In this document: positions 1 through 64,000 of the stretch, in pieces
Layout: each line of letters opens with the position of its first letter
How positions within the stretch are numbered: the first letter of the stretch is position 1
Assembly (NCBI GenBank): GCA_964202895.1
Contig: CAXNJM010000002.1
Location: 1-64,000, forward strand
From: Rickettsiales bacterium UBA1997
Lineage (GTDB): Bacteria > Pseudomonadota > Alphaproteobacteria > Rickettsiales > UBA1997
Direction: 5' to 3'
Length of the DNA stretch: 64,000 nt
The notes under the pieces: generated by a model
Told to the model about the DNA's origin: nothing
The model's input: the letters and a program-made list of their open reading frames with translations, nothing else
The model's database searches: none
Program-made: the position numbers and the translations under genes

Positions 1-140
1 GAATATTAAGAAGAAGGAGTGGCGCTTTAACGAATTATGATTGTAAGCCAGAAATTGGGAAAATATCAACTTCTGCGGGTGTTGATTTTTATTGTTTTAA
101 AATTCCAGCATCATCTAGCATTGATTATAATAAGTTATCG

Positions 141-1916
141 ATGGGTTTTAAGATAAAAGATCCAGAGCCCATAAACGAAACAAATCCAGAGTGTTTTTTA
201 ACAGAAGATTGCGATACTAAATGTGGCAATACATGTGAAATTAAAGACATTACGGGAGTTGCTAATAATGCTTCTATAGCTACTGGCGGTTCAGTTCAGT
301 GTCAAAATGATACAAGTAAAAAGCTTTCTTATAATTGTAGCAGAGGTGTTTTAACTGTAACAAATAACGAATGCAGTGATCAGGTTGTAAGCCCAATTAT
401 TAACTCATGTCGCACTACATGCAATAAAAATAATGTAGGTTTAAAAAGAGAGAACTCTCGTTATGTTGCAGGTTCCGATACTACAAATAAAATTTGTACT
501 GCAACTGAAATGGCTAACACTAGTTTGGTTTGTCAAAAACAATATTATTGTACTACTCAATATGCTAATAATAGCGGTAGTTATTTTGCAGAAGTTAAAA
601 CTAGAATTGTTAAAGATGGCTCAACTTCTTACTCTGGTTTAATTCAAAGTCTAATTACTCCAGTTACTGAATTTTTAGATGGAGTGCCAAAAAAAGATAC
701 GAATGGCAATATTTCAAAAGATAGCAGTGGTGAAATAATTTATGAAGTCAATGGTCAGTCGATGAATGTTTATAAATATATAATTAGCAACCCTTCATTT
801 CAAGTAGTTTTGAAAATGTCCTTAATATTATTTGTGGCATTTTACGGTTTATTTTATGTGATGGGCTTATCAGAGTTTAGTTATGGAGAAGTGATAACAA
901 GAATTGTTAAGATAGGCTTGGTTTATATGTTTTTAGGGGCAAGAGGCTGGGAATGGTTTCAACTTATATTTGTTGAGTTTTTTAAAGATGGAGTTAACTA
1001 TTTAACATTTTCAATGGCATCATCATTTGATGATTCTGTTGGAGTTGCGATTAAATCTAATCAATTTTACGATAAGTCAATTTTATTTAGACCAATCGAT
1101 AAGGTGATAGATTTATTTATATCGCCTATAGTGCAAAAGAAAATCTCCGCCTTGTTTTTTGAAGGTTGGGTTGGTTGGATATTCTTTTTGTTAGTATATT
1201 GGGGTTTTTATATTTATATAGTATCTGTTGTGAGTGCAGTGATGTTATATATTACCGCTCAAATGTTTATAAGTATATTATTTGCAATTGCTCCTGTATT
1301 TTTTGTTTTCTTGCTTTATAGCAGAACCAAAAGCTTTTTTGATAATTGGGTTAAGCAGTTAATATCTTTTTCGTTGCAACAAATATTTCTGATGATGACT
1401 CTTGGTTTTTTCAGTATGATGTTTTACGAAGTTTTAAAAATGATCCTTAATTATGAGGTGTGTTTTGAGCCGGTCTGGACACTTCCACTTGGAATTATCA
1501 AAATTAGTCTTCTTTCCGCTTGGAAAATCTCTGAATCGCCTTCAATTGCTGGATATAGCGATTTTGGCGGTGATGGTGGTAGTGCTTCAAGTTCTCCGTC
1601 TCTATTTTCAGTTTTATTTTTATGGTTAACAGCATCATTAGGAGATAAATTTATTAATTTTATGTCTGGACTAGCTTCAACTATTGCAGGGTCTTACATT
1701 ACTGCAAGTAGTGTTGTTGATAATTTAAAAGCCTCAGCAAAAGGTGTGGCTGGTGCTGGCTTTAATCTTGCTAAAAATGCAGCTAAGAGCAAAGGTTTTG
1801 ACCCTGAAAAATCAATTAGCGATAAGTTAGGCTCGGATGGAAAAAGTCAAAAAGAAAGAAAAGCTGGGGAAGATAACAAGAAGAAAGAGAAAGAAAAGAA
1901 GGAACCAAGAAAATAA
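141..1916 (+). CDS. Multi-pass membrane protein with Cys-rich N-terminal region and Lys-rich C-terminal tail; possibly VirB6/TrbL-like
   Basis: 591 aa ORF. The N-terminal 130 aa is Cys-rich (CFLTEDCDTKCGNTCE...). It is followed by about 7 predicted hydrophobic helices and then a KKEKEKKEPRK basic tail. The VirB6 call rests on architecture only. Confidence 0.35.
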   Translation: MGFKIKDPEPINETNPECFLTEDCDTKCGNTCEIKDITGVANNASIATGGSVQCQNDTSKKLSYNCSRGVLTVTNNECSDQVVSPIINSCRTTCNKNNVGLKRENSRYVAGSDTTNKICTATEMANTSLVCQKQYYCTTQYANNSGSYFAEVKTRIVKDGSTSYSGLIQSLITPVTEFLDGVPKKDTNGNISKDSSGEIIYEVNGQSMNVYKYIISNPSFQVVLKMSLILFVAFYGLFYVMGLSEFSYGEVITRIVKIGLVYMFLGARGWEWFQLIFVEFFKDGVNYLTFSMASSFDDSVGVAIKSNQFYDKSILFRPIDKVIDLFISPIVQKKISALFFEGWVGWIFFLLVYWGFYIYIVSVVSAVMLYITAQMFISILFAIAPVFFVFLLYSRTKSFFDNWVKQLISFSLQQIFLMMTLGFFSMMFYEVLKMILNYEVCFEPVWTLPLGIIKISLLSAWKISESPSIAGYSDFGGDGGSASSSPSLFSVLFLWLTASLGDKFINFMSGLASTIAGSYITASSVVDNLKASAKGVAGAGFNLAKNAAKSKGFDPEKSISDKLGSDGKSQKERKAGEDNKKKEKEKKEPRK

Positions 1917-1935
1917 AATTTAAATTAACTATAAA

Positions 1936-3468
1936 ATGAAAAAGCCAGTAATATTATGTATTCTTGATGGTTGGGGTGTTGGTAATCAAAATTCTGCTTT
2001 TAATGCTATCGCTAAGGCTGATTTGCATTTTTATCCACAAATTTTGGAGAAATATCCGAATTCCACTCTTAAAACTTCTGGTGATGCGGTTGGTTTGCCA
2101 GAAGGGCAAATGGGAAATTCCGAGGTCGGGCATTTTACAATTGGTGCTGGTAGGGTGGTATTTCAAGATCTGCCAAGAATTAACAACAGTATTATTGATA
2201 ATTCATTGCAATCAAATCAATATTTGCAGAATCTTGTAACCGAGTTTCGTGATAGCGATAAAATATGCCATTTAATGGGGTTGCTTTCTGACGGTGGAGT
2301 TCATTCTCACCTTGATCACATTATTTTTATTACTGAATTTTTGCTTGCCAATAAAGTTAAGGTTGCCTTGCATTGCTTTCTTGATGGCAGAGATGTGGCA
2401 CAAAAGAGTGCTTTAAAATATCTTGATAAAGTTAGTAATTTTAATATTGCCACTATTTCTGGTCGTTATTATGCTATGGATCGCGACAATAAATGGGAAA
2501 GAATAAGTTTAGCTCATTCTGCAATCATTGATGGAGTTAATAATATCGACAATCATCGATTTAATAATTACCTAGATTTCATCAATCAATCTTATCAACA
2601 AAATATTACTGATGAATTTATCAAGCCTGCAGTTAGTAGCAACTATCAAGGCATTAAAAATGACGATGCATTAATATTTATAAATTTTCGTGCTGATAGA
2701 GCGAGGCAATTATCGCAGGCATTGGTGGCTGATGATTTTACTTTTTTTAACCGCAGAAAAATAAATTTTTCTCATAAAATTGCGATGGCAGAATATTCTG
2801 CGGAGCTTAATCAATATTTTAAAATTCTTTTTCCTAGCCAATCAATCAATAATTCTCTAGGTGAATTGTTGCAAAATCACGGCAAAACTCAACTGAGAAT
2901 CGCTGAAACCGAAAAATATGCCCATGTTTCTTTCTTTTTTTCTTGCGGTAGGGAGCTTGAATTTAAAGGTGAAAATCGTATATTAATACCTTCTCCTAAA
3001 GTTGAAACTTATGATCAACAGCCAGAAATGTCAGCAAGTGAACTTGGAGCTAAGCTGTGCGAAGCAATAAAATCAAGAAAATTTGATTTTATTGTAGTCA
3101 ATTATGCCAATGCTGATATGGTTGGGCATAGCGGTAATCTTGAGGCATCGATTATTGCTTGCAAAACAATTGATAGTCAATTAGAGCTATTAACTAATGC
3201 AACATTAGAATCTGAAGGCTCGCTGGTTATTACTGCGGATCATGGCAATATTGAATCCTTGCAAGATGAAAATCAACAACCTCACACTTCTCATACCACC
3301 AACCCCGTTCCTTTTATTATTATCAATAAAGAATTTGGGAATTCTAATAAAATAAAGCTTAAAAATGGCGGTTTGCAAGATGTCGCACCCACCATAATTG
3401 AGTTGATGAATATAAAGCAACCAACCGAAATGACTGGCTCAAGCCTAATATTAAAAAATTATGAGTAA
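1936..3468 (+). CDS. gpmI: 2,3-bisphosphoglycerate-independent phosphoglycerate mutase
   Basis: 510 aa; N-terminus MKKPVILCILDGWGVG; metalloenzyme core with ITADHGN motif. Confidence 0.9.
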   Translation: MKKPVILCILDGWGVGNQNSAFNAIAKADLHFYPQILEKYPNSTLKTSGDAVGLPEGQMGNSEVGHFTIGAGRVVFQDLPRINNSIIDNSLQSNQYLQNLVTEFRDSDKICHLMGLLSDGGVHSHLDHIIFITEFLLANKVKVALHCFLDGRDVAQKSALKYLDKVSNFNIATISGRYYAMDRDNKWERISLAHSAIIDGVNNIDNHRFNNYLDFINQSYQQNITDEFIKPAVSSNYQGIKNDDALIFINFRADRARQLSQALVADDFTFFNRRKINFSHKIAMAEYSAELNQYFKILFPSQSINNSLGELLQNHGKTQLRIAETEKYAHVSFFFSCGRELEFKGENRILIPSPKVETYDQQPEMSASELGAKLCEAIKSRKFDFIVVNYANADMVGHSGNLEASIIACKTIDSQLELLTNATLESEGSLVITADHGNIESLQDENQQPHTSHTTNPVPFIIINKEFGNSNKIKLKNGGLQDVAPTIIELMNIKQPTEMTGSSLILKNYE

Positions 3469-3928
3469 TTACAAGAAATCTGCTTATAAAAAAAGAATCG
3501 CTTTTATTTTAACAGTTGTATCATTTTCAATATTTGCAGTCTTCGTTATTATTAAAGATTTTCAAAGCAATTTATCTTTTTTTTATTCTCCTAGCGACAT
3601 TATTAATTATGACAATCTCAATGCAAAATTAAAAAGTAAATTAGAAAGCAAGTTCTTTAAAATAAGAGTAGGCGGGCTGGTGAAAGAGGGAAGTTTTGAC
3701 AAAAAAGATAATCAAAATATTGTTTTTATTGTAACTGATTTAAAAAATGAAATTGTAATTAATTATCAAGGAATATTGCCTGATTTATTTCGCGAAAAGC
3801 AAGGAGTAGTTGCGGTTGGTTTTTTTGATTTAGAAAAAAAAATTTTTAATGCTACACAGCTTTTAGTCAAGCATGATGAAAATTATATGCCACCAGAGGT
3901 TGCTAATATTGTTGCCAAAGAAATATAA
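3461..3928 (+). CDS. ccmE: Cytochrome c-type biogenesis protein CcmE
   Basis: 155 aa. N-terminal TM anchor and the LVKHDENYMPPEV heme-binding His motif typical of CcmE. Overlaps the gpmI stop. Confidence 0.85.
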   Translation: MSNYKKSAYKKRIAFILTVVSFSIFAVFVIIKDFQSNLSFFYSPSDIINYDNLNAKLKSKLESKFFKIRVGGLVKEGSFDKKDNQNIVFIVTDLKNEIVINYQGILPDLFREKQGVVAVGFFDLEKKIFNATQLLVKHDENYMPPEVANIVAKEI

Positions 3929-4024
3929 ATCTTAATTTTTTGTTAAAAATGCTCCGTTGCAATTAATAAAAAAATGATTATAATCTTTATTTTTATAGTT
4001 TTTATAATTTAATTTACTTAATTT

Positions 4025-4549
4025 ATGCTTTTTATCCACAATCCTAGAATGAGACCAATCATTCGTTTGTTTATTATTGGTGCAGTTGTTTTTTTAATAA
4101 CTCGTCCTTATAACTTGATTTGCAATGCCTTCAATAAATGTTCGCCAATTTATTTTAGCGATATTCTAGATTACTTACCAAATAATTATCCCGATTACAA
4201 AGCTTCAATTTTAGTTGAAACCGAGAATGAAATGAAAGATCTCCAATTTGAAGCAATTGAGACGGTTAAAGAGGTTATTATCAATGGCAGAACCAGTGAG
4301 TTTGAATATTTAATAAAAAATAAATCAGATAAGCCAATTAGCTTTTTTCTTGAATTAAAAATTGAGCCAGTTGACTTAGAAAAATATGTCTCGAAACGAA
4401 AATGTTTATGCGGTTCTCGCTTTACTTTGGCTCCAAAGGAAGAAAAAATTATCAAAGCTAAATTAAAGATTGATAAACACATTATGAAAGATTCTCAATT
4501 CAAAAGAGATGAAGGCATGAGAATATTATATAGAGTTAAAGGATATTAA
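4025..4549 (+). CDS. Cox11/CtaG-like cytochrome c oxidase assembly protein (divergent)
   Basis: 174 aa. N-terminal TM. The C-terminal pattern KCLCGSRFTLAPKEE...KIDKHIMKD resembles the Cox11 CFCF...L.PGE...IDP region. Lies next to ccmE. Confidence 0.4.
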   Translation: MLFIHNPRMRPIIRLFIIGAVVFLITRPYNLICNAFNKCSPIYFSDILDYLPNNYPDYKASILVETENEMKDLQFEAIETVKEVIINGRTSEFEYLIKNKSDKPISFFLELKIEPVDLEKYVSKRKCLCGSRFTLAPKEEKIIKAKLKIDKHIMKDSQFKRDEGMRILYRVKGY

Positions 4550-4572
4550 TTAAATAATTTTCCTCAATATTT

Positions 4573-6591
4573 ATGTCCCGCAAGCTTGAAAATCAAGCTT
4601 TGTCAGATAAAATTTTGGTGCAGGTTTTGTTGCCATTAGTTTTTGATAAAAGTTTTACCTATTATGCCGATAGCAATATCAAGGTTGGAGCGGTGGTTGA
4701 GGTAGAGTTTGGTCGTCAAAAAATTTGGGGAATTATCGTTGAAATTAATGTCGCTTCTGCCGAAGAAGCTCCGGCCTATAAAATTAAAGATGTTATCAAT
4801 ATTCATCCAGATTTATTTTTTACTCCTCAAATAATTGAATTTATTGAGAAAATAGCCTCTTATAATCTTGCTTCTCGCGGGATGGTGCTTAAATCTTTTT
4901 TAAATATTATCAATAGCAATAAAAAGCGGAAGAAGGCAATAATCGCTAAGTCTGATGATTTTTGCAATCATCAAATTATATTAAAAAAATTATCCGATCA
5001 ACAGCAAAAAATTGCCGATAAAATAAGCGAAGAAATCAATATTGACAAGCCTTTACCAATATTGCTCGAAGGAGTTACAGGCTCTGGAAAAACTGAAATT
5101 TATTTCAAGCTAATTGCTGAGTTATTGCAAAATCAATCTCCTCAAAAGGCTCAAATATTAATTTTGTTGCCAGAAATTGCTCTTACTAGCCAAATTATTA
5201 AAAGATTTCAAGAGCAATTTAATTTTCCTCCCGCTTTGTGGCATTCGCAAATTACTGCTAAAAATAAATTAGAAATATTTCACGGGCTCAACAGCGGAAG
5301 TTTGCAAATATTGATAGGAGCAAGGTCGGCATTGTTGTTGCCATTCAAAAATCTAAGATTAATTATCGTTGATGAAGAGCACGACCCTTCATTTAAACAA
5401 GAAGATTTATTTAATTTTAGTGCTAGAGATATGGCAATTATCTACGGAAAAATTGCTCAATGCCCCGTTGTTCTTGCTTCGGCAACTCCATCGATTGAAA
5501 GCTTTTATAATTATAAAATTCATAAATATAAGCATTTTCATTTAGAAAGTAAATTCTTTGCCAAAGAAAATAAAATTGATATTGTTGACCTTAAAAATTA
5601 TAAAGATTTTAAAAAAAATCCAATCTCTCCTGCTTTAAAAACCGCCATCCAAGAAACTCTCAATAATCAAAGGCAAGTGTTGCTATTTCTTAATCGCAGA
5701 GGTTATGCCCCTTTAGCAATTTGCAATAAATGTGGCAATAAACAAAAATGCTTAAATTGCGATTTTCATCTGGTTTTTCATAAGAGTAAAAATATTTTAG
5801 CTTGTCATCATTGTGGTTATCAAAAGGCTTCATTTAATCAATGTCAAGATTGCCAAGGTGATGGCGAATTAATTTCTGTGGGAATGGGGGTAGAAAAAAT
5901 ATTAGAACAAGTTGCTTTGCAGTTTGAAGGTGCAAGAATTGCAATGATTACCAGTGATAATATCGATAATTTTACTAAAAGTTCTGAAATAATCGAAAAA
6001 ATTAGCAACCGCGAAATTGATATTATTATTGGCACACAAATGATAACTAAGGGTTATGATTTTAAGCACCTTGCTTTAGTTGGTGTGATTGATGCGGACA
6101 GCTTTTTTTATTCTAGTGATTTGCGATGCACCGAAAGAGCTTATCAAATGCTAACTCAAGTTATTGGCAGGGCGGGGAGGCATGAAGAAGCGGGTAGAAT
6201 TATCTTGCAAAGCCACAATCCTGAAAATTTAATTTTTGAAAAAATTATCAAAGGCAATCAAAATGATTTTTATAATTTTGAGTTATCAAGTCGTCAAATG
6301 CTTGATTTACCGCCATTTGCTAGAATGGCAAGTTTTAAAATTAGCTCGTTAAAAGAGCAGGATGCAAAAAGATTCGCGATAGATTTTATTAAATACTTTC
6401 CCATTGATGAAAAAATTATGCTTATGGGGCCAATATCCGCAAGAATTCAAAGGGTGAAAAACCGTCACAATTTTTTAGTAAATTTAAAAACTCAAAAAAA
6501 TGTTAATATTCAAAAATTAATCAATAATGTTCTAAAAAATATCGAAATTCCCAAAAGCATTAGATTAAATATCGACATTGACCCGCTATAA
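4573..6591 (+). CDS. priA: Primosomal protein N' (PriA helicase)
   Basis: 672 aa; Walker A LLEGVTGSGKTE, DEEH box, Cys-rich zinc-binding region CNKCGN...CLNCD...CHHCG. Confidence 0.9.
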   Translation: MSRKLENQALSDKILVQVLLPLVFDKSFTYYADSNIKVGAVVEVEFGRQKIWGIIVEINVASAEEAPAYKIKDVINIHPDLFFTPQIIEFIEKIASYNLASRGMVLKSFLNIINSNKKRKKAIIAKSDDFCNHQIILKKLSDQQQKIADKISEEINIDKPLPILLEGVTGSGKTEIYFKLIAELLQNQSPQKAQILILLPEIALTSQIIKRFQEQFNFPPALWHSQITAKNKLEIFHGLNSGSLQILIGARSALLLPFKNLRLIIVDEEHDPSFKQEDLFNFSARDMAIIYGKIAQCPVVLASATPSIESFYNYKIHKYKHFHLESKFFAKENKIDIVDLKNYKDFKKNPISPALKTAIQETLNNQRQVLLFLNRRGYAPLAICNKCGNKQKCLNCDFHLVFHKSKNILACHHCGYQKASFNQCQDCQGDGELISVGMGVEKILEQVALQFEGARIAMITSDNIDNFTKSSEIIEKISNREIDIIIGTQMITKGYDFKHLALVGVIDADSFFYSSDLRCTERAYQMLTQVIGRAGRHEEAGRIILQSHNPENLIFEKIIKGNQNDFYNFELSSRQMLDLPPFARMASFKISSLKEQDAKRFAIDFIKYFPIDEKIMLMGPISARIQRVKNRHNFLVNLKTQKNVNIQKLINNVLKNIEIPKSIRLNIDIDPL

Positions 6592-6604
6592 ATTGGCTTT
6601 CATT

Positions 6605-6870
6605 GTCTCGCGAAGTCGTGGAATCTATAATCAGCAAGCTTTTAAAATTTCTTGGACGCCTCTAAAAATTCACCTCCAAACCTTTTATTCCCAAGATTTT
6701 CCAAGGGGGTTTTTAGGGGTTTTTCAGGAAATAATAAACAAATAAACTGGGAAAAAGGACTGGGTCCCGACTTTCGTCGGGATGACGGCGGGGTCGGGAT
6801 GACGGCGGGGGGTAGGGATGACAACCGCAGGATAACTCGAGATTGTCCTGCTTCACGAAGTTGCGTAATC
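6605..6870. repeat. RPE-like palindromic repeat element
   Basis: Contains gggtcccgactttcgtcgggatgacgg plus ggtcgggatgacgg modules that are shared with the other elements in this window. Confidence 0.6.
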
Positions 6871-6964
6871 TGAAAACAAGCAAAAACAATTAATCTTGTA
6901 AAGTAAAATACTTGTTTTAATTTGATGTTTTTAAAATTTATTGTTAATAAACCATTGTTAAATT

Positions 6965-8521
6965 ATGCAAAATCAACAAAATTTTCGTTTAGAATCAGAT
7001 TCCTTCGGTGAAATAAAAGTTCCCGCAGATTCTTATTACGGGGCTCAAACTCAAAGATCGGTGCAAAATTTCCCCATTTGCCATAATAATGCAGGGCATA
7101 AAATGCCAAAAGAAGTTATTTATGCAATGCTGTTGATAAAAAAAGCTTCGGCACTGACCAATAAAGAATTAATGGCTATCGACCCAAATTCTATAGAGTT
7201 TAAGAAATTTTCTCCTGAAATTGCCGATAAAATTATTGATGCGGTGGATACAATAATTTCAAGGTTTGATTGGTTCTATGAACATCATTTCCCCTTGGTT
7301 GTTTGGCAAACTGGTTCTGGCACTCAAACTAATATGAATGTTAATGAGGTTATTGCTTCGGTTGCCAATGAAAAAGTTACAGGAAAGAAGGGCGGTAAAG
7401 AGCCAGTTCACCCAAATGATCACTGTAATTTAGGGCAAAGTTCTAACGACACCTTCCCAACCGCGATGCACATTGCAACGGTTCTCACAACCTATGAAAA
7501 ATTATTGCCAACTCTAATTCGCTTTGCCAATGAATTAGCTAAAAAAGAAGAGCAATTTAAAAATATCGTTAAAATTGGCAGAACTCACACTCAAGATGCA
7601 ACCCCCGTTACTCTAGGACAAGAATTTTCTGCCTATAAAATTCAAATTCAAACCGCTTCGGTTTTTGTTTCGCAGGCAATTTGTTATGTTGTTCACCTCG
7701 CTCAAGGTGGCACTGCTGTTGGAACGGGGCTTAATTGCCACCCGCAATTTGCTCAAAATTTTGCTTCTAAAATTACTGAAATATCTAAAATTAAAGATCT
7801 TCATCATCAATTGCTAGAGCTTGAATTATGCAGAAGCGATGCCAAAGACGGCTGGTGGAAGGTTAGGGAATCTAACCTCGCTACTCTTGGGCTTAATCAT
7901 GGCGATGCTTTTTATAGCAGTAAGAATAAATTTTTTGCTCTTGCTTGCAATGATGAGTTGGTTAATTTTTCTGGTTCACTCAATAGTTTGGCGGGCTCTT
8001 TAATGAAAATCGCCAACGATATTCGCTTCCTCGCCTCTGGTCCTCGTTCTGGACTTGGTGAAATTAGCCTTCCTGAAAATGAACCGGGCTCTTCAATAAT
8101 GCCCGGAAAAGTCAACCCGACACAGTGCGAAGCCTTGACAATGCTTGCTTGTCAGGTTATTGGCAATAATGTGGCAATTACTACCGGCGGAATGCAAGGG
8201 CATTTTGAGCTTAATGTGTTTCGCCCGATGATAATTAGAAACATCTTGGAATCAATTAATCTAATATCCGACGGTATTAACAGCTTTATTGATAATTGTT
8301 TGGTGGGAATTATCGCCAACGAAGCAAGAATCAAGCAATTAGTTGAACAATCTTTAATGTTAGTAACTGCACTCAACCCCTATATTGGCTACGATAATTC
8401 AGCAAAAATTGCTAAGAATGCTCATAAAAAAGGCATTACCTTAAAAGAATCCGCACTTGAACTAGGCCTAGTTTCTGATGCCGATTTCGACAAATGGGTC
8501 AAGGCCGAGGAGATGGTTTAG
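6965..8521 (+). CDS. fumC: Fumarate hydratase class II
   Basis: 518 aa; GSSIMPGKVNPTQCEA signature, MQNQQNFRLESDSFG N-terminus. Confidence 0.9.
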   Translation: MQNQQNFRLESDSFGEIKVPADSYYGAQTQRSVQNFPICHNNAGHKMPKEVIYAMLLIKKASALTNKELMAIDPNSIEFKKFSPEIADKIIDAVDTIISRFDWFYEHHFPLVVWQTGSGTQTNMNVNEVIASVANEKVTGKKGGKEPVHPNDHCNLGQSSNDTFPTAMHIATVLTTYEKLLPTLIRFANELAKKEEQFKNIVKIGRTHTQDATPVTLGQEFSAYKIQIQTASVFVSQAICYVVHLAQGGTAVGTGLNCHPQFAQNFASKITEISKIKDLHHQLLELELCRSDAKDGWWKVRESNLATLGLNHGDAFYSSKNKFFALACNDELVNFSGSLNSLAGSLMKIANDIRFLASGPRSGLGEISLPENEPGSSIMPGKVNPTQCEALTMLACQVIGNNVAITTGGMQGHFELNVFRPMIIRNILESINLISDGINSFIDNCLVGIIANEARIKQLVEQSLMLVTALNPYIGYDNSAKIAKNAHKKGITLKESALELGLVSDADFDKWVKAEEMV

Positions 8522-8559
8522 AGATAATTTAATTTTAAAAATATTTAACTAGAAATGCA

Positions 8560-9432
8560 ATGATTCCTAAATACACTGAAATAATTCATCCATTATTAAA
8601 GCTTATTGCCAGAGAGGCTTTAACCAGAAGAAGTGCTGCTGAAAATTTAGTAAAAATTTTTAAATTGACTGAAGAAGATAAAAATGAGAAAATTTCTTCT
8701 GGTACTTATAAATTTGAAAATAGGGTTGGTTGGGCTTTTACCTACCTAACCAAAGCTGAATACATAGAATTAACGGAGCGAAAAGCTGTTTATCGTATTG
8801 CAAATTTAGGGTTAGATGCCCTTAAAGAGGCAGAAGAAAAACATATTTTTATAGATAAAAAATATTTAGAAAAAAATTCGATTAATTACTTAAATAATTG
8901 GCAAATAAAAAAGCAAAATAACGAAATTCAATTAAATGAAGAAAATGATGAAAGTGATGTAATTTTTGATTTAGAGGCTGAGCTAGAAAAAGTCGATAAT
9001 GAGTTTAACTTTATGTTATTGCAAAAAATTAAAGCGATGAGTTGGCAAGAGTTCGAAGATTTGTGCGCTACTCTTCTTGAGAAAATGGGTTATGGAGTGG
9101 CATCAAAAAGACAAATTAGAGTTGGTGACGGTGGAATTGATGGAGAAATTTTTGAAGATGAACTTGGTTTAAAAGGAAAGATTTACATTCAGGCAAAAAA
9201 ATGGGATAACAATAATATACAGCCTAAAGATATGAAGGAGTTTCTATATAATGTTAGGGGCAATAAGGGTGTATTTATTACCACATCTGATTTTAGTCAA
9301 AAATCAAGAGAAGAGGCTCAAAATTACAAAGAGGGCAAGGTGGCATTGATAAATTATAGTGATTTAATCAAGCTTTGCAAAAAATATCAAGTTTTCTGTG
9401 AAAAACAGACTATTGAAATTTTTAAATTATAA
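8560..9432 (+). CDS. mrr: Mrr-like type IV (modification-dependent) restriction endonuclease
   Basis: 290 aa. N-terminal Mrr_N winged-helix region (YKFENRVGWAFTYLTKA). C-terminal Mrr catalytic core (RVGDGGIDGEIFEDELGLKGKIYIQAKKW...GVFITTSDF) collinear with E. coli Mrr. Confidence 0.75.
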   Translation: MIPKYTEIIHPLLKLIAREALTRRSAAENLVKIFKLTEEDKNEKISSGTYKFENRVGWAFTYLTKAEYIELTERKAVYRIANLGLDALKEAEEKHIFIDKKYLEKNSINYLNNWQIKKQNNEIQLNEENDESDVIFDLEAELEKVDNEFNFMLLQKIKAMSWQEFEDLCATLLEKMGYGVASKRQIRVGDGGIDGEIFEDELGLKGKIYIQAKKWDNNNIQPKDMKEFLYNVRGNKGVFITTSDFSQKSREEAQNYKEGKVALINYSDLIKLCKKYQVFCEKQTIEIFKL

Positions 9433-9618
9433 GCGCCAATTTGTAAAAAAAAAGAGATATGGTGTTGGTTGTATTTCTAATAGCAGAAAGCTACCAAAGA
9501 ATGAAGATTTATCAAAAGATTCTGCCATTAAAAAATGTGTTAAGGGTCATTTTGCCATAAAAGCTGAAGACTTAGCAAAATTAATAAATATAAATATAAC
9601 TAAAAATATCATTGCTTT

Positions 9619-9990
9619 TTAAGTGCCACAAAAAGTGTTTAGCACTCTTTCGTGTTCTTGCGGTGGTGAGTAGTATTTGTGGTATTTTTTATTTTCCGTG
9701 AAAGGGTTTTGGATTGCTTGTAAAAATTCATTAAATTCACTGTAATCATTTTTAAAAACTGATTGTTGAATTATGTCGGCGATGATGTGATTTCTAGCTA
9801 TTAAAATCGGATTTACTTTATCCATTGCGGTGGCAATTTCATTGAGTTCGGAGCTTTCTTTTTTTAAGCGATTTTGCCATTTTTCTTGCCAATCAAGATA
9901 TTTTTTATCTGCTACATAAAAGCTGGTCTTTTTAGTGTTTTCTTGACTGCTTTCTTGAGTGCTTTCTGGCATTAAAACTTTGTTTGGTAT
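9619..9990 (-). pseudogene. Duplicated 3' fragment of selO (C-terminal about 120 codons)
   Basis: 9614-9990 is near-identical in nucleotide sequence to 12420-12796, the genuine selO 3' end. The fragment encodes ESTQESSQENTKKTSFYVADKKYLDWQEKW...TFCGT. Confidence 0.8.
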
Positions 9991-9992
9991 AT

Positions 9993-10029
9993 GGGGAACC
10001 CCGCAAGGTGGGGCAAGGCTCGTGCCCCG
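9993..10029. repeat. Compound palindromic element; left inverted copy flanking the R-M cassette
   Basis: ggggaaccccgcaaggtggggcaaggctcgtgccccg. Its reverse complement recurs at 12246-12286. Confidence 0.7.
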
Positions 10030-10075
10030 TATATAATTTATAAATACATACAAAAGCCCATTGGGTTTTGGTATA

Positions 10076-10489
10076 TTAAATTTTTTCAACAATTTCTTTT
10101 ATAACTTCTTCAGGTTTTCTAATTTTATCTTCATCAATAAGTTGATAAACTCTATTTTTTGCTATAAAGATATTATTTCTTTTTAGTTTTGGGTCTCTTC
10201 CAATGGTAGCAAGATTAAAGTTATAAAATTTACCTTGTTTTAAATTAAATTTACCAAATATGCTATTAGATAAATAAACATCGGTAGTGCATTCAATATA
10301 AATTTTCTTCTTTTTGGTGATTAGTTTAAAGCTTCCAGCGATATGAAATTTAGAAATCTCCTCTCTTTCTGCTTTTATGCCATTCGCTATTTCAATAAAA
10401 ATATCTTCATCTAGATTTTTAAATTCTTGGATTTTTAAAACATCTTTTCTAATGCCATTAGCAGAATAAAATGAAGTTAATTTTTTTCT
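10076..10489 (-). pseudogene. Start-less 137-codon ORF in the -1 frame directly after the endonuclease gene (decayed gene or frameshift extension)
   Basis: Open from the stop at 10490-10492 down to the stop at 10076-10078 on the minus strand. It has no ATG/GTG/TTG. It is reached from the endonuclease frame by a -1 slip on an A7 tract. Confidence 0.3.
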
Positions 10490-11130
10490 TCAAATAAATT
10501 GGTTTCATACATATTCATACCTCTTTCAAAGGGAAAAGAAAAATTTTCTAGATCTTGACTTGTTAAAATAAACTCAATTTTACATTCGGCATTTAAATTA
10601 GAAAATTTTTGAAAAATAGTGCTTTTTTCTTTATCTTCAACTTCTTTTAAAAACATACCTGTTAAATCGGTTGTTTTGGGATTGTTGTTTAGTGTATCGG
10701 ATCTTAAAGAAGCATAAATCATATAAATTTGTTTGTTTTTTGCGGATCTTTTGATGGTGTTGTATTGTTCCTCGGTTAGACCAATCCAGCGATCATTCTC
10801 GGAAGTGTTTTTAATTTCTATAAAAACTTGAGGCTCTCTAAGAGTGCTATTTTCTACGATTTCAACTATATCTGGCTCGTCCCTGACTTCGTTATTGCCT
10901 TTTATATCAAAATCTAAAATATATTTTTTATTTGGGTTAAATTCTGTTAATATTTTTTCAATTCCAATTTCTGTTAATTTGCCGAGTGTAAAGGCATCTA
11001 AAACTGCACCTAAGCCTCTTGGCTCTCCAGTAGTTCTGCCTGTTGTATTTTTAGTTGGATCTATGTAGTAATTTGTTCCAAATTCAAAAACTCTTTTAAA
11101 ATCGTCTAAATTCAATTTAAAATACTGCAT
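10477..11130 (-). CDS. Type II restriction endonuclease (PD-(D/E)xK fold)
   Basis: 217 aa; PDIVEI...FIEIK arrangement fits a PD-x(n)-E-x-K motif. Sits immediately downstream of the C5-methyltransferase gene with a 4 bp gap. Confidence 0.55.
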   Translation of the reverse strand: MQYFKLNLDDFKRVFEFGTNYYIDPTKNTTGRTTGEPRGLGAVLDAFTLGKLTEIGIEKILTEFNPNKKYILDFDIKGNNEVRDEPDIVEIVENSTLREPQVFIEIKNTSENDRWIGLTEEQYNTIKRSAKNKQIYMIYASLRSDTLNNNPKTTDLTGMFLKEVEDKEKSTIFQKFSNLNAECKIEFILTSQDLENFSFPFERGMNMYETNLFEEKN

Positions 11131-11134
11131 AAAA

Positions 11135-12142
11135 TTATAAAATTGCCTGTAAGATATTTTTGGCTATTGCTTCCACAACTGGCAAGGATATTGAATTTCC
11201 AGCCTGTTTATACTGATTGCTTCTATTTACAGTTTTTGGGAAGGTAAAATTTGGGGGAAAGCCTTGCAATCTAATGCATTCCATTGGCACTAATTTTCTT
11301 ATGCCTTTTTTGTCTTTAATGATTGGTACATTATGGCCTCCTGTTCCCATATTTGCAGTAAGTGTTGGGCAAACTTCGCTTTTATTTTCTCTAGTATAGA
11401 CTCTTCGCCATTGATATGCTGTATTTTCTTTAATTATATCATTTTTAATTTTCTCAAAAAGAGGTTTATCGTTGTAATAATAGTAATTATCAACCTCTGT
11501 TTTTTCTAAAATATCGATTAATTTTTGGGTTAATTTTTGAGGCTTAGGAAATTCAAACTTATCGTGCTCGTCTTTATTTTTGAAGCCTAAAATATAAAGC
11601 CTCTCTCTGTTTTGCGGTAAGTTTCCATATTCCATGGTATTTAGAACTTTTTCCTTTACAAAATAACCCTGCTTCTTAATTAGTTCTTTTATGTAGTTGT
11701 AGGTTTCTCCTTTATCGTGAGAATATAAATTTTTGACATTTTCTAAAAAAATTACCTTTGGTTGTTTTATTTTTATAATTTCAATAATATTAAAAATTAA
11801 GTCTCCCCTATCTTTGTCATCAAAGCCTTTGCGATAACCAGCTATACTGAAAGGCTGACAAGGAAACCCGCCACATAAAATGTCATGCTCTGGAATATCT
11901 TTTGGATCGATTTTGGTGATATCTTTGTTGAATAAATTTTTATCTACAAAAAGATCCTCCTCAAATAAATCGGGGCTAATTTTTTGAAAATTATATTTAT
12001 AAGTTAATCTTGCTTGTTGATCTATTTCGCTGGCAAAAACACACTTGGATCCTTGTCTATGAAGAGCAAAATGAAAGCCACCGATTCCTGCAAATAAATC
12101 AATAAATTTTATGTCATTGATATTTGTCTCTTTTTTTGTCAT
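11135..12142 (-). CDS. DNA (cytosine-5)-methyltransferase
   Basis: 335 aa. Motif I FAGIGGF, motif IV GFPCQPFS, motif VI ENV, motif VIII QNRERLYILG, motif X GNSISLPVV. Confidence 0.9.
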   Translation of the reverse strand: MTKKETNINDIKFIDLFAGIGGFHFALHRQGSKCVFASEIDQQARLTYKYNFQKISPDLFEEDLFVDKNLFNKDITKIDPKDIPEHDILCGGFPCQPFSIAGYRKGFDDKDRGDLIFNIIEIIKIKQPKVIFLENVKNLYSHDKGETYNYIKELIKKQGYFVKEKVLNTMEYGNLPQNRERLYILGFKNKDEHDKFEFPKPQKLTQKLIDILEKTEVDNYYYYNDKPLFEKIKNDIIKENTAYQWRRVYTRENKSEVCPTLTANMGTGGHNVPIIKDKKGIRKLVPMECIRLQGFPPNFTFPKTVNRSNQYKQAGNSISLPVVEAIAKNILQAIL

Positions 12143-12245
12143 TGTTTTTTTATTTTTTAAACTTTTTATTAAGTAAAAATTTTTTATTTCTTAGATGGTG
12201 GCATATCAAAGTCCTCTGGACCTTGATATATATTATAAATATTTT

Positions 12246-12286
12246 ACGGGGCACGAGCCCCGCCCCGCCTCGCGGGGTTCCCCACA
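12246..12286. repeat. Compound palindromic element; right inverted copy flanking the R-M cassette
   Basis: acggggcacgagccccgccccgcctcgcggggttcccc, the reverse complement of the 9993-10029 element. Confidence 0.7.
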
Positions 12287-12424
12287 TACCAAAGCATATA
12301 CCAAGGCAAAATTTTTCAAGCTTGAAGTGGCTTTGGTATATTATAACTAGCGAGCTGAATTTTGCAAAGGAGTTTTTATAAAACAAGATATTTATTTATC
12401 TGTAAGAAATTGTGAAAAATCGAT

Positions 12425-13912
12425 TTAAGTGCCACAAAAAGTGTTTAGCACTCTTTCGTGTTCTTGCGGTGGTGAGTAGTATTTGTGGTATTTTTTATTT
12501 TCCGTGAAAGGGTTTTGGATTGCTTGTAAAAATTCATTAAATTCACTGTAATCATTTTTAAAAACTGACTTTTTAATTATATTGGCGATAATGTGATTTC
12601 TTGCTATTAAAATCGGATTTACTTTATCCATTGCGGTGGCAATTTCATTGAGTTCGGAGCTTTCTTTTTTTAAGCGATTTTGCCATTTTTCTTGCCAATC
12701 AAGATATTTTCTATCTGCCACATAAAAACTAGTCTTTTTAGTGTTCTCTTGACTGCTTTCTTGAATGCTTTCTGGCAGTAAGATTTTGCTTAAAATTCTA
12801 AAGCCATTGGTAAAATCAATTTTATTGTCTTCTAATATTTTTAAAAAATCATCGATTAAATTTTTATCTTCTTGATTGTTCTTAAAGCTTGAAATCCCTA
12901 GCTTTTTAGACATTTTTTGATAATAGATTTTATCAAATAAAACTGCAAATTGATTCAGCTCCGTTTCCACTGCTTTGACGGCTTCTTTGATATCATTGTT
13001 TATTAGCGGTAAAAGAGCTTCAGCAAACTTGATTAAATTCCATAAAATAATGTTTTTTTGATTAGAAAAGCTATATCTTCCGCTTTTATCAATAAAGCTA
13101 AAAACCTTATTGCTTTCATATTCGTCAATAAAGGCACAGGGCCCATAATCTAGGGTTTGACCAGATATTGCAATATTGTCAGTATTCATAACCCCGTGAA
13201 TGAAGCCAACTGATATCCAAGAGGTAATAAGCTCTGCTTGCAACTTCATTACTGATTTTAACAAATAAAGATATTTATCATTTTGATGGCTATATTCTGG
13301 GAAATGCCTGTCAATGGCATAATCTGCCAAGATTTTGAGGTTTTTTATGTCGTTTCTGCAAGCGAAATATTCAAAGGTTCCAACTCTAATATGGCTTTTA
13401 GCGATTCTAGTAATGATGCTTGCGGGCAAGAATTCATCTCTTTGAATGAATTCATCTGATTTTATGATTGCAAGAGATCTGGTGGTGGGAATTTTAAGAT
13501 AATGCATCGCCTCGCTAACGATATATTCTCTAATCGCAGAGTTTAAGGGGCATTTGCCGTCGCCATTTCTAGAAAAAAAACTTCTACCCGAGCCTTTCAG
13601 TTGAATATCGTGTAGGATATTATTTTTGTCTTTTATTTCTCCTAATAAAACAGCCCTTCCATCGCCCAATTGGGGCACAAAATGACCAAATTGATGCCCG
13701 GCATAAGCCAGAGAAATTGGCTTAGAATTAGGCAATAATTCATTGCCAGAAAAAATATCAACTAAATATTTTGCATCCTCGCCTATTTTAATACCTAGCT
13801 CCGTGGCTAATTTTTGGTTAAATGCAATTAATTGCGGATTTTTAATCTTATCGGGCTGTTGTTCTTTGTAAAAATCGCCACCTAATTGATGATAAGAATT
13901 AGTGATTTTCAT
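12425..13912 (-). CDS. selO: Protein adenylyltransferase SelO (YdiU/UPF0061 family)
   Basis: 495 aa; MKITNSYHQLGGDFY N-terminus, GHQFGHF...LGDGRAVLLGE kinase-like core, TFCGT C-terminus. Confidence 0.85.
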   Translation of the reverse strand: MKITNSYHQLGGDFYKEQQPDKIKNPQLIAFNQKLATELGIKIGEDAKYLVDIFSGNELLPNSKPISLAYAGHQFGHFVPQLGDGRAVLLGEIKDKNNILHDIQLKGSGRSFFSRNGDGKCPLNSAIREYIVSEAMHYLKIPTTRSLAIIKSDEFIQRDEFLPASIITRIAKSHIRVGTFEYFACRNDIKNLKILADYAIDRHFPEYSHQNDKYLYLLKSVMKLQAELITSWISVGFIHGVMNTDNIAISGQTLDYGPCAFIDEYESNKVFSFIDKSGRYSFSNQKNIILWNLIKFAEALLPLINNDIKEAVKAVETELNQFAVLFDKIYYQKMSKKLGISSFKNNQEDKNLIDDFLKILEDNKIDFTNGFRILSKILLPESIQESSQENTKKTSFYVADRKYLDWQEKWQNRLKKESSELNEIATAMDKVNPILIARNHIIANIIKKSVFKNDYSEFNEFLQAIQNPFTENKKYHKYYSPPQEHERVLNTFCGT

Positions 13913-14917
13913 TTAGAATTCCCAGTCTTTTCTAATGCTGTGGCAGGTGTAGCCATTTGGGTTTTTCGATAAATAATTCTGATGATATTCTTCTGCTTTA
14001 TAAAATTTATCGAATTTTTCTAGGCTAGTGACAATTTTTTTTGGAAACAGCCCTGATTTATTGGCTTTGTCGATTAAATCTTGTGCTGTTTTTTTCTGCT
14101 CCTCATTTGAGTAAAAAATGGCACTTCTATATTGAGTGCCAATATCATTTCCTTGCTTGTTTAAAGTGGTTGGATCGTGAATTTTAAAAAAGAATCTCAG
14201 AATTTTTTCATAAGAAATTTTTGCAGGGTCAAAGGTAATTTCTATAGATTCGGCATGGTTGCTGATTCCCGAGCTTACAATTTCATAGGTTGGGTTCGGT
14301 ATATTGCCACCACTATAGCCATTTACAACATCGATTACCCCTGTTAATTTAGAAAATAAGTCTTCCATCCCCCAGAAACAGCCTCCACTGACTATTGCTT
14401 TTTGATATTTTACCGCTTTTTGTTCATCAAAAATCTTTAAATATTCTTCATAGCCTTCTTTTTTTAGATTCTCTTTAGGGATAAATCGCAACGATGCGGA
14501 GTTAATGCAATAGCGGGCTCCCCCTTTATTTTTTGGACCATCGCTAAAAATGTGCCCTAGATGGATGTCTGAATCTTTTGATCTTGCCTCGGTTCTGCTC
14601 ATTCCGTGAGAGTAATCGGTTTTTTCTTTTATTGAATTATCGTTGATGGGCTTTGTAAAGCTTGGCCAGCCAGTGCCAGAATCAAATTTATCTTTCGAAG
14701 AAAAAAGTGGCTTACCGCTTAGAACATCAACATAAATGCCTTCTGCTTTGTTGTTCCAATATTCATTATCAAATGCCCTTTCAGTGCCATTTTGAAAGAT
14801 TACATTTTTTTGCAATTCAGTTAAATTTTTATCATTATTCATAATATTGCTCGCTATAATAGTGTTGTTATTAAAAAGAAGTAATAACAACATTAAACCA
14901 GTTGTTTTAAGATTCAT
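13913..14917 (-). CDS. msrBA: Bifunctional peptide methionine sulfoxide reductase MsrB/MsrA, secreted
   Basis: 334 aa; signal peptide; MsrB motif RYCINSASL; MsrA motif GGCFWG. Confidence 0.85.
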
Positions 14918-15014
14918 CGGAAATAAAAATATTTAAGTAGTAAATTTGTGAAATAATAATGCTATCAACTAATAATTGCAAATCCTCGCTAATAATCAAT
15001 CGATTTTATTTTGT

Positions 15015-15175
15015 TGCCGTTAGCAGAGAGTTCGAAGCCAACTCACCCGTCATCCTGCACGAAGCGAAGCAAAGTTGCAGGATCTATTGCTTTTCTGGAT
15101 CCTGCAACTTCGTGCAGGATGACGGAACTAAAACACTCGTCATGCCGTTGAAAAACGGCACCCAGAAATAATATG
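15015..15175. repeat. RPE-like palindromic element
   Basis: Long imperfect palindrome gtcatcctgcacgaag...cttcgtgcaggatgac plus the cgtcatgccgttgaaaaacggcacccagaaa module. Confidence 0.6.
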
Positions 15176-15342
15176 GCGGATGCTCTAAATATTGCCATTA
15201 TTAAATCGGCATCAAAAAACTTGATTTTAATCATTGTTAAGTTTATAAACTTTTATGAATGGATAATCTTTGCCAACACTAGAACAAGTCAGCAAAAAAG
15301 CCTATTCTTATAAAAGAATTATTTCCCAATATTTAATTAGTA

Positions 15343-16341
15343 ATGATTAATAAAATGCAAAATAAAAAAATAGCCATAATAGGAGCTGGAATATCAGGGC
15401 TTACAGTCGCTAAAGAGTTATCAAAACTTAATGAAGTAACTATTTTTGATAAATCTAGAGGAGTTGGCGGAAGAATGGCGACAAAAAGAATTGATGATTA
15501 TCATTTTGATCACGGAGCCCAGTTTTTTACTGCTAAAAGTCAGGAATTTAAAGAATTTTGCAACAAAGCAAAAAATGATAAAATAATTGAAGAATGGAAT
15601 TGTGATTTTGTAGAAATAACAGGGAATAAAATCAGTAAAAAATATCAATTTAATAATGATAAGCCTCATTTTGTAGCAAAGCCACAAATGAATAGTTTGT
15701 GTAAATATATTGCCAAAGATCTTAATATTTTACTAGGTAAACAAGTTAAGTCTATCAATTTTGATGATAAAAAATGGCGCTTAAAAACAGTTGAAGATGA
15801 AATTTTTAATAATTTTGACTATTTAATTCTGGCAATTCCCTCTCATCAGGTCATTAATTTGCTACCAAAAAATTTTAAATATTTTGATATTGTCTCAAGC
15901 ATAAGAATGTCTAGTTGCTTTACCTTAATGCTTGGTTTTAAAGAAAAATTATCAATCGAATTTGATGCAGGTTTAGTGAAAGAATCAAACATTAGCTGGA
16001 TATCCGTTAATAGCTCTAAACCAGAAAGACCAAAAGGATTTTCTTTGATTGTTAATTCTAGCAATAAATGGGCCGATGAAAATATTGAAGAAGATTTAGA
16101 AATTATAAAAGAAAAAATGATTATTTCTTTAGGGCAGATAATTGATTTTGATATAAGTAATCTAAGTTGCCAAAATATTCATCGCTGGAGATATGCAAAT
16201 GCAACTTTAAGAACAGGAGATAAATCGCTTTTTGACCCAAATTTAAATCTAGGAATTTGTGGAGATTGGTTGATTTCAGGGAGAGTTGAAAATGCCTTTT
16301 TAAGCGGATTAGATTTATATAAAACATTAATTAATGCCTAG
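15343..16341 (+). CDS. NAD(P)/FAD-dependent oxidoreductase (renalase/amine oxidase-like)
   Basis: 332 aa; N-terminal Rossmann KKIAIIGAGISGLTVAKEL...DKSRGVGGR. Confidence 0.7.
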   Translation: MINKMQNKKIAIIGAGISGLTVAKELSKLNEVTIFDKSRGVGGRMATKRIDDYHFDHGAQFFTAKSQEFKEFCNKAKNDKIIEEWNCDFVEITGNKISKKYQFNNDKPHFVAKPQMNSLCKYIAKDLNILLGKQVKSINFDDKKWRLKTVEDEIFNNFDYLILAIPSHQVINLLPKNFKYFDIVSSIRMSSCFTLMLGFKEKLSIEFDAGLVKESNISWISVNSSKPERPKGFSLIVNSSNKWADENIEEDLEIIKEKMIISLGQIIDFDISNLSCQNIHRWRYANATLRTGDKSLFDPNLNLGICGDWLISGRVENAFLSGLDLYKTLINA

Positions 16342-16391
16342 TCATTGATAAGGTTCGTCATATTTTATCTTTAAATCTCAGAGTATTTATT

Positions 16392-18077
16392 TTATTGCCA
16401 AAACCTTTGATTAAAGATTTCTTTTTCGAGAACTTTTAGCTCATTATTCTCTTTAAAAATAATATATTTAACTCCAGTTGCTTGGTTTATAGTTTCAAAT
16501 TCAATTTGAATGTTATTTTTGATGTAATTTTGCTTGTCATTGACTATTCTAAAACCCGCATGTTGAAAAAAATGGGGCCTAAAATGATATCTAGAATCAG
16601 CAGAAGCAAGGTTGCCAGTGCTAAAAAATGATGATCCGGCAATCATTTTATGTTTACCATCAAAACATGGAGTAGAAAAATCTTTATAGTAAGAATGAAT
16701 TTTAAAGCCTTTTAATGGATGAAAATCATCTTCAAGCCATTGCCAAACATTGCCATGTATGTCGTGTAGATTATTTTCGGTGTGCTTATTGATATTTACA
16801 GCATTTTCACTTAAATTTTGTAGATTAAAATTGAAATTATTGTGAAATTGACTATTGATAGGGTCGGTTTCAAAATCTTGTAAAGCTCGGTGTTCAGCTT
16901 CAAAGGGAAGCCTGTAATTTTTGCCATCTAGCTCCGATTTATACCTACAAAATGCCTTTGCTTCGTAATGATTTACAATTACTGGATAATCCCACTGCAT
17001 ATCAATGATATCAAAACAGCTTCTTAATTTAAATAAATTAGAGTCTTTAGGGCCATTTGCAACCCAGAATGTTGGATGATAGGTGTTTCTAAATTTTCGC
17101 CAAGAAAGACCATTATCGCACCAATATTTGTCAATATAATAGCCATCATCTTTAACAAATTCAAAGAATTCACCATTGCTGATTAAATATTGACTAACAT
17201 CGAAATTGTTAACCTTTCTTGTATCAAGACCGTATTCGTTGTCCCATCCATAGGTTGTGATGTCTTTTTTTCCGATATGAACTACTTTAGATTCAATGCT
17301 GAGTAATTCATTCTCAGGATAATCAATTTCAACTAGAGGAAATGGATTTTCTTGTTGACGATGAGTTGGTTCTGTAAAATATTTAGGATTTCTAATGTGC
17401 TCTATCTGCATTTCCCTAATTAACACACTAGATGTTTCTAGGTGTATTCTTTCATGTTCAAAGGACATTAGCAGTGACCAGAGAGGGGTTTTGTCAAGAG
17501 GGGTTTTGTCAAGTGTGGTTTTAGCGGATATTTTTGTTGTAAATAATTGCTCGTTTTTATTGATAATATCAGTGACCAAATTATAAGCTTCCTCCCGATA
17601 GGTGAAGACTTCTTCCAGAGTTGGCCAGTTAATTTTGCCATCTTGAGTGTTGACATCCCAAGTCATTTCGTCTACTCCAGTTTCGAAAATATTTTCAAAT
17701 TCCTTGTTCACACCTTTGTTAATTAAGCCTGCTAATAACATTTTATTAACATAAAACGAGGCTACATGGCCGTAGTAAAATATTAGAGGGTGCCTTAATG
17801 AGTGATAAGGTGTTTGATAAAATGATTCCTTATATTTAAGGCTTGAGAATAAAACTTCAGTTAAAAGCCAGCAATTATTGAAATATTTTAAATATTCTTC
17901 CTTGCCAGAATTGATATTTAATGATTGCAAAGATATTATTTTGTTGTTTATAATTGAGTGTTTAGAGTAATTTTTATCAATGTAATGCGGTAAGATTTCT
18001 TCTATTTCTGTAAAATTAATTGCTTCAAACCTTTTTGCAAAGCTTTTTGCGATTGGTAAAACTATTTTAGATTTCAT
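16392..18077 (-). CDS. EgtB/OvoA-like sulfoxide synthase (DinB_2 plus FGE-sulfatase domains, no methyltransferase domain)
   Basis: 561 aa. DinB_2-type motif HPLIFYYGHVASFYVNK. C-terminal FGE-sulfatase-type HGNVWQWLEDDF. No SAM-binding GxGxG region after the FGE domain. Confidence 0.6.
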   Translation of the reverse strand: MKSKIVLPIAKSFAKRFEAINFTEIEEILPHYIDKNYSKHSIINNKIISLQSLNINSGKEEYLKYFNNCWLLTEVLFSSLKYKESFYQTPYHSLRHPLIFYYGHVASFYVNKMLLAGLINKGVNKEFENIFETGVDEMTWDVNTQDGKINWPTLEEVFTYREEAYNLVTDIINKNEQLFTTKISAKTTLDKTPLDKTPLWSLLMSFEHERIHLETSSVLIREMQIEHIRNPKYFTEPTHRQQENPFPLVEIDYPENELLSIESKVVHIGKKDITTYGWDNEYGLDTRKVNNFDVSQYLISNGEFFEFVKDDGYYIDKYWCDNGLSWRKFRNTYHPTFWVANGPKDSNLFKLRSCFDIIDMQWDYPVIVNHYEAKAFCRYKSELDGKNYRLPFEAEHRALQDFETDPINSQFHNNFNFNLQNLSENAVNINKHTENNLHDIHGNVWQWLEDDFHPLKGFKIHSYYKDFSTPCFDGKHKMIAGSSFFSTGNLASADSRYHFRPHFFQHAGFRIVNDKQNYIKNNIQIEFETINQATGVKYIIFKENNELKVLEKEIFNQRFWQ

Positions 18078-18098
18078 GATTAAATTCTTTATAATTAG

Positions 18099-19181
18099 AT
18101 GAGTACTAGCGAAAATAATAGTTTTGTTAATAATATTTGCAATTACAAATTAATGAAATGCATCATGTTGATTGAAGATGCTCTTGAGGAAAGGGGTGTA
18201 AAATCTTCAATTAATATTGAATTAGAGGGTGTTTATTTAGATAGTGAGAACTTATCAAAAAATTATTTCTATGAGAGAACAAATTCTGAGCTTAAAAAGC
18301 TAGAAATTAAAGCCAAACTAAAGCCTGAATTCTGGCAAAATCAATGGGAATATGAATCAGATTTTCAAATAGGCGATGTATCGCAAACAATAAATAATTA
18401 TCAAAAGTTTTGTCAAAATATTGATCAGATTTTCTACCCTCAAATACCCAAAATTCAACCAATAAACTATAAGTGGCAAGAGTTAAATAATAAATTAATT
18501 CATGTGCCAAATGCCATACAGCTCAATATCAGCCTCTGGAAAGAGGGATTTAATATGCTGGCTAACAAAAATTTTGCCTTCTTTTTGCAAAATTCATTAA
18601 TTAAGAATTCTGTTAATAATTTAATATTTTTTATTCCAAATCAAGAAAGCTTAGATCGTTTGTTTTTAAAAGAAGATTATGGCTTGCAAGAAAAATTGCT
18701 GTCTCCACATGACATTTCAGGTGGAAATAAAGGCAGTATCGCCTGTTATCTTGAAAAAAACAAAAAAGATTTACCGAATAATCTTGATATTAATTTTGAT
18801 AATTTAGGTTATAAAGTTTTAGATCATCAATATGATTGGCAAAAAAACTCTAGAATAGAATTTAGATTAGCCTCTGCGGGTTCAGAATACTCCGTTCAAC
18901 TGCATATTTTTTTTGTGATGTTGGTGGTTCTGGAGTCTTTAATTTTATATGATGAAGATAAAAAATATAGAGCATTAAAAACCACTTACAGCATTCCAAG
19001 AAAATTTTATGATTGCAATCAAGATAATGTAGTAAGTAGGTATGAAAGCGGGCTGTTTTTTGATAAAAAAACTAAACTATTTTTAAAAAAAGGAAAAGAG
19101 CAAAGTTTCTTGTCATTAAGCAAAATATTAGGTCAAATAAAAAATGAAATTGAAGATTTAATAAAATGCATAAAAAGTTGA
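18099..19181 (+). CDS. Hypothetical protein; possible carboxylate-amine ligase (GCS2/EgtA-like)
   Basis: 360 aa. INIELEG near the N-terminus and RIEFRLASAG...QLHIFFVML resemble the YbdK/GCS2 GIELE and EVRVMD regions. The assignment is weak. Confidence 0.3.
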   Translation: MSTSENNSFVNNICNYKLMKCIMLIEDALEERGVKSSINIELEGVYLDSENLSKNYFYERTNSELKKLEIKAKLKPEFWQNQWEYESDFQIGDVSQTINNYQKFCQNIDQIFYPQIPKIQPINYKWQELNNKLIHVPNAIQLNISLWKEGFNMLANKNFAFFLQNSLIKNSVNNLIFFIPNQESLDRLFLKEDYGLQEKLLSPHDISGGNKGSIACYLEKNKKDLPNNLDINFDNLGYKVLDHQYDWQKNSRIEFRLASAGSEYSVQLHIFFVMLVVLESLILYDEDKKYRALKTTYSIPRKFYDCNQDNVVSRYESGLFFDKKTKLFLKKGKEQSFLSLSKILGQIKNEIEDLIKCIKS

Positions 19182-19312
19182 ATTTGCCAGAGAAGGTATG
19201 CCCTATTTGCAATCTAAGATTTGTTTGGCGAAAAAAATGGTTAAAAAATTGGGACAAAGTTAAATATTGCTCTAAGAAATGTTCAAAAAATTCAAAACAA
19301 GGCAAAATATAA
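19166..19312 (+). CDS. DUF2256-family small zinc-ribbon protein
   Basis: 48 aa ORF MHKKLNLPEKVCPICNLRFVWRKKWLKNWDKVKYCSKKCSKNSKQGKI. Matches the CP.CG..F.WRKKW...WD.V.YCS..C pattern. Too short for the 60 aa ORF track. Confidence 0.5.
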   Translation: MHKKLNLPEKVCPICNLRFVWRKKWLKNWDKVKYCSKKCSKNSKQGKI

Positions 19313-19703
19313 CGATTAAGCTAATTTTAAGTCTTAAATTAAAAAACCATTTTTCAATTATTGAATTTTTATAAGAAACTAAATCAATAATCAAGTTAGA
19401 TATGAATCCTGTAATCATAACTACTAAGGCTAATTTAAAATTTATTAGTAAACATAGCCAAGAGATAATTGCCATGATATTGCTCGCTATTAAAAGCCTA
19501 GTGTTGATTTTATTTTGTAAAATTGCATAAGAGAAATGCATTCCTGAAATAAAAGTTAAAATAACCGCTCCATAAGATATAAGAATTAGAGAGGTGTCAA
19601 TTATAAAAGATTGACTTAAATCAGAAAATCTAAAACAGGTTAAGAATATAAATGGCAGGCTTCCGGAGTATGTTAAAATTTTTACTAATTGTTCTTTTTT
19701 CAT
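19272..19703 (-). CDS. Hypothetical 4-TM membrane protein
   Basis: 143 aa, four hydrophobic segments. Confidence 0.45.
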   Translation of the reverse strand: MKKEQLVKILTYSGSLPFIFLTCFRFSDLSQSFIIDTSLILISYGAVILTFISGMHFSYAILQNKINTRLLIASNIMAIISWLCLLINFKLALVVMITGFISNLIIDLVSYKNSIIEKWFFNLRLKISLIVIFCLVLNFLNIS

Positions 19704-19788
19704 ATCTTGCTTAAGAGTTAAATTAATCTATGAATAACTTGGCAAAATTTTTCGGATTGTTTGACTAATGGGTTGATAATATAAAACA

Positions 19789-19836
19789 AAACTCGGCAAA
19801 ACTCGGCAAAACTCGGCAAAACTCGGCAAAACTCGG
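19789..19836. repeat. Tandem repeat, 10 bp unit aaactcggca, about 4.8 copies
   Basis: Read directly; lies in the divergent intergenic region upstream of gpx. Confidence 0.9.
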
Positions 19837-19873
19837 TGTTATCACCCTCCCCTTGAGGGAGGGTGATAACACC
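19835..19873. promoter_or_regulatory. Perfect 17 bp-stem hairpin (ggtgttatcaccctccc / gggagggtgataacacc, 5 nt loop) upstream of gpx
   Basis: Read directly; GC-rich relative to its surroundings; 65 bp upstream of the gpx start. Confidence 0.6.
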
Positions 19874-19939
19874 GATAATGAATTAAGCATCAACCCATTA
19901 ATAAAACAACCCATAATTTTTAACTCAATTTACAATAAA

Positions 19940-20494
19940 ATGAAATTTTTTAAAATAACCCTAATATCGCTATTACTAGCTAGTCTTAGCTCTTTTAGTT
20001 TTGGAGCAAATATGACAATTTCAAATGCTTATCAATTTTCACTTACATCAATTGACGATAAAGCAATCAATTTGTCAGATTTTAAAGGAAAAGTAATGCT
20101 CATTGTAAACACCGCTTCAAAGTGTGGCCTTACTACTCAATATAAAGATTTACAAGAATTACACGAAAAATATAAAAATAAAGGTTTGGTTATAATCGCT
20201 GTTCCGTCGGCAGATTTTGCGAATCAGGAATTTGCTCAAACTTCACAAGTAAAAGAATTTACCGCTAAAGAATTTCGCATTACCTTTCCTTTAACTACAA
20301 TTACAAAAGTTAAGGGCGAAAATGCCCATCCATTCTACTTATGGGCAAATAATAAGGCTGGTTTTATAGGTTCTCCTAAATGGAATTTTCATAAATATTT
20401 AATCGATAAAAATGGTAATTTTGTGGCTTGGTTTTCTTCGTCAACTAAACCTAATTCACCAATAATAATTAAAAAAATTGAAGAACTATTATGA
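19940..20494 (+). CDS. gpx: Glutathione peroxidase (signal peptide-bearing)
   Basis: The start is taken at MKFFKITLISLLLASLSS. LIVNTASKCGLTTQY active-site region with Cys in place of Sec; FPLTT...NFHKYLIDKNG. Confidence 0.85.
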   Translation: MKFFKITLISLLLASLSSFSFGANMTISNAYQFSLTSIDDKAINLSDFKGKVMLIVNTASKCGLTTQYKDLQELHEKYKNKGLVIIAVPSADFANQEFAQTSQVKEFTAKEFRITFPLTTITKVKGENAHPFYLWANNKAGFIGSPKWNFHKYLIDKNGNFVAWFSSSTKPNSPIIIKKIEELL

Positions 20495-20865
20495 TAGCAA
20501 ATGACAATGAAGCTAAAAATGTTTTAGGTACAAAACTAGAACCATGCTGCTTCGAGCCAAAAACAGGTTTTTATCGAGATGGTTTTTGTAATACCGACCA
20601 TAATGATCGCGGTAGGCATATAATTTGTGCTATTATGACGGATGAATTTTTAGAATTTAGCAAAAAAATGGGCAATGATCTTATTACTCCCATTCCTGAA
20701 TATAATTTTGTTGGCCTAAAAGCTGGCGATAAATGGTGCTTATGCATTTTGAGATGGATAGAGGCATTGAAAAATAAAGTTGCCCCTAGAATCATCCTAG
20801 AGAGTTGCCATCAAAAGTGCCTTGAATATGTTTCAATTGAAGAGCTAAAAGACAATTCTAAATAA
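20491..20865 (+). CDS. DUF2237 family protein
   Basis: 124 aa; NVLGTKLEPCC...GFYRDGFCNT...H.ICA.MTDEFL pattern of DUF2237. Confidence 0.55.
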   Translation: MIANDNEAKNVLGTKLEPCCFEPKTGFYRDGFCNTDHNDRGRHIICAIMTDEFLEFSKKMGNDLITPIPEYNFVGLKAGDKWCLCILRWIEALKNKVAPRIILESCHQKCLEYVSIEELKDNSK

Positions 20866-20961
20866 ATGTTAGAGCGAGCTTAAGCCTGATTTGGTTGGCA
20901 TTGATAAAATTACCTTTATCTTCAATCATCTTTATAATGCCATTAACCAGCTCTACAATTT

Positions 20962-21336
20962 TTAAGAAATTAATAGAATTAGAATATATTTAAAAAAGAA
21001 GCTGATTGCCAATATTATAACCGACATCCACCATACAATTTTGTTAAATTTTTTGGTTTTATTGCATATCTCAGCTAATTTCTTATCAGCTGGGCATGTC
21101 TGTGGTTTGATAAAGATAAAATATCCGCCAATTAAAAGAAGATTCGTAGCTATAGTAAATAAATATAAACTTCTTTCAGCTAACCATGTAATAAAAGGGA
21201 AGTTTGCGGTTAAGTTAGCAAAAACCGCCCCAATTCCTAATGTTACTAAAATTATTGGTAATGCACAGCAAAGAATTGTCGAAACGGAAGTAAATAATCC
21301 AAAAAACGGGAGCAACGATTCTTTTATCTTAATCAT
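20962..21336 (-). CDS. MerT-family metal transport membrane protein
   Basis: 124 aa. TM1 with CCALPIILVTLG. Loop Cys pair KPQTCPADKKLAEIC. Collinear with Tn501 MerT (CCLGPLVLIALG / CKPGEVC). Confidence 0.65.
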   Translation of the reverse strand: MIKIKESLLPFFGLFTSVSTILCCALPIILVTLGIGAVFANLTANFPFITWLAERSLYLFTIATNLLLIGGYFIFIKPQTCPADKKLAEICNKTKKFNKIVWWMSVIILAISFFFKYILILLIS

Positions 21337-21346
21337 ATTAAAAGCC

Positions 21347-21634
21347 CTAACGATTAATTTTAACTACATTGTAGCCATTATTAACTATGATATCTTTGAT
21401 AATTTCATCGGATAAATCTTTGCCATCTTGAAAAGTTAGAAATACTTTCTTTTGATCTAAATCAACCCTAACCTTCTTGATTTCATCTCTTTTGTTAAAG
21501 TTTTTTTCTATTGTGACAACACAAAATTCACAAACTAAACCATTTACATCAATATTAATTTCCTTAGCAAAAACAGAAGAAATATTGATTAAAAATATAA
21601 GCGAAAAAACAGTAATAAATTTTTTAAACATCAT
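21347..21634 (-). CDS. Periplasmic heavy-metal-associated (HMA) protein, MerP-like
   Basis: 95 aa; signal peptide; metal-binding GLVCEFC (CxxC) in a ferredoxin-like fold. Its start overlaps the upstream stop (TAATG). Confidence 0.65.
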   Translation of the reverse strand: MMFKKFITVFSLIFLINISSVFAKEINIDVNGLVCEFCVVTIEKNFNKRDEIKKVRVDLDQKKVFLTFQDGKDLSDEIIKDIIVNNGYNVVKINR

Positions 21635-23154
21635 TAAAACCTTGCAATAAAATTAAATAAAATTCTCTTATTAGAGCTTACTCCAAATTCAGCTAAATGA
21701 GCTCCTTTAAAGATTCTAACAAGAGGGGTGGCAATTACTTTGTCCCCTTTAAATTCTGGTTGATGAGAAGCTTGAAGCATCAACCAAGTATGAAGATTGC
21801 CATAATTAGCTACATAAGGGGCGATACCAATTCTTGCTGATTGCTCAAAATTACTAAGAATATCTCCGTCAGATTTATAATATTTGTTTTCGTAAGAGAT
21901 GAAATATTTTCTAGTCTCAAAGTCTCCGGCAATTCCCACAAAGCCGTATAATTCATTTTTTCCTGATTTATTAGCATTGCCAATATTTGATTCAAGATAA
22001 AGATTTCCTTGTGAGGATGGTAAGTTCCACCTTTTAATCAGATTATTTAATTGAATGCCATTTAGGGCTATTTGATTTTTTCTAAAATATTCTCCTTTAT
22101 AGCCAACTGAGTATTTGTAGCTTGGTGAGTAATGGGCATGAATAGAATTTTTCATGGCATCATTCATTTGCATGATTGTCTTGCCTCCTGAGTAGGAAAT
22201 TGGACGACTAAAAACATTGCTCGCAAGAAATGACAAAAATATTGTTAGAGTCAAAAATAATCTCAATCTAATTTTTTCGTAAGTTAGATAGTTACCCTTC
22301 TTACTTGCCATTTTAGGATTATTCGAAAAAATCAGGGTGTTTGAATCTGATTTAGCAACATCTCTTAAGGTGTCTCTGTAATCAATTCCAGCTATAAATT
22401 CAAGTATATAATGAGGATCAATATTTTTCTCTTTAAGTTGATCTAAGGCCTCAGAAAGGCCCTTGCTAATCACTCTTCTCTGTATTGCATAAGATTCAGC
22501 CTTCAATTCAAGGCTTCTGGCTTCAGCTTCTGCTTCACCAACAAGTAATATTTTTTTGGCTTCTGCCTGATTTCTTGAGGCATCAAGTTGTCTTTGAGAT
22601 GCAATTACATTGTTGTAGGCTTCTTTAACCTCTGGAGATGGCTCTGGTTCATCAACTAAAATATCAATTATTTCATAGCCATATTCTTCTATTTTGCTGT
22701 GCAAAGATTCAGTGACATGCTGAGCAATTTCATTCTTTTTAGTGTATATATCTTCTAAATCTAAGGTTGCTGCTTTTGATCTAATAGTATTTAAAATAAA
22801 AGCATTTATCTGATTAATTGGGTTATCAAGTTTATAAAAAGATTCTGCAATCTTATCTTCAATTACCTTTAATTGAGTTATTACGGGCAGTTTAATGAAG
22901 GCATTATCTTTGGTTTTTATTCCTAATTCATGATTTGATTGGGTAATTCTAAGGCTTGCTTTTTGAGCTACTACACTAATTGGGTAGGGAAGTTTGAAAT
23001 TTAAACCGGGCTTTGCAAGGCCAATAAATTTACCAAATCTTTCGATTATGGATACCCTTTGTTGCTCTACAATAAACAAAACTCCAGATGAAAATAGAAT
23101 GAAGAGAATTCCGATTACAACAATAATGGGTGTTAGTATAGATGTTAGCAACAT
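21634..23154 (-). CDS. SPFH/band-7 domain protein fused in frame to a C-terminal outer-membrane beta-barrel-like domain
   Basis: aa 1-281: TM plus the SPFH core (VEQQRVSIIERFGKF). From the internal Met at 22311: a signal-peptide-like segment MASKKGNYLTYEKIRLRLFLTLTIFLSFLASNVFS. Then alternating-hydrophobic strands ending in a C-terminal Phe (ILFNFIARF). Confidence 0.6.
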   Translation of the reverse strand: MLLTSILTPIIVVIGILFILFSSGVLFIVEQQRVSIIERFGKFIGLAKPGLNFKLPYPISVVAQKASLRITQSNHELGIKTKDNAFIKLPVITQLKVIEDKIAESFYKLDNPINQINAFILNTIRSKAATLDLEDIYTKKNEIAQHVTESLHSKIEEYGYEIIDILVDEPEPSPEVKEAYNNVIASQRQLDASRNQAEAKKILLVGEAEAEARSLELKAESYAIQRRVISKGLSEALDQLKEKNIDPHYILEFIAGIDYRDTLRDVAKSDSNTLIFSNNPKMASKKGNYLTYEKIRLRLFLTLTIFLSFLASNVFSRPISYSGGKTIMQMNDAMKNSIHAHYSPSYKYSVGYKGEYFRKNQIALNGIQLNNLIKRWNLPSSQGNLYLESNIGNANKSGKNELYGFVGIAGDFETRKYFISYENKYYKSDGDILSNFEQSARIGIAPYVANYGNLHTWLMLQASHQPEFKGDKVIATPLVRIFKGAHLAEFGVSSNKRILFNFIARF

Positions 23155-23783
23155 AGTAAATTGAAGGTTGGTTGAATATGAGATTCCAATTTATAATTAA
23201 AATTTAAAACAACAAGTTGTTTGTGAATTGGTTTCGAAATAAAACAAGTGATATAGAATTTTCAAGAAGCTTTATCAATAATGGCTCTAATGCTGTTTTG
23301 GAATATGAAATAGAAAAAGTTTTCAGAGTGTTGCAAATGCTTATTTTTCTAAACTCGCCTTGTTATTAATAAATTTAGAACCAATATTGGAGAAATAAAT
23401 AAAACCTTGCAATAGCTTAGATATTGCTTTGGTTAATATTTTTTATTTAATTTTATTGGGGATCGGATTTGAATCCCTGTTTAGGATTCTTATTGTTCAA
23501 ATTAAGGTTGTTTCTGTTTAAAAGTAACTAAAGAAATTAATGGCATTTTATTCGTAGTTTATTAGCATTATTTATACCAATAATTTAAGTTAGAAAAAAA
23601 ACTTACCTCTACTAATCATCACCCCAATCGCCTGCTATCATCAAATCGCCACCATTCACCCAAATGGCTTGAAACTGGTTTTATTGAAGCGAGCTTTAAA
23701 AGCGAAAAGAATCGTGGTTATTTTTTGGGCAAGAAGTGGCGGGGAATAATTGAATAATTTAAAAATCTAAATTCTTAAAAAAA

Positions 23784-25358
23784 ATGAACAGCGAACAAAT
23801 CAAGCAACTCGAAAAAGAACTTTGGGATTCTGCCGATAATCTCCGCGCTAACTCCAAATTAACAGCCGCAGAATACAAAGACCCGGTTCTTGGATTAATC
23901 CTTCTGCGCTATGCCCAAAATCGTTTTGAAGAAGCAAAAATTGCTATTGAAGAAAAAATTCCGTCAAACCCAAGAGGCAAACGCCCCGCCACTCAAGCAG
24001 ATTTTCTTGCTTCTGGCGCCATGATGCTTCCCGAAAAATCACAATATGGCTATCTCGCCAATTTGCCTGAAGGTGCAGACATCTGCGAAGCCTTGAACGA
24101 AGCCATGCGCCTTATCGAAGAAAACTACGCCGACCTTGCCGGAATTTTGCCAAAAAATTATCAAGAATTAGATGCAGAATTACTGCGCGAGCTGATCCGT
24201 GTTTTCAACAAAGACTCGGTCAAAAAACTTAAAGGCGACATCTTTGGTCGTATTTACGAATTTTTCTTAATGAAATTTTCTATGAGCGGTGCCGGTGCGC
24301 AAGAGGGCGGAGAATTCTTTACGCCACCATCTTTGGTGCAATTAATCGTCAATTTTATTCAGCCAGATCACGGCATCATCCACGACCCAGCCTGCGGATC
24401 GGGCGGTATGTTTGTGCAAACTGGTCATTTCGTAGAAAATCACAGCAAAAAAGCAGTCAATGAGGCCATCAAAGTTTACGGCACCGAGCTAAAATCTAAC
24501 AACACCCGCCTCGCCAAAATGAACCTCGCCATTCATGGCATCGAGGGCAAAATTATTGAGAGCAACAGTTTCTATTCCGACCCGCACAACCTTGTTGGCA
24601 AATGTGATTTTGTAATGGCAAACCCACCTTTCAATGTGAATAAAGTCGATAAAGGCAAAGACTTCGTAAAAACCGACAAGCGTTTATTTGGCGATATTGG
24701 TCTGCCCAAAGCCGACAATGGCAACTATTTGTGGATTCAATATTTTTATCATTATCTAAATGCCAAAGGTCGCGCCGGCTTTGTTATGGCATCTTCGGCA
24801 ACTGATGCTGGAAATAGCGAAAAATTAATTCGTCAAAAATTAATCGAAACGGGAGGCGTGGATTGCATTGTTGCGGTGGGCAATAATTTCTTCTACACCC
24901 GCTCGCTACCTTGCCATTTATGGTTTTTGGATCGCGGCAAAGCAGAAAAAAACAAGAATAAAATTTTGATGATTGATGCCAGAAACACCTTCCGTCAAAT
25001 TAACACCACACTTCGTGATTTTTCACCCGAGCAAATGCAAGGCTTAACCGCAATAATAAAATCTTATCGTGGCGAAAATGTTACTCAAGATTTTGCCAGC
25101 AATTCTTGGTTAAAAGAAACTTTCGCAAACGGAAAATATGAAGATGTTGAAGGCCTGTGCAAAATTGTTGATATGAAAGAGGTTGAAGAAAATGATTGGA
25201 GCCTAACTCCCGGAAGATATGTCGGCTATTCAATCACTCTTGATGAAGATTTTGATTATACCAAAAGACTTGGAGAAATTCACAGCGAGTTGAAAAGCTT
25301 GAATGATGAAGCTGTTGGTTTGATGGAGAAGATTTTGTCGGGGGCAAGATGCCGCTAA
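23784..25358 (+). CDS. hsdM: Type I restriction-modification system, N6-adenine methyltransferase subunit
   Basis: 524 aa; HsdM N-terminal domain, SAM motif DPACGSGGMF, catalytic NPPF. Confidence 0.9.
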   Translation: MNSEQIKQLEKELWDSADNLRANSKLTAAEYKDPVLGLILLRYAQNRFEEAKIAIEEKIPSNPRGKRPATQADFLASGAMMLPEKSQYGYLANLPEGADICEALNEAMRLIEENYADLAGILPKNYQELDAELLRELIRVFNKDSVKKLKGDIFGRIYEFFLMKFSMSGAGAQEGGEFFTPPSLVQLIVNFIQPDHGIIHDPACGSGGMFVQTGHFVENHSKKAVNEAIKVYGTELKSNNTRLAKMNLAIHGIEGKIIESNSFYSDPHNLVGKCDFVMANPPFNVNKVDKGKDFVKTDKRLFGDIGLPKADNGNYLWIQYFYHYLNAKGRAGFVMASSATDAGNSEKLIRQKLIETGGVDCIVAVGNNFFYTRSLPCHLWFLDRGKAEKNKNKILMIDARNTFRQINTTLRDFSPEQMQGLTAIIKSYRGENVTQDFASNSWLKETFANGKYEDVEGLCKIVDMKEVEENDWSLTPGRYVGYSITLDEDFDYTKRLGEIHSELKSLNDEAVGLMEKILSGARCR

Positions 25359-26377
25359 ATAAAACAAAAACACCAACACCGGCCATGAAAACAGAAATCG
25401 AAAAACCACAAATTTCAATTTATCAACCTCTTGGCGACGGCCAAAAAATTCGCGTTAGAATTGAAGATGAAAATGTTTGGCTCACTCAAAAATTAATCGC
25501 CGAGCTTTTCAAAATCAGCATTCCAACGGTTAATGAACATTTTAAAAACATTTTCGAAGAGCAAGAATTGACAGAAAATTCAGTTATTAGGAATTTCCTA
25601 ATAACTGCCAAAGACGGTAAAAATTACGACACCAAATATTACAACCTCGATGCAATATTGGCAGTTGGCTATCGCGTGCGCTCATCTCAAGGCGTGCAGT
25701 TTCGAAAATGGGCAACAGAAAGATTACGAGAATATCTAATCAAAGGCTTCACTATGGACGACGAGCTCTTAAAACAAGGTGGCGGTCGCTCACGCTATTT
25801 TGAAGAATTATTGCAGAGAATTCGCGACATCCGAAGCTCTGAGAGAATGTTCTACCAAAAAATCACCGACATTTACGCCTCAAGCATTGATTACAAACTA
25901 GATTCAGAGTTAACCCAAAAATTCTTCGCCACTGTGCAAAATAAAATGCACTTTGCCGTTCATGGCAAAACCGCCGCAGAAATTATCAACAGCCGTGCCA
26001 ATGCTAGCAAGCCATTGATGGGTTTAACTAGTTTTAAAAACGACTACATCACCGAAGGCGACACCAAAATTGCCAAAAATTATTTAACCGAAGACGAGAT
26101 AAAACAGCTCAATTTAATTGTGTCGCTCTACCTCGATTTTGCCGAGTTGCAAGCGAGTTCAGGAAAGTTGATGAAGATGCAAGATTGGATAAAAAAGCTC
26201 GATGAATTTTTGACAATTTCCGATAAAAATCTTTTGCAATCAGCGGAAAATATCAGTGCCAAAGATGCGGAAATTAAGGCGGAAGAAGAATTTGAAAAAT
26301 ACCGCCAAAATCAGGATAAAAATTATGTTTCTGATTTTGATAAAGAGATGAAGAAGATTTTGAAGGAGGTAGCGTGA
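25349..26377 (+). CDS. rhuM: RhuM-family protein embedded in the hsd operon
   Basis: 342 aa; VWLTQKLIAELFKISIPTVNEHFKNIFEE...YNLDAILAVGYRVRS characteristic of RhuM. Overlaps the hsdM stop and the hsdS start. Confidence 0.75.
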   Translation: MPLNKTKTPTPAMKTEIEKPQISIYQPLGDGQKIRVRIEDENVWLTQKLIAELFKISIPTVNEHFKNIFEEQELTENSVIRNFLITAKDGKNYDTKYYNLDAILAVGYRVRSSQGVQFRKWATERLREYLIKGFTMDDELLKQGGGRSRYFEELLQRIRDIRSSERMFYQKITDIYASSIDYKLDSELTQKFFATVQNKMHFAVHGKTAAEIINSRANASKPLMGLTSFKNDYITEGDTKIAKNYLTEDEIKQLNLIVSLYLDFAELQASSGKLMKMQDWIKKLDEFLTISDKNLLQSAENISAKDAEIKAEEEFEKYRQNQDKNYVSDFDKEMKKILKEVA

Positions 26378-27660
26378 TGAAGGGGTGGAGTAAGCGATCA
26401 ATAGGTGACATTGCAAAAGTTACTTCGAGTAAGCGTATTTTTCTTAGCGATTATGTTGAATTCGGAATTCCTTTTTGGAGATCTAAAGAGGTAATAGAGC
26501 AATTTCATGGGAAAAATGTTTCAACGGAGCTGTTCATTGCCAAAGAAAAATATAATGAAATAAAAGCAAAATTTGGCGTTCCAAACAAAGGAGACATTCT
26601 ATTAACCAGCGTTGGCACTGTTGGGGTTCCACATCTCGTTAGAAATGATTCACCATTTTATTTTAAAGATGGAAATCTGACTTGGGTCAAAGATATTATT
26701 GAAGAAGTAGAGCCTTATTACATTTATCTTTGGCTTTCGTCCAATGTTGGGCAAAAAGAGATCCAAAATAATCTTATAGGTTCGTCCCAAAAAGCGCTTA
26801 CGATTGATTCTTTAAAAAAAATAAAAATCCCACTCCCGCCACTCCCACTTCAAAAGAAAATTGCGGGGATTTTATCGGCTTATGATGACTTGATCGAAAA
26901 CAATTTAAGGGCACTCAAGTTGCTGGAAGAAATGGCACAAATCACCTACGAAGAATGGTTCGTGCGCCTCCGCTTCCCCGGCCACGCCACAACCCCAATC
27001 AATCCCACAACTGGCTTGCCTGAGGGGTGGAAGAAAGTTAAACTACGAGAAGTCCTGAAACTAAATTATGGTAAAGCTTTAAAAGCAGATACTCGTATTC
27101 AAGGCAGTATTCCTGTTTATGGATCGTCAGGAATAGTTGGGATGCATAATTTTGCTTTAGTTGATGGGGTGGGAATAATCGTAGGGCGCAAAGGTAATGT
27201 CGGAAGTGTTTTTTGGTCACATGACAGCTTTTATCCAATAGACACCGTCTATTTTGTAACCTCTTTGCATGAACTGCATTTTCTTTACTACGCTCTCAGA
27301 AATTCTAAATTTGATAATAGCGATGCCGCCGTTCCAGGACTTAATCGTGATGCTGCGTATGCAGTTGAAATAACTCTGCCTCCAAAAAATATTGAAAAGC
27401 ATTTTGCTGATTTGGTGGAGCAGAATTTTTTAACCATTCAATTATTTGAAGAGCAAAACCAACGCCTTCGCGAAGCTCGTGATATCTTACTTCCACGCCT
27501 AATGACGGGAGTCATTGATGTTGAAAAATATCCCGCCGTCGTCATGCCGTTGCAAAACGGCACCCAGAAAGAGGTAGGGCTGGGTCCCGACTTTCGTCGG
27601 GATGACGGTAAGGGTCGAGATGACGGAACTAAAAATAATAACAATGAGGTAAAGCTATGA
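26374..27660 (+). CDS. hsdS: Type I R-M specificity subunit with RPE-encoded C-terminal tail
   Basis: 428 aa. Two TRDs. Central conserved LPPLPLQKKIAGILSAYDDLIENN. The C-terminal 35 aa (VMPLQNGTQKEVGLGPDFRRDDGKGRDDG...) are encoded by the RPE at 27533-27625. Confidence 0.85.
   Translation: MMKGWSKRSIGDIAKVTSSKRIFLSDYVEFGIPFWRSKEVIEQFHGKNVSTELFIAKEKYNEIKAKFGVPNKGDILLTSVGTVGVPHLVRNDSPFYFKDGNLTWVKDIIEEVEPYYIYLWLSSNVGQKEIQNNLIGSSQKALTIDSLKKIKIPLPPLPLQKKIAGILSAYDDLIENNLRALKLLEEMAQITYEEWFVRLRFPGHATTPINPTTGLPEGWKKVKLREVLKLNYGKALKADTRIQGSIPVYGSSGIVGMHNFALVDGVGIIVGRKGNVGSVFWSHDSFYPIDTVYFVTSLHELHFLYYALRNSKFDNSDAAVPGLNRDAAYAVEITLPPKNIEKHFADLVEQNFLTIQLFEEQNQRLREARDILLPRLMTGVIDVEKYPAVVMPLQNGTQKEVGLGPDFRRDDGKGRDDGTKNNNNEVKL
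27533..27625. repeat. RPE-like element inserted in frame at the hsdS 3' end
   Basis: cgtcatgccgttgcaaaacggcacccagaaagag...gggtcccgactttcgtcgggatgacgg. Confidence 0.7.
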
Positions 27661-30600
27661 GCTATGAATATTCAGAAGATGGTTTAGTGGAAACTGCCAC
27701 GCAAGAGGTTCTTGAAGCTTTAGGCTGGCGAGTTGTTACCGCTTGGAAGAAAGAAACTTTTGGTGAAGTCGGCTTGCTCAGCCAAGAGAATCTTGGTAAA
27801 ACTAATTTGGGTCGCGCTAATAAATCGGAAGTTATTTTAAAACGACATCTGCTTTCAGCTTTAAAAAAGCTCAACCCAAACTTGCCGGAGCTGGCTTATT
27901 CTCATGCTATTTTGCAGATTGCAGAAAAATCTGCCGACAAAACTTTGGCGCAAATTAATCAAGAAAAGCACCAACTTTTAACCAAGGGCGTGAAGGTTAG
28001 TTTTCGTAACGACAAAGGCGTAATCGAAGAAAAAACGTTGAAGGTTTTTGATTTTAACCATCCGCTGGAAAATGAATTTTTGGCAGTGCGGCAGTTAGAA
28101 ATCGTTGGCGAACTTGGTAATAGTCGCCCCGATGTGATTGGTTTTGTAAATGGCATTCCGTTGGTGTTTTTTGAGTTAAAGGCTCATCACATTGAGCTTG
28201 AAGCAGCTTATCGCGATAACCTTACCGATTACAAAGGAACGAAAGAAATTAAAGGAACGATAGAAAGCCTTTTTCATTGCAATGCTTTTATTATTTTAAG
28301 CAACGGCACCGACGCCAAGCTTGGAACCATCACCAGCCCCTACAAATTCTTTTTAGATTGGAAGCGTGTTGAAGAAGATGAAGAAGGTGTTGTGAACCTT
28401 GATACCATGCTACGAGGCACTTGCGATCGTGCCCGCTTAATTGACTTATTCGAAAACTTTTTACTCTTTGACGGCAAAGATGGCGAGGTGGTGAAAATTA
28501 TGGCGAAGAATCACCAGTTTATTGGTGTGAATAAAGTGATTGCCCAAATAAAAGATCAGGCGAAGAACATTGAAGATTTGAAGGGAAAGCTAGGCGTTTT
28601 TTGGCATACACAAGGTTCGGGAAAATCTTATTCGATGGTGTTTTTATGCCAAAAAATTCATCGCAAATTTGGTGGTTCTTACACTTTTTTAATCGTGGTT
28701 GATCGCACTGAATTGGAAGGTCAGCTTTACGAAACCTTTACTGGTTGCGGTGCGGTGACGGAAAAAAATATTAAAGCTGAAAACCGTAATCATTTGCGTG
28801 AATTGCTGGCGCAAAATCATCGTTATGTTTTTACACTCATTCACAAATTTTCAATCGATCCACAAAAAGAGAGTGAATATCCGCTGATTGCTGATCGCAA
28901 AAATATCATTGTTATTTCGGACGAAGCTCATCGCACGCAGGGCGGAAAGTTTGCTCAGAATATGCGGTTTAACGGCATTCCTAATGCTTCTTATTTAGGT
29001 TTTACCGGCACGCCAATCATTAAAGAAGAGCTAGAGTTGACCAAAAATATTTTTGGTGAATATGTTTCGGTTTATGATTTTAAACGTGCCATTGAAGACA
29101 AGGCGACACTTCCTCTACGCTATTCAAACCGCGGTGAGAAGCTTGGAATTGAAAACCCAGAGCTTGATGAGCGAATGGCTGAAATTATCGAGAATGAAGA
29201 TTTAGACGAAGATCAGCGCGCTAAATTACAAAGAGAGTTTGCGCGCAATTATCCAATTTTAACTTCTCAAAGCCGATTGGATGCCATTGCTAAAGATTTG
29301 GTTTGGCACTTCAACGAGCGCGGTTATCAAGGCAAGGCGATGTTTGTGGCGCTTGATAAGCCAACGGCGGTGAGGATGTATGATCTGGCGATGAAATATT
29401 GGCCGCAATATGTGGCTGAATTGAAGAAAAAAATTGAACAAGTATCCGATCAACAAGAAGAATTAAAGTTAAAACATCAGCTGAAGCGTGTTTTAAAAAC
29501 TGAAGTTTGCGTAGTTGTAAGTGGTGGTGGCGAGCAAAACGAAGTTGATAGGTTTAGAAAGATGAATTTGGAAATTGAGCCTCACCGTAAAAAGATGAGG
29601 GAGCGTGTTTTAGAGAAAGAGTTTAAGGAAGATGAAAACCCCTTCCGCTTGGCGATTGTTTGTGCGATGTGGATTACTGGTTTTGATGTGCCGTGTGTTT
29701 CGACTATTTATCTTGATAAGCCTATCAAGGGTCACACTTTGATGCAGACGATTGCTAGAGCCAATAGGGTCTACGATGATGAAAAAGAAAATGGGCTGAT
29801 TGTTGATTACGGCAATGTTTACAAAAAGCTTGAGGAAGCTTATTCGGTTTATGGCGAAGGAGATAACAAGGGAGCAAAGAATGATGTTGGTAAAAATCTA
29901 CAAACACCAACGGCAAAATTGGAAGGCTTGGTGTTGGAAATTGAATCTTCAATTGGTGCAGTGAAGCGGTTTTTAATTGGCGTGGAATTTGAGCTTGGTG
30001 GCTTGGTGAACGCTGCAAGTTCAATGGAAAAATTGGCACTAATTAAAAAGGCCATGAACTGCATTTGTTTGAATGAAAAAACCCGCGCTGAGTTTGAATT
30101 TACGGCGCGAGATGTGTTTCGTAAATACAAAGCACTTTATCCAGAAGAGCAGATTAAGCAGTTTATCAAAGACCATAATGCCATTGAGGCAATCTACGCA
30201 CAGCTGAATCAGAAGGTGAAAAGCGCGGATATTACAAGTGTGATTTGCAGGCTTCAGCAAGAGGTGAATATGAGTGTTGTGGTTGGTGATTCAAACAATA
30301 ATGATGATGATTATGTGGATTTAGCGAAGTTGGTTTTGACAAACTGCGGCAGGCATTTGCTAAATCTAAAAATCAAAACTTGGTGGTTTTTGATTTGCAA
30401 AAAGCAATTGAGAGTAAGCTAGAAAAGATGGTGCAACAAAATCCATTGCGACTGGAGTTCTACGAGAAATACAAAAAAATCATCGAGGAATATAACGATG
30501 GCAAAGATCTGCAAGCTGTTCAAAATGCATTTCATAATTTACAAAATTTTATGAAGGAACTTTCCGTAGAGGAATTGCGAGCTATTCACGAAGGGCTGGA

Positions 30601-30907
30601 CGAAGAAACTCTGGCGATTTTTGATTTAATAAAAAAGCCGACTCTCTCTAAAAAAGAAGAGGAAGAAGTAAAAAAAGTTGCGGTAGAAACCCTTCAAATT
30701 CTCAAGGAAGAAAAATTAAAAATTGAGCGTTGGCGTGAAAGCACGCAATTGACCGCACAGGTAAGAACTGTTATTTTTGACAGTATGCAGTGGTTGCCAC
30801 AAGAAGCTTATGTTGATGACGAAGTTAGGCAGAGAAGTGACCAAGTTTATCAGCATATTTATACAAATTATCCGGGTGGGGATTGTGTTTCTTATGCTTC
30901 GCTTTAA
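27657..30907 (+). pseudogene. hsdR: Type I restriction enzyme R subunit, frameshifted near its 3' end
   Basis: The 921 aa ORF (VISDEAHR DEAH box, helicase motifs) plus the 175 aa ORF (30380-30907) together reconstitute a full-length HsdR of about 1083 aa. The frames switch at the T4 run 30334-30337. Restoring one T gives LAKLVFDKLRQAFAKSKNQNLVVFDLQ. Confidence 0.8.
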
Positions 30908-31359
30908 ATTTTAGATAGGCGAAATACGCCAGATAAATTACTTGGATAGTCATAGTCATTGTTCAGATTTCTTTCTATAGAATAATATTTGTTGGGAATA
31001 ATCCAGACATATTGTCCTTTAATTAAATTAATATCAAAAGGAGTGTTTTGAAATCCGCCAATGGCGTAGTGATTAAATTTATCTTTTACATTTGACTTAT
31101 AAGATTCTGAATATGCATCTCTTATGATGGAAATACAAGTGCTTATAGAAAGCTCTTTATCGGAAACTACTATATCGAATATTTCTGATGTACCATCTCC
31201 TTTATCTTCTCTAACCTCAGCTTTATATCTTCCAGCTTCTAAAGTATCGCCATTATAATCACTGACATCAACAGCAACCAATAAAGGCTTTTCGTAATTT
31301 GCCCACTCCAAACTTGTTTTAGCATTTGTTATATGTTTGTATTGCAAAAAATATAACAA
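30904..31359 (-). CDS. Hypothetical protein (orphan, within the defence island)
   Basis: 151 aa ORF with no recognisable motifs. Confidence 0.35.
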   Translation of the reverse strand: MLYFLQYKHITNAKTSLEWANYEKPLLVAVDVSDYNGDTLEAGRYKAEVREDKGDGTSEIFDIVVSDKELSISTCISIIRDAYSESYKSNVKDKFNHYAIGGFQNTPFDINLIKGQYVWIIPNKYYSIERNLNNDYDYPSNLSGVFRLSKI

Positions 31360-31885
31360 ATATCAGGAGCTTGTAAAGTTTTGAATTTTTCATTGGATTA
31401 TACCAAAATTTATTATTATTTATTAAAGGGCTGGAGTATGTCTTCTTAAATTTGAAATGTCAAGGGTTCGCCATTGTTAACAAATTGGGAGGGGTTGCCC
31501 AAAGCTTCTTCTTGTTTCGTGGGCAATTGATTCAGTAAGGCTTTTTATTCTTTGAATTTGGGCTAAGTTTGGATTAAGATTTTCTTTTATTGCTGTGAAT
31601 TAAATGTTTATGAATACTGAATTTATTACTAAATAACTTGATATTTTATCTTTGTTGTCGATAGTAAACTGCGGAAAAAATATCGATTTGCCTGTTTTTT
31701 TGGCTAAAAAAATCAAGTTATAAAAATAAATATGCCAAGCAAAATTGATAAATTTGGTCATTTTATTATTGATCGCGATTTACACAATCACGCAGGCGAG
31801 TTAGAAAATAGGGTTGCAGAGGCTTTTATTGAATTTGCTAAATCACAAAAACTAAACTTTATCACCAACTAAAAAACCAACCAAT

Positions 31886-32293
31886 ATGAACAGAGAATTA
31901 AAAGAATCAGAATTTTTATTATATAACTCAGATAACGGAGATGTTAAAATTGAGGTATTTTTAAAAGATGAAACAGTTTGGCTCACACAAAAGAAGATGG
32001 CTGAGTTGTTTGATGTTGATAGAACGGCAATTACCAAGCATCTAAATAATATCTTTGAAGAAGGAGAGTTAAGGAAAAACTCAACTAGTGCAAAAATTGC
32101 ACTAGTTCAAAAAGAAGGAAACAGAGAAGTTTCGCGAGAGCTAGAATTTTACAACCTAGATGCCATTATTGCCGTTGGTTATAGGGTTAATTCTAAAAGA
32201 GCGACAAATTTTAGAATTTGGGCAACTCGTCATGCCGTTGAAAAACGGCACCCAGAAAGAGTTGGGGCTGGATCCCGACTTTCGTCGGGATGA
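31886..32293 (+). pseudogene. RhuM-family gene fragment truncated by an RPE
   Basis: The N-terminal 112 aa are homologous to the rhuM copy at 25349 (VWLTQKKMAELF...YNLDAIIAVGYRVNS...RIWAT). The frame then runs into RPE sequence. Confidence 0.6.
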
Positions 32294-32500
32294 CGGAGAA
32301 GGAGGATTCGGATCCTTGTAGTGAAGTTATGCTTTTTATTTCCTCCCCTTGTTGCCTTCTTTTTGGATTACGGAATTAAAACACTCGTCATGCCGTTGAA
32401 AAACGGCACCCAGAAAGAGTTGGGGCTGGATCCCGACTTTCGTCGGGATGGCGGTAAAGGTCGCGATGACGGTGAAGGTAAGGGTCAGGATGACGACATT
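32225..32500. repeat. Two RPE-like elements (32225-32300 and 32380-32500) followed by a 38 bp hsdR-derived scar
   Basis: cgtcatgccgttgaaaaacggcacccagaaagagttggggctggatcccgactttcgtcgggatg occurs twice. 32500-32537 is identical to hsdR 28153-28190 (ggcattccgttggtgttttttgagtt.aaggctc). Confidence 0.65.
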
Positions 32501-32580
32501 ATGGCATTCCGTTGGTGTTTTTTGAGTTGAAGGCTCGCCACAGCAATAGTTTATCAGAATATGTTCTTAAGTTTGACGGA

Positions 32581-32655
32581 TCGTCAAGAATGGCTCCTCG
32601 GGAGGGATTCGAACCCCCGACCAATTGATTAACAGTCAACTGCTCTACCACTGAG
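32581..32655 (-). tRNA. tRNA-Asn (anticodon GTT)
   Basis: Cloverleaf read from the reverse complement. Acceptor TCCTTGG/CCGAGGA. Anticodon loop CTGTTAA. T-arm GGTTCGAATCC. Encoded CCA. Confidence 0.85.
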
Positions 32656-32845
32656 CTACCAAGGAATATAAGGTGGCAAAAAATACGAACGAAAATTATT
32701 AAAATAAAAATAAATAAATCAAGAGTTTTTTTGCTTTTTTTTAATTTAATTGTTGATTTATTTATTTAAAAAAACACAATTTCGAGATGGTTTTGGCAAT
32801 TAGTTTCAATATCAATAGCCCTTAAGTCATACTTATATCAATTTG

Positions 32846-32920
32846 GCTGTCATAGCTCAGCGGTAGAGCACTTCATTGGTAATGAAGAGGTCGCGGGTTC
32901 GATTCCCGCTGACAGCACCA
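32846..32920 (+). tRNA. tRNA-Thr (anticodon GGT)
   Basis: Acceptor GCTGTCA/TGACAGC, D-arm AGCTCAGCGGTAGAGC, anticodon loop TTGGTAA, T-arm GGTTCGATTCC, CCA end. Confidence 0.85.
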
Positions 32921-33009
32921 CGATAGCTACTTATTGCCAGCTAAGTAAAACTAAAAAGGCTTTAATTTTATAAAAATTTTAATAATTAACGATATTTAAA
33001 ATAAAGTTT

Positions 33010-33630
33010 ATGAAAAATATTAAAAATTTGCCGAACTTATTGACAATGTTTCGTATTGCGATAATTCCAATATTAGTAGCCTCATTTTATATTCCGGGGC
33101 TTACTGCTCATTTAGTGGTTGCTTCTTTATTTGCGGTTGCTTGCATTACTGATTATTTCGACGGTTATTTTGCTCGCTCAATGAAGATGCAGTCAAATTT
33201 TGGTAAATGTCTCGACCCAATTGCCGATAAATTGTTGGTGGCAGTTGCGATTGTTATGTTGGTAAATTTCAACAGCCATAATCCATGGATTCTATTCCCC
33301 GGTTTGATAATAATTTGCCGTGAAATTTTAGTTTCTGGGCTTAGAGAATTTTTGGCGGAGTTTCATCTTAATGTTCCCGTTTCAAAACTTGCCAAATATA
33401 AAACTATGGTGCAAATGGTTGCAATTACTGGCTTGCTACTCGGGGAAAAGGGCTCAGACTATACAGTGCAATATCTCATCGGTAATTGGATGGAAATGGA
33501 TATCAAAAATATCATTACTAATGTTATCATTAATTTAGCAAAATTCTTATTTTGCATGGCCTCGTTATTAACCGTGGTTACTGGCTATCGCTATTGGCGA
33601 ATTGGGCAAATTGGTTTTACAAAAATATAG
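33010..33630 (+). CDS. pgsA: CDP-diacylglycerol--glycerol-3-phosphate 3-phosphatidyltransferase (CDP-alcohol phosphatidyltransferase family)
   Basis: 206 aa; NLLTMFRIAIIP...DYFDGYFAR...G...LDPIADK signature. Confidence 0.8.
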   Translation: MKNIKNLPNLLTMFRIAIIPILVASFYIPGLTAHLVVASLFAVACITDYFDGYFARSMKMQSNFGKCLDPIADKLLVAVAIVMLVNFNSHNPWILFPGLIIICREILVSGLREFLAEFHLNVPVSKLAKYKTMVQMVAITGLLLGEKGSDYTVQYLIGNWMEMDIKNIITNVIINLAKFLFCMASLLTVVTGYRYWRIGQIGFTKI

Positions 33631-33681
33631 CTTACAATATCTTTTAATTAAAAATAATCTTCAATATTAACTTATAAATCA

Positions 33682-35031
33682 ATGCCTAAGGAAGAAAAAC
33701 AAAATTCTAATTTTTATCCTCAACCCAATCAAAACCTTGATCTTGCAAATATAGAAAAGGAAATTCTTAAATTTTGGCAAGAAAATCAAGTTTTTGAAAA
33801 ATCGATAGAAATTAGAAATTTTGATGAAAATCACGAAGAAGATATAGTCTCCCCCGTTGAAGAAAGCTGTAAATTAAACAATCATTATCATTGCAATCAT
33901 CTCAATTCTAGCAATGATAATGCTCGCAATGAATTTGTATTTTACGATGGCCCGCCTTTTGCCAATGGTCTACCGCATTATGGGCATCTACTAACTGGTT
34001 TTATCAAAGATTTATTCGCTCGCTATCAAACTATGAAGGGCAAAAAAGTTGAAAGAAAATTCGGTTGGGATACCCACGGCCTGCCAGTTGAAATGGAAAC
34101 CGAGAAAGAGCTTACCGCCAAAGAGGGAAGGGCGATTTCTGGGCAAATTGCCATTCAAGAATATGGAATTGAAAAATTTAATCAAGCTTGTCAAAGTTCA
34201 GTAATGAAATATGCCGATAAATGGGAGGAATATGTCACCCGTCAAGGAAGGTTCGTTGATTTTAAAGATAGCTACAAAACGATGGATGTTTCTTATATGG
34301 AATCAGTTATTTGGGCTTTTAAAGAGCTTTATAATAAAGGTTTAATCTATGAAAAGCTAAGAGTGGTGCCTTATTCTTGGGCTTGCCAAACTCCGCTTTC
34401 AAACTTCGAAACCAGAATGGATAATGCTTACCGCCAAAAAGAAAGCAAGGCAATCACGGTAAAGTTCAATATTGCTCCTGCTAGCTATTCGGCATTGCTT
34501 AAAAAAATGGAAAATTGCAATGAGCAAATAAAGGCAGAAATATTCAATGCAAATTGTCAGATTAGCTTTTTAGTATGGACTACCACCCCCTGGACTCTCC
34601 CTTCTAACCTTGCACTAGCGGTTGGTAAAAATATTAATTACACAATTCTTGCCAGTAATGTAATCAATGCAATCAATGACAATAAAAGGCAATTTTTAAT
34701 TATTGCCAATAAATTAACTGGTAAATATTCTAAAGAGCTAGAGGGGTTTGAGCCAATATTATCAATAGCTGGAGCCGATTTACTAGGTTTAAAATATCAA
34801 CCGTTATTTCCTTATTTTGTTAATCATCCTAAGCTTATTGCTTGCGATAAAGTATTTTCAGTGCTTAGTGGCGATTTCGTCTCAACTGAAGACGGAACGG
34901 GGATAGTTCACCTTGCTCCCGCCTTTGGCGAAGACGATCAAATTATTTGCGAAGAAAACGGAGTTCCTACAATATGCCCTGTCAATGAAGGCGGAAAATT
35001 TACCAACGAACTTTTCGATATTGAATATTAG
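33682..35031 (+). pseudogene. ileS: Isoleucyl-tRNA synthetase, N-terminal 449-codon fragment (truncated)
   Basis: Class I aaRS HIGH motif PPFANGLPHYGHLLTG plus the connective peptide region. Stops at ...GKFTNELFDIEY, about 650 codons short of a full IleS. No continuation in any frame. Confidence 0.65.
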
Positions 35032-35217
35032 TGATATTGTAAAATTGCAATTATTTGCCCCACCGCAACTTCTTTGCAGTGGTTGCAAGTGGTAAGGATT
35101 ATTGAAAATAGCGATACATTGTTAAAAATAGATTGTGTTAGATTTGATAAAGCTTTTATTGGTGAAGATTTATATCATAATATATTGCGAGATAAAATAA
35201 TAATTTACAAAAAATTT

Positions 35218-35619
35218 ATGCAACAAAATAATCATAATATTTTTGACAGTTTAGACAATGCTATTTCTCGTTTTAAAGAATTGCTAGAGCATAAAGATAT
35301 AGATAATATTGATTATATGAGAGATGCTTCAATACAAAGATTTGAATTTGTTATTGAGCTATTCTGGAAGGTCTTAAAAAAAATATTATCATATGAAAAA
35401 ATAGAATCAACAACCCCTAGAGATGTTATCAACAAAGCCTTTCAGTATAAATTAATCAATGATGAAGAGGTTTGGCTTTCTATGCTTGATGATAGAAATA
35501 ACACTTCTCATGCTTATAATGAAGATAGTGCAAAGCTAATATTTATAAGAATCAAGCGATATTTACCAATATTTGAATCTAGTTATAATAATTTACAGCA
35601 ATATAAAAAATTATTATAG
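35218..35619 (+). CDS. HEPN-domain protein, HI0074 family (nucleotidyltransferase substrate-binding protein-like toxin)
   Basis: IFDSLDNAISRFKELLE...ASIQRFEFVIELFWKVLKKIL...DDRNNTSHAY (Rx4H HEPN motif). The ORF track extends to 35074; the N-terminal 48 aa may be a decayed MNT remnant. Confidence 0.7.
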   Translation: MQQNNHNIFDSLDNAISRFKELLEHKDIDNIDYMRDASIQRFEFVIELFWKVLKKILSYEKIESTTPRDVINKAFQYKLINDEEVWLSMLDDRNNTSHAYNEDSAKLIFIRIKRYLPIFESSYNNLQQYKKLL

Positions 35620-35639
35620 AAACCCCTCATTCACTACCC

Positions 35640-35995
35640 CCGCAAGAAAGTTGCAGGAACCAGAAGGAAAAGAAGCTGGGTCCCGACTTTCGTCGGGATG
35701 ACGAAGAAATGAAGCCCCAGAAAGAAGGCAACAACGGGCTTCAGCCCCTTGTGGTGAAGTTATAATTCTCCAGCAATCAACGACAAGGGGTTGAAACCCC
35801 TTGTTGCCTTTAGAATCTTGGGGGTTAAAACCCCTTGTTGCCTTTAGTAATAGAGTTCGAAGCCAGCTCACTCGTCATGCCGTTGCAAAACGGCACCCAG
35901 AAAGAGTTATGAGCTGGGTCCCGACTTTCGTCGGGATGACGGTAAAGGTCGGGGACGGCAGGGGTCGGGATGAGTGATGACGGAAACTCAATACT
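35640..35995. repeat. Cluster of RPE-like elements containing a 27 bp direct repeat
   Basis: gggtcccgactttcgtcgggatgacg occurs twice. The cluster contains ggggtt(g/a)aaaccccttgttgcctttag at 35787-35813 and at 35821-35847. Confidence 0.7.
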
Positions 35996-36006
35996 CGTTG
36001 CTTTTA

Positions 36007-37029
36007 TTATGTAGTCTGAGGATTATTTTTAAGAAATTGACATATTTCTATGGCTCCATAAGTTATAATTGCATTTGCTCCAGCTCTTTTGATGGCAATT
36101 AAGCTTTCATAATAACTATTGATAAAGTTAAGAATATTGTGTTTTTCAGCAAATTTCAGCATAGCAAATTCTCCGCTAACTTGATAAGCAAAAATTGGAA
36201 TCGGAAAGCTTCTTCTACTATTGGCAATGATATCAAGATAAGGCAGGGCTGGCTTGATTATTATTGCATCGGCACCTTCTTCAATATCGAAGGCAACTTC
36301 TCTTAAAGCTTCGCCACTATTGTGGAAATCCATCTGATAGGTTTTTTTATTTCCTTGCTTTAGATTGTTGCTTGAACCAACTGCATCGCGGAATGGGCCA
36401 TAAAAATTTGATGCATATTTTGCACTATAAGAAATAATGCCAACATTTTGAAAATTATTATTATCAAGAAATTTTCTTATCGCCGTAATTCTGCCATCCA
36501 TCATATCGGATGGTGCCACCATATCGCAACCTGCTTTTGCGCAAGTTAGGGCTTGTTTTTCTAGATAATGAATGGTCTCATCATTTATAATATTGCCATT
36601 TTCATCAATTATACCATCATGACCGCTTGCAGTATAAGGGTCAAGAGCCACATCGCAAATTATTAAAATATTTTTAAATTGACTTTTTATTGCTTTAATT
36701 GTTCTGCAAATCAAATTATTTGAATTACTGCTTTCTGAGGCTTGAATATCTTTTAAGGTGTTGTCAATTACTGGAAAGAGCATTATCGCTTTTATGCCTA
36801 AATTGCATGCTTCTTCAATAATTTTTAATAAATTGTCAATCGAATAGCGAAAAACATCGGGAATAGTGCTGATTTCCTCTTTTATTTGAGTTCCTTCGCA
36901 AACGAATAATGGTAAGATTAAGTCATTTGCGGTGATGCTTGTTTCTGCAACTAGGCTTCTTATTTCTTGGTTTTGCCTGTTTCTTCTTAATCGTGTTTCG
37001 GGGAATTTTCCTAAAAATTGATAATTCAT
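36007..37029 (-). CDS. hemB: Porphobilinogen synthase (delta-aminolevulinic acid dehydratase)
   Basis: 340 aa; PETRLRRNRQNQEIRSLVAET...LPLFV N-terminus; active-site Lys region. Confidence 0.9.
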   Translation of the reverse strand: MNYQFLGKFPETRLRRNRQNQEIRSLVAETSITANDLILPLFVCEGTQIKEEISTIPDVFRYSIDNLLKIIEEACNLGIKAIMLFPVIDNTLKDIQASESSNSNNLICRTIKAIKSQFKNILIICDVALDPYTASGHDGIIDENGNIINDETIHYLEKQALTCAKAGCDMVAPSDMMDGRITAIRKFLDNNNFQNVGIISYSAKYASNFYGPFRDAVGSSNNLKQGNKKTYQMDFHNSGEALREVAFDIEEGADAIIIKPALPYLDIIANSRRSFPIPIFAYQVSGEFAMLKFAEKHNILNFINSYYESLIAIKRAGANAIITYGAIEICQFLKNNPQTT

Positions 37030-37032
37030 ACT

Positions 37033-38781
37033 TTATTCGATGAAGTGAATATAAACCTCGGTTGCTGGTCTTTTGCCCATGATATCTTCAAAAATTTTAA
37101 TAACTCTTGAGCGAGTTGATTTTTCAAGCTCGTTAACGATTTTTTTGCTATCTATTTTGCCTTTTTTCTTTTTAAGGAAATCGATATTAAATAATTGTTT
37201 TTTCTGTGATCCAGAATCTCTGATTAGTTCTCTAGATTTATTATTGACAATGTTAGTTACTTCTCTTTCAAGGTATTGCAGGGTTTCTCTGTCGTTTTTT
37301 AAGTCAAAAGAGCCAATACAATTTATTTTTGGTTTATTGATAATTTTGAGTGAAATGTCGATTGCCATTGAGATTATGACAATTCCAGTTTCCTGAAGTT
37401 TTTTTCTTTCTCTTAAAACATCGCTCTGCATATAGAGTAGTTGCTTGCCGTCAACTGCAAAATAGCCAGATTTAACATAGCCAACTTTTTGACATTCTTC
37501 TCTTGATATTTTTACCGCTAGGCCATTTTCTATTTGAAGAACTTTTTCAACTCCGCAATCTCTAGCAATTTCGCTATGAGCTTTGGTGTGCAAAAATTCA
37601 CCGTGAACAGGAATGGCGATTTTTGGTTGTGCCAATTGATACATTTCTCTTAATTCATCTTGCGAGGGGTGCCCTGAAACATGAACAAAATGATCTTTTT
37701 CGGTCATTACATCGATCTGCCTTTTTGCTAGAGCATCGAATAGTTCAAAAATCTTTTTTTCATTACCAGGAATGATTTTAGATGAAAATATCATTAAATC
37801 ATTTTTATTAAAACGAATAGTCGGATGATTATCGGTGGCTATTTTTCTTGCAGAAGCAAGTAATTCCCCTTGACAACCAGTGCAGATGATCAGGATTTCA
37901 TTTTTAGAATAGCCTTTAATTTGCTTATCGGATATAAATTCAAAATTTTCATCAAAATAACCGCTTCTTTTTCCCACTTCGCAGATTCTTTGTAAAGAAT
38001 AGCCAGCTAATACTACTTTTCTTCCCACTTCTTTGGCAATTTTGGCGATGGTATAAATTCTGGCAATATTTGAAGCAAATGTGCTGACTCCAACATAGCC
38101 AGTTCTGCCTATAATTAGCTCTTTTAAAGATTGGTAAAGTTCTCCTTCTGAACGAGAATGCCCTGCGGATAATGCATTGGTTGAGTCGCAGATAACGGCA
38201 AGAATTTCGTTATTATCGCCCAATTCTTTGATTCTTTTTTTATCTGATATTTCTCCTACTACTGGTTCGGGGTCGAATTTCCAATCTCCGGTGTGAAGAA
38301 TGTTGCCTTTTTCGGTTTTTATTATCAATGCTTTCATCTCAGGAACTGAGTGAGTCAGCCCAATAAATTCAATGGTAAACGGGTTTAACTTTAATTCTAT
38401 TTTAGGGTCGATGATATGAATTGGAACAACTTTATCTAACTTATATTCTGCAAGTTTAGATTTCAAAAAGTTGGCAGTTAATAGCGAGCAATATACGGGA
38501 GCGTTTAGTTCTTCCCATAAATATTGCACTGCGCCAAGGTGATCTTCGTGAATATGGGTTAAAATTATGCCGATAAGATCTTTTTTGTGAGCCTTGATGA
38601 AGGAAATATCTGCGGTCATCATATCAACACCGGGGATATTGCTGGCAAAACCTACTCCAAGGTCAACCATTAGCCATTTACCATTTAAGTGATAAAGATT
38701 GACATTCATTCCTATTTCATTGGCACCACCAAGTGCTATGAAAAGGAGATCATCCTTGTGTTTTTTTAAATTTAAATCCAT
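37033..38781 (-). CDS. rnj: Ribonuclease J
   Basis: 582 aa; metallo-beta-lactamase HIHEDHLG, beta-CASP and C-terminal domains. Confidence 0.85.
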   Translation of the reverse strand: MDLNLKKHKDDLLFIALGGANEIGMNVNLYHLNGKWLMVDLGVGFASNIPGVDMMTADISFIKAHKKDLIGIILTHIHEDHLGAVQYLWEELNAPVYCSLLTANFLKSKLAEYKLDKVVPIHIIDPKIELKLNPFTIEFIGLTHSVPEMKALIIKTEKGNILHTGDWKFDPEPVVGEISDKKRIKELGDNNEILAVICDSTNALSAGHSRSEGELYQSLKELIIGRTGYVGVSTFASNIARIYTIAKIAKEVGRKVVLAGYSLQRICEVGKRSGYFDENFEFISDKQIKGYSKNEILIICTGCQGELLASARKIATDNHPTIRFNKNDLMIFSSKIIPGNEKKIFELFDALAKRQIDVMTEKDHFVHVSGHPSQDELREMYQLAQPKIAIPVHGEFLHTKAHSEIARDCGVEKVLQIENGLAVKISREECQKVGYVKSGYFAVDGKQLLYMQSDVLRERKKLQETGIVIISMAIDISLKIINKPKINCIGSFDLKNDRETLQYLEREVTNIVNNKSRELIRDSGSQKKQLFNIDFLKKKKGKIDSKKIVNELEKSTRSRVIKIFEDIMGKRPATEVYIHFIE

Positions 38782-38862
38782 TTTATTTTTTGCGATTGCT
38801 CTATTTTATTTATTGTGTTTAGAATAACCTTGCAAAGTAAGTGATTGCAAGGTTTGCTTATA

Positions 38863-39390
38863 TTATTTTTGATATCTTTTAATTGCTTCTTCAATGATAA
38901 TTTTGGCTTTTTTCTCATCTTCAAAGCCTTTTACTTTAACCCATTTTCCACTTTCAAGATCTTTATAATGTTCAAAAAAATGTTTAATTTTATTGATTAA
39001 ATTTGCAGGGAGATCTTGATAAGATTCAATATTTTCAAATTGAGAATTTAGTTTTTGAGCGGGAACGGCAAGAATTTTTTCGTCCATTCCTTTTTCGTCT
39101 TCCATAATTAAAACACCAATTGGCTTAACTGCGATTACTGCTCCTGAAATAATTGGAAAATCAGAAACAACTAATACATCTGCGGGGTCGCCGTCTTCTG
39201 ATAATGTGTGAGGAATGAAGCCATAATTGCATGGGTAATACATTGCGGTGCCAATAAAGCGATCGACAAAGATTGCTCCCGAATCTTTATCGGCTTCATA
39301 TTTTACAGGATCGGCATTCATTGGCACTTCAATAATAACATTTACTTGATGTGGGGGGTTCTTGCCAATGGATATTTTTTCTATATTCAT
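38863..39390 (-). CDS. ppa: Inorganic pyrophosphatase
   Basis: 175 aa; family I PPase pattern (VIIEVP...DGDPADVLV...D). Confidence 0.9.
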
Positions 39391-39539
39391 AATTTGTTTA
39401 TTTGATTTATATATAAGGATTAAAATTTTACAAAATCTAACTAGATTTTTATATCTTGCAAGTTTTATATATTGAGTTTATTTTTTACAATTCTTTAAAG
39501 TTAAAAAAATTAACAATCAAATCAATATTGCTAAATATA

Positions 39540-40217
39540 ATGTTAGATATTAAACAAAATCTCTTAATTATCAATCAAGAGATAGAAAAAACTTGTAATA
39601 TTTTTGGTTTTAATGCTAATCAAGTTAATTTGATTGCGGTTTCAAAAACAGTAGATAAAAGCTTAATTTATCAAGCAATTGAGAATGGTTGCAAGGTTTT
39701 TGGTGAAAATTATGTGCAAGAAGCAAAAGAAAAATGGCCCGAAATTAAATTAAAGTTTCCGCAAATAAAATTGCATTTAATTGGGCATCTGCAAAGCAAT
39801 AAAAGCGATGAAGCATTGCAATTATTTGATTCAATCGATAGTTTAGACAGCGAAAAACTTGCAATTGCAATTGCTAAATCTGCTCGCAAATATCAAAAAA
39901 ATCCACAAATTTTTATCCAAGTCAATATTGGTAATGAGTTGCAAAAGTCTGGAATTGCAATTAATGAATTAGAAGATTTTATTAATCTTGTAAAAAATGA
40001 TTGCAAATTGAATTTAGTTGGTTTGATGGCTATTCCGCCTGAAAATGCTGTTGAAAATGGCGATGTAGCTCTATATTTTGGATTATTAGCAAAATTTGCA
40101 AAAAAATATCATCTTAAAAATTTATCAATGGGAATGAGTAATGATTTTAAGCAAGCTATTGCTTTAGGGGCAACTCATATTAGAATTGGTTCGGCAATTT
40201 TTGGCAAAAGAAAATGA
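39540..40217 (+). CDS. yggS: YggS-family pyridoxal phosphate homeostasis protein
   Basis: Start trimmed to MLDIKQN. LIAVSKTV, FGENYVQEA, LHLIGHLQSNK and GMSNDF motifs of the alanine-racemase-N fold. Confidence 0.8.
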   Translation: MLDIKQNLLIINQEIEKTCNIFGFNANQVNLIAVSKTVDKSLIYQAIENGCKVFGENYVQEAKEKWPEIKLKFPQIKLHLIGHLQSNKSDEALQLFDSIDSLDSEKLAIAIAKSARKYQKNPQIFIQVNIGNELQKSGIAINELEDFINLVKNDCKLNLVGLMAIPPENAVENGDVALYFGLLAKFAKKYHLKNLSMGMSNDFKQAIALGATHIRIGSAIFGKRK

Positions 40218-41703
40218 TTTCATGATCTTTCAATCTTTTAATTTTTTATTGCTATTCTTGCCCTTGGCTCTTACTGCTTATTATGTTAGTAAGAATAATG
40301 GCTTTAGAAATATTATTTTAATTATTACTAGCTTTATCTTTTATGCTTGGGGTAATTGGTGGTGGGCATTGATCTTGATTTCTTCTGCGGTGGTTGATTT
40401 TACTCTTGCACAAAAAATTAATTTATTAAATCAAAAATTATTAATTAGCGATAATAAGCAAGAAATTAATATTTTAGCGATTAATCGCCAAAGAAAAATA
40501 ATCTTAATCACCAGTATTGTTTTTAATATCTCTCTGCTAGCTTTCTTTAAATATTGGGATTGGTTAATTGGCTTAATAGAAGATGGCTTATTTATTGATT
40601 TAACCTTCTTAAAACATTATCTTCCTTTGCCAGTAGCAATTTCATTTTATACCTTTGAAAGCCTTAGCTATATTATAGATATATATCGAAAACAATTCAA
40701 ACCTACTAAAAATTTTCTTGATTATTTAACTTTCATTGCTTTCTTCCCTAAGTTAGTAGCTGGACCAATTATGAGGGCCCATGAGTTATTGCCACAACTT
40801 ACTAAATTAAGAAAAAGACCTAGCTACCGCAATATTGAAATGGCAATTTTCTTGATTAGCTGGGGTTTGTTCAAAAAACTTGTATTCGCTGATAATCTTG
40901 GCCATTTGGTAGATAGATGCAGAGAAAATATTAACAATGCAGGAGTTGGCTTAATTCTTGCCATTGCTTTTTCTTATCAAATATATTGCGATTTCAGTGC
41001 CTATTGCGATATCGCCAGAGGAGTTGCCAAACTCTTCTCAATTAGATTGGGTAGGAATTTTTTAAACCCGCTACTAATTACTAATCCTGGCGATTTATTT
41101 AAGAAATGGAACATTACTCTTTCTAATTGGGTTAGAGACTATATTTATATTCCGATGGGAGGTAATAGATGCTCTTTAGTTAGAAGCATTTTTAATCTTT
41201 ATTTTACTATGTTTATAATTGGCGCATGGCACGGAGCTGGTATTTTCTATATTTTATACGGTTTATTTTTTTCAACATTGGTGCTTATTTATAAAATTAT
41301 ACCACTTCATAAAATTCTCCCCTTCATTCTAGGGAAAAAAATTGGTAATTTTTTTAGTATAACGATAATGTTTTTTCTGATTTCCTACGGAATGATGATT
41401 TTTTGGTCAAAAACACTTAATGATTTTATTGATATTTCTAGCAGTTTTCTGCAAATTAAAGAAATTATATTCTTAAAAAATAGCCCCACTCCAGAGTTTA
41501 TAAAATTATTATATGGTTTATTAATTTTTGTTCTACCGATTTTAGTTACTGATATTATTGGCTATAAAAGAAACCGTGAATTTGTTGATTTATATCCAAA
41601 ATTTAGAGGTTTTGTTAAAATTAGCTTATTTGTTGCCATGTTTTACTTAACCTTGTTTTTAGCATCTCGCGGTAGTTATAATTTTATTTATTTTCAATTT
41701 TAG
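40186..41703 (+). CDS. MBOAT-family membrane-bound O-acyltransferase (AlgI/PatA/DltB-like)
   Basis: 505 aa, multi-TM. FKKWNITLSNWVRDYIYIPMGGNR matches the MBOAT W.RWHISLS.WLRDY.YIPLGG block with the His replaced by Asn. The downstream IIGAWHGAG motif is present. Confidence 0.8.
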   Translation: MVRQFLAKENDFMIFQSFNFLLLFLPLALTAYYVSKNNGFRNIILIITSFIFYAWGNWWWALILISSAVVDFTLAQKINLLNQKLLISDNKQEINILAINRQRKIILITSIVFNISLLAFFKYWDWLIGLIEDGLFIDLTFLKHYLPLPVAISFYTFESLSYIIDIYRKQFKPTKNFLDYLTFIAFFPKLVAGPIMRAHELLPQLTKLRKRPSYRNIEMAIFLISWGLFKKLVFADNLGHLVDRCRENINNAGVGLILAIAFSYQIYCDFSAYCDIARGVAKLFSIRLGRNFLNPLLITNPGDLFKKWNITLSNWVRDYIYIPMGGNRCSLVRSIFNLYFTMFIIGAWHGAGIFYILYGLFFSTLVLIYKIIPLHKILPFILGKKIGNFFSITIMFFLISYGMMIFWSKTLNDFIDISSSFLQIKEIIFLKNSPTPEFIKLLYGLLIFVLPILVTDIIGYKRNREFVDLYPKFRGFVKISLFVAMFYLTLFLASRGSYNFIYFQF

Positions 41704-42756
41704 ATGTTAGTTATTTTTCGTTCTTTTAGCAAATTATTGTTGGCGATATGCCTGATTCTGGTGATTGAATTAACGGTGTTTTTGGTGAATAATTATGAAG
41801 ATTTATTAAAAATTATAAGGGCAGAAAATATCTTAGAAATGTCTTTTCTAAAAAAAGAGGCATTTACAAAAAAAATGATTAGTGTTAAAAATTTTTTTCT
41901 TCTTAATCAAGATTCTGATATATTAATAGTTGGCGATTCTTCGGGCTTATATGGCTTAAAACCTAGTGTTATTAATAATTACTTCAAAAATCACAAAACT
42001 ATTAATCTATCAATTACCGCTGAAATTAGCTGGAATGGACATAGAGAGATTGCGGATTATTATTTAAAAAATAATAAAAATATAAAATATTTAATTTTTC
42101 ATTTTTCGGCATATGGTTTGCCAAAAATTATTGAGCATAAATTTAGCAATGAATTAAGTGAGAATATAGAATCTGTATATAGCCAGAGGTGGAAAATGTT
42201 TTACAATCTTCCTTCCCTTTATTTTAGAAAAGATGTTATAAATTCATTATATTACAAAATATTTCCTTATCAATATCTTCAAGGCTTTTCGTTTTATGAA
42301 GGTTTTTTAAATAATTCTGGTGTCAATCAAGAGAATATTGCCAGTTTTTTTGATAAAGAAAAAGGTTGGTTCCCTCTTTATAATAATATGAATGATATTA
42401 TTCCCGTTGGTGATTGTGGAAAATTTATTGTTGAAGATTTTATCAATTTAGAAGATAATATCTTGAGTTTTAGAGGGGGGCTTCAGAAAATTAAGAAATT
42501 TGCCAGTAATCACCCTAATTTAAAGGTTGCATTGATTTTTAACCCTGTTGCTTGCAATGTCTCCGATAAAGTTATGCCCTTTGTTAATGAATTGGAAAAT
42601 TTTAAAAAAAATAATCCAAATATTTTTATTCCTTACGGCTATATCAAAACATATGACCTAAGTTATTTTTATGATAGAGCTCATTTTAATAATGATGGTG
42701 CTGAAATATATTCTAATGAAATTGCGAAAAAACTAATCGACTTTATTGATAAATAG
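41704..42756 (+). CDS. Probable SGNH/AlgX-AlgJ-like O-acetylation partner protein
   Basis: 350 aa. N-terminal TM anchor. ILIVGDSSG (GDS-type motif). DRAHFNNDGAEIYSNEIAK near the C-terminus fits the DxxH catalytic pair. Tightly linked to the MBOAT gene with a 0 bp gap. Confidence 0.45.
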   Translation: MLVIFRSFSKLLLAICLILVIELTVFLVNNYEDLLKIIRAENILEMSFLKKEAFTKKMISVKNFFLLNQDSDILIVGDSSGLYGLKPSVINNYFKNHKTINLSITAEISWNGHREIADYYLKNNKNIKYLIFHFSAYGLPKIIEHKFSNELSENIESVYSQRWKMFYNLPSLYFRKDVINSLYYKIFPYQYLQGFSFYEGFLNNSGVNQENIASFFDKEKGWFPLYNNMNDIIPVGDCGKFIVEDFINLEDNILSFRGGLQKIKKFASNHPNLKVALIFNPVACNVSDKVMPFVNELENFKKNNPNIFIPYGYIKTYDLSYFYDRAHFNNDGAEIYSNEIAKKLIDFIDK

Positions 42757-42962
42757 TGAGTTTAGGTGTAATTATTTTTTTAAATTCCCCTATTATCTAG
42801 GTCTCTTTTGTTCAAAAATTATTAAAAATAAATATTTGTTTTTTAAATAAAAAGAATATTATTAAATCTTCACTTAAATTATTGATTAATTGATTTTGCT
42901 TTTATCTAAACAAGCCCTTAAAAAAGGTTTTGAGAAATTAATAATAAACAAATCTTATAAAA

Positions 42963-43712
42963 ATGTTTTCACTAAAAAATAAAAATGCCCTAATTACTGG
43001 TGCAACTGGCGGTATCGGTAATGCAATTGCTAAAACTCTTGCTAAGCAAGGAGCTAGGCTGGTTTTATCTTCAACTAAAGAAGATAAATTAAAAGAATTA
43101 ATTTCTTCTTTAACCAATAATAGCAACGGAGAGCATCAAATTGCTACTTGTAATTTGGCAGATAAAGCGAGTGTTTCCGCTCTATTTGATAAGGCAGAAG
43201 AGTTGGTCGGGCAAATCGATATATTAATTTGTAATGCTGGTGTTACTAAAGATAATCTAATTTTAAGAATGAAAGACGAAGATTTCGAATCGGTGCTAGA
43301 TATCAATCTTCGCTCAACTTTTATTTTGAATCGCGATGCAATAAAAAAAATGATGAAAAGAAAATACGGCAGAATTATCAATATTTCTTCAGTTGTTGCA
43401 GTCACTGGTAACCCAGGTCAATCTAATTATGTCGCCTCTAAAGCGGGAATGATAGGAATGTCAAAATCTATGGCACAAGAAATTGCTAGCCGTGGCATTA
43501 CAATTAACTCTGTCGCTCCCGGTTTTATTGAAAGCCCAATGACAGAAATTCTTACTGATCAACAAAAATCGGCTATTTTACACAAAATTCCTGCGGGTAA
43601 AATGGGCTTGCCAATTGATATAGCTAACGGAGTGGCTTTTTTAGCTAGCGATGAAGCTTCATACATAACTGGCCACACTCTGCATATTAACGGCGGAATG
43701 TTTATGGCATAA
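42963..43712 (+). CDS. fabG: 3-oxoacyl-[acyl-carrier-protein] reductase
   Basis: 249 aa; ALITGATGGIGNAIAK Rossmann, NAG, YVASKAG catalytic YxxxK. Confidence 0.85.
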   Translation: MFSLKNKNALITGATGGIGNAIAKTLAKQGARLVLSSTKEDKLKELISSLTNNSNGEHQIATCNLADKASVSALFDKAEELVGQIDILICNAGVTKDNLILRMKDEDFESVLDINLRSTFILNRDAIKKMMKRKYGRIINISSVVAVTGNPGQSNYVASKAGMIGMSKSMAQEIASRGITINSVAPGFIESPMTEILTDQQKSAILHKIPAGKMGLPIDIANGVAFLASDEASYITGHTLHINGGMFMA

Positions 43713-43723
43713 AATATAAACTT

Positions 43724-44710
43724 ATGAAAACAAAAAATACAAAAATACAAGTTAAAAAAAACGATATTAAAAAAAGTAATCAAAAAAAGGTTGATAAGCC
43801 TAAAACAATAGCGGACAAAATATCTCTTTTTAAACAAGAAGATGGCTTTTTAGGGATATCTGAAAAATATGAAAAGGGCGATATTGATAATGCTAAAGTC
43901 GTGGTCGTGCCTTTTGGCTTAGAAAAGTCAGTAAGTTACGGCGGAGGCACAAAAAATGGCCCTACCGCAATCATTAAAGCATCTCATCAAGTTGAATTAT
44001 TTGACGAAGAATTTTGGTGCGAGCCTTGCAAGGAATACGGAGTTATTACTGCAAAACCAACAAAGATCGATAAAACATCAATTGAAAAAGCCCTTAAACA
44101 GCTTGAATCTATTACCGAAACCATTCTTGATTATGATAAATTTCCTTTAATTCTTGGTGGAGAGCATTCGATAACCGCTGGCTCTATTCGTCCTTTTGTA
44201 AAAAAATATCCTAATATTGCAATTCTGCACTTTGATGCTCATGCCGATCTTAGAGATGGCTATGACGGCGAACATTATTCACATGCATCTGCTCTTAGAA
44301 GAGTAATGGATAACGACATTTCAACTTTAATTTCTTGTGGAATTCGCAATATATCTGCCGGAGAAATACCTTATCTAGAGGCAAATAAGGATAGAATCAA
44401 GATTCATTTCGCTAAAGATAGAAGAAGCTGGGATATTAAAAAAATTGTTGCCCCATTAAAAGGCAGACCAGTATTTTTAACTTTTGATATTGATGGTTTT
44501 GATGCAAGCTTAATGCAGGCAACAGGAACCCCAGAACCGGGAGGGTTTTTTTGGGAAGATGCCATGGATATAATAAAAGAAGCTAGCAAAATAAGTAATT
44601 TTGTTGGTGCCGATGTCGTTGAATTGGCTCCGGTTAAGCACCTCCATTCTTGTGATTTTATGACCGCAAAATTATGCTATAAAATTTTATCTTATGCTTT
44701 GATGAAATAA
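43724..44710 (+). CDS. Ureohydrolase of the arginase/agmatinase family (probable agmatinase)
   Basis: 328 aa; Mn-binding GGEHSIT, DAHADL, FDIDGFDAS; Lys-rich N-terminal extension. Confidence 0.75.
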   Translation: MKTKNTKIQVKKNDIKKSNQKKVDKPKTIADKISLFKQEDGFLGISEKYEKGDIDNAKVVVVPFGLEKSVSYGGGTKNGPTAIIKASHQVELFDEEFWCEPCKEYGVITAKPTKIDKTSIEKALKQLESITETILDYDKFPLILGGEHSITAGSIRPFVKKYPNIAILHFDAHADLRDGYDGEHYSHASALRRVMDNDISTLISCGIRNISAGEIPYLEANKDRIKIHFAKDRRSWDIKKIVAPLKGRPVFLTFDIDGFDASLMQATGTPEPGGFFWEDAMDIIKEASKISNFVGADVVELAPVKHLHSCDFMTAKLCYKILSYALMK

Positions 44711-44927
44711 GCAATTGCCAGTCAACAGACCTTGGTAATCGACCATGGTAATCGACTTTGGCAATTCAGCATTTTTTCGCAATGGCTCATTTAAAAAATT
44801 AATATTAGAAAAAATAGCTAATATCTTGCAAATAAAACCATAGATTTCTATTATAAATCATAATATTTTGCAATCAGGTTGCAAATAATTAATCACTAAA
44901 CCAAAATAAGCACAATCATTTAAGCTG

Positions 44928-46838
44928 ATGCAAGAAGAATTTGAAATATCAGACATCGATAGAGAAGAGGCTGATTATGTTATTGAATTAATTAAAAAAA
45001 TATCAAAGCAAGAAGAGTCTGCAATTTTATGCACCTCAGATTCATCTAATCCTAACTGTTTTTCAATTACTTATGCTAATAAAGCATTTCTTAACTTGTT
45101 CAATGTTGAGCATTTTTTAGTGGTTGGCAAAGATTTTGATTTTCTATTTAAAGATATCGACTTAAATTGTGAGTCTCTTCAATATCATGAATATGCAAAG
45201 TTAATTAAAGCGGTAAAAAACTTTAAATTTTGCTCTGCAATTATTGATATCAAAGGTTTGTTGCCAAGAAATTTTGATTACCAAGAATCTTTTAACATTA
45301 ATTTTAATCCTGGAAAAATAATTTCAGACAAAAAATTTGCAACTATCATATTTCAAAAAGTAGCTAAAGAGCAAAACGATTATTATGCTTCACAAATTGA
45401 AAATTCTGGTTTTGTTAGTAACCTTGAAAGAATGCTCAGAAATGAGCGTTTATTAAGATCGATAAGCTATTTAGTGGTTTCTGATATAGAAATTGAGGAA
45501 ATCGCACAAAAAATTGCTAAAATTTTATGTGAACATTTTAAGGTTGATAGATGCTTGATACACGATCTTGAAGACGATTCCAGCACTAATTTTGTGGTTG
45601 AGAATTGCAGTAAATCCATGAAGCCAATAATTTCCCAATCAATAAAAAAGAATCATCAAAAAGATGTAGTTTCTCAAGAATGTCAAGATTTAATTAAATA
45701 TCTTCATTTTCAAAATGAATTATATAAAAAATTATGGCTAAGAAATAATGAATATGGTGAAAAAAAGCAGAATATATCAATCTTTGTTGAGGATGTAATT
45801 TTTGATCATAATTTTGCTCCCATTCAAGATATTTGTCAAAAATTTGGCATCGTTTCTCAGATATCGGTTATTAGTAAAATAAACAATCAAGTGAATAATG
45901 GCATATATATTCATCAGAACGAAAGAAGAAAGTGGCTTGTTGATGAAATAGAAATGATTGAAATGATAGCCGATCAATTTGCCATTGCAGTCGATCGCTC
46001 TCGCTCAATTGATAAAATTATGATAACTAATCATCAATTAACTGAAAAAACCCATCAATTAAAAGATGCATTGAGAAAGGAAAAAGAATTAAGAAAAACT
46101 CAAAATGAATTTGTAGCAACTGTTTCTCATGAATTCAAAACCCCATTGCAAATAATTGATAGCACTAGAGAATTGATGATGCGAAAATTAAAAAATACGG
46201 CAATTTTCGATGAAAATATTGAAAAAGATTTTGAAAAAATAAAAAATGGAGTTTCAAGAATGACGGGGCTAATAGACAGCACTATTAATCTTGCAAAATT
46301 AGATAGCGATCCCAATCAAATTCAGCCAAATAAAAAATATTTTGACATACGATCTTTAATAATTGATATCGTAGATAGAAGTGGCAATATTGCAAATAAT
46401 CGTAATTTAAGGGTAAATATTGATATTAATGAGTTGCCAAATAGCTTTTTTGCCGATCAAGGGCTATTAGACCATGTTTTTACCAATATGATCTCTAATG
46501 CAATGAAATATTCTAATGAAAATTCAGAAATATCAATCATTGGCAAATCTAATCAAGCAGAAATTTTAATTACAATAATAGATAGCGGTATAGGAATACC
46601 AAGCTCTGACCTTGAAGATGTTGGAAAAAAGTTTTTTCGAGCTGGTAATAGTTTAGGGGTTTCTGGAACTGGTATTGGATTATATCTAAGCAGAAATTTT
46701 GTTAATTTGCACAATGGCTCGATAAAAATTACTAGCAAAGAGGGCGTTGGAACTACTGCAATTATAACTTTGCCAGTCGATAAAACTATTTCTCCAAAAA
46801 ATTTTAAAAATTTGTTAAATCTAAGTAATATTAATTAA
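44928..46838 (+). CDS. Sensor histidine kinase (orphan; no adjacent response regulator)
   Basis: 636 aa; N-terminal PAS/GAF-like region; H-box ATVSHEFKTPL; N and G boxes (NAMKYS, DSGIGIP, GTGIGLYLS). Confidence 0.8.
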   Translation: MQEEFEISDIDREEADYVIELIKKISKQEESAILCTSDSSNPNCFSITYANKAFLNLFNVEHFLVVGKDFDFLFKDIDLNCESLQYHEYAKLIKAVKNFKFCSAIIDIKGLLPRNFDYQESFNINFNPGKIISDKKFATIIFQKVAKEQNDYYASQIENSGFVSNLERMLRNERLLRSISYLVVSDIEIEEIAQKIAKILCEHFKVDRCLIHDLEDDSSTNFVVENCSKSMKPIISQSIKKNHQKDVVSQECQDLIKYLHFQNELYKKLWLRNNEYGEKKQNISIFVEDVIFDHNFAPIQDICQKFGIVSQISVISKINNQVNNGIYIHQNERRKWLVDEIEMIEMIADQFAIAVDRSRSIDKIMITNHQLTEKTHQLKDALRKEKELRKTQNEFVATVSHEFKTPLQIIDSTRELMMRKLKNTAIFDENIEKDFEKIKNGVSRMTGLIDSTINLAKLDSDPNQIQPNKKYFDIRSLIIDIVDRSGNIANNRNLRVNIDINELPNSFFADQGLLDHVFTNMISNAMKYSNENSEISIIGKSNQAEILITIIDSGIGIPSSDLEDVGKKFFRAGNSLGVSGTGIGLYLSRNFVNLHNGSIKITSKEGVGTTAIITLPVDKTISPKNFKNLLNLSNIN

Positions 46839-46853
46839 AATAAATAATCTAAA

Positions 46854-48035
46854 ATGATCCTTAAAAATAAATTCAACATTATTAGTGGTAAAATGCCAAA
46901 AATAACCATCTCGAAATCTTTTTATATCTTAATCGCTCTTTATTCAATTTCTGCAAGAGCGGAAGATGGCTTAAAATATCCATTTTTGTCGGGAGATATT
47001 TTGATTGAGAATCGTAGCGATCATATTTATTCAAGAAAAACATCTAATAATCTTAAGGTAAATAACTCATTTTTTTATGTTGAAAATAATAGCAATCTTC
47101 ACATCAATCAATTTTGGCAAATCAAAACCAATTGGAGATTACAGCCCAATAATGTTATCACTACAAGAAATGTAGAATTTCCAGAGCGATATCGCACAAT
47201 ATTGCAAAATGATCGCTCAATAGGCATGTTGGATAGAATGGGTTTAATTGCCGAGGAGATTAAGATTAATTTTGAAAATGAAGATTTAACCGCGAATATT
47301 GGAAAATTTGACCCCACTTTTGGAACTGCTCACTTTAAATCAAAGAAATTAGGGGTTTTTACTAGAGATTTCACCGAAGATTATAATCTGCGAGAAAAAA
47401 TAGGGGGCAATTTAAATATCTTGTTAGAAAATAGCCAGATAAGCCTTAATAGCTTTTTTAACGACACAACTCCTCTTAGTGAGAGTGCCATAAATAATCG
47501 CGGACAAGCATCTCAAAATCAGGCTATATCAGGAAATAACGGTAATTTATCTTCTTATTCAGTTAATTTAAAAACTTCAAAAACTTTAGGTTTTGACAAT
47601 TGGTTCAGTAATTTAGGCTATAGAAGCCTAGGTGTAAAGAATGCTTTAAATAATTCTCGAGAATTTGGTATGGTTTTAAATTCTGAATATCTTTGGCAAT
47701 ATGGAAAAATGTCAATTGTTCCGTTTTTTGAATTGGTTAAAATTAACAATTTTACTGGTGAGAAAGATAGAAATGCCCTATATTCAACCACCGCAATGAT
47801 GTTGCGATATAATAATTGGAATATGAGCGGTAGTTTTATTAATCGCAACATAAAAAGTAAAATTAAGAATTATTCAATCAGAGATTATCAAGCTCAAATT
47901 TCGGTTGGTTATAAATTTAAAAATGGCTTTGCGATTGATTTAACTAGGGCAAATATAAAAGAGTCTTCTTTAAATTCAGCTTCGAGCAAGGCTTCTTTGA
48001 TTGGTGCAAATTTAAGTTATCTTTATAAATTTTAA
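46854..48035 (+). CDS. Putative outer-membrane beta-barrel protein
   Basis: 393 aa; signal peptide; alternating-residue strands; C-terminal YLYKF aromatic terminus. Confidence 0.5.
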   Translation: MILKNKFNIISGKMPKITISKSFYILIALYSISARAEDGLKYPFLSGDILIENRSDHIYSRKTSNNLKVNNSFFYVENNSNLHINQFWQIKTNWRLQPNNVITTRNVEFPERYRTILQNDRSIGMLDRMGLIAEEIKINFENEDLTANIGKFDPTFGTAHFKSKKLGVFTRDFTEDYNLREKIGGNLNILLENSQISLNSFFNDTTPLSESAINNRGQASQNQAISGNNGNLSSYSVNLKTSKTLGFDNWFSNLGYRSLGVKNALNNSREFGMVLNSEYLWQYGKMSIVPFFELVKINNFTGEKDRNALYSTTAMMLRYNNWNMSGSFINRNIKSKIKNYSIRDYQAQISVGYKFKNGFAIDLTRANIKESSLNSASSKASLIGANLSYLYKF

Positions 48036-48061
48036 TATCTATTTAAAGAAGCTTTAGATTG

Positions 48062-49384
48062 TTAATGATTTATCTCTATTGAAGAAGCAAGAGAGCCTAA
48101 TTTCGCTAGTAATTGATATGCTAAAAAAGCATTAGAACCTCCAATTGATGCAAGTTCAGAAGTTATATCGTGCGAATCAACAAATTCAGCTCCACTGCTA
48201 TTAAGGTTGGCATAATTATCTTTTCTTTGATTGAGGCGAAATAAATTTGCTACAACTTCGCCATTTACCATATAAATTAAGGGTTCAGCAGTTTTGTTGG
48301 TGATTAAATCTTGAGTAATAATTCCTTCTTGGATAATTACTTGATGATTCAAATGCGAGCCTTTGATGGCATTCATTTTGTTTCTTTCTTTTTTATTTAT
48401 TGTTAAAATATCGTCTCCGCTAAAAACGGGCATTACCGCCATTCCATAGGTTCCATTATCTGCCTTGATATAGCAGTAAGGTTTATCTTTGATATTATAT
48501 TGTTGATATTTTGCAAAAATTTTGGCAATTAAATTTTCCGTTTTATTAGCGAGATCGTCAAGCCCAATTAGGTTTTTAAAATCAATATTTTCAGCACTGT
48601 CAATAATTGTAGAAATAAACCAACTATCAATCTCAAGAATTTTTGATAATTCTTCCGCCAATTGATTATATATTTGAAAATGATGAGATTTTTTCCGCCT
48701 ATACCACCCTAATTTATGGTTTGGAACTACGATTGTATCGCTATTTTTTATTAATTCTGGGACTCCATCCGTAAGATCATTGTTGAGAATTATAAGATCT
48801 GCGACAAAGCCTTCTAAGGTTTGAATTTGTTTATTTTTTAGGGCAAGATATTCAATTTTTATTTCTTTGCCTTCTGATATCATTATTGTTTTATAATTTT
48901 CATGATCTGGTGAATCAAGAGTGGTGGCAATTTTTGCTTTATTGCTATTGAAGCTGAAAATATTTTGTAGGGTTAGTAGATTTTCTAAATAATTCAAATT
49001 TCTGCTATGATTTTCACCGATAATTATGATTCTTAAATCTTCAGCTTTCTTGTTAGCAATTTTTGATTCTGTTTTGATGATCTCCTCTAGAAATTTCTTG
49101 ACTTCTAATTGAGTTTTTTTCAATGATTCCCCTTTTATATTGTTAAATCCAGCGGGAAAGCAGTTGCTATCAACTACTGCTATTTTATTGCCAGAATGGC
49201 GAATATCAAAGGAATTATATAATGTTTTGCCAGAAAATTGTTGATATTTTTTGATAAAAAATAGATTAATTTCATCTTTTTTTTGATTGATTTTTTCTTC
49301 TAGAATTTTGATTATTGCCATTAATTTAACCAGTGAAATTATTCGAGTAAGATTTTGGTTGAATTTTGACTTCCTTAGATTCAA
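48062..49384 (-). CDS. ATP-grasp family ligase (RimK/GshB-like C-terminal domain) with a long N-terminal extension
   Basis: 440 aa. YIKADNGTYGMAV...VIIQEGI...LIYMVNGEVVANLFRLN...NYANLNSSGAEF aligns in order with the RimK blocks VVKLVEGTQGIGV / ILVQEYI / VVGDEVVAAIERR / FRSNLHRGGAAS. Confidence 0.4.
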   Translation of the reverse strand: MNLRKSKFNQNLTRIISLVKLMAIIKILEEKINQKKDEINLFFIKKYQQFSGKTLYNSFDIRHSGNKIAVVDSNCFPAGFNNIKGESLKKTQLEVKKFLEEIIKTESKIANKKAEDLRIIIIGENHSRNLNYLENLLTLQNIFSFNSNKAKIATTLDSPDHENYKTIMISEGKEIKIEYLALKNKQIQTLEGFVADLIILNNDLTDGVPELIKNSDTIVVPNHKLGWYRRKKSHHFQIYNQLAEELSKILEIDSWFISTIIDSAENIDFKNLIGLDDLANKTENLIAKIFAKYQQYNIKDKPYCYIKADNGTYGMAVMPVFSGDDILTINKKERNKMNAIKGSHLNHQVIIQEGIITQDLITNKTAEPLIYMVNGEVVANLFRLNQRKDNYANLNSSGAEFVDSHDITSELASIGGSNAFLAYQLLAKLGSLASSIEINH

Positions 49385-49613
49385 TTATTTTAAAATTTAG
49401 TGATTTTTTAGTTGCATAATCAACTGCCTGTTCTTTGCTTGAGAAGATTAATTTTAATTGATGACTAGTATTTGAGCTTGAAACCCATCCCATTAAAGGG
49501 TTTATGGTTCTGTGTTTAATTGATTCCGTTAGCGATAATAGCCATTTTTGGCAATTTCTTCTTCCAGATTGCATTGGGCTTTTTACGGGTTGATAAATTA
49601 TAAATTGAGCCAT
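49326..49613 (-). CDS. ETC complex I subunit conserved-region protein (NDUFS4-like)
   Basis: 95 aa; NPLMGWVSSSNTSHQLKLIFSSKEQAVDYA...KSYSNNF matches the NDUFS4 core. Confidence 0.65.
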   Translation of the reverse strand: MAQFIIYQPVKSPMQSGRRNCQKWLLSLTESIKHRTINPLMGWVSSSNTSHQLKLIFSSKEQAVDYATKKSLNFKIIESKEVKIQPKSYSNNFTG

Positions 49614-49618
49614 ATTAA

Positions 49619-51091
49619 TTATTTTTTTGAATTGTTGGGTTTGGTATATTTTTGTTTAAATTTAGTTGCTCCATTTTCGACTTCTTCTTGTCTTGATCTC
49701 GCTATTGCTATGCTATTCGCCTTCACATTTTTATTGATAACACTTCCAGCCCCGATAATTGCATTATTGCCGATGTTTACAGGAGCAACTAGACAAGTAT
49801 TTGAACCGATAAATGCATTATTTTCAATGGTGGTAGAAAATTTTTCGAAGCCATTATAGTTGCAAGTAATCGTTCCTGCTCCAATATTTACATTTTCGCC
49901 GATGTGACTATCGCCAATATAACTCAAATGATTGATTTTGCTTAATGCTTGAATTTTGCTGTTTTTGATTTCAACAAAATTGCCAATCCTTGCCGATTCT
50001 GCGATTTCAGTTTGAGGTCTAATTCTAGCGAAGGGACCAATCACAGCATTAGATTTTATCTTGCAACCTTCAAGATCGCTAAAAGATTTTATTTCAACCT
50101 CTTCTTCAATTTCAACATTATTACCAATTACTACATTTTGATGAATTATGCTACCTGCTCCTATCTTGGTATCGCAAGATAAATATATTGTGCTGGGGTC
50201 GAGCATTGTAACTCCTGACTCCATCAATTTTTTTCTTAGTTGATCCTGTTTTATTTTCTCAATTTCGGCTAGTTCATTTTTTGAATTAACCCCAAGCAAT
50301 TCTAGAGGCGAGGTAATGATAAACGAACAATGAATATCAGATTTATTCGCTATAGCGACAATATCGGTCAGATAAAATTCTTGTGAAGCATTCTGATTAT
50401 TGATTTTGTTTAGCAATTCAAGAGGTTTATTATTTTTTATTCCGATAATTCCGCCGTTGCATAGTTTAATTGATTTTTCTTCATCATTAGCATCTTTAAA
50501 TTCAACTATTTTAAGTAATTTATTGTTGGTGATAACCAGTCTGCCGTAGGGGCTTTGTTGATAATCTTTTTGTTGATTTTCAAAACCTAGCACCACCAGA
50601 TTATTTTCATCTATTGCTTCAAGTTGATTATTGATTTCCCCCATTGTTGATGCTGTTAATAAAGGGGTGTCTCCATAGAGAATAAGAATTTTTTTTGCGA
50701 TATTGATTTTTGTTTGCTGTAAAAATTGTAAAGCCATTTTTACTGCATCGCCAGTGCCTTTTCTTTCAAGTTGCAGGGCAAAATTTAATTTAATATCGGG
50801 GTTATTTTTAATAATCTCATTTTGATATTTTTGCATTTCTGCAGATATTACAATGGCTATATTTTGAGGATTTATTTTTTTTGCTTCGTCAATAACAATT
50901 TGTAGCATTGACCTTCCTGCTACTTGATGCATAACCTTAGGAAGGTTTGATTTCATTCTTGTGCCTTTGCCAGCAGCAAGAATTATAATCGATATATCGT
51001 TTTTAGCCTCTACGATATTACTTTGATTGTTAATGTTTTTGATTATCGAAGTTTGAAGGCTCATATTATTTAGTAAATTATGGAATTTCAA
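49619..51091 (-). CDS. glmU: Bifunctional UDP-N-acetylglucosamine pyrophosphorylase / glucosamine-1-phosphate N-acetyltransferase
   Basis: 490 aa; LAAGKGTRMKS nucleotidyltransferase motif; C-terminal hexapeptide repeats. Confidence 0.9.
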   Translation of the reverse strand: MKFHNLLNNMSLQTSIIKNINNQSNIVEAKNDISIIILAAGKGTRMKSNLPKVMHQVAGRSMLQIVIDEAKKINPQNIAIVISAEMQKYQNEIIKNNPDIKLNFALQLERKGTGDAVKMALQFLQQTKINIAKKILILYGDTPLLTASTMGEINNQLEAIDENNLVVLGFENQQKDYQQSPYGRLVITNNKLLKIVEFKDANDEEKSIKLCNGGIIGIKNNKPLELLNKINNQNASQEFYLTDIVAIANKSDIHCSFIITSPLELLGVNSKNELAEIEKIKQDQLRKKLMESGVTMLDPSTIYLSCDTKIGAGSIIHQNVVIGNNVEIEEEVEIKSFSDLEGCKIKSNAVIGPFARIRPQTEIAESARIGNFVEIKNSKIQALSKINHLSYIGDSHIGENVNIGAGTITCNYNGFEKFSTTIENNAFIGSNTCLVAPVNIGNNAIIGAGSVINKNVKANSIAIARSRQEEVENGATKFKQKYTKPNNSKK

Positions 51092-51240
51092 TTAAACAAG
51101 CAAAAATATGCCTAAATAAGATTGCATTAGTCAGAATTTAAAAAAATTAAAATTTTAGATAATAAGTTTTGATAAATAAGTGTCTATTTAATCTTATTTA
51201 AACATAGAAAATTAGATATTATATGATTTAACTAAATATT

Positions 51241-52284
<1,044 letters not shown>

Positions 52285-52403
52285 TTAATTTGATAAATAA
52301 AATTGATAAATTTTATGAGAAATTAACAATAAAAGATAATTTTAATCAAGCAAGTATTTTCTAGTGAAAATATATTTAATCAGCCTGTTACCAACTTATT
52401 GAT

Positions 52404-52412
52404 GGGGGGGGG
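52404..52412. repeat. G9 homopolymeric tract between ribE and ilvC
   Basis: gatgggggggggtgaaaa read directly; unusual in a ~30% GC genome. Confidence 0.9.
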
Positions 52413-52426
52413 TGAAAATTTTTTAA

Positions 52427-53056
52427 TTATTGATTTTTTAATAAATTAGCAAGATAACGAGCTATTAAATCTACTTCCAGATTGCATAAATCGCCAATTT
52501 TACAATATTTAAAATTAGTATTTTCAAAAGTGTGAGGCACAATGTTAATCATGAAGCTATTTTGCGATGCCTCGTTTATGGTTAGGGAGACTCCATTGAT
52601 GGTTGCTGAGCCTTTAGGAGCAATAAATTGTTTGTTTGATGCTGTTAGTGAAAAATAAAATTGCCAAGAATCCTTAACTGCCAAAATATTGCATATTTCC
52701 ACAGTTTCATCAATATGCCCTGAAACAAGATGCCCGCCTAACTCATCGCCAATTTTTAGTGAAAATTCGATATTGATAATTTCTCCAATTTTCCATTTGT
52801 GAATATTGGTTTTATTGATAGTTTCTTGTGATGCCTGAAAATCAAGTTCAAATTTTTGATCTTCAATTTGATTCTTTTTGATTAGAGTTAAGCAAATACC
52901 GTTGCAAGCGATAGAACATCCAATTTCAAGGCTTCTTGCTTGTTTTTCATTGTGGTTTAGAGGTAGATTTAATAAGATTGTTATTAAGGTATCTTGATTT
53001 GGAGTGCTAATAATTTGCTTGAGGACTCCAAGATTGGTAATTATTCCTGTAAACAT
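52427..53056 (-). CDS. ribE: Riboflavin synthase alpha subunit
   Basis: 209 aa; MFTGIITNLG N-terminus, two lumazine-binding repeats. Confidence 0.85.
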   Translation of the reverse strand: MFTGIITNLGVLKQIISTPNQDTLITILLNLPLNHNEKQARSLEIGCSIACNGICLTLIKKNQIEDQKFELDFQASQETINKTNIHKWKIGEIINIEFSLKIGDELGGHLVSGHIDETVEICNILAVKDSWQFYFSLTASNKQFIAPKGSATINGVSLTINEASQNSFMINIVPHTFENTNFKYCKIGDLCNLEVDLIARYLANLLKNQ

Positions 53057-53057
53057 T

Positions 53058-53999
53058 TTATGAAAAAAGCCTTTGTCGATTCATTCTGAGGGCTTCTTTT
53101 TTAATTTTGTTGATTGCGGATTCTTCAATTTGGCGGATTCTTTCTCGGGATACTTGATAAAGTTTGCTTAATTCTTCAAGAGTTAGTGGAGATTCAATTA
53201 AATGACGGTTTTTAATGATTTCTTTTTCTCTTTCATTTAAAACTTCTAGAGATTTGTTGAAAATAGACTCTTGGCGATGCTTTATTTGATTGTAGGATGC
53301 TATTTCTTCTTGATTTGGTTCTTGAGAGGCAATTATGTCTCCAGCTTCAAGATCTTCATCTTCGTTGATTTTTTGATTCAAAGAGTTATCTGAATTATTG
53401 AGTCTAATATCCATTTCAATAACTTCTTTTTCTGAAACATTGAGATTTTGAGAAATTATTTTTAAATTATTTGGCGATATTGCTTTATTTGAGGTTTCGC
53501 CAAGTTTCTTTTTTATTTTATTTAAATTAAAAAATAATTTTTTTTGAGCTGCTGTGGTGCCGATTTTTACTAGAGACCAAGATTTTAGAACAAACTCTTG
53601 AATCGAAGCTCTTACCCACCACATTGCATAAGTAGAAAAGCGAAAGCCTTTGCTGGGTTCAAATTTTTTTAGTGCCTGCATTAGCCCCATATTTCCTTCC
53701 GAAACTAAATCAACCATTGGCAATCCGTAGTTGCGAAATTTGCTAGCGATTTTTACAACCAACCTTAGGTGGCTTTGAATCAATGCCTTAGCAGACTCCT
53801 TATCATTAAAATTTTTGAAACGATTAGAGTGCTCTATTTCTTCTTCTGGAGTTAAAATTGGAAATTTGTGGATTTTATTGAGATACTGCAAAAAGCTACG
53901 ATTCTCTGATCTTATGTTGCCATAATAATCTTTGGTGGATAATGATTTTTCTGTAAGTTTATTATTTTTATCTTCGTTTTTAGATATTTCTATAGACAT
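53058..53999 (-). CDS. rpoH: RNA polymerase sigma-32 factor
   Basis: 313 aa; sigma-70 regions 2-4; RpoH box AQKKLFFNLNKIKKKL. Confidence 0.9.
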   Translation of the reverse strand: MSIEISKNEDKNNKLTEKSLSTKDYYGNIRSENRSFLQYLNKIHKFPILTPEEEIEHSNRFKNFNDKESAKALIQSHLRLVVKIASKFRNYGLPMVDLVSEGNMGLMQALKKFEPSKGFRFSTYAMWWVRASIQEFVLKSWSLVKIGTTAAQKKLFFNLNKIKKKLGETSNKAISPNNLKIISQNLNVSEKEVIEMDIRLNNSDNSLNQKINEDEDLEAGDIIASQEPNQEEIASYNQIKHRQESIFNKSLEVLNEREKEIIKNRHLIESPLTLEELSKLYQVSRERIRQIEESAINKIKKEALRMNRQRLFS

Positions 54000-54088
54000 A
54001 TTTAGTATTAAAATTTCTGTATTAAATAAGTTTTAAGAATTTGTGAAATTTAATATCTGCAATATATTAATTATGATATATTTTTCAA

Positions 54089-54124
54089 GGAAAAATTCTG
54101 GGAAAAATTCTGGGAAAAATTCTG
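54089..54124. repeat. Tandem repeat, 12 bp unit ggaaaaattctg, 3 perfect copies, 90 bp upstream of rpoH
   Basis: Read directly. Confidence 0.9.
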
Positions 54125-54179
54125 AAAAATAACAACTCCTAAATGTTAAGAGTTGTTATTTAGCAAGATTTTACAAAAA

Positions 54180-54602
54180 TTAATAAGTTTTTTGAGGGCT
54201 CTTTTTGGGATATTTTTTCTCAAAATTTTTGCGATTTGGCTTGCGGAAACTTATTCTTCTTTCAAAGCTTGTAAATATAACTGCAACCAGTAATAGCAAG
54301 GCATTGATTAAGAAAAATCTAACCGCGAGGTCTTTTTCTCCGTTATTTATTAGATCTTTTATAAAATAGAGTAATGCAATATTGTAAATTAGTGCACAAA
54401 TCTGACCAAGTCGTACATTGAAATTATAGCTAGATAGTTGTTTATCTTGCCATTTTAAACGAGAATCTTGCTCTTTTTTTACCAATGAAGCAAAGTTAAC
54501 ATTTTGGTCAATATTGTTGTCGAATCTTTCTGTTACTTGTTTTGCAGATATTGATTTATTGCCATTATAAAATTTGGGACGATTTCTATTATTTTCTTGC
54601 AT
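54180..54602 (-). CDS. Hypothetical membrane protein
   Basis: 140 aa; one or two TM helices; no recognisable motifs. Confidence 0.35.
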   Translation of the reverse strand: MQENNRNRPKFYNGNKSISAKQVTERFDNNIDQNVNFASLVKKEQDSRLKWQDKQLSSYNFNVRLGQICALIYNIALLYFIKDLINNGEKDLAVRFFLINALLLLVAVIFTSFERRISFRKPNRKNFEKKYPKKSPQKTY

Positions 54603-54792
54603 TTTCGATTGTTTGTTGTTTTAAGTTTTTTTCAGTTTTTACAATATCAAAATATAGTTCCAGCCAATCTTTTTCAAGTGCTTCGCTTTCTTCAGTAAAA
54701 GGATATTGTTTTTTAGTTTTAATGGTAGCAAAAGAGGTGATTGAGACCACTCCGCTAAGTATTTTTTTTATAGTGTTGTTCATATTTTAATT

Positions 54793-55608
54793 TTAATTTT
54801 TGCCAAAAAGCTCATAAAGTGCTATTGCCGTTGCAACTGAAGCATTTAAACTTTCCACTTTATCACTGATTTCGATTTTCGCAAGAATGTCGCAATTTTT
54901 TTTAACTAAAGTGCGGATTCCTGAACCTTCAGATCCAACAACAAGAGCTATATTTTTATAGCCTTTAAGGTTAGAAATTTGAGTTTTTGATGTTCCTTCG
55001 AGACCAATTGACCAGTATCCTAGCTCTTTAAGTTTCTCCAATAAATTACTAAAATTAACTACCTCAAATAATTCAGCATTTTCAATTGTTCCTGCTGACG
55101 ATTTTATCATTGTGGCATTTTCTTTAGGGCTATTATGTTTTGTAAAAACTATTTTAGTTATTCCAAAGCTTATAGCACTACGAATTATTGCTCCAATATT
55201 TTGAGGATCAGATAACTGATCAAGTAATAATAAATTCGGCAATTCTTGCTCCGCCTCAGAAATTTTATAAAGTTCAGCTAATAAAGTGAACTGATCATTA
55301 ATCGGCAAGTAAGAGCAGTTGGCAATTAACCCTTGATGTAAATTATTTTTACCAACTAAATTATCGATTTTGTTAATATCGGTAATTTCTAAATTTGAAA
55401 CTAATTTATGGTAAAACTTACTATCAAGAGAATTTTTTATTTTATCAATAAATTTTTCTAAATCAATAGCTGAATTTTTGCTAACGATAATTTTATGAAT
55501 TTCTCTTTTTTGGCTCTGAATGGCTGAAAAAACTGGATGCTTTCCGTATAGCCAAAGTTCATTGGGAGAATTATTGTTCGATTTTATTTTGATTTGTTTT
55601 CTTTTCAT
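54793..55608 (-). CDS. rlmB: 23S rRNA (guanosine-2'-O-)-methyltransferase RlmB (SpoU/TrmH family)
   Basis: 271 aa; SpoU motifs NIGAIIRSA, LVVGSEGSGI, ESLNASVA. Confidence 0.8.
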   Translation of the reverse strand: MKRKQIKIKSNNNSPNELWLYGKHPVFSAIQSQKREIHKIIVSKNSAIDLEKFIDKIKNSLDSKFYHKLVSNLEITDINKIDNLVGKNNLHQGLIANCSYLPINDQFTLLAELYKISEAEQELPNLLLLDQLSDPQNIGAIIRSAISFGITKIVFTKHNSPKENATMIKSSAGTIENAELFEVVNFSNLLEKLKELGYWSIGLEGTSKTQISNLKGYKNIALVVGSEGSGIRTLVKKNCDILAKIEISDKVESLNASVATAIALYELFGKN

Positions 55609-56881
55609 TGTTTTTTTCTGGTAATTTTTCGTCTTTTTCTAATTTTTTATCTTCATCGTCTTTTTTCTCTTCAGTTTTTTTTATTGACTTTTTTGCTTGG
55701 TTGTTTTCTGAATTTTCAGCCTCTTCTTTTGTTTTAATGGGGTCTTCTAGTTTAGGCTCTGCTTCTTCGGGCTTTTTTTCATTTAGTGATTTAGTTTTTT
55801 CTTTTTTGATAATCTCCTTTTTATTGGTTTTTTCATTGTCAATAGCTTGATTTTCAATTGTTAGATCTTTTGATTTATCTAAAATTTCTGTTTTTATTTT
55901 TTCTTGTTTTATAATCTCATTTGTTTGTCGAAAATTTATAAAGAGTGTAGTGTTTGTGTTTTTAAGGATTCGGCGATTTATTTTTGCTATTGCTTCTGTT
56001 GCCAGCTCAATCTTGATTTTTTCTTTTATTTGCTCAATGTGGGGTATTTTTACAGAGCGGGAATCGAGTAATTTGATAATGTGCCAACCAGCACTAGTGA
56101 AAATTGGTTCAGAAATTTGATTTGGCTTCATGGTTATTAAGATTTTTAAAATTTCAATTTTAATTTGATCTTCGATTATATAGCCGTCATTTTCATTGTA
56201 AAATAATTTTGTTATTTCTGTATTTTCATGAGTTTTCGTTTTATTCGTGGAGTCATTTCGTTTTTCTGGTTTTTTTGAACTGTAATGCTGAAGTATTTCT
56301 GTGTTTAAATTTTCATTAAGGATTTTTTCGTTAATTTTTTTATAAATTTCTTCAGCCTGTTCTTTTGTTTCGAATGTTGCTTCTATAATTTTATATTCTT
56401 TTTTCCCTTCAAATTCACGACTTAAATCGAGATATTTTTGATTTGTTTTTTGTTCGTTTGCCTCATTTTTTATGGTATTTTTAATGAATGCATCTTTGAT
56501 TATTCTGTTGGTTTCTTTTTCAATTGCAAGCTTCACTTCTTTGTTTTTTGCAATATTTGATTTTTTTGCTTCTTTAATGAATTCATTTTCAAGATAAATT
56601 TCTTTAACCAAAGATTCAACGAGTTCTTTTGGCAGTTTGTCAAAATTAATTCTTTCGTAATTTTGATTATTTTTAAAATTAATAAATTCTTTTCCTAGAG
56701 CCTCAGTTATTTTATTTTGTAGATCTGATTTTAATATTTTGTAACCATTAACTTCGGCAATTATTTCTGATTGAGGGATTTTATTAACAAAATACGAAGA
56801 AATTGCAATTGAAAATATTGAAAAAATTGCAATAAGGATGATTGTTCTTCTGGCCTTTCTTCTTTTGGAGTAATTTCTCAT
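55571..56881 (-). CDS. Parvulin/SurA-PpiD-like peptidyl-prolyl isomerase with a long Lys/Glu-rich C-terminal tail
   Basis: 436 aa; N-terminal TM; SurA_N-like region; PpiC-type segment (SAGWHIIKL); about 90 aa KE-rich low-complexity tail. Confidence 0.55.
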   Translation of the reverse strand: MRNYSKRRKARRTIILIAIFSIFSIAISSYFVNKIPQSEIIAEVNGYKILKSDLQNKITEALGKEFINFKNNQNYERINFDKLPKELVESLVKEIYLENEFIKEAKKSNIAKNKEVKLAIEKETNRIIKDAFIKNTIKNEANEQKTNQKYLDLSREFEGKKEYKIIEATFETKEQAEEIYKKINEKILNENLNTEILQHYSSKKPEKRNDSTNKTKTHENTEITKLFYNENDGYIIEDQIKIEILKILITMKPNQISEPIFTSAGWHIIKLLDSRSVKIPHIEQIKEKIKIELATEAIAKINRRILKNTNTTLFINFRQTNEIIKQEKIKTEILDKSKDLTIENQAIDNEKTNKKEIIKKEKTKSLNEKKPEEAEPKLEDPIKTKEEAENSENNQAKKSIKKTEEKKDDEDKKLEKDEKLPEKNNEKKTNQNKIEQ

Positions 56882-57113
56882 TTGAAATTGAACTTTTAAT
56901 AATTTGATGATTTATCTAAACATTGTGAAGTTTTTTAGCAACTTAAAATTTGAAAATAAAACTGTTTCAATTGTAAATTTGCTTTCTAAAATGTTCTATT
57001 TTGCAAATTCAGGGTTATGTAATTTTATTTTGTTAAATTCTGTAAAATAAGCATTTAAAAAACACACTCATTTCTATAAATATTTTTTATAAATACAAGT
57101 TTTTAATTAAAAA

Positions 57114-57563
57114 ATGATAAAAGTTGCTTTATTTGAGCCAGATATCGCTGGCAATGTTGGAACAATCATTCGCACTTGTGTGGGCTTTGATGTCGAGTTG
57201 CATGTTATCGAGCCTTGCGGATTTCCTTTTGATATTCAGAGAATTAAAAAATCTGCCTTAGACTATATTTTTAAAGCTAAAATTATTCGTCATCAAAATT
57301 TTGAGAGTTTTTATAATCTTGAGCTTTTAAACAAAGACTCAAGGCTTGTTTTGGCTTCAACTAAAGCCAGCATTAATTATTTGGATTTTAAATTTAATGA
57401 AAATGATATATTGATGTTTGGTAGCGAAAGTTCTGGTGTTCCGCATGAGGTTTTTAATAAATCTCATGAAAGAGTTTTTATCGCTATGAAAAATAGCCTC
57501 AGATGCTTTAATGTCGCTATTTCTTGTGGAATAATTTTAGCGAAAGCGATTTCTGAAATTTAA
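57114..57563 (+). CDS. trmL: tRNA (cytidine/uridine-2'-O-)-methyltransferase TrmL (SpoU-like)
   Basis: 149 aa; ALFEPDIAGNVGTIIRTC, FGSESSGV, NVAIS motifs. Confidence 0.8.
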   Translation: MIKVALFEPDIAGNVGTIIRTCVGFDVELHVIEPCGFPFDIQRIKKSALDYIFKAKIIRHQNFESFYNLELLNKDSRLVLASTKASINYLDFKFNENDILMFGSESSGVPHEVFNKSHERVFIAMKNSLRCFNVAISCGIILAKAISEI

Positions 57564-57710
57564 CTTAAAATTAATTGGATAAATATCTTGATATTTTAAA
57601 AAAAATTTACTATTAATAATCTACTAATTTTTTACTAAATAAAATTTGAGTATAAAATAGATTTATTAAATATTAATTTATAAATATAATAAAAAAACGG
57701 AGTAAAATCA

Positions 57711-59504
57711 ATGGGTAAAATTGCTAATTATTCAATAATTGATCATCAATTTGATGTCTTGGTAATTGGTGCTGGCGGAGCAGGTTTAAGAGCAACTCTT
57801 GGTATGTCTTCTAAGGGGCTTTCAACCGCTTGTATTACAAAAGTTTTCCCTACCCGCTCTCATACTGTTGCGGCTCAAGGTGGTATTTCGGCTGCTCTTG
57901 GCAATATGGGAGAAGACGATTGGAGATGGCATGCTTTCGACACCATTAAAGGATCTGATTGGCTAGGTGATCAAGATGCAATTGAATATATGTGTAGCGA
58001 AGCCCCAGATGCAATAATTGAATTAGAGCATTATGGAGTGCCATTTTCGCGAACTAAAGAAGGTAAAATTTATCAAAGACCTTTCGGTGGAATGACAACA
58101 AACTACGGTGAGGGTAGTGCCGCCCAAAGAACTTGTGCTGCCGCAGATAGAACTGGTCATGCTATTCTACACACTCTTTATCAGCAATCTTTAAAGCATA
58201 ATGCAAAATTCTTCATTGAATATTTTGCTCTCGATTTAATCATGGAAAATGGAATTTGTCGTGGAGTTACTGCAATATCAATGGTTGATGGTGAAATGCA
58301 TCGCTTCAAAGCTAATTTAGTTGTTCTTGCTACTGGTGGCTACGGAAGAGCTTATTTTTCTGCTACTTCCGCTCATACCTGCACGGGAGACGGCAATGCA
58401 ATGATATTAAGAGCCGGCCTACCGTTGCAAGATATGGAATTTGTGCAATTTCATCCAACTGGAGTTTACGGTTCTGGTTGTCTAATAACTGAAGGAGCAA
58501 GAGGAGAAGGCGGTTATTTAGTAAATTCTGAAGGCGAGAGATTTATGGAAAGATATGCTCCAAATGCTAAAGATCTTGCTAGTAGGGATGTTGTTTCCCG
58601 AGCTATGACAATGGAAATTATCGCAGGAAGAGGTGTTGGGCCTAACAAAGACCACATTTATTTGCATCTTAATCACTTAGAGCCAAAAGTTCTTCACGAA
58701 AGATTACCAGGTATTTCCGAAACTGCAAAAATCTTTGCTGGCATCGATGTCACTAAACAACCTATTCCCGTTCTGCCAACTGTTCACTACAATATGGGCG
58801 GTATTCCGACTAATTTTAAAGGCGAAGTTTTAAATGTTAAAAACGGCAAGACAGAAGTAGTTGCTGGGTTGATGGCTATCGGTGAGGCGGCTTGTGTTTC
58901 TGTTCATGGTGCAAACCGCTTAGGTTCGAACTCTTTGCTTGATTTAGTCGTTTTTGGTAGGGCTGCCGCAATTCGTGCTAGTGAAATTATTAAGCCAAAT
59001 TCTTCTCATGCAGAATTTGCTAATGATGCCGGAGAAGAATCAATCGCAAGATTCGACAAAATAAGAAATAGCGATGGTTCTAGCTCTGTTGCTTCCGTCC
59101 GTTTTAAAATGCAAAAAACTATGCAAGAAAAAGCTGCGGTATTTAGAACTGAAGCAACTCTTGCTGAAGGTGTGAATCAAATGCATGATATCTTTAATCA
59201 ATTTTCTGATATAAAAATTAAAGATCGTGGTCTAATTTGGAATAGCGATTTAATTGAAGCCTTAGAGCTTGATAATCTTCGCTCTCAAGCATTGGTAACT
59301 ATAAAATCTGCTCATAACCGCAAAGAAAGTCGTGGTGCTCATGCTCGAGAAGATTACAAAGATAGAGATGATGAAAATTGGCTAAAGCACAGCATTATGT
59401 GGTGCAATGAAAATGGCGACACAAAAATCGATTATCGCGATGTTGTTTTAAAGCCAATGACTAACAATATTCAATCTTTTCCACCAAAGAAAAGAGTTTA
59501 TTAA
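57711..59504 (+). CDS. sdhA: Succinate dehydrogenase flavoprotein subunit
   Basis: 597 aa; FAD-binding [11 protein letters not shown], covalent-FAD His region [14 protein letters not shown], active site. Confidence 0.95.
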
Positions 59505-59585
59505 GAATTCATGTATCGTAAAATAATAAAAACAATTTTAGTTAAAAATTAATTAACATTATCAATAAATCTAAATAAATTAATT

Positions 59586-60383
59586 ATGGCAGAGTTTAAG
59601 CTTCCTAAAAATTCGCAAATTGACAAAAATGCAGGCAATTTTTATAAGGCTCCAGATGGTGCAAAAAATACCCGTATCTTTGAAATTTATCGCTACGACC
59701 CCGAAGATCTAGAAAAAAAGAACCCTCATATCGATAAATTTGAAATTGATCTTGATAATTGTGGTCCGATGATTCTTGATGCTTTAATTAAAATCAAGGG
59801 AGAGCTAGACAGCTCCCTTACTTTTCGTAGATCTTGCCGAGAAGGAATTTGCGGTTCATGCTCAATGAATATTGACGGCACTAATGGTTTAGCTTGCACT
59901 AGGGCAATTGGCGATTGCAGTAAATCTGCGGTTAAAATTTATCCTTTACCGCATATGCCTGTAATTAAAGATCTGGTTCCTGATTTAACTAATTTTTATG
60001 AGCAATACAAATCAATTGAGCCATGGTTGAAGGCTGATAAGCCAGAAGCTAGCGACAAAGAAAGGTTGCAATCTCCCGAAGAAAGAGAAAAACTAGACGG
60101 TCTTTATGAGTGTATTCTTTGTGCTTGTTGTTCAACTTCTTGCCCTAGCTATTGGTGGAACGGCGATAAATATCTTGGCCCCGCAACCTTATTGCAAGCC
60201 CAAAGATGGATAGTAGACTCCAGAGACGAAGCAACCGACGAAAGGCTTGATGCTCTTGAAGATTCCTTTAAATTATATCGTTGCCATACTATCATGAATT
60301 GTGCTAGTGCTTGCCCCAAAGGCTTAAACCCGGCAAAAGCAATTGGTAAAATTAAGCAGGCTATTGCCAGCAAAAAAGCTTAA
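59586..60383 (+). CDS. sdhB: Succinate dehydrogenase iron-sulfur subunit
   Basis: 265 aa; 2Fe-2[10 protein letters not shown], 4Fe-4[12 protein letters not shown], 3Fe-4[13 protein letters not shown]. Confidence 0.95.
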
Positions 60384-60559
60384 CTCAATCATTAGCTTAC
60401 TTAGTCATATAATAGGTTAAAAATTCTTTAAAGAATGATGTAGTTTTTTGTTAACTTTTTTGTTTGCTGAATAAAAACCCCAATATCGTTGATGCAAAGA
60501 TATAAATCTTTTATTTCCTGATTTTAATAAGGTTAGATAATTTTAATAATTTTTTAAAA

Positions 60560-61426
60560 ATGGATAAGAAAATTTTGTTTTTAGGATGCGGTAAGATGGG
60601 CTCCATATTGCTTGCAAACCTAGTTGAAATCAGTAAAATCAAGCCTCAACAAATTGCGGTTATAAAAAATAATTGCGATAAGGTAATTTTTAGTCATAAA
60701 AAAAGTTGGCATGATGATTTATTGATTATTGATGATTCTAGCGATTTCCCCTCTGATTATTGTGCCGATATAATATTTATATCTGTTAAGCCTCAAGATG
60801 CAATATTAGCAACTTCTAAATTGTTAAACCGCAAAATTACTAGTGAAAACACAATATTTATTTCTATTCTTGCTGGCAAAACAATAAATTTTCTAGAAGA
60901 AATTTTTAAGCAATTTATTGTTGAGCCTAAAATTGTTAGAACGATGCCTAATTTGCCAATTAAACAGGGTAAAGGAATTTTTGCTTATAAAATGAATAAA
61001 AATCTCCAGCAAAATGATATTACCTATTTAGAATCAATATTTTCAAGCTTTGGAGAATTGTTATTATTAGAAAATGAAGAGCTTTTTAATGTGGTAACGG
61101 CGATTTTTGGCTCTGGTCCTGCCTATATTTTTCTATTACAAGAAATATTGGTAAATATTGCTACAAAAAATGGCATTAAAGAAGAGCAGGCTGTAAGGCT
61201 GGTTAATCATTTATTTTTTGGTAGCTCGTTAATGGTTGAAAAATATATTGCTGATGATGCAAAATTGAATTTGCAGTCTTTAATTGAATTGAGAGAGCAA
61301 GTAACTTCTAAAAAAGGAACCACGGAATCGGCAATTGCAATTTTAACTCAAGATAATCAATTGAATAATATTTTTATTGAAGCGATAGATTCAGCAATTG
61401 CAAGGTCTAAAGAATTATCATCGTAA
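60560..61426 (+). CDS. proC: Pyrroline-5-carboxylate reductase
   Basis: 288 aa; N-terminal Rossmann FLGCGKMG; C-terminal ProC dimerisation domain (GSGPAY...TSKKGTTESAI). Confidence 0.8.
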   Translation: MDKKILFLGCGKMGSILLANLVEISKIKPQQIAVIKNNCDKVIFSHKKSWHDDLLIIDDSSDFPSDYCADIIFISVKPQDAILATSKLLNRKITSENTIFISILAGKTINFLEEIFKQFIVEPKIVRTMPNLPIKQGKGIFAYKMNKNLQQNDITYLESIFSSFGELLLLENEELFNVVTAIFGSGPAYIFLLQEILVNIATKNGIKEEQAVRLVNHLFFGSSLMVEKYIADDAKLNLQSLIELREQVTSKKGTTESAIAILTQDNQLNNIFIEAIDSAIARSKELSS

Positions 61427-61441
61427 TTTAAAAACATCGAT

Positions 61442-62317
61442 ATGTTAGAATTTATTAAAATGAATGCTTCGGGCAATGATTTTATCATCATTGATGCTAG
61501 AAAAATTGATATTTCAATTAATAGCGAGCAGATTGCTTTTTTTTCTAAGAGGCAAAATATCGGTTGCGACCAGTTTATTGTTATTCGTAGCCCTGATTTA
61601 GCATTGAGCAAGTTGGCAATTAATGAAGGTGCATTGGCAAAAAATAATATTATCATTTTTATGGAAATATATAATGCTGATGGTTCTGAAGCAAGAGCCT
61701 GTGGCAATGCTACTCGTGCAGTTGCTGGTTTGCTGTTTGAAGAAACTAAAAAAGATGCTTTTTCAATTGCTACAATTGCAGGGATCATCAAATGCAACCT
61801 CAGAGATAACAAAAAAATCGCCGTAGAATTAGCAATTCCAACCTTTGCTAATGCGGATATACCGCTAGTTGAGAATTTTAATAATCAAATAATTGATTCA
61901 CAAAATATTAATTTATTTGGTCGTAAATTCTTTGTTTTATCAGTTGGCAACCCTCATCTAGTAACTTTCATTGATAAATCAATAGAGGATGAAGAGTTTT
62001 TTAGAATTTCTCCATTAATTGAAAATCATCAATATTTTCCTCAAAAAATTAATGTTGAATTTGCCAAAATTATTGATGATTGCAATATTGATGTAAGGGT
62101 ATGGGAAAGAGGTTGCGGTGAAACTCTTGCTTGTGGCAGTGGTGCTTGTGCGGTGGCTATTTCAGCGATTAAACATAATTTAGTTAGTAGTAAAAAATTA
62201 TTACTACATTTTAAGGGTGGCGATATTGAAGTTTGTTGGAATAATGATATAAAAGATGCTCCTGTAGTAATGGTTGGCGATTATTACAAAATATTTTATG
62301 GAAAAATTATTATTTGA
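61442..62317 (+). CDS. dapF: Diaminopimelate epimerase
   Basis: 291 aa; MNASGNDFIIID, catalytic Cys pair (ARACGNATR, ACGSGACA). Confidence 0.85.
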   Translation: MLEFIKMNASGNDFIIIDARKIDISINSEQIAFFSKRQNIGCDQFIVIRSPDLALSKLAINEGALAKNNIIIFMEIYNADGSEARACGNATRAVAGLLFEETKKDAFSIATIAGIIKCNLRDNKKIAVELAIPTFANADIPLVENFNNQIIDSQNINLFGRKFFVLSVGNPHLVTFIDKSIEDEEFFRISPLIENHQYFPQKINVEFAKIIDDCNIDVRVWERGCGETLACGSGACAVAISAIKHNLVSSKKLLLHFKGGDIEVCWNNDIKDAPVVMVGDYYKIFYGKIII

Positions 62318-64000
62318 TATTAATTCTTTTTAATTTTATTAATTGGCGGGTGGTTTCAAATAATATTACTAATAGTGCTGAGAAAAAAATAAGTGCTATC
62401 GAGCCAACTAGCCGTTGATTAAAAATTATTTGTAAGGCTTCCTGAATTTTTTCTTCTCCAATAATCTGATTTTGATTAATTTTTTCTTGCAGATGATTAG
62501 CGAGAGCAAAGAAGCTGATTTTATGATTGTCGGAAAAAGTTTTTTGCCAGAGAGTGCTAGAAATTGTTATGGTTAGGAATATTAATGGTATCGCGGTAAT
62601 TAAAAAATAGGGTTTTTTGTGCTTTTTAGCGATAATGGTAGTTGCAAGAGCAAGGGCAATTACTGCTAATATTTGATTAGAAATACCAAATAAAGGCCAC
62701 AATATGTTGATGCCTCCATTTGGGTCAATAACCCCTAAATATAAAAAATATCCCCAACAGCTGACAATTATAAGGCTGGTAAATATTGTAGATAAGTGGT
62801 GTATGAATTGTGATTTTTTTGCATTCGGATGTTTATTGTTTAATCCTAATTTTTTGTTGATATTGGATAGCAGGTCTTGAAGCATGAATCTTGCGACTCG
62901 AGTTCCTGCATCGAGAGTAGTGAGAATAAATATCGCTTCAAACATAATTGCAAAGTGATACCAAATTGCAGTAAGGTTAGAGCTGCCTCCAAAGCCTTTG
63001 CTGAAAATATTTGCCATACCTACGGCTAAAGACGGCGCTCCTCCAGTTCTGTCGAATAAAGAGGTTTCGCCCATTTTTTTAGCAAGATTATCCATTTCTT
63101 CGCTTGATACTGCAAAGCCCCAGCTGTTAATTGTAGTGACGGCATTGTTGATATCATTGCCAAAGTTTGCTAAGGGTGAATTTATTGCAAAATAGACTCC
63201 CGGCTCAAGAATCGAGGCACAAATTACTGCCATTATTGCCACCATTGATTCAATGAGCATACTGCCATAACCAACCATTCTTACATCACTCTCATTGCTA
63301 ATAATTTTTGAGGTTGTGCCTGATGCCACTAGGCTATGAAAGCCTGAAATTGCACCGCAGGCGATGGTGATAAATAGAAATGGAAAGATTTTGCCACTAA
63401 AAATTGGTCCACTGCCATCAATAAATTGTGTAATTGCGGGCATTTGTAGATGTGGTTGAAAAATTAATAATGCTAATGCCAGTAAAATTAAAGTGCCAAT
63501 TTTTAAGAAAGAGGAGAGATAGTCTCTTGGTGCGAGTAGTAGCCAAATTGGCATTGCGGAAGCAAAAAAACCGTAAATAATGATTGAAATTGCTAAAAAT
63601 TTGCCATTATGGTCAAAAATTTGTGCTAAAGCAGGGTTTTCGTTGATCCATTTTCCACCGATGGTTGCAAGTAAAAATAAGGCTATTCCTATAAGGCTTG
63701 CCTCTAAAACCTTTGCTGGTCTTAAATAAAACATATAAAGCCCTATAAACATTGCAATTGGAATAGTCGCCGATACGGTAAAGGTTCCCCATGGGCTATG
63801 CATTAAAGCCTTAACTACAATTAGCCCCAATACTGCAATCAAAATAATAATAATTGAAAGAGTGGTAAAAAGAGCGATGAAGCCAGCGAGTGGGCTAATT
63901 TCATCTTTTATCATTTGTCCGAGGCTTTTGCCATCTCTTCTAACCGAGGCGAATAAAATTATCATATCTTGAACTGCTCCGCCGATTACCGCCCCAATCA
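62310..64000 (-). CDS. cstA: Carbon starvation protein CstA (partial; N-terminus lies beyond the window end)
   Basis: Multi-TM; CstA family blocks (GVYFAINSPL, TSLFDRTGGAPSLAVGMA). The frame stays open to position 64000. Confidence 0.8.
   Translation of the reverse strand, partial: IGAVIGGAVQDMIILFASVRRDGKSLGQMIKDEISPLAGFIALFTTLSIIIILIAVLGLIVVKALMHSPWGTFTVSATIPIAMFIGLYMFYLRPAKVLEASLIGIALFLLATIGGKWINENPALAQIFDHNGKFLAISIIIYGFFASAMPIWLLLAPRDYLSSFLKIGTLILLALALLIFQPHLQMPAITQFIDGSGPIFSGKIFPFLFITIACGAISGFHSLVASGTTSKIISNESDVRMVGYGSMLIESMVAIMAVICASILEPGVYFAINSPLANFGNDINNAVTTINSWGFAVSSEEMDNLAKKMGETSLFDRTGGAPSLAVGMANIFSKGFGGSSNLTAIWYHFAIMFEAIFILTTLDAGTRVARFMLQDLLSNINKKLGLNNKHPNAKKSQFIHHLSTIFTSLIIVSCWGYFLYLGVIDPNGGINILWPLFGISNQILAVIALALATTIIAKKHKKPYFLITAIPLIFLTITISSTLWQKTFSDNHKISFFALANHLQEKINQNQIIGEEKIQEALQIIFNQRLVGSIALIFFSALLVILFETTRQLIKLKRINIK

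What the first reader, a model, noticed from the sequence alone, without database searches (positions are those of the whole stretch)
33682..35995. ileS cut off at codon 449, followed by a solo HEPN (HI0074-type) gene and an RPE cluster
The IleS N-terminus (HIGH motif intact) ends abruptly at ...GKFTNELFDIEY. No downstream frame continues the synthetase; the KMSKS and anticodon-binding regions are absent from this window. An imperfect hairpin (ccaccgcaa/ttgcagtgg) lies immediately 3' of the stop. A HEPN toxin-type gene with the Rx4H motif follows. Its 48-codon upstream extension could be a decayed MNT antitoxin. Next comes a 350 bp block of RPE modules containing a 27 bp direct repeat. Either ileS is a pseudogene copy, or an essential gene has been disrupted by insertion of a HEPN/MNT module. 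The second case would require a full copy elsewhere.
Basis: partly seen in the sequence, partly recalled or inferred. Interest (0 to 1): 0.55.

Follow-up and report, generated by a model that had tools for sequence, protein, structure and literature searches.

The report
Piece of a split isoleucyl-tRNA synthetase
The "cut-off" ileS is probably not a dead or freshly broken gene: it looks like the first of three separately encoded pieces of isoleucyl-tRNA synthetase, an arrangement shared by a group of uncultured freshwater Rickettsiales, while the toxin gene and repeats beside it are later, unrelated additions.

Summary
Its reading of ileS (pseudogene, or a gene broken by a HEPN/MNT insertion) does not hold.

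- **The end point is conserved.** The 449-codon ORF stops at the same IleRS position in at least eight relatives (55-100% identity). Three independent assemblies agree. dN/dS is 0.066, close to neighbouring pgsA.
- **Matching pieces exist in relatives.** Stand-alone "M" genes (435-664 aa, with KMSKS, often with an inserted GNAT domain) start exactly where the N piece stops. They all stop at a second conserved point inside the anticodon-binding domain. Stand-alone "C" genes (about 260-280 aa, DUF5915) start exactly there.
- **The pieces are unlinked.** N and M lie on different contigs of the same MAG (N piece 93% identical to the window's). M and C are also under purifying selection.
- **Both break points are insertion sites.** In relatives with a continuous gene, a DUF559 endonuclease cassette with terminal inverted repeats sits in frame at these points.
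- **The neighbours are secondary.** HEPN is a true HI0074-type gene. Its upstream extension is an MNT remnant left by a 149-bp deletion. The repeat block varies between strains.

Not shown: M and C in this genome, absence of a second ileS, and assembly or activity of the pieces.

The parts
33682..35031 (+). ileS-N: the N piece of a split type-2 isoleucyl-tRNA synthetase. It holds the first half of the Rossmann fold (HIGH at 33976-33987) and most of the CP1 editing domain.
   Evidence: Family matches. The same end point is seen in eight 90%-identity clusters. dN/dS is 0.066 against L009. The piece ends at about residue 367 of yeast IleRS (7d5c) and about 354 of T. thermophilus 1ile. In an AlphaFold model of the continuous relative P0006, the break point is a coil inside the confidently folded editing domain.
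35047..35217 (+). Remnant of an MNT (minimal nucleotidyltransferase) gene: only the C-terminal half survives, in frame with HEPN. The hairpin arms at 35060-35068 and 35074-35082 lie inside it.
   Evidence: L009 ORF 5347..6078 (243 aa) matches Polbeta/NTP_transf_2 at residues 21-109 and NTase_sub_bind at residues 118-238. The window lacks 149 bp around 35039-35044, a gap bordered by GATATTG in L009. The remnant on its own gives no Pfam hit.
35218..35619 (+). HEPN gene of the HI0074 / NTase_sub_bind type, 133 aa from the ATG (181 aa from the TTG at 35074). The Rx4H motif RNNTSH is at 35494-35511.
   Evidence: It is also present downstream of ileS-N in L005 (98.5% aa) and L009 (95% aa), but not in L001/L016 or L002.
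35620..36003 (.). Cluster of RPE-like dispersed palindromic repeats. The 30-nt direct repeats at 35674-35703 and 35912-35941 bracket a 238-bp block. Inside it are the 27-nt repeats at 35787-35813 and 35821-35847. A roughly 100-bp two-hairpin unit lies at about 35866-35975.
   Evidence: Repeats and copy counts. Strain L005 has a single copy of the 30-mer and lacks the 238 bp. The same unit occurs at 27540-27640 inside hsdS. The GGGGTTnAAACCCC-TTGTTGCCTTT motifs score as terminator-like.
33010..33630 (+). pgsA (CDP-alcohol phosphatidyltransferase), the conserved upstream neighbour of ileS-N.
   Evidence: Synteny is kept in L005 and L009, and in L001/L016 with two extra genes in between.
36007..37029 (-). 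hemB (ALAD), a convergent downstream neighbour. It shows that ileS does not continue here.

Best explanation
ORF 33682..35031 is most likely the N piece of an isoleucyl-tRNA synthetase that, in this lineage of uncultured freshwater Rickettsiales, is encoded as three unlinked genes.

**The three pieces**
- **N (about 450 aa):** first half of the Rossmann fold with HIGH, plus most of the CP1 editing domain.
- **M (about 655 aa):** the last helix and strands of CP1, the second half of the Rossmann fold with KMSKS, an inserted GNAT domain, and the first part of the helical anticodon-binding domain.
- **C (about 270 aa):** the rest of the anticodon-binding domain plus the DUF5915 C-terminal domain.

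**How it would work (inferred).** The three polypeptides are translated separately and reassemble without covalent joining. Each break lies inside a domain, so fragment complementation would supply the interface.

**How it arose (inferred, weaker).** Both break points are sites where relatives carry in-frame insertions of a small DUF559 (Vsr-like) endonuclease cassette with terminal inverted repeats. Such invasions probably created or permitted the breaks, and the pieces later dispersed.

**The neighbours.** The MNT-HEPN module was added later, downstream of an end that already existed. In this strain a 149-bp deletion has removed MNT's catalytic half. The palindromic repeats then accumulated between HEPN and hemB.

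**Shown:** the conserved end and start points, unlinked N and M in the same MAGs, purifying selection on all three pieces, and insertions at both sites.

**Inferred:** M and C genes in this very genome, physical assembly, enzyme activity, and endonuclease-driven fission.
For: 1. **Conserved end point.**
   - N-piece proteins P0001-P0005 and P0010-P0012 all stop 0-4 residues after ...GKFT.E.FD...
   - They are only 53-87% identical to one another.
   - Cluster 1 holds 22 members of 446-449 aa.
   - The stops lie in mid-contig, followed by unrelated genes.
2. **Selection.**

| Gene | dN/dS | Detail |
|---|---|---|
| ileS-N | 0.066 | window vs L009; 85 synonymous and 29 nonsynonymous differences; dS 0.415 |
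| pgsA | 0.037 | same pair |
| M piece | 0.066-0.099 | between related loci |
| C piece | 0.052-0.098 | between related loci |

3. **Complementary pieces start at the break points.**
   - Eight M-piece clusters begin M..LSLKNR|QVFETNDDIIKYLK, exactly where N ends.
   - All M pieces, and the continuous N+M proteins P0138, P0142 and P0413, end at ...LPFTTE.IW.GL. That is Anticodon_1 position about 90 of 148 and TIGR00392 position 791 of 861. The stop codons are real.
   - 69 of the 120 best hits to the IleRS tail are stand-alone proteins of 232-285 aa that start no more than 16 residues before the SVHL motif.
   - C piece P0365 covers Anticodon_1 positions 94-145 plus DUF5915. It maps to residues 770-1023 of P. 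megaterium IleRS2.
4. **Same genome, different loci.**
   - MAG 49632_E25 has N on contig 44 (93% aa to the window) and M on contig 14.
   - Sample ERZ27280300 has N on a 60-kb contig and M on a 122-kb contig.
   - M keeps the synteny ubiB-M-2OG oxygenase. C keeps purM-C.
5. **The ancestor was continuous.** The closest representative at the 50%-identity level is a 1071-aa N+M protein, 67% identical.
6. **The break points tolerate insertions.**
   - Site 1 carries in-frame insertions of 24-190 aa (P0007, P0008/P0142, P0148, P0138).
   - DUF559 cassettes sit in frame at site 1 (L006) and site 2 (L088). L088 has perfect 38-nt inverted repeats.
7. **No decayed remains.** The window holds no trace of M or C.
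Against: - M and C were not found in the window's own genome, because only this 64-kb window is available. The closest link is a MAG whose N piece is 93% identical. An M-piece cluster member, P0390, from an NCBI contig of 1,225,155 bp could not be retrieved.
- No MAG was shown to hold all three pieces together.
- A second, intact ileS (for example a type-1 enzyme) in these genomes cannot be excluded with these tools.
- Assembly and activity of the pieces are untested.
- The search for homologous proteins listed no protein longer than about 800 aa, so its hit lists are biased towards fragments. This was corrected only in part by the HMMER representative search.
- No DUF559 inverted-repeat remnant was seen at the window's break point on inspection of the sequence. 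The endonuclease origin therefore rests on relatives.
- The neighbour-joining tree is crude. It cannot decide between one origin and several origins of split 1.
Confidence: 0.78

Rival explanations
1. Pseudogene copy: a decaying 5' fragment of ileS, with an intact ileS elsewhere doing the work.
For: The ORF covers only positions 4-366 of 861 in the ileS model and scores below the full-length cut-off (388.5 bits against 621.4). The rest of the genome could not be inspected.
Against: - dN/dS is 0.066 with 85 synonymous differences.
- An intact ORF of about 450 codons persists across lineages down to 55% identity, always ending at the same residue.
- The HIGH and editing motifs are intact.
- Complementary M and C pieces exist as conserved ORFs under selection.
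- There are no frameshifts and no decayed 3' remains.
Confidence: 0.06
2. Recent disruption: an MNT-HEPN toxin-antitoxin module inserted into ileS and cut it at codon 449.
For: The module starts a few nucleotides after the ileS-N stop in L009. Toxin-antitoxin modules are mobile (general knowledge).
Against: - The same break point occurs where no MNT-HEPN is present: L001/L016 (dnaE follows), L002 (GT61 gene, then the M piece), and the P0004/P0138 lineage (a DUF559 cassette).
- No ileS 3' part lies beyond the module. hemB follows on the other strand.
- dS of 0.415 between the window and L009 shows that the arrangement is old.
Confidence: 0.03
3. The N piece survives for a function of its own, for example as a free-standing trans-editing factor. 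IleRS activity would come from another enzyme, and the M and C pieces of relatives would be unrelated remnants.
For: Free-standing editing domains such as AlaX and YbaK are known (general knowledge). The N piece holds most of the CP1 editing domain.
Against: - The Rossmann half with HIGH is as conserved as the editing part.
- The editing fold is itself cut. Its last helix and strands lie on M.
- M (with KMSKS) and C are conserved with matching boundaries and low dN/dS.
Confidence: 0.07
4. The pieces are joined after transcription or translation, by split inteins or by RNA trans-splicing, to give a single chain.
For: Fractured genes with split inteins and Vsr-like endonucleases are known from metagenomes (PMC2677866).
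Against: - N ends and M begins within 0-8 residues of the continuous alignment, so there is no room for intein halves of 35-100 aa.
- The same holds at split 2.
- M and C have their own ATG, and C has a GGAG upstream.
- No Rfam intron family reached its gathering score anywhere in the window.
Confidence: 0.03
5. Assembly or sequencing artefact at 35031.
For: None.
Against: The same stop and the same downstream genes appear in independent assemblies: L005 (ENA ERZ28613035), L009 (JAJTDS01) and 22 cluster members from NCBI, JGI, ENA and Logan.
Confidence: 0.01

Closest known systems
Naturally split aminoacyl-tRNA synthetases: Aquifex aeolicus LeuRS alpha/beta, Nanoarchaeum equitans split AlaRS, crenarchaeal ThrRS-cat/ThrRS-ed (from my own knowledge, not retrieved here)
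   Same: A class I or class II synthetase encoded by separate genes whose products must associate. The break lies in or next to the inserted CP1 editing module.
   Different: This one is IleRS, and in three pieces rather than two. Both breaks lie inside domains. The pieces are unlinked and sit in different syntenic contexts. One piece carries a GNAT insertion. No split IleRS turned up in the paper searches, but that library is incomplete.
Experimentally split E. coli IleRS (Shiba and Schimmel 1992, 'Functional assembly of a randomly cleaved protein'; from my own knowledge)
   Same: IleRS fragments cut within the CP1 region reassemble into an active enzyme in vivo. This is the mechanistic precedent for noncovalent complementation.
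   Different: That was an engineered type-1 enzyme in two fragments. Here the arrangement is natural, evolutionarily conserved, in a type-2 enzyme, and has a second break in the anticodon-binding domain.
Genes in pieces made by free-standing homing endonucleases: phage Aeh1 nrdA, phage 25 gp43, and 'fractured genes' with Vsr-like endonucleases (PMC2677866)
   Same: An essential gene is cut at a site occupied in relatives by an endonuclease ORF of the Vsr-like superfamily, and the pieces remain functional.
   Different: - There are no split inteins.
- The host is a bacterial chromosome, not a phage.
- The pieces are dispersed around the genome rather than kept in one operon.
- In some relatives the DUF559 cassette is read through in frame as part of IleRS.
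- A causal role in this lineage is inferred only.
HI0073/HI0074-type MNT-HEPN modules (MntA/HepT class of toxin-antitoxin systems; from my own knowledge)
   Same: The HEPN protein passes the PF08780 and TIGR01987 cut-offs and has Rx4H. A cognate MNT lies directly upstream in relative L009.
   Different: In the window MNT has lost its catalytic half. In L009 MNT and HEPN form one 243-aa ORF instead of two genes. No PADLOC HEPN model matched. Toxicity is untested.
Rickettsia palindromic elements (RPE)
   Same: Short dispersed palindromic repeats in a Rickettsiales genome. They lie between genes and also in frame inside ORFs (hsdS 3' end), and their copy number differs between strains.
   Different: Sequence homology to the described RPE-1 to RPE-8 families was not tested, so 'RPE-like' is the safe label.

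Membership tests
Isoleucyl-tRNA synthetase (TIGR00392 ileS; class Ia, type 2) | Best family match is ileS, with the HIGH signature in the first half of the Rossmann fold | tested here: met
   TIGR00392 E 6.6e-116, positions 4-366 of 861. HYGH at aa 99-102.
Isoleucyl-tRNA synthetase (TIGR00392 ileS; class Ia, type 2) | Whole-protein score above the curated cut-off (a complete enzyme in one chain) | tested here: not met
   388.5 bits against a cut-off of 621.4. The ORF is one fragment of the enzyme.
Isoleucyl-tRNA synthetase (TIGR00392 ileS; class Ia, type 2) | KMSKS loop and anticodon-binding domain | tested here: not met
   Absent from the window. Present on the separate M pieces (KLSKRL; Anticodon_1 positions 1-92) and C pieces (Anticodon_1 positions 94-145 plus DUF5915) of relatives.
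Isoleucyl-tRNA synthetase (TIGR00392 ileS; class Ia, type 2) | CP1 editing-domain motifs | tested here: met
   WTTTPWT and GTGIVH..FGEDD are present. The region aligns to the editing domains of 7d5c and 1ile.
Naturally split (multi-gene) aminoacyl-tRNA synthetase | Complementary pieces encoded as separate genes with abutting boundaries in the same genome | tested here: inconclusive
   Met in relatives: MAG 49632_E25 has N and M on two contigs, and ERZ27280300 has N and M on two contigs. Boundaries abut. Not testable for the window's own genome. No genome was shown to hold all three pieces.
Naturally split (multi-gene) aminoacyl-tRNA synthetase | Each piece is under purifying selection | tested here: met
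   dN/dS is 0.066 for N, 0.066-0.099 for M and 0.052-0.098 for C.
Naturally split (multi-gene) aminoacyl-tRNA synthetase | The pieces associate and aminoacylate tRNA-Ile | not testable with these tools
   Needs biochemistry or genetic complementation.
Pseudogene | Relaxed selection, frameshifts or internal stops, variable truncation points | tested here: not met
   Low dN/dS, intact ORFs and an identical end point across lineages 55-100% identical.
Fractured gene with split intein | Intein N and C fragments at the ends of the host pieces | tested here: not met
   Only 0-8 extra residues at each junction.
HEPN, HI0074 / NTase_sub_bind family | Profile match above the curated cut-offs | tested here: met
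   PF08780 120.7 bits (cut-off 31.8). TIGR01987 112.4 bits (cut-off 55.8).
HEPN, HI0074 / NTase_sub_bind family | Rx4-6H motif | tested here: met
   RNNTSH at aa 93-98, nt 35494-35511.
MNT-HEPN two-component module | An intact cognate MNT with the GS...DxD nucleotidyltransferase motif next to HEPN | tested here: not met
   The window lacks 149 bp that include the motif, and the remnant gives no Pfam hit. The motif is intact in L009 (GSRARGDNSNRSDIDI).
Rickettsia palindromic elements | Dispersed palindromic repeats, some of them in frame inside ORFs | tested here: met
   Six copies of the 27-nt core against 0 expected. One unit lies in frame in the hsdS 3' end. Strains differ in copy number.
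Rickettsia palindromic elements | Sequence homology to the described RPE-1 to RPE-8 consensus sequences | not tested
   No reference RPE sequences were available in the tools.

The most novel reading that the evidence does not exclude
A lineage of freshwater Rickettsiales runs translation with a heterotrimeric IleRS whose three pieces are encoded at three unlinked loci (pgsA-N, ubiB-M, purM-C). Both fission points would be scars of a miniature DUF559 (Vsr-like) endonuclease element with terminal inverted repeats. In sister lineages that element still sits in frame inside the enzyme. This would be a cellular, chromosomal example of an essential gene in pieces made by a selfish endonuclease cassette. 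It would also be the first natural split IleRS, and it carries a GNAT domain inserted in the catalytic core.
Probability: 0.4. Interest if true: 0.75.

Novelty: new variant of a known kind. Interest (0 to 1): 0.6.

Why it matters
- **Annotation.** Automatic pipelines label these ORFs "class I tRNA ligase family protein, partial", "DUF5915 domain-containing protein" or pseudogene. That makes these genomes appear to lack IleRS and distorts completeness and auxotrophy calls for Rickettsiales MAGs.
- **Enzymology.** A natural three-piece IleRS would be the evolutionary counterpart of Schimmel's fragment-complementation experiments. It identifies two permissive sites in a drug target (mupirocin, reveromycin). 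It also offers a system to study how editing, catalytic and anticodon-binding modules communicate across noncovalent interfaces.
- **Evolution.** The DUF559 cassettes sitting in frame at both break points give a testable route from endonuclease invasion to gene fission in a cellular genome.
- **Limits.** The neighbouring HEPN gene, MNT remnant and repeat block are ordinary accessory features of a variable region.

Tried and rejected
- **Exact-sequence look-ups.** The window's N piece, its HEPN protein, and M-piece P0390 (which may or may not come from this genome) were not on record. The window's genome could therefore not be named or searched. The single genome-contig scan returned an N locus 93% identical, not 100%.
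- **Search for the third piece.** tblastn found it neither in the window nor in the loci held at that point, L001-L005.
- **Hit-list bias.** I first read the absence of full-length hits as biological. It is a bias of the word-indexed search. The HMMER representative search showed that the nearest 50%-level representative is a continuous 1071-aa N+M protein.
- **NF040702 (ileS_w_GNAT).** Considered as the family, but scores are far below its cut-off (150-315 bits against 1999). Not a member.
- **Insertions versus the window's repeats.** I tested whether the short in-frame insertions at split 1 in relatives (for example NHPSDANASPSLFFKEG...) belong to the window's repeat family. Only a weak, non-significant resemblance was found.
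- **Hairpin as terminator.** Rejected.
- **Rfam.** Only two tRNAs reached the gathering score.
- **PADLOC.** No HEPN model matched the window's HEPN protein.
- **Literature.** Searches for a described split IleRS or for DUF5915 found nothing relevant.
- **Structure model.** The AlphaFold model of P0006 is of only moderate overall quality (mean pLDDT 68). I used only its confident editing-domain part. No fold search was run.
Full report
**1. What is in the window**

The window is AT-rich, about 32% G+C. Its closest relatives among the loci fetched are MAGs labelled Rickettsiales.

| Coordinates | Strand | Feature |
|---|---|---|
| 33010..33630 | + | pgsA |
| 33682..35031 | + | 449-codon ileS fragment |
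| 35074/35218..35619 | + | HEPN ORF |
| 35620..36003 | . | G+C-rich repeat block |
| 36007..37029 | - | hemB |
| 37033..38781 | - | RNase J |

- The ileS fragment matches TIGR00392 positions 4-366 of 861, with an intact HYGH and intact editing-domain motifs.
- It ends ...GKFTNELFDIEY, followed by TAG TGA.
- tblastn with continuous relatives, with IleRS C-terminal tails and with the 1071-aa P0413 finds no other IleRS segment in the 64 kb, not even a decayed one.

**2. The end point is conserved**

- The best protein hits are not full-length enzymes. They are proteins of about 420-470 aa that stop within 0-4 residues of the same alignment column: P0001-P0005 and P0010-P0012.
- These are only 53-87% identical to one another.
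- The window's own 90% cluster has 22 members of 446 or 449 aa from NCBI, JGI, ENA and Logan.
- Contexts show true stops in mid-contig:
  - L005 (99% identical strain): pgsA, ileS-N, HEPN, hemB, rnj.
  - L009 (MAG 49632_E25, 93% aa): pgsA, ileS-N, MNT-HEPN.
  - L001/L016 (60% aa): ileS-N is followed by dnaE on the other strand.
  - L002 (59% aa): ileS-N overlaps a glycosyltransferase gene.
- Between the window and L009 there are 85 synonymous and 29 nonsynonymous differences. That gives dS 0.415 and dN/dS 0.066, similar to pgsA at 0.037.
- This rules out an assembly artefact. It argues strongly against a pseudogene or a recent truncation.

**3. The missing parts exist as separate genes**

- I searched with the region downstream of the break, taken from a continuous relative. 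Eight clusters came back whose proteins start with a Met and 1-8 residues, then QVFETNDDIIKYLK, which is exactly where the N piece stops.
  - Three are about 435 aa long.
  - Five are 634-664 aa long and carry a GNAT domain (PF13302) inserted at residues about 100-250.
- P0164 lies on a 122-kb contig of ENA sample ERZ27280300. The N piece P0005 lies on a 60-kb contig of the same sample.
- In MAG 49632_E25, N and M are on contigs 44 and 14.
- The M gene sits between ubiB and a 2OG-Fe(II) oxygenase gene in L004 and L007.

**4. There is a second break**

- Every M piece ends at ...LPFTTE.IW.GL. So do the proteins that run continuously through the first break: P0138 (1002 aa), P0142 (845 aa) and P0413 (1071 aa).
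- That point is Anticodon_1 position about 90 of 148, TIGR00392 position 791 of 861 and MupA position 764 of 1024. The stop codons are real.
- Ordinary type-2 IleRS continues for about 260 more residues.
- A profile of that tail found 69 stand-alone proteins among the best 120 hits. They are 232-285 aa long and start MI(N/D)R.IS(V/I)HLQDFP..., at most 16 residues before the SVHL motif. Many are on long contigs, one of 2.1 Mb.
- P0365 (21 cluster members) covers Anticodon_1 positions 94-145 plus DUF5915. It aligns to residues 770-1023 of P. megaterium IleRS2.
- The C gene follows purM in L022, where the two ORFs overlap by 4 nt, and in L086/L087. In L022 it has a GGAG upstream.
- dN/dS is 0.066-0.099 for M and 0.052-0.098 for C.

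**5. Structure**

- The N piece ends at about residue 367 of yeast IleRS (7d5c) and about 354 of T. thermophilus IleRS (1ile).
- In an AlphaFold model of the continuous relative P0006, overall quality is moderate, but the editing domain has pLDDT of about 90. The break falls in a coil just before helix 447-461.
- M therefore contributes the last helix and strands of the CP1 editing fold.
- The second break likewise cuts the helical anticodon-binding domain.
- Both breaks lie inside domains. This is what fragment complementation needs, and it fits the classical finding that E. coli IleRS cleaved in CP1 reassembles in vivo (Shiba and Schimmel 1992, from my own knowledge).

**6. Origin of the breaks**

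- The nearest representative at the 50%-identity level is a continuous N+M protein (P0413, 67% identical, with GNAT). Continuity is therefore ancestral, and split 1 is derived within the clade.
- A rough neighbour-joining tree puts the window in an all-split clade (P0001, P0002, P0003, P0005). Split forms also appear in another clade.
- Site 1 is an insertion hot spot:
  - In-frame insertions of 24-62 aa (P0007, P0008/P0142, P0148).
  - A GT61 gene between N and M (L002).
  - A DUF559 (PF04480, Vsr-like) domain in frame in P0138, whose 90%-cluster mate P0004 stops inside the insertion.
- Site 2 carries the same kind of DUF559 insertion:
  - It is fused to the C piece in P0283 and P0330.
  - In L088 it is read through in frame in a continuous ileS.
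- The cassette has perfect 38-nt terminal inverted repeats in L088 and imperfect ones in L006. They encode the flanking PSP..GEG.GEG peptides.
- Vsr-like free-standing endonucleases that fracture genes are known from metagenomes and phages (PMC2677866).
- I infer, at moderate confidence, that such invasions created or permitted the fissions. No repeat remnant is visible at the window's own break point.

**7. The neighbours**

- L009 has a single 243-aa ORF a few nucleotides after the ileS-N stop. It joins an MNT domain (Polbeta/NTP_transf_2, GSRARGDNSNRSDIDI) to the HEPN domain.
- The window lacks 149 bp of it, a gap bordered by GATATTG in L009. What is left is the frame ...AIICPTATSLQWLQVV...KKF, running into the HEPN ATG.
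- The "hairpin" is that coding sequence. It has no T-run.
- L005 has a 100-N scaffold gap at this spot, so it cannot show whether it shares the deletion.
- HEPN passes the PF08780 and TIGR01987 cut-offs and has RNNTSH.
- The module is absent from the more distant split lineages, so it is a later arrival.
- The repeat block holds 238 bp that L005 lacks, bracketed by perfect 30-nt direct repeats.
- The 27-nt core occurs six times in the window. One copy lies in frame inside the hsdS 3' end.

**8. Verdict**

- The ORF is best read as one subunit gene of a split, probably heterotrimeric IleRS.
- Still open: M and C in this very genome, absence of another ileS, and physical assembly.
- I found no description of a natural split IleRS in the searchable literature, but that library is incomplete. 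I class the finding as a new variant of a known kind (naturally split synthetases, genes in pieces).

Noticed in passing
L088:1386-1811 and L006:4461-4889 (relatives, not the window): A DUF559 (Vsr-like) endonuclease domain lies in a cassette of about 426 bp. L088 has perfect 38-nt terminal inverted repeats; L006 has imperfect ones. The cassette is inserted in frame into ileS at the two positions where other lineages have the gene split. The inverted repeats encode the flanking PSP..GEG.GEG peptides.
   Followed up: partly
window:27540-27640: One RPE-like unit (hairpin GCCGTTGCAAAACGGC plus hairpin GTCCCGACTTTCGTCGGGAT) lies in frame inside the 3' end of hsdS (ORF 26374..27660). It adds about 30 residues to the protein. 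Another copy forms the 3' end of ORF 31886..32293.
   Followed up: partly
window:23784-30907: A type I restriction-modification system (HsdM, a RhuM-family gene, HsdS, HsdR) with about 40% G+C against about 32% elsewhere. The near-identical strain L005 has a different restriction-modification set at the same place. Together with tRNA-Asn, tRNA-Thr and the MNT-HEPN module, this looks like a variable defence island.
   Followed up: partly
window:33810-33940 (ileS-N residues about 45-85): A clade-specific Cys/His-rich insertion (D.VSPV..C.L..H..C.H) lies between the N-terminal helix and the first Rossmann strand. It is conserved in the split clade and its sister lineages and could bind a metal.
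   Followed up: no
M pieces of relatives (P0162 residues about 100-250; also P0413): A GNAT acetyltransferase domain (PF13302) is inserted in the catalytic core of IleRS, between ...VELN.. and INWIP. It is present in both split and continuous forms. Scores against NCBIfam ileS_w_GNAT are far below that model's cut-off.
   Followed up: partly
L002:11262-12900 (FLOH01001352.1, GCA_900089805.1): Here N and M flank a Glyco_transf_61 gene with overlapping stops and starts. The M piece also has an in-frame TAA followed two codons later by an ATG. This could be a further split or a nonsense mutation.
   Followed up: partly
L009:5347-6078: MNT and HEPN are fused in one 243-aa ORF with no stop between them, unlike the two-gene HI0073/HI0074 arrangement.
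   Followed up: no
L022:3012-4813; L086 and L087:2898-4810: The C piece of IleRS lies directly downstream of purM in lineages from lakes and groundwater. In L022 the two ORFs overlap by 4 nt, which suggests co-transcription with a purine-synthesis gene.
   Followed up: no
record titles of L008, L016 and L022: Several lake MAGs that carry these pieces are deposited under the organism name 'Rickettsia typhi'. Given their divergence (N piece about 52% identical to a Rickettsia IleRS) and their freshwater origin, this is clearly a mislabel.
   Followed up: no
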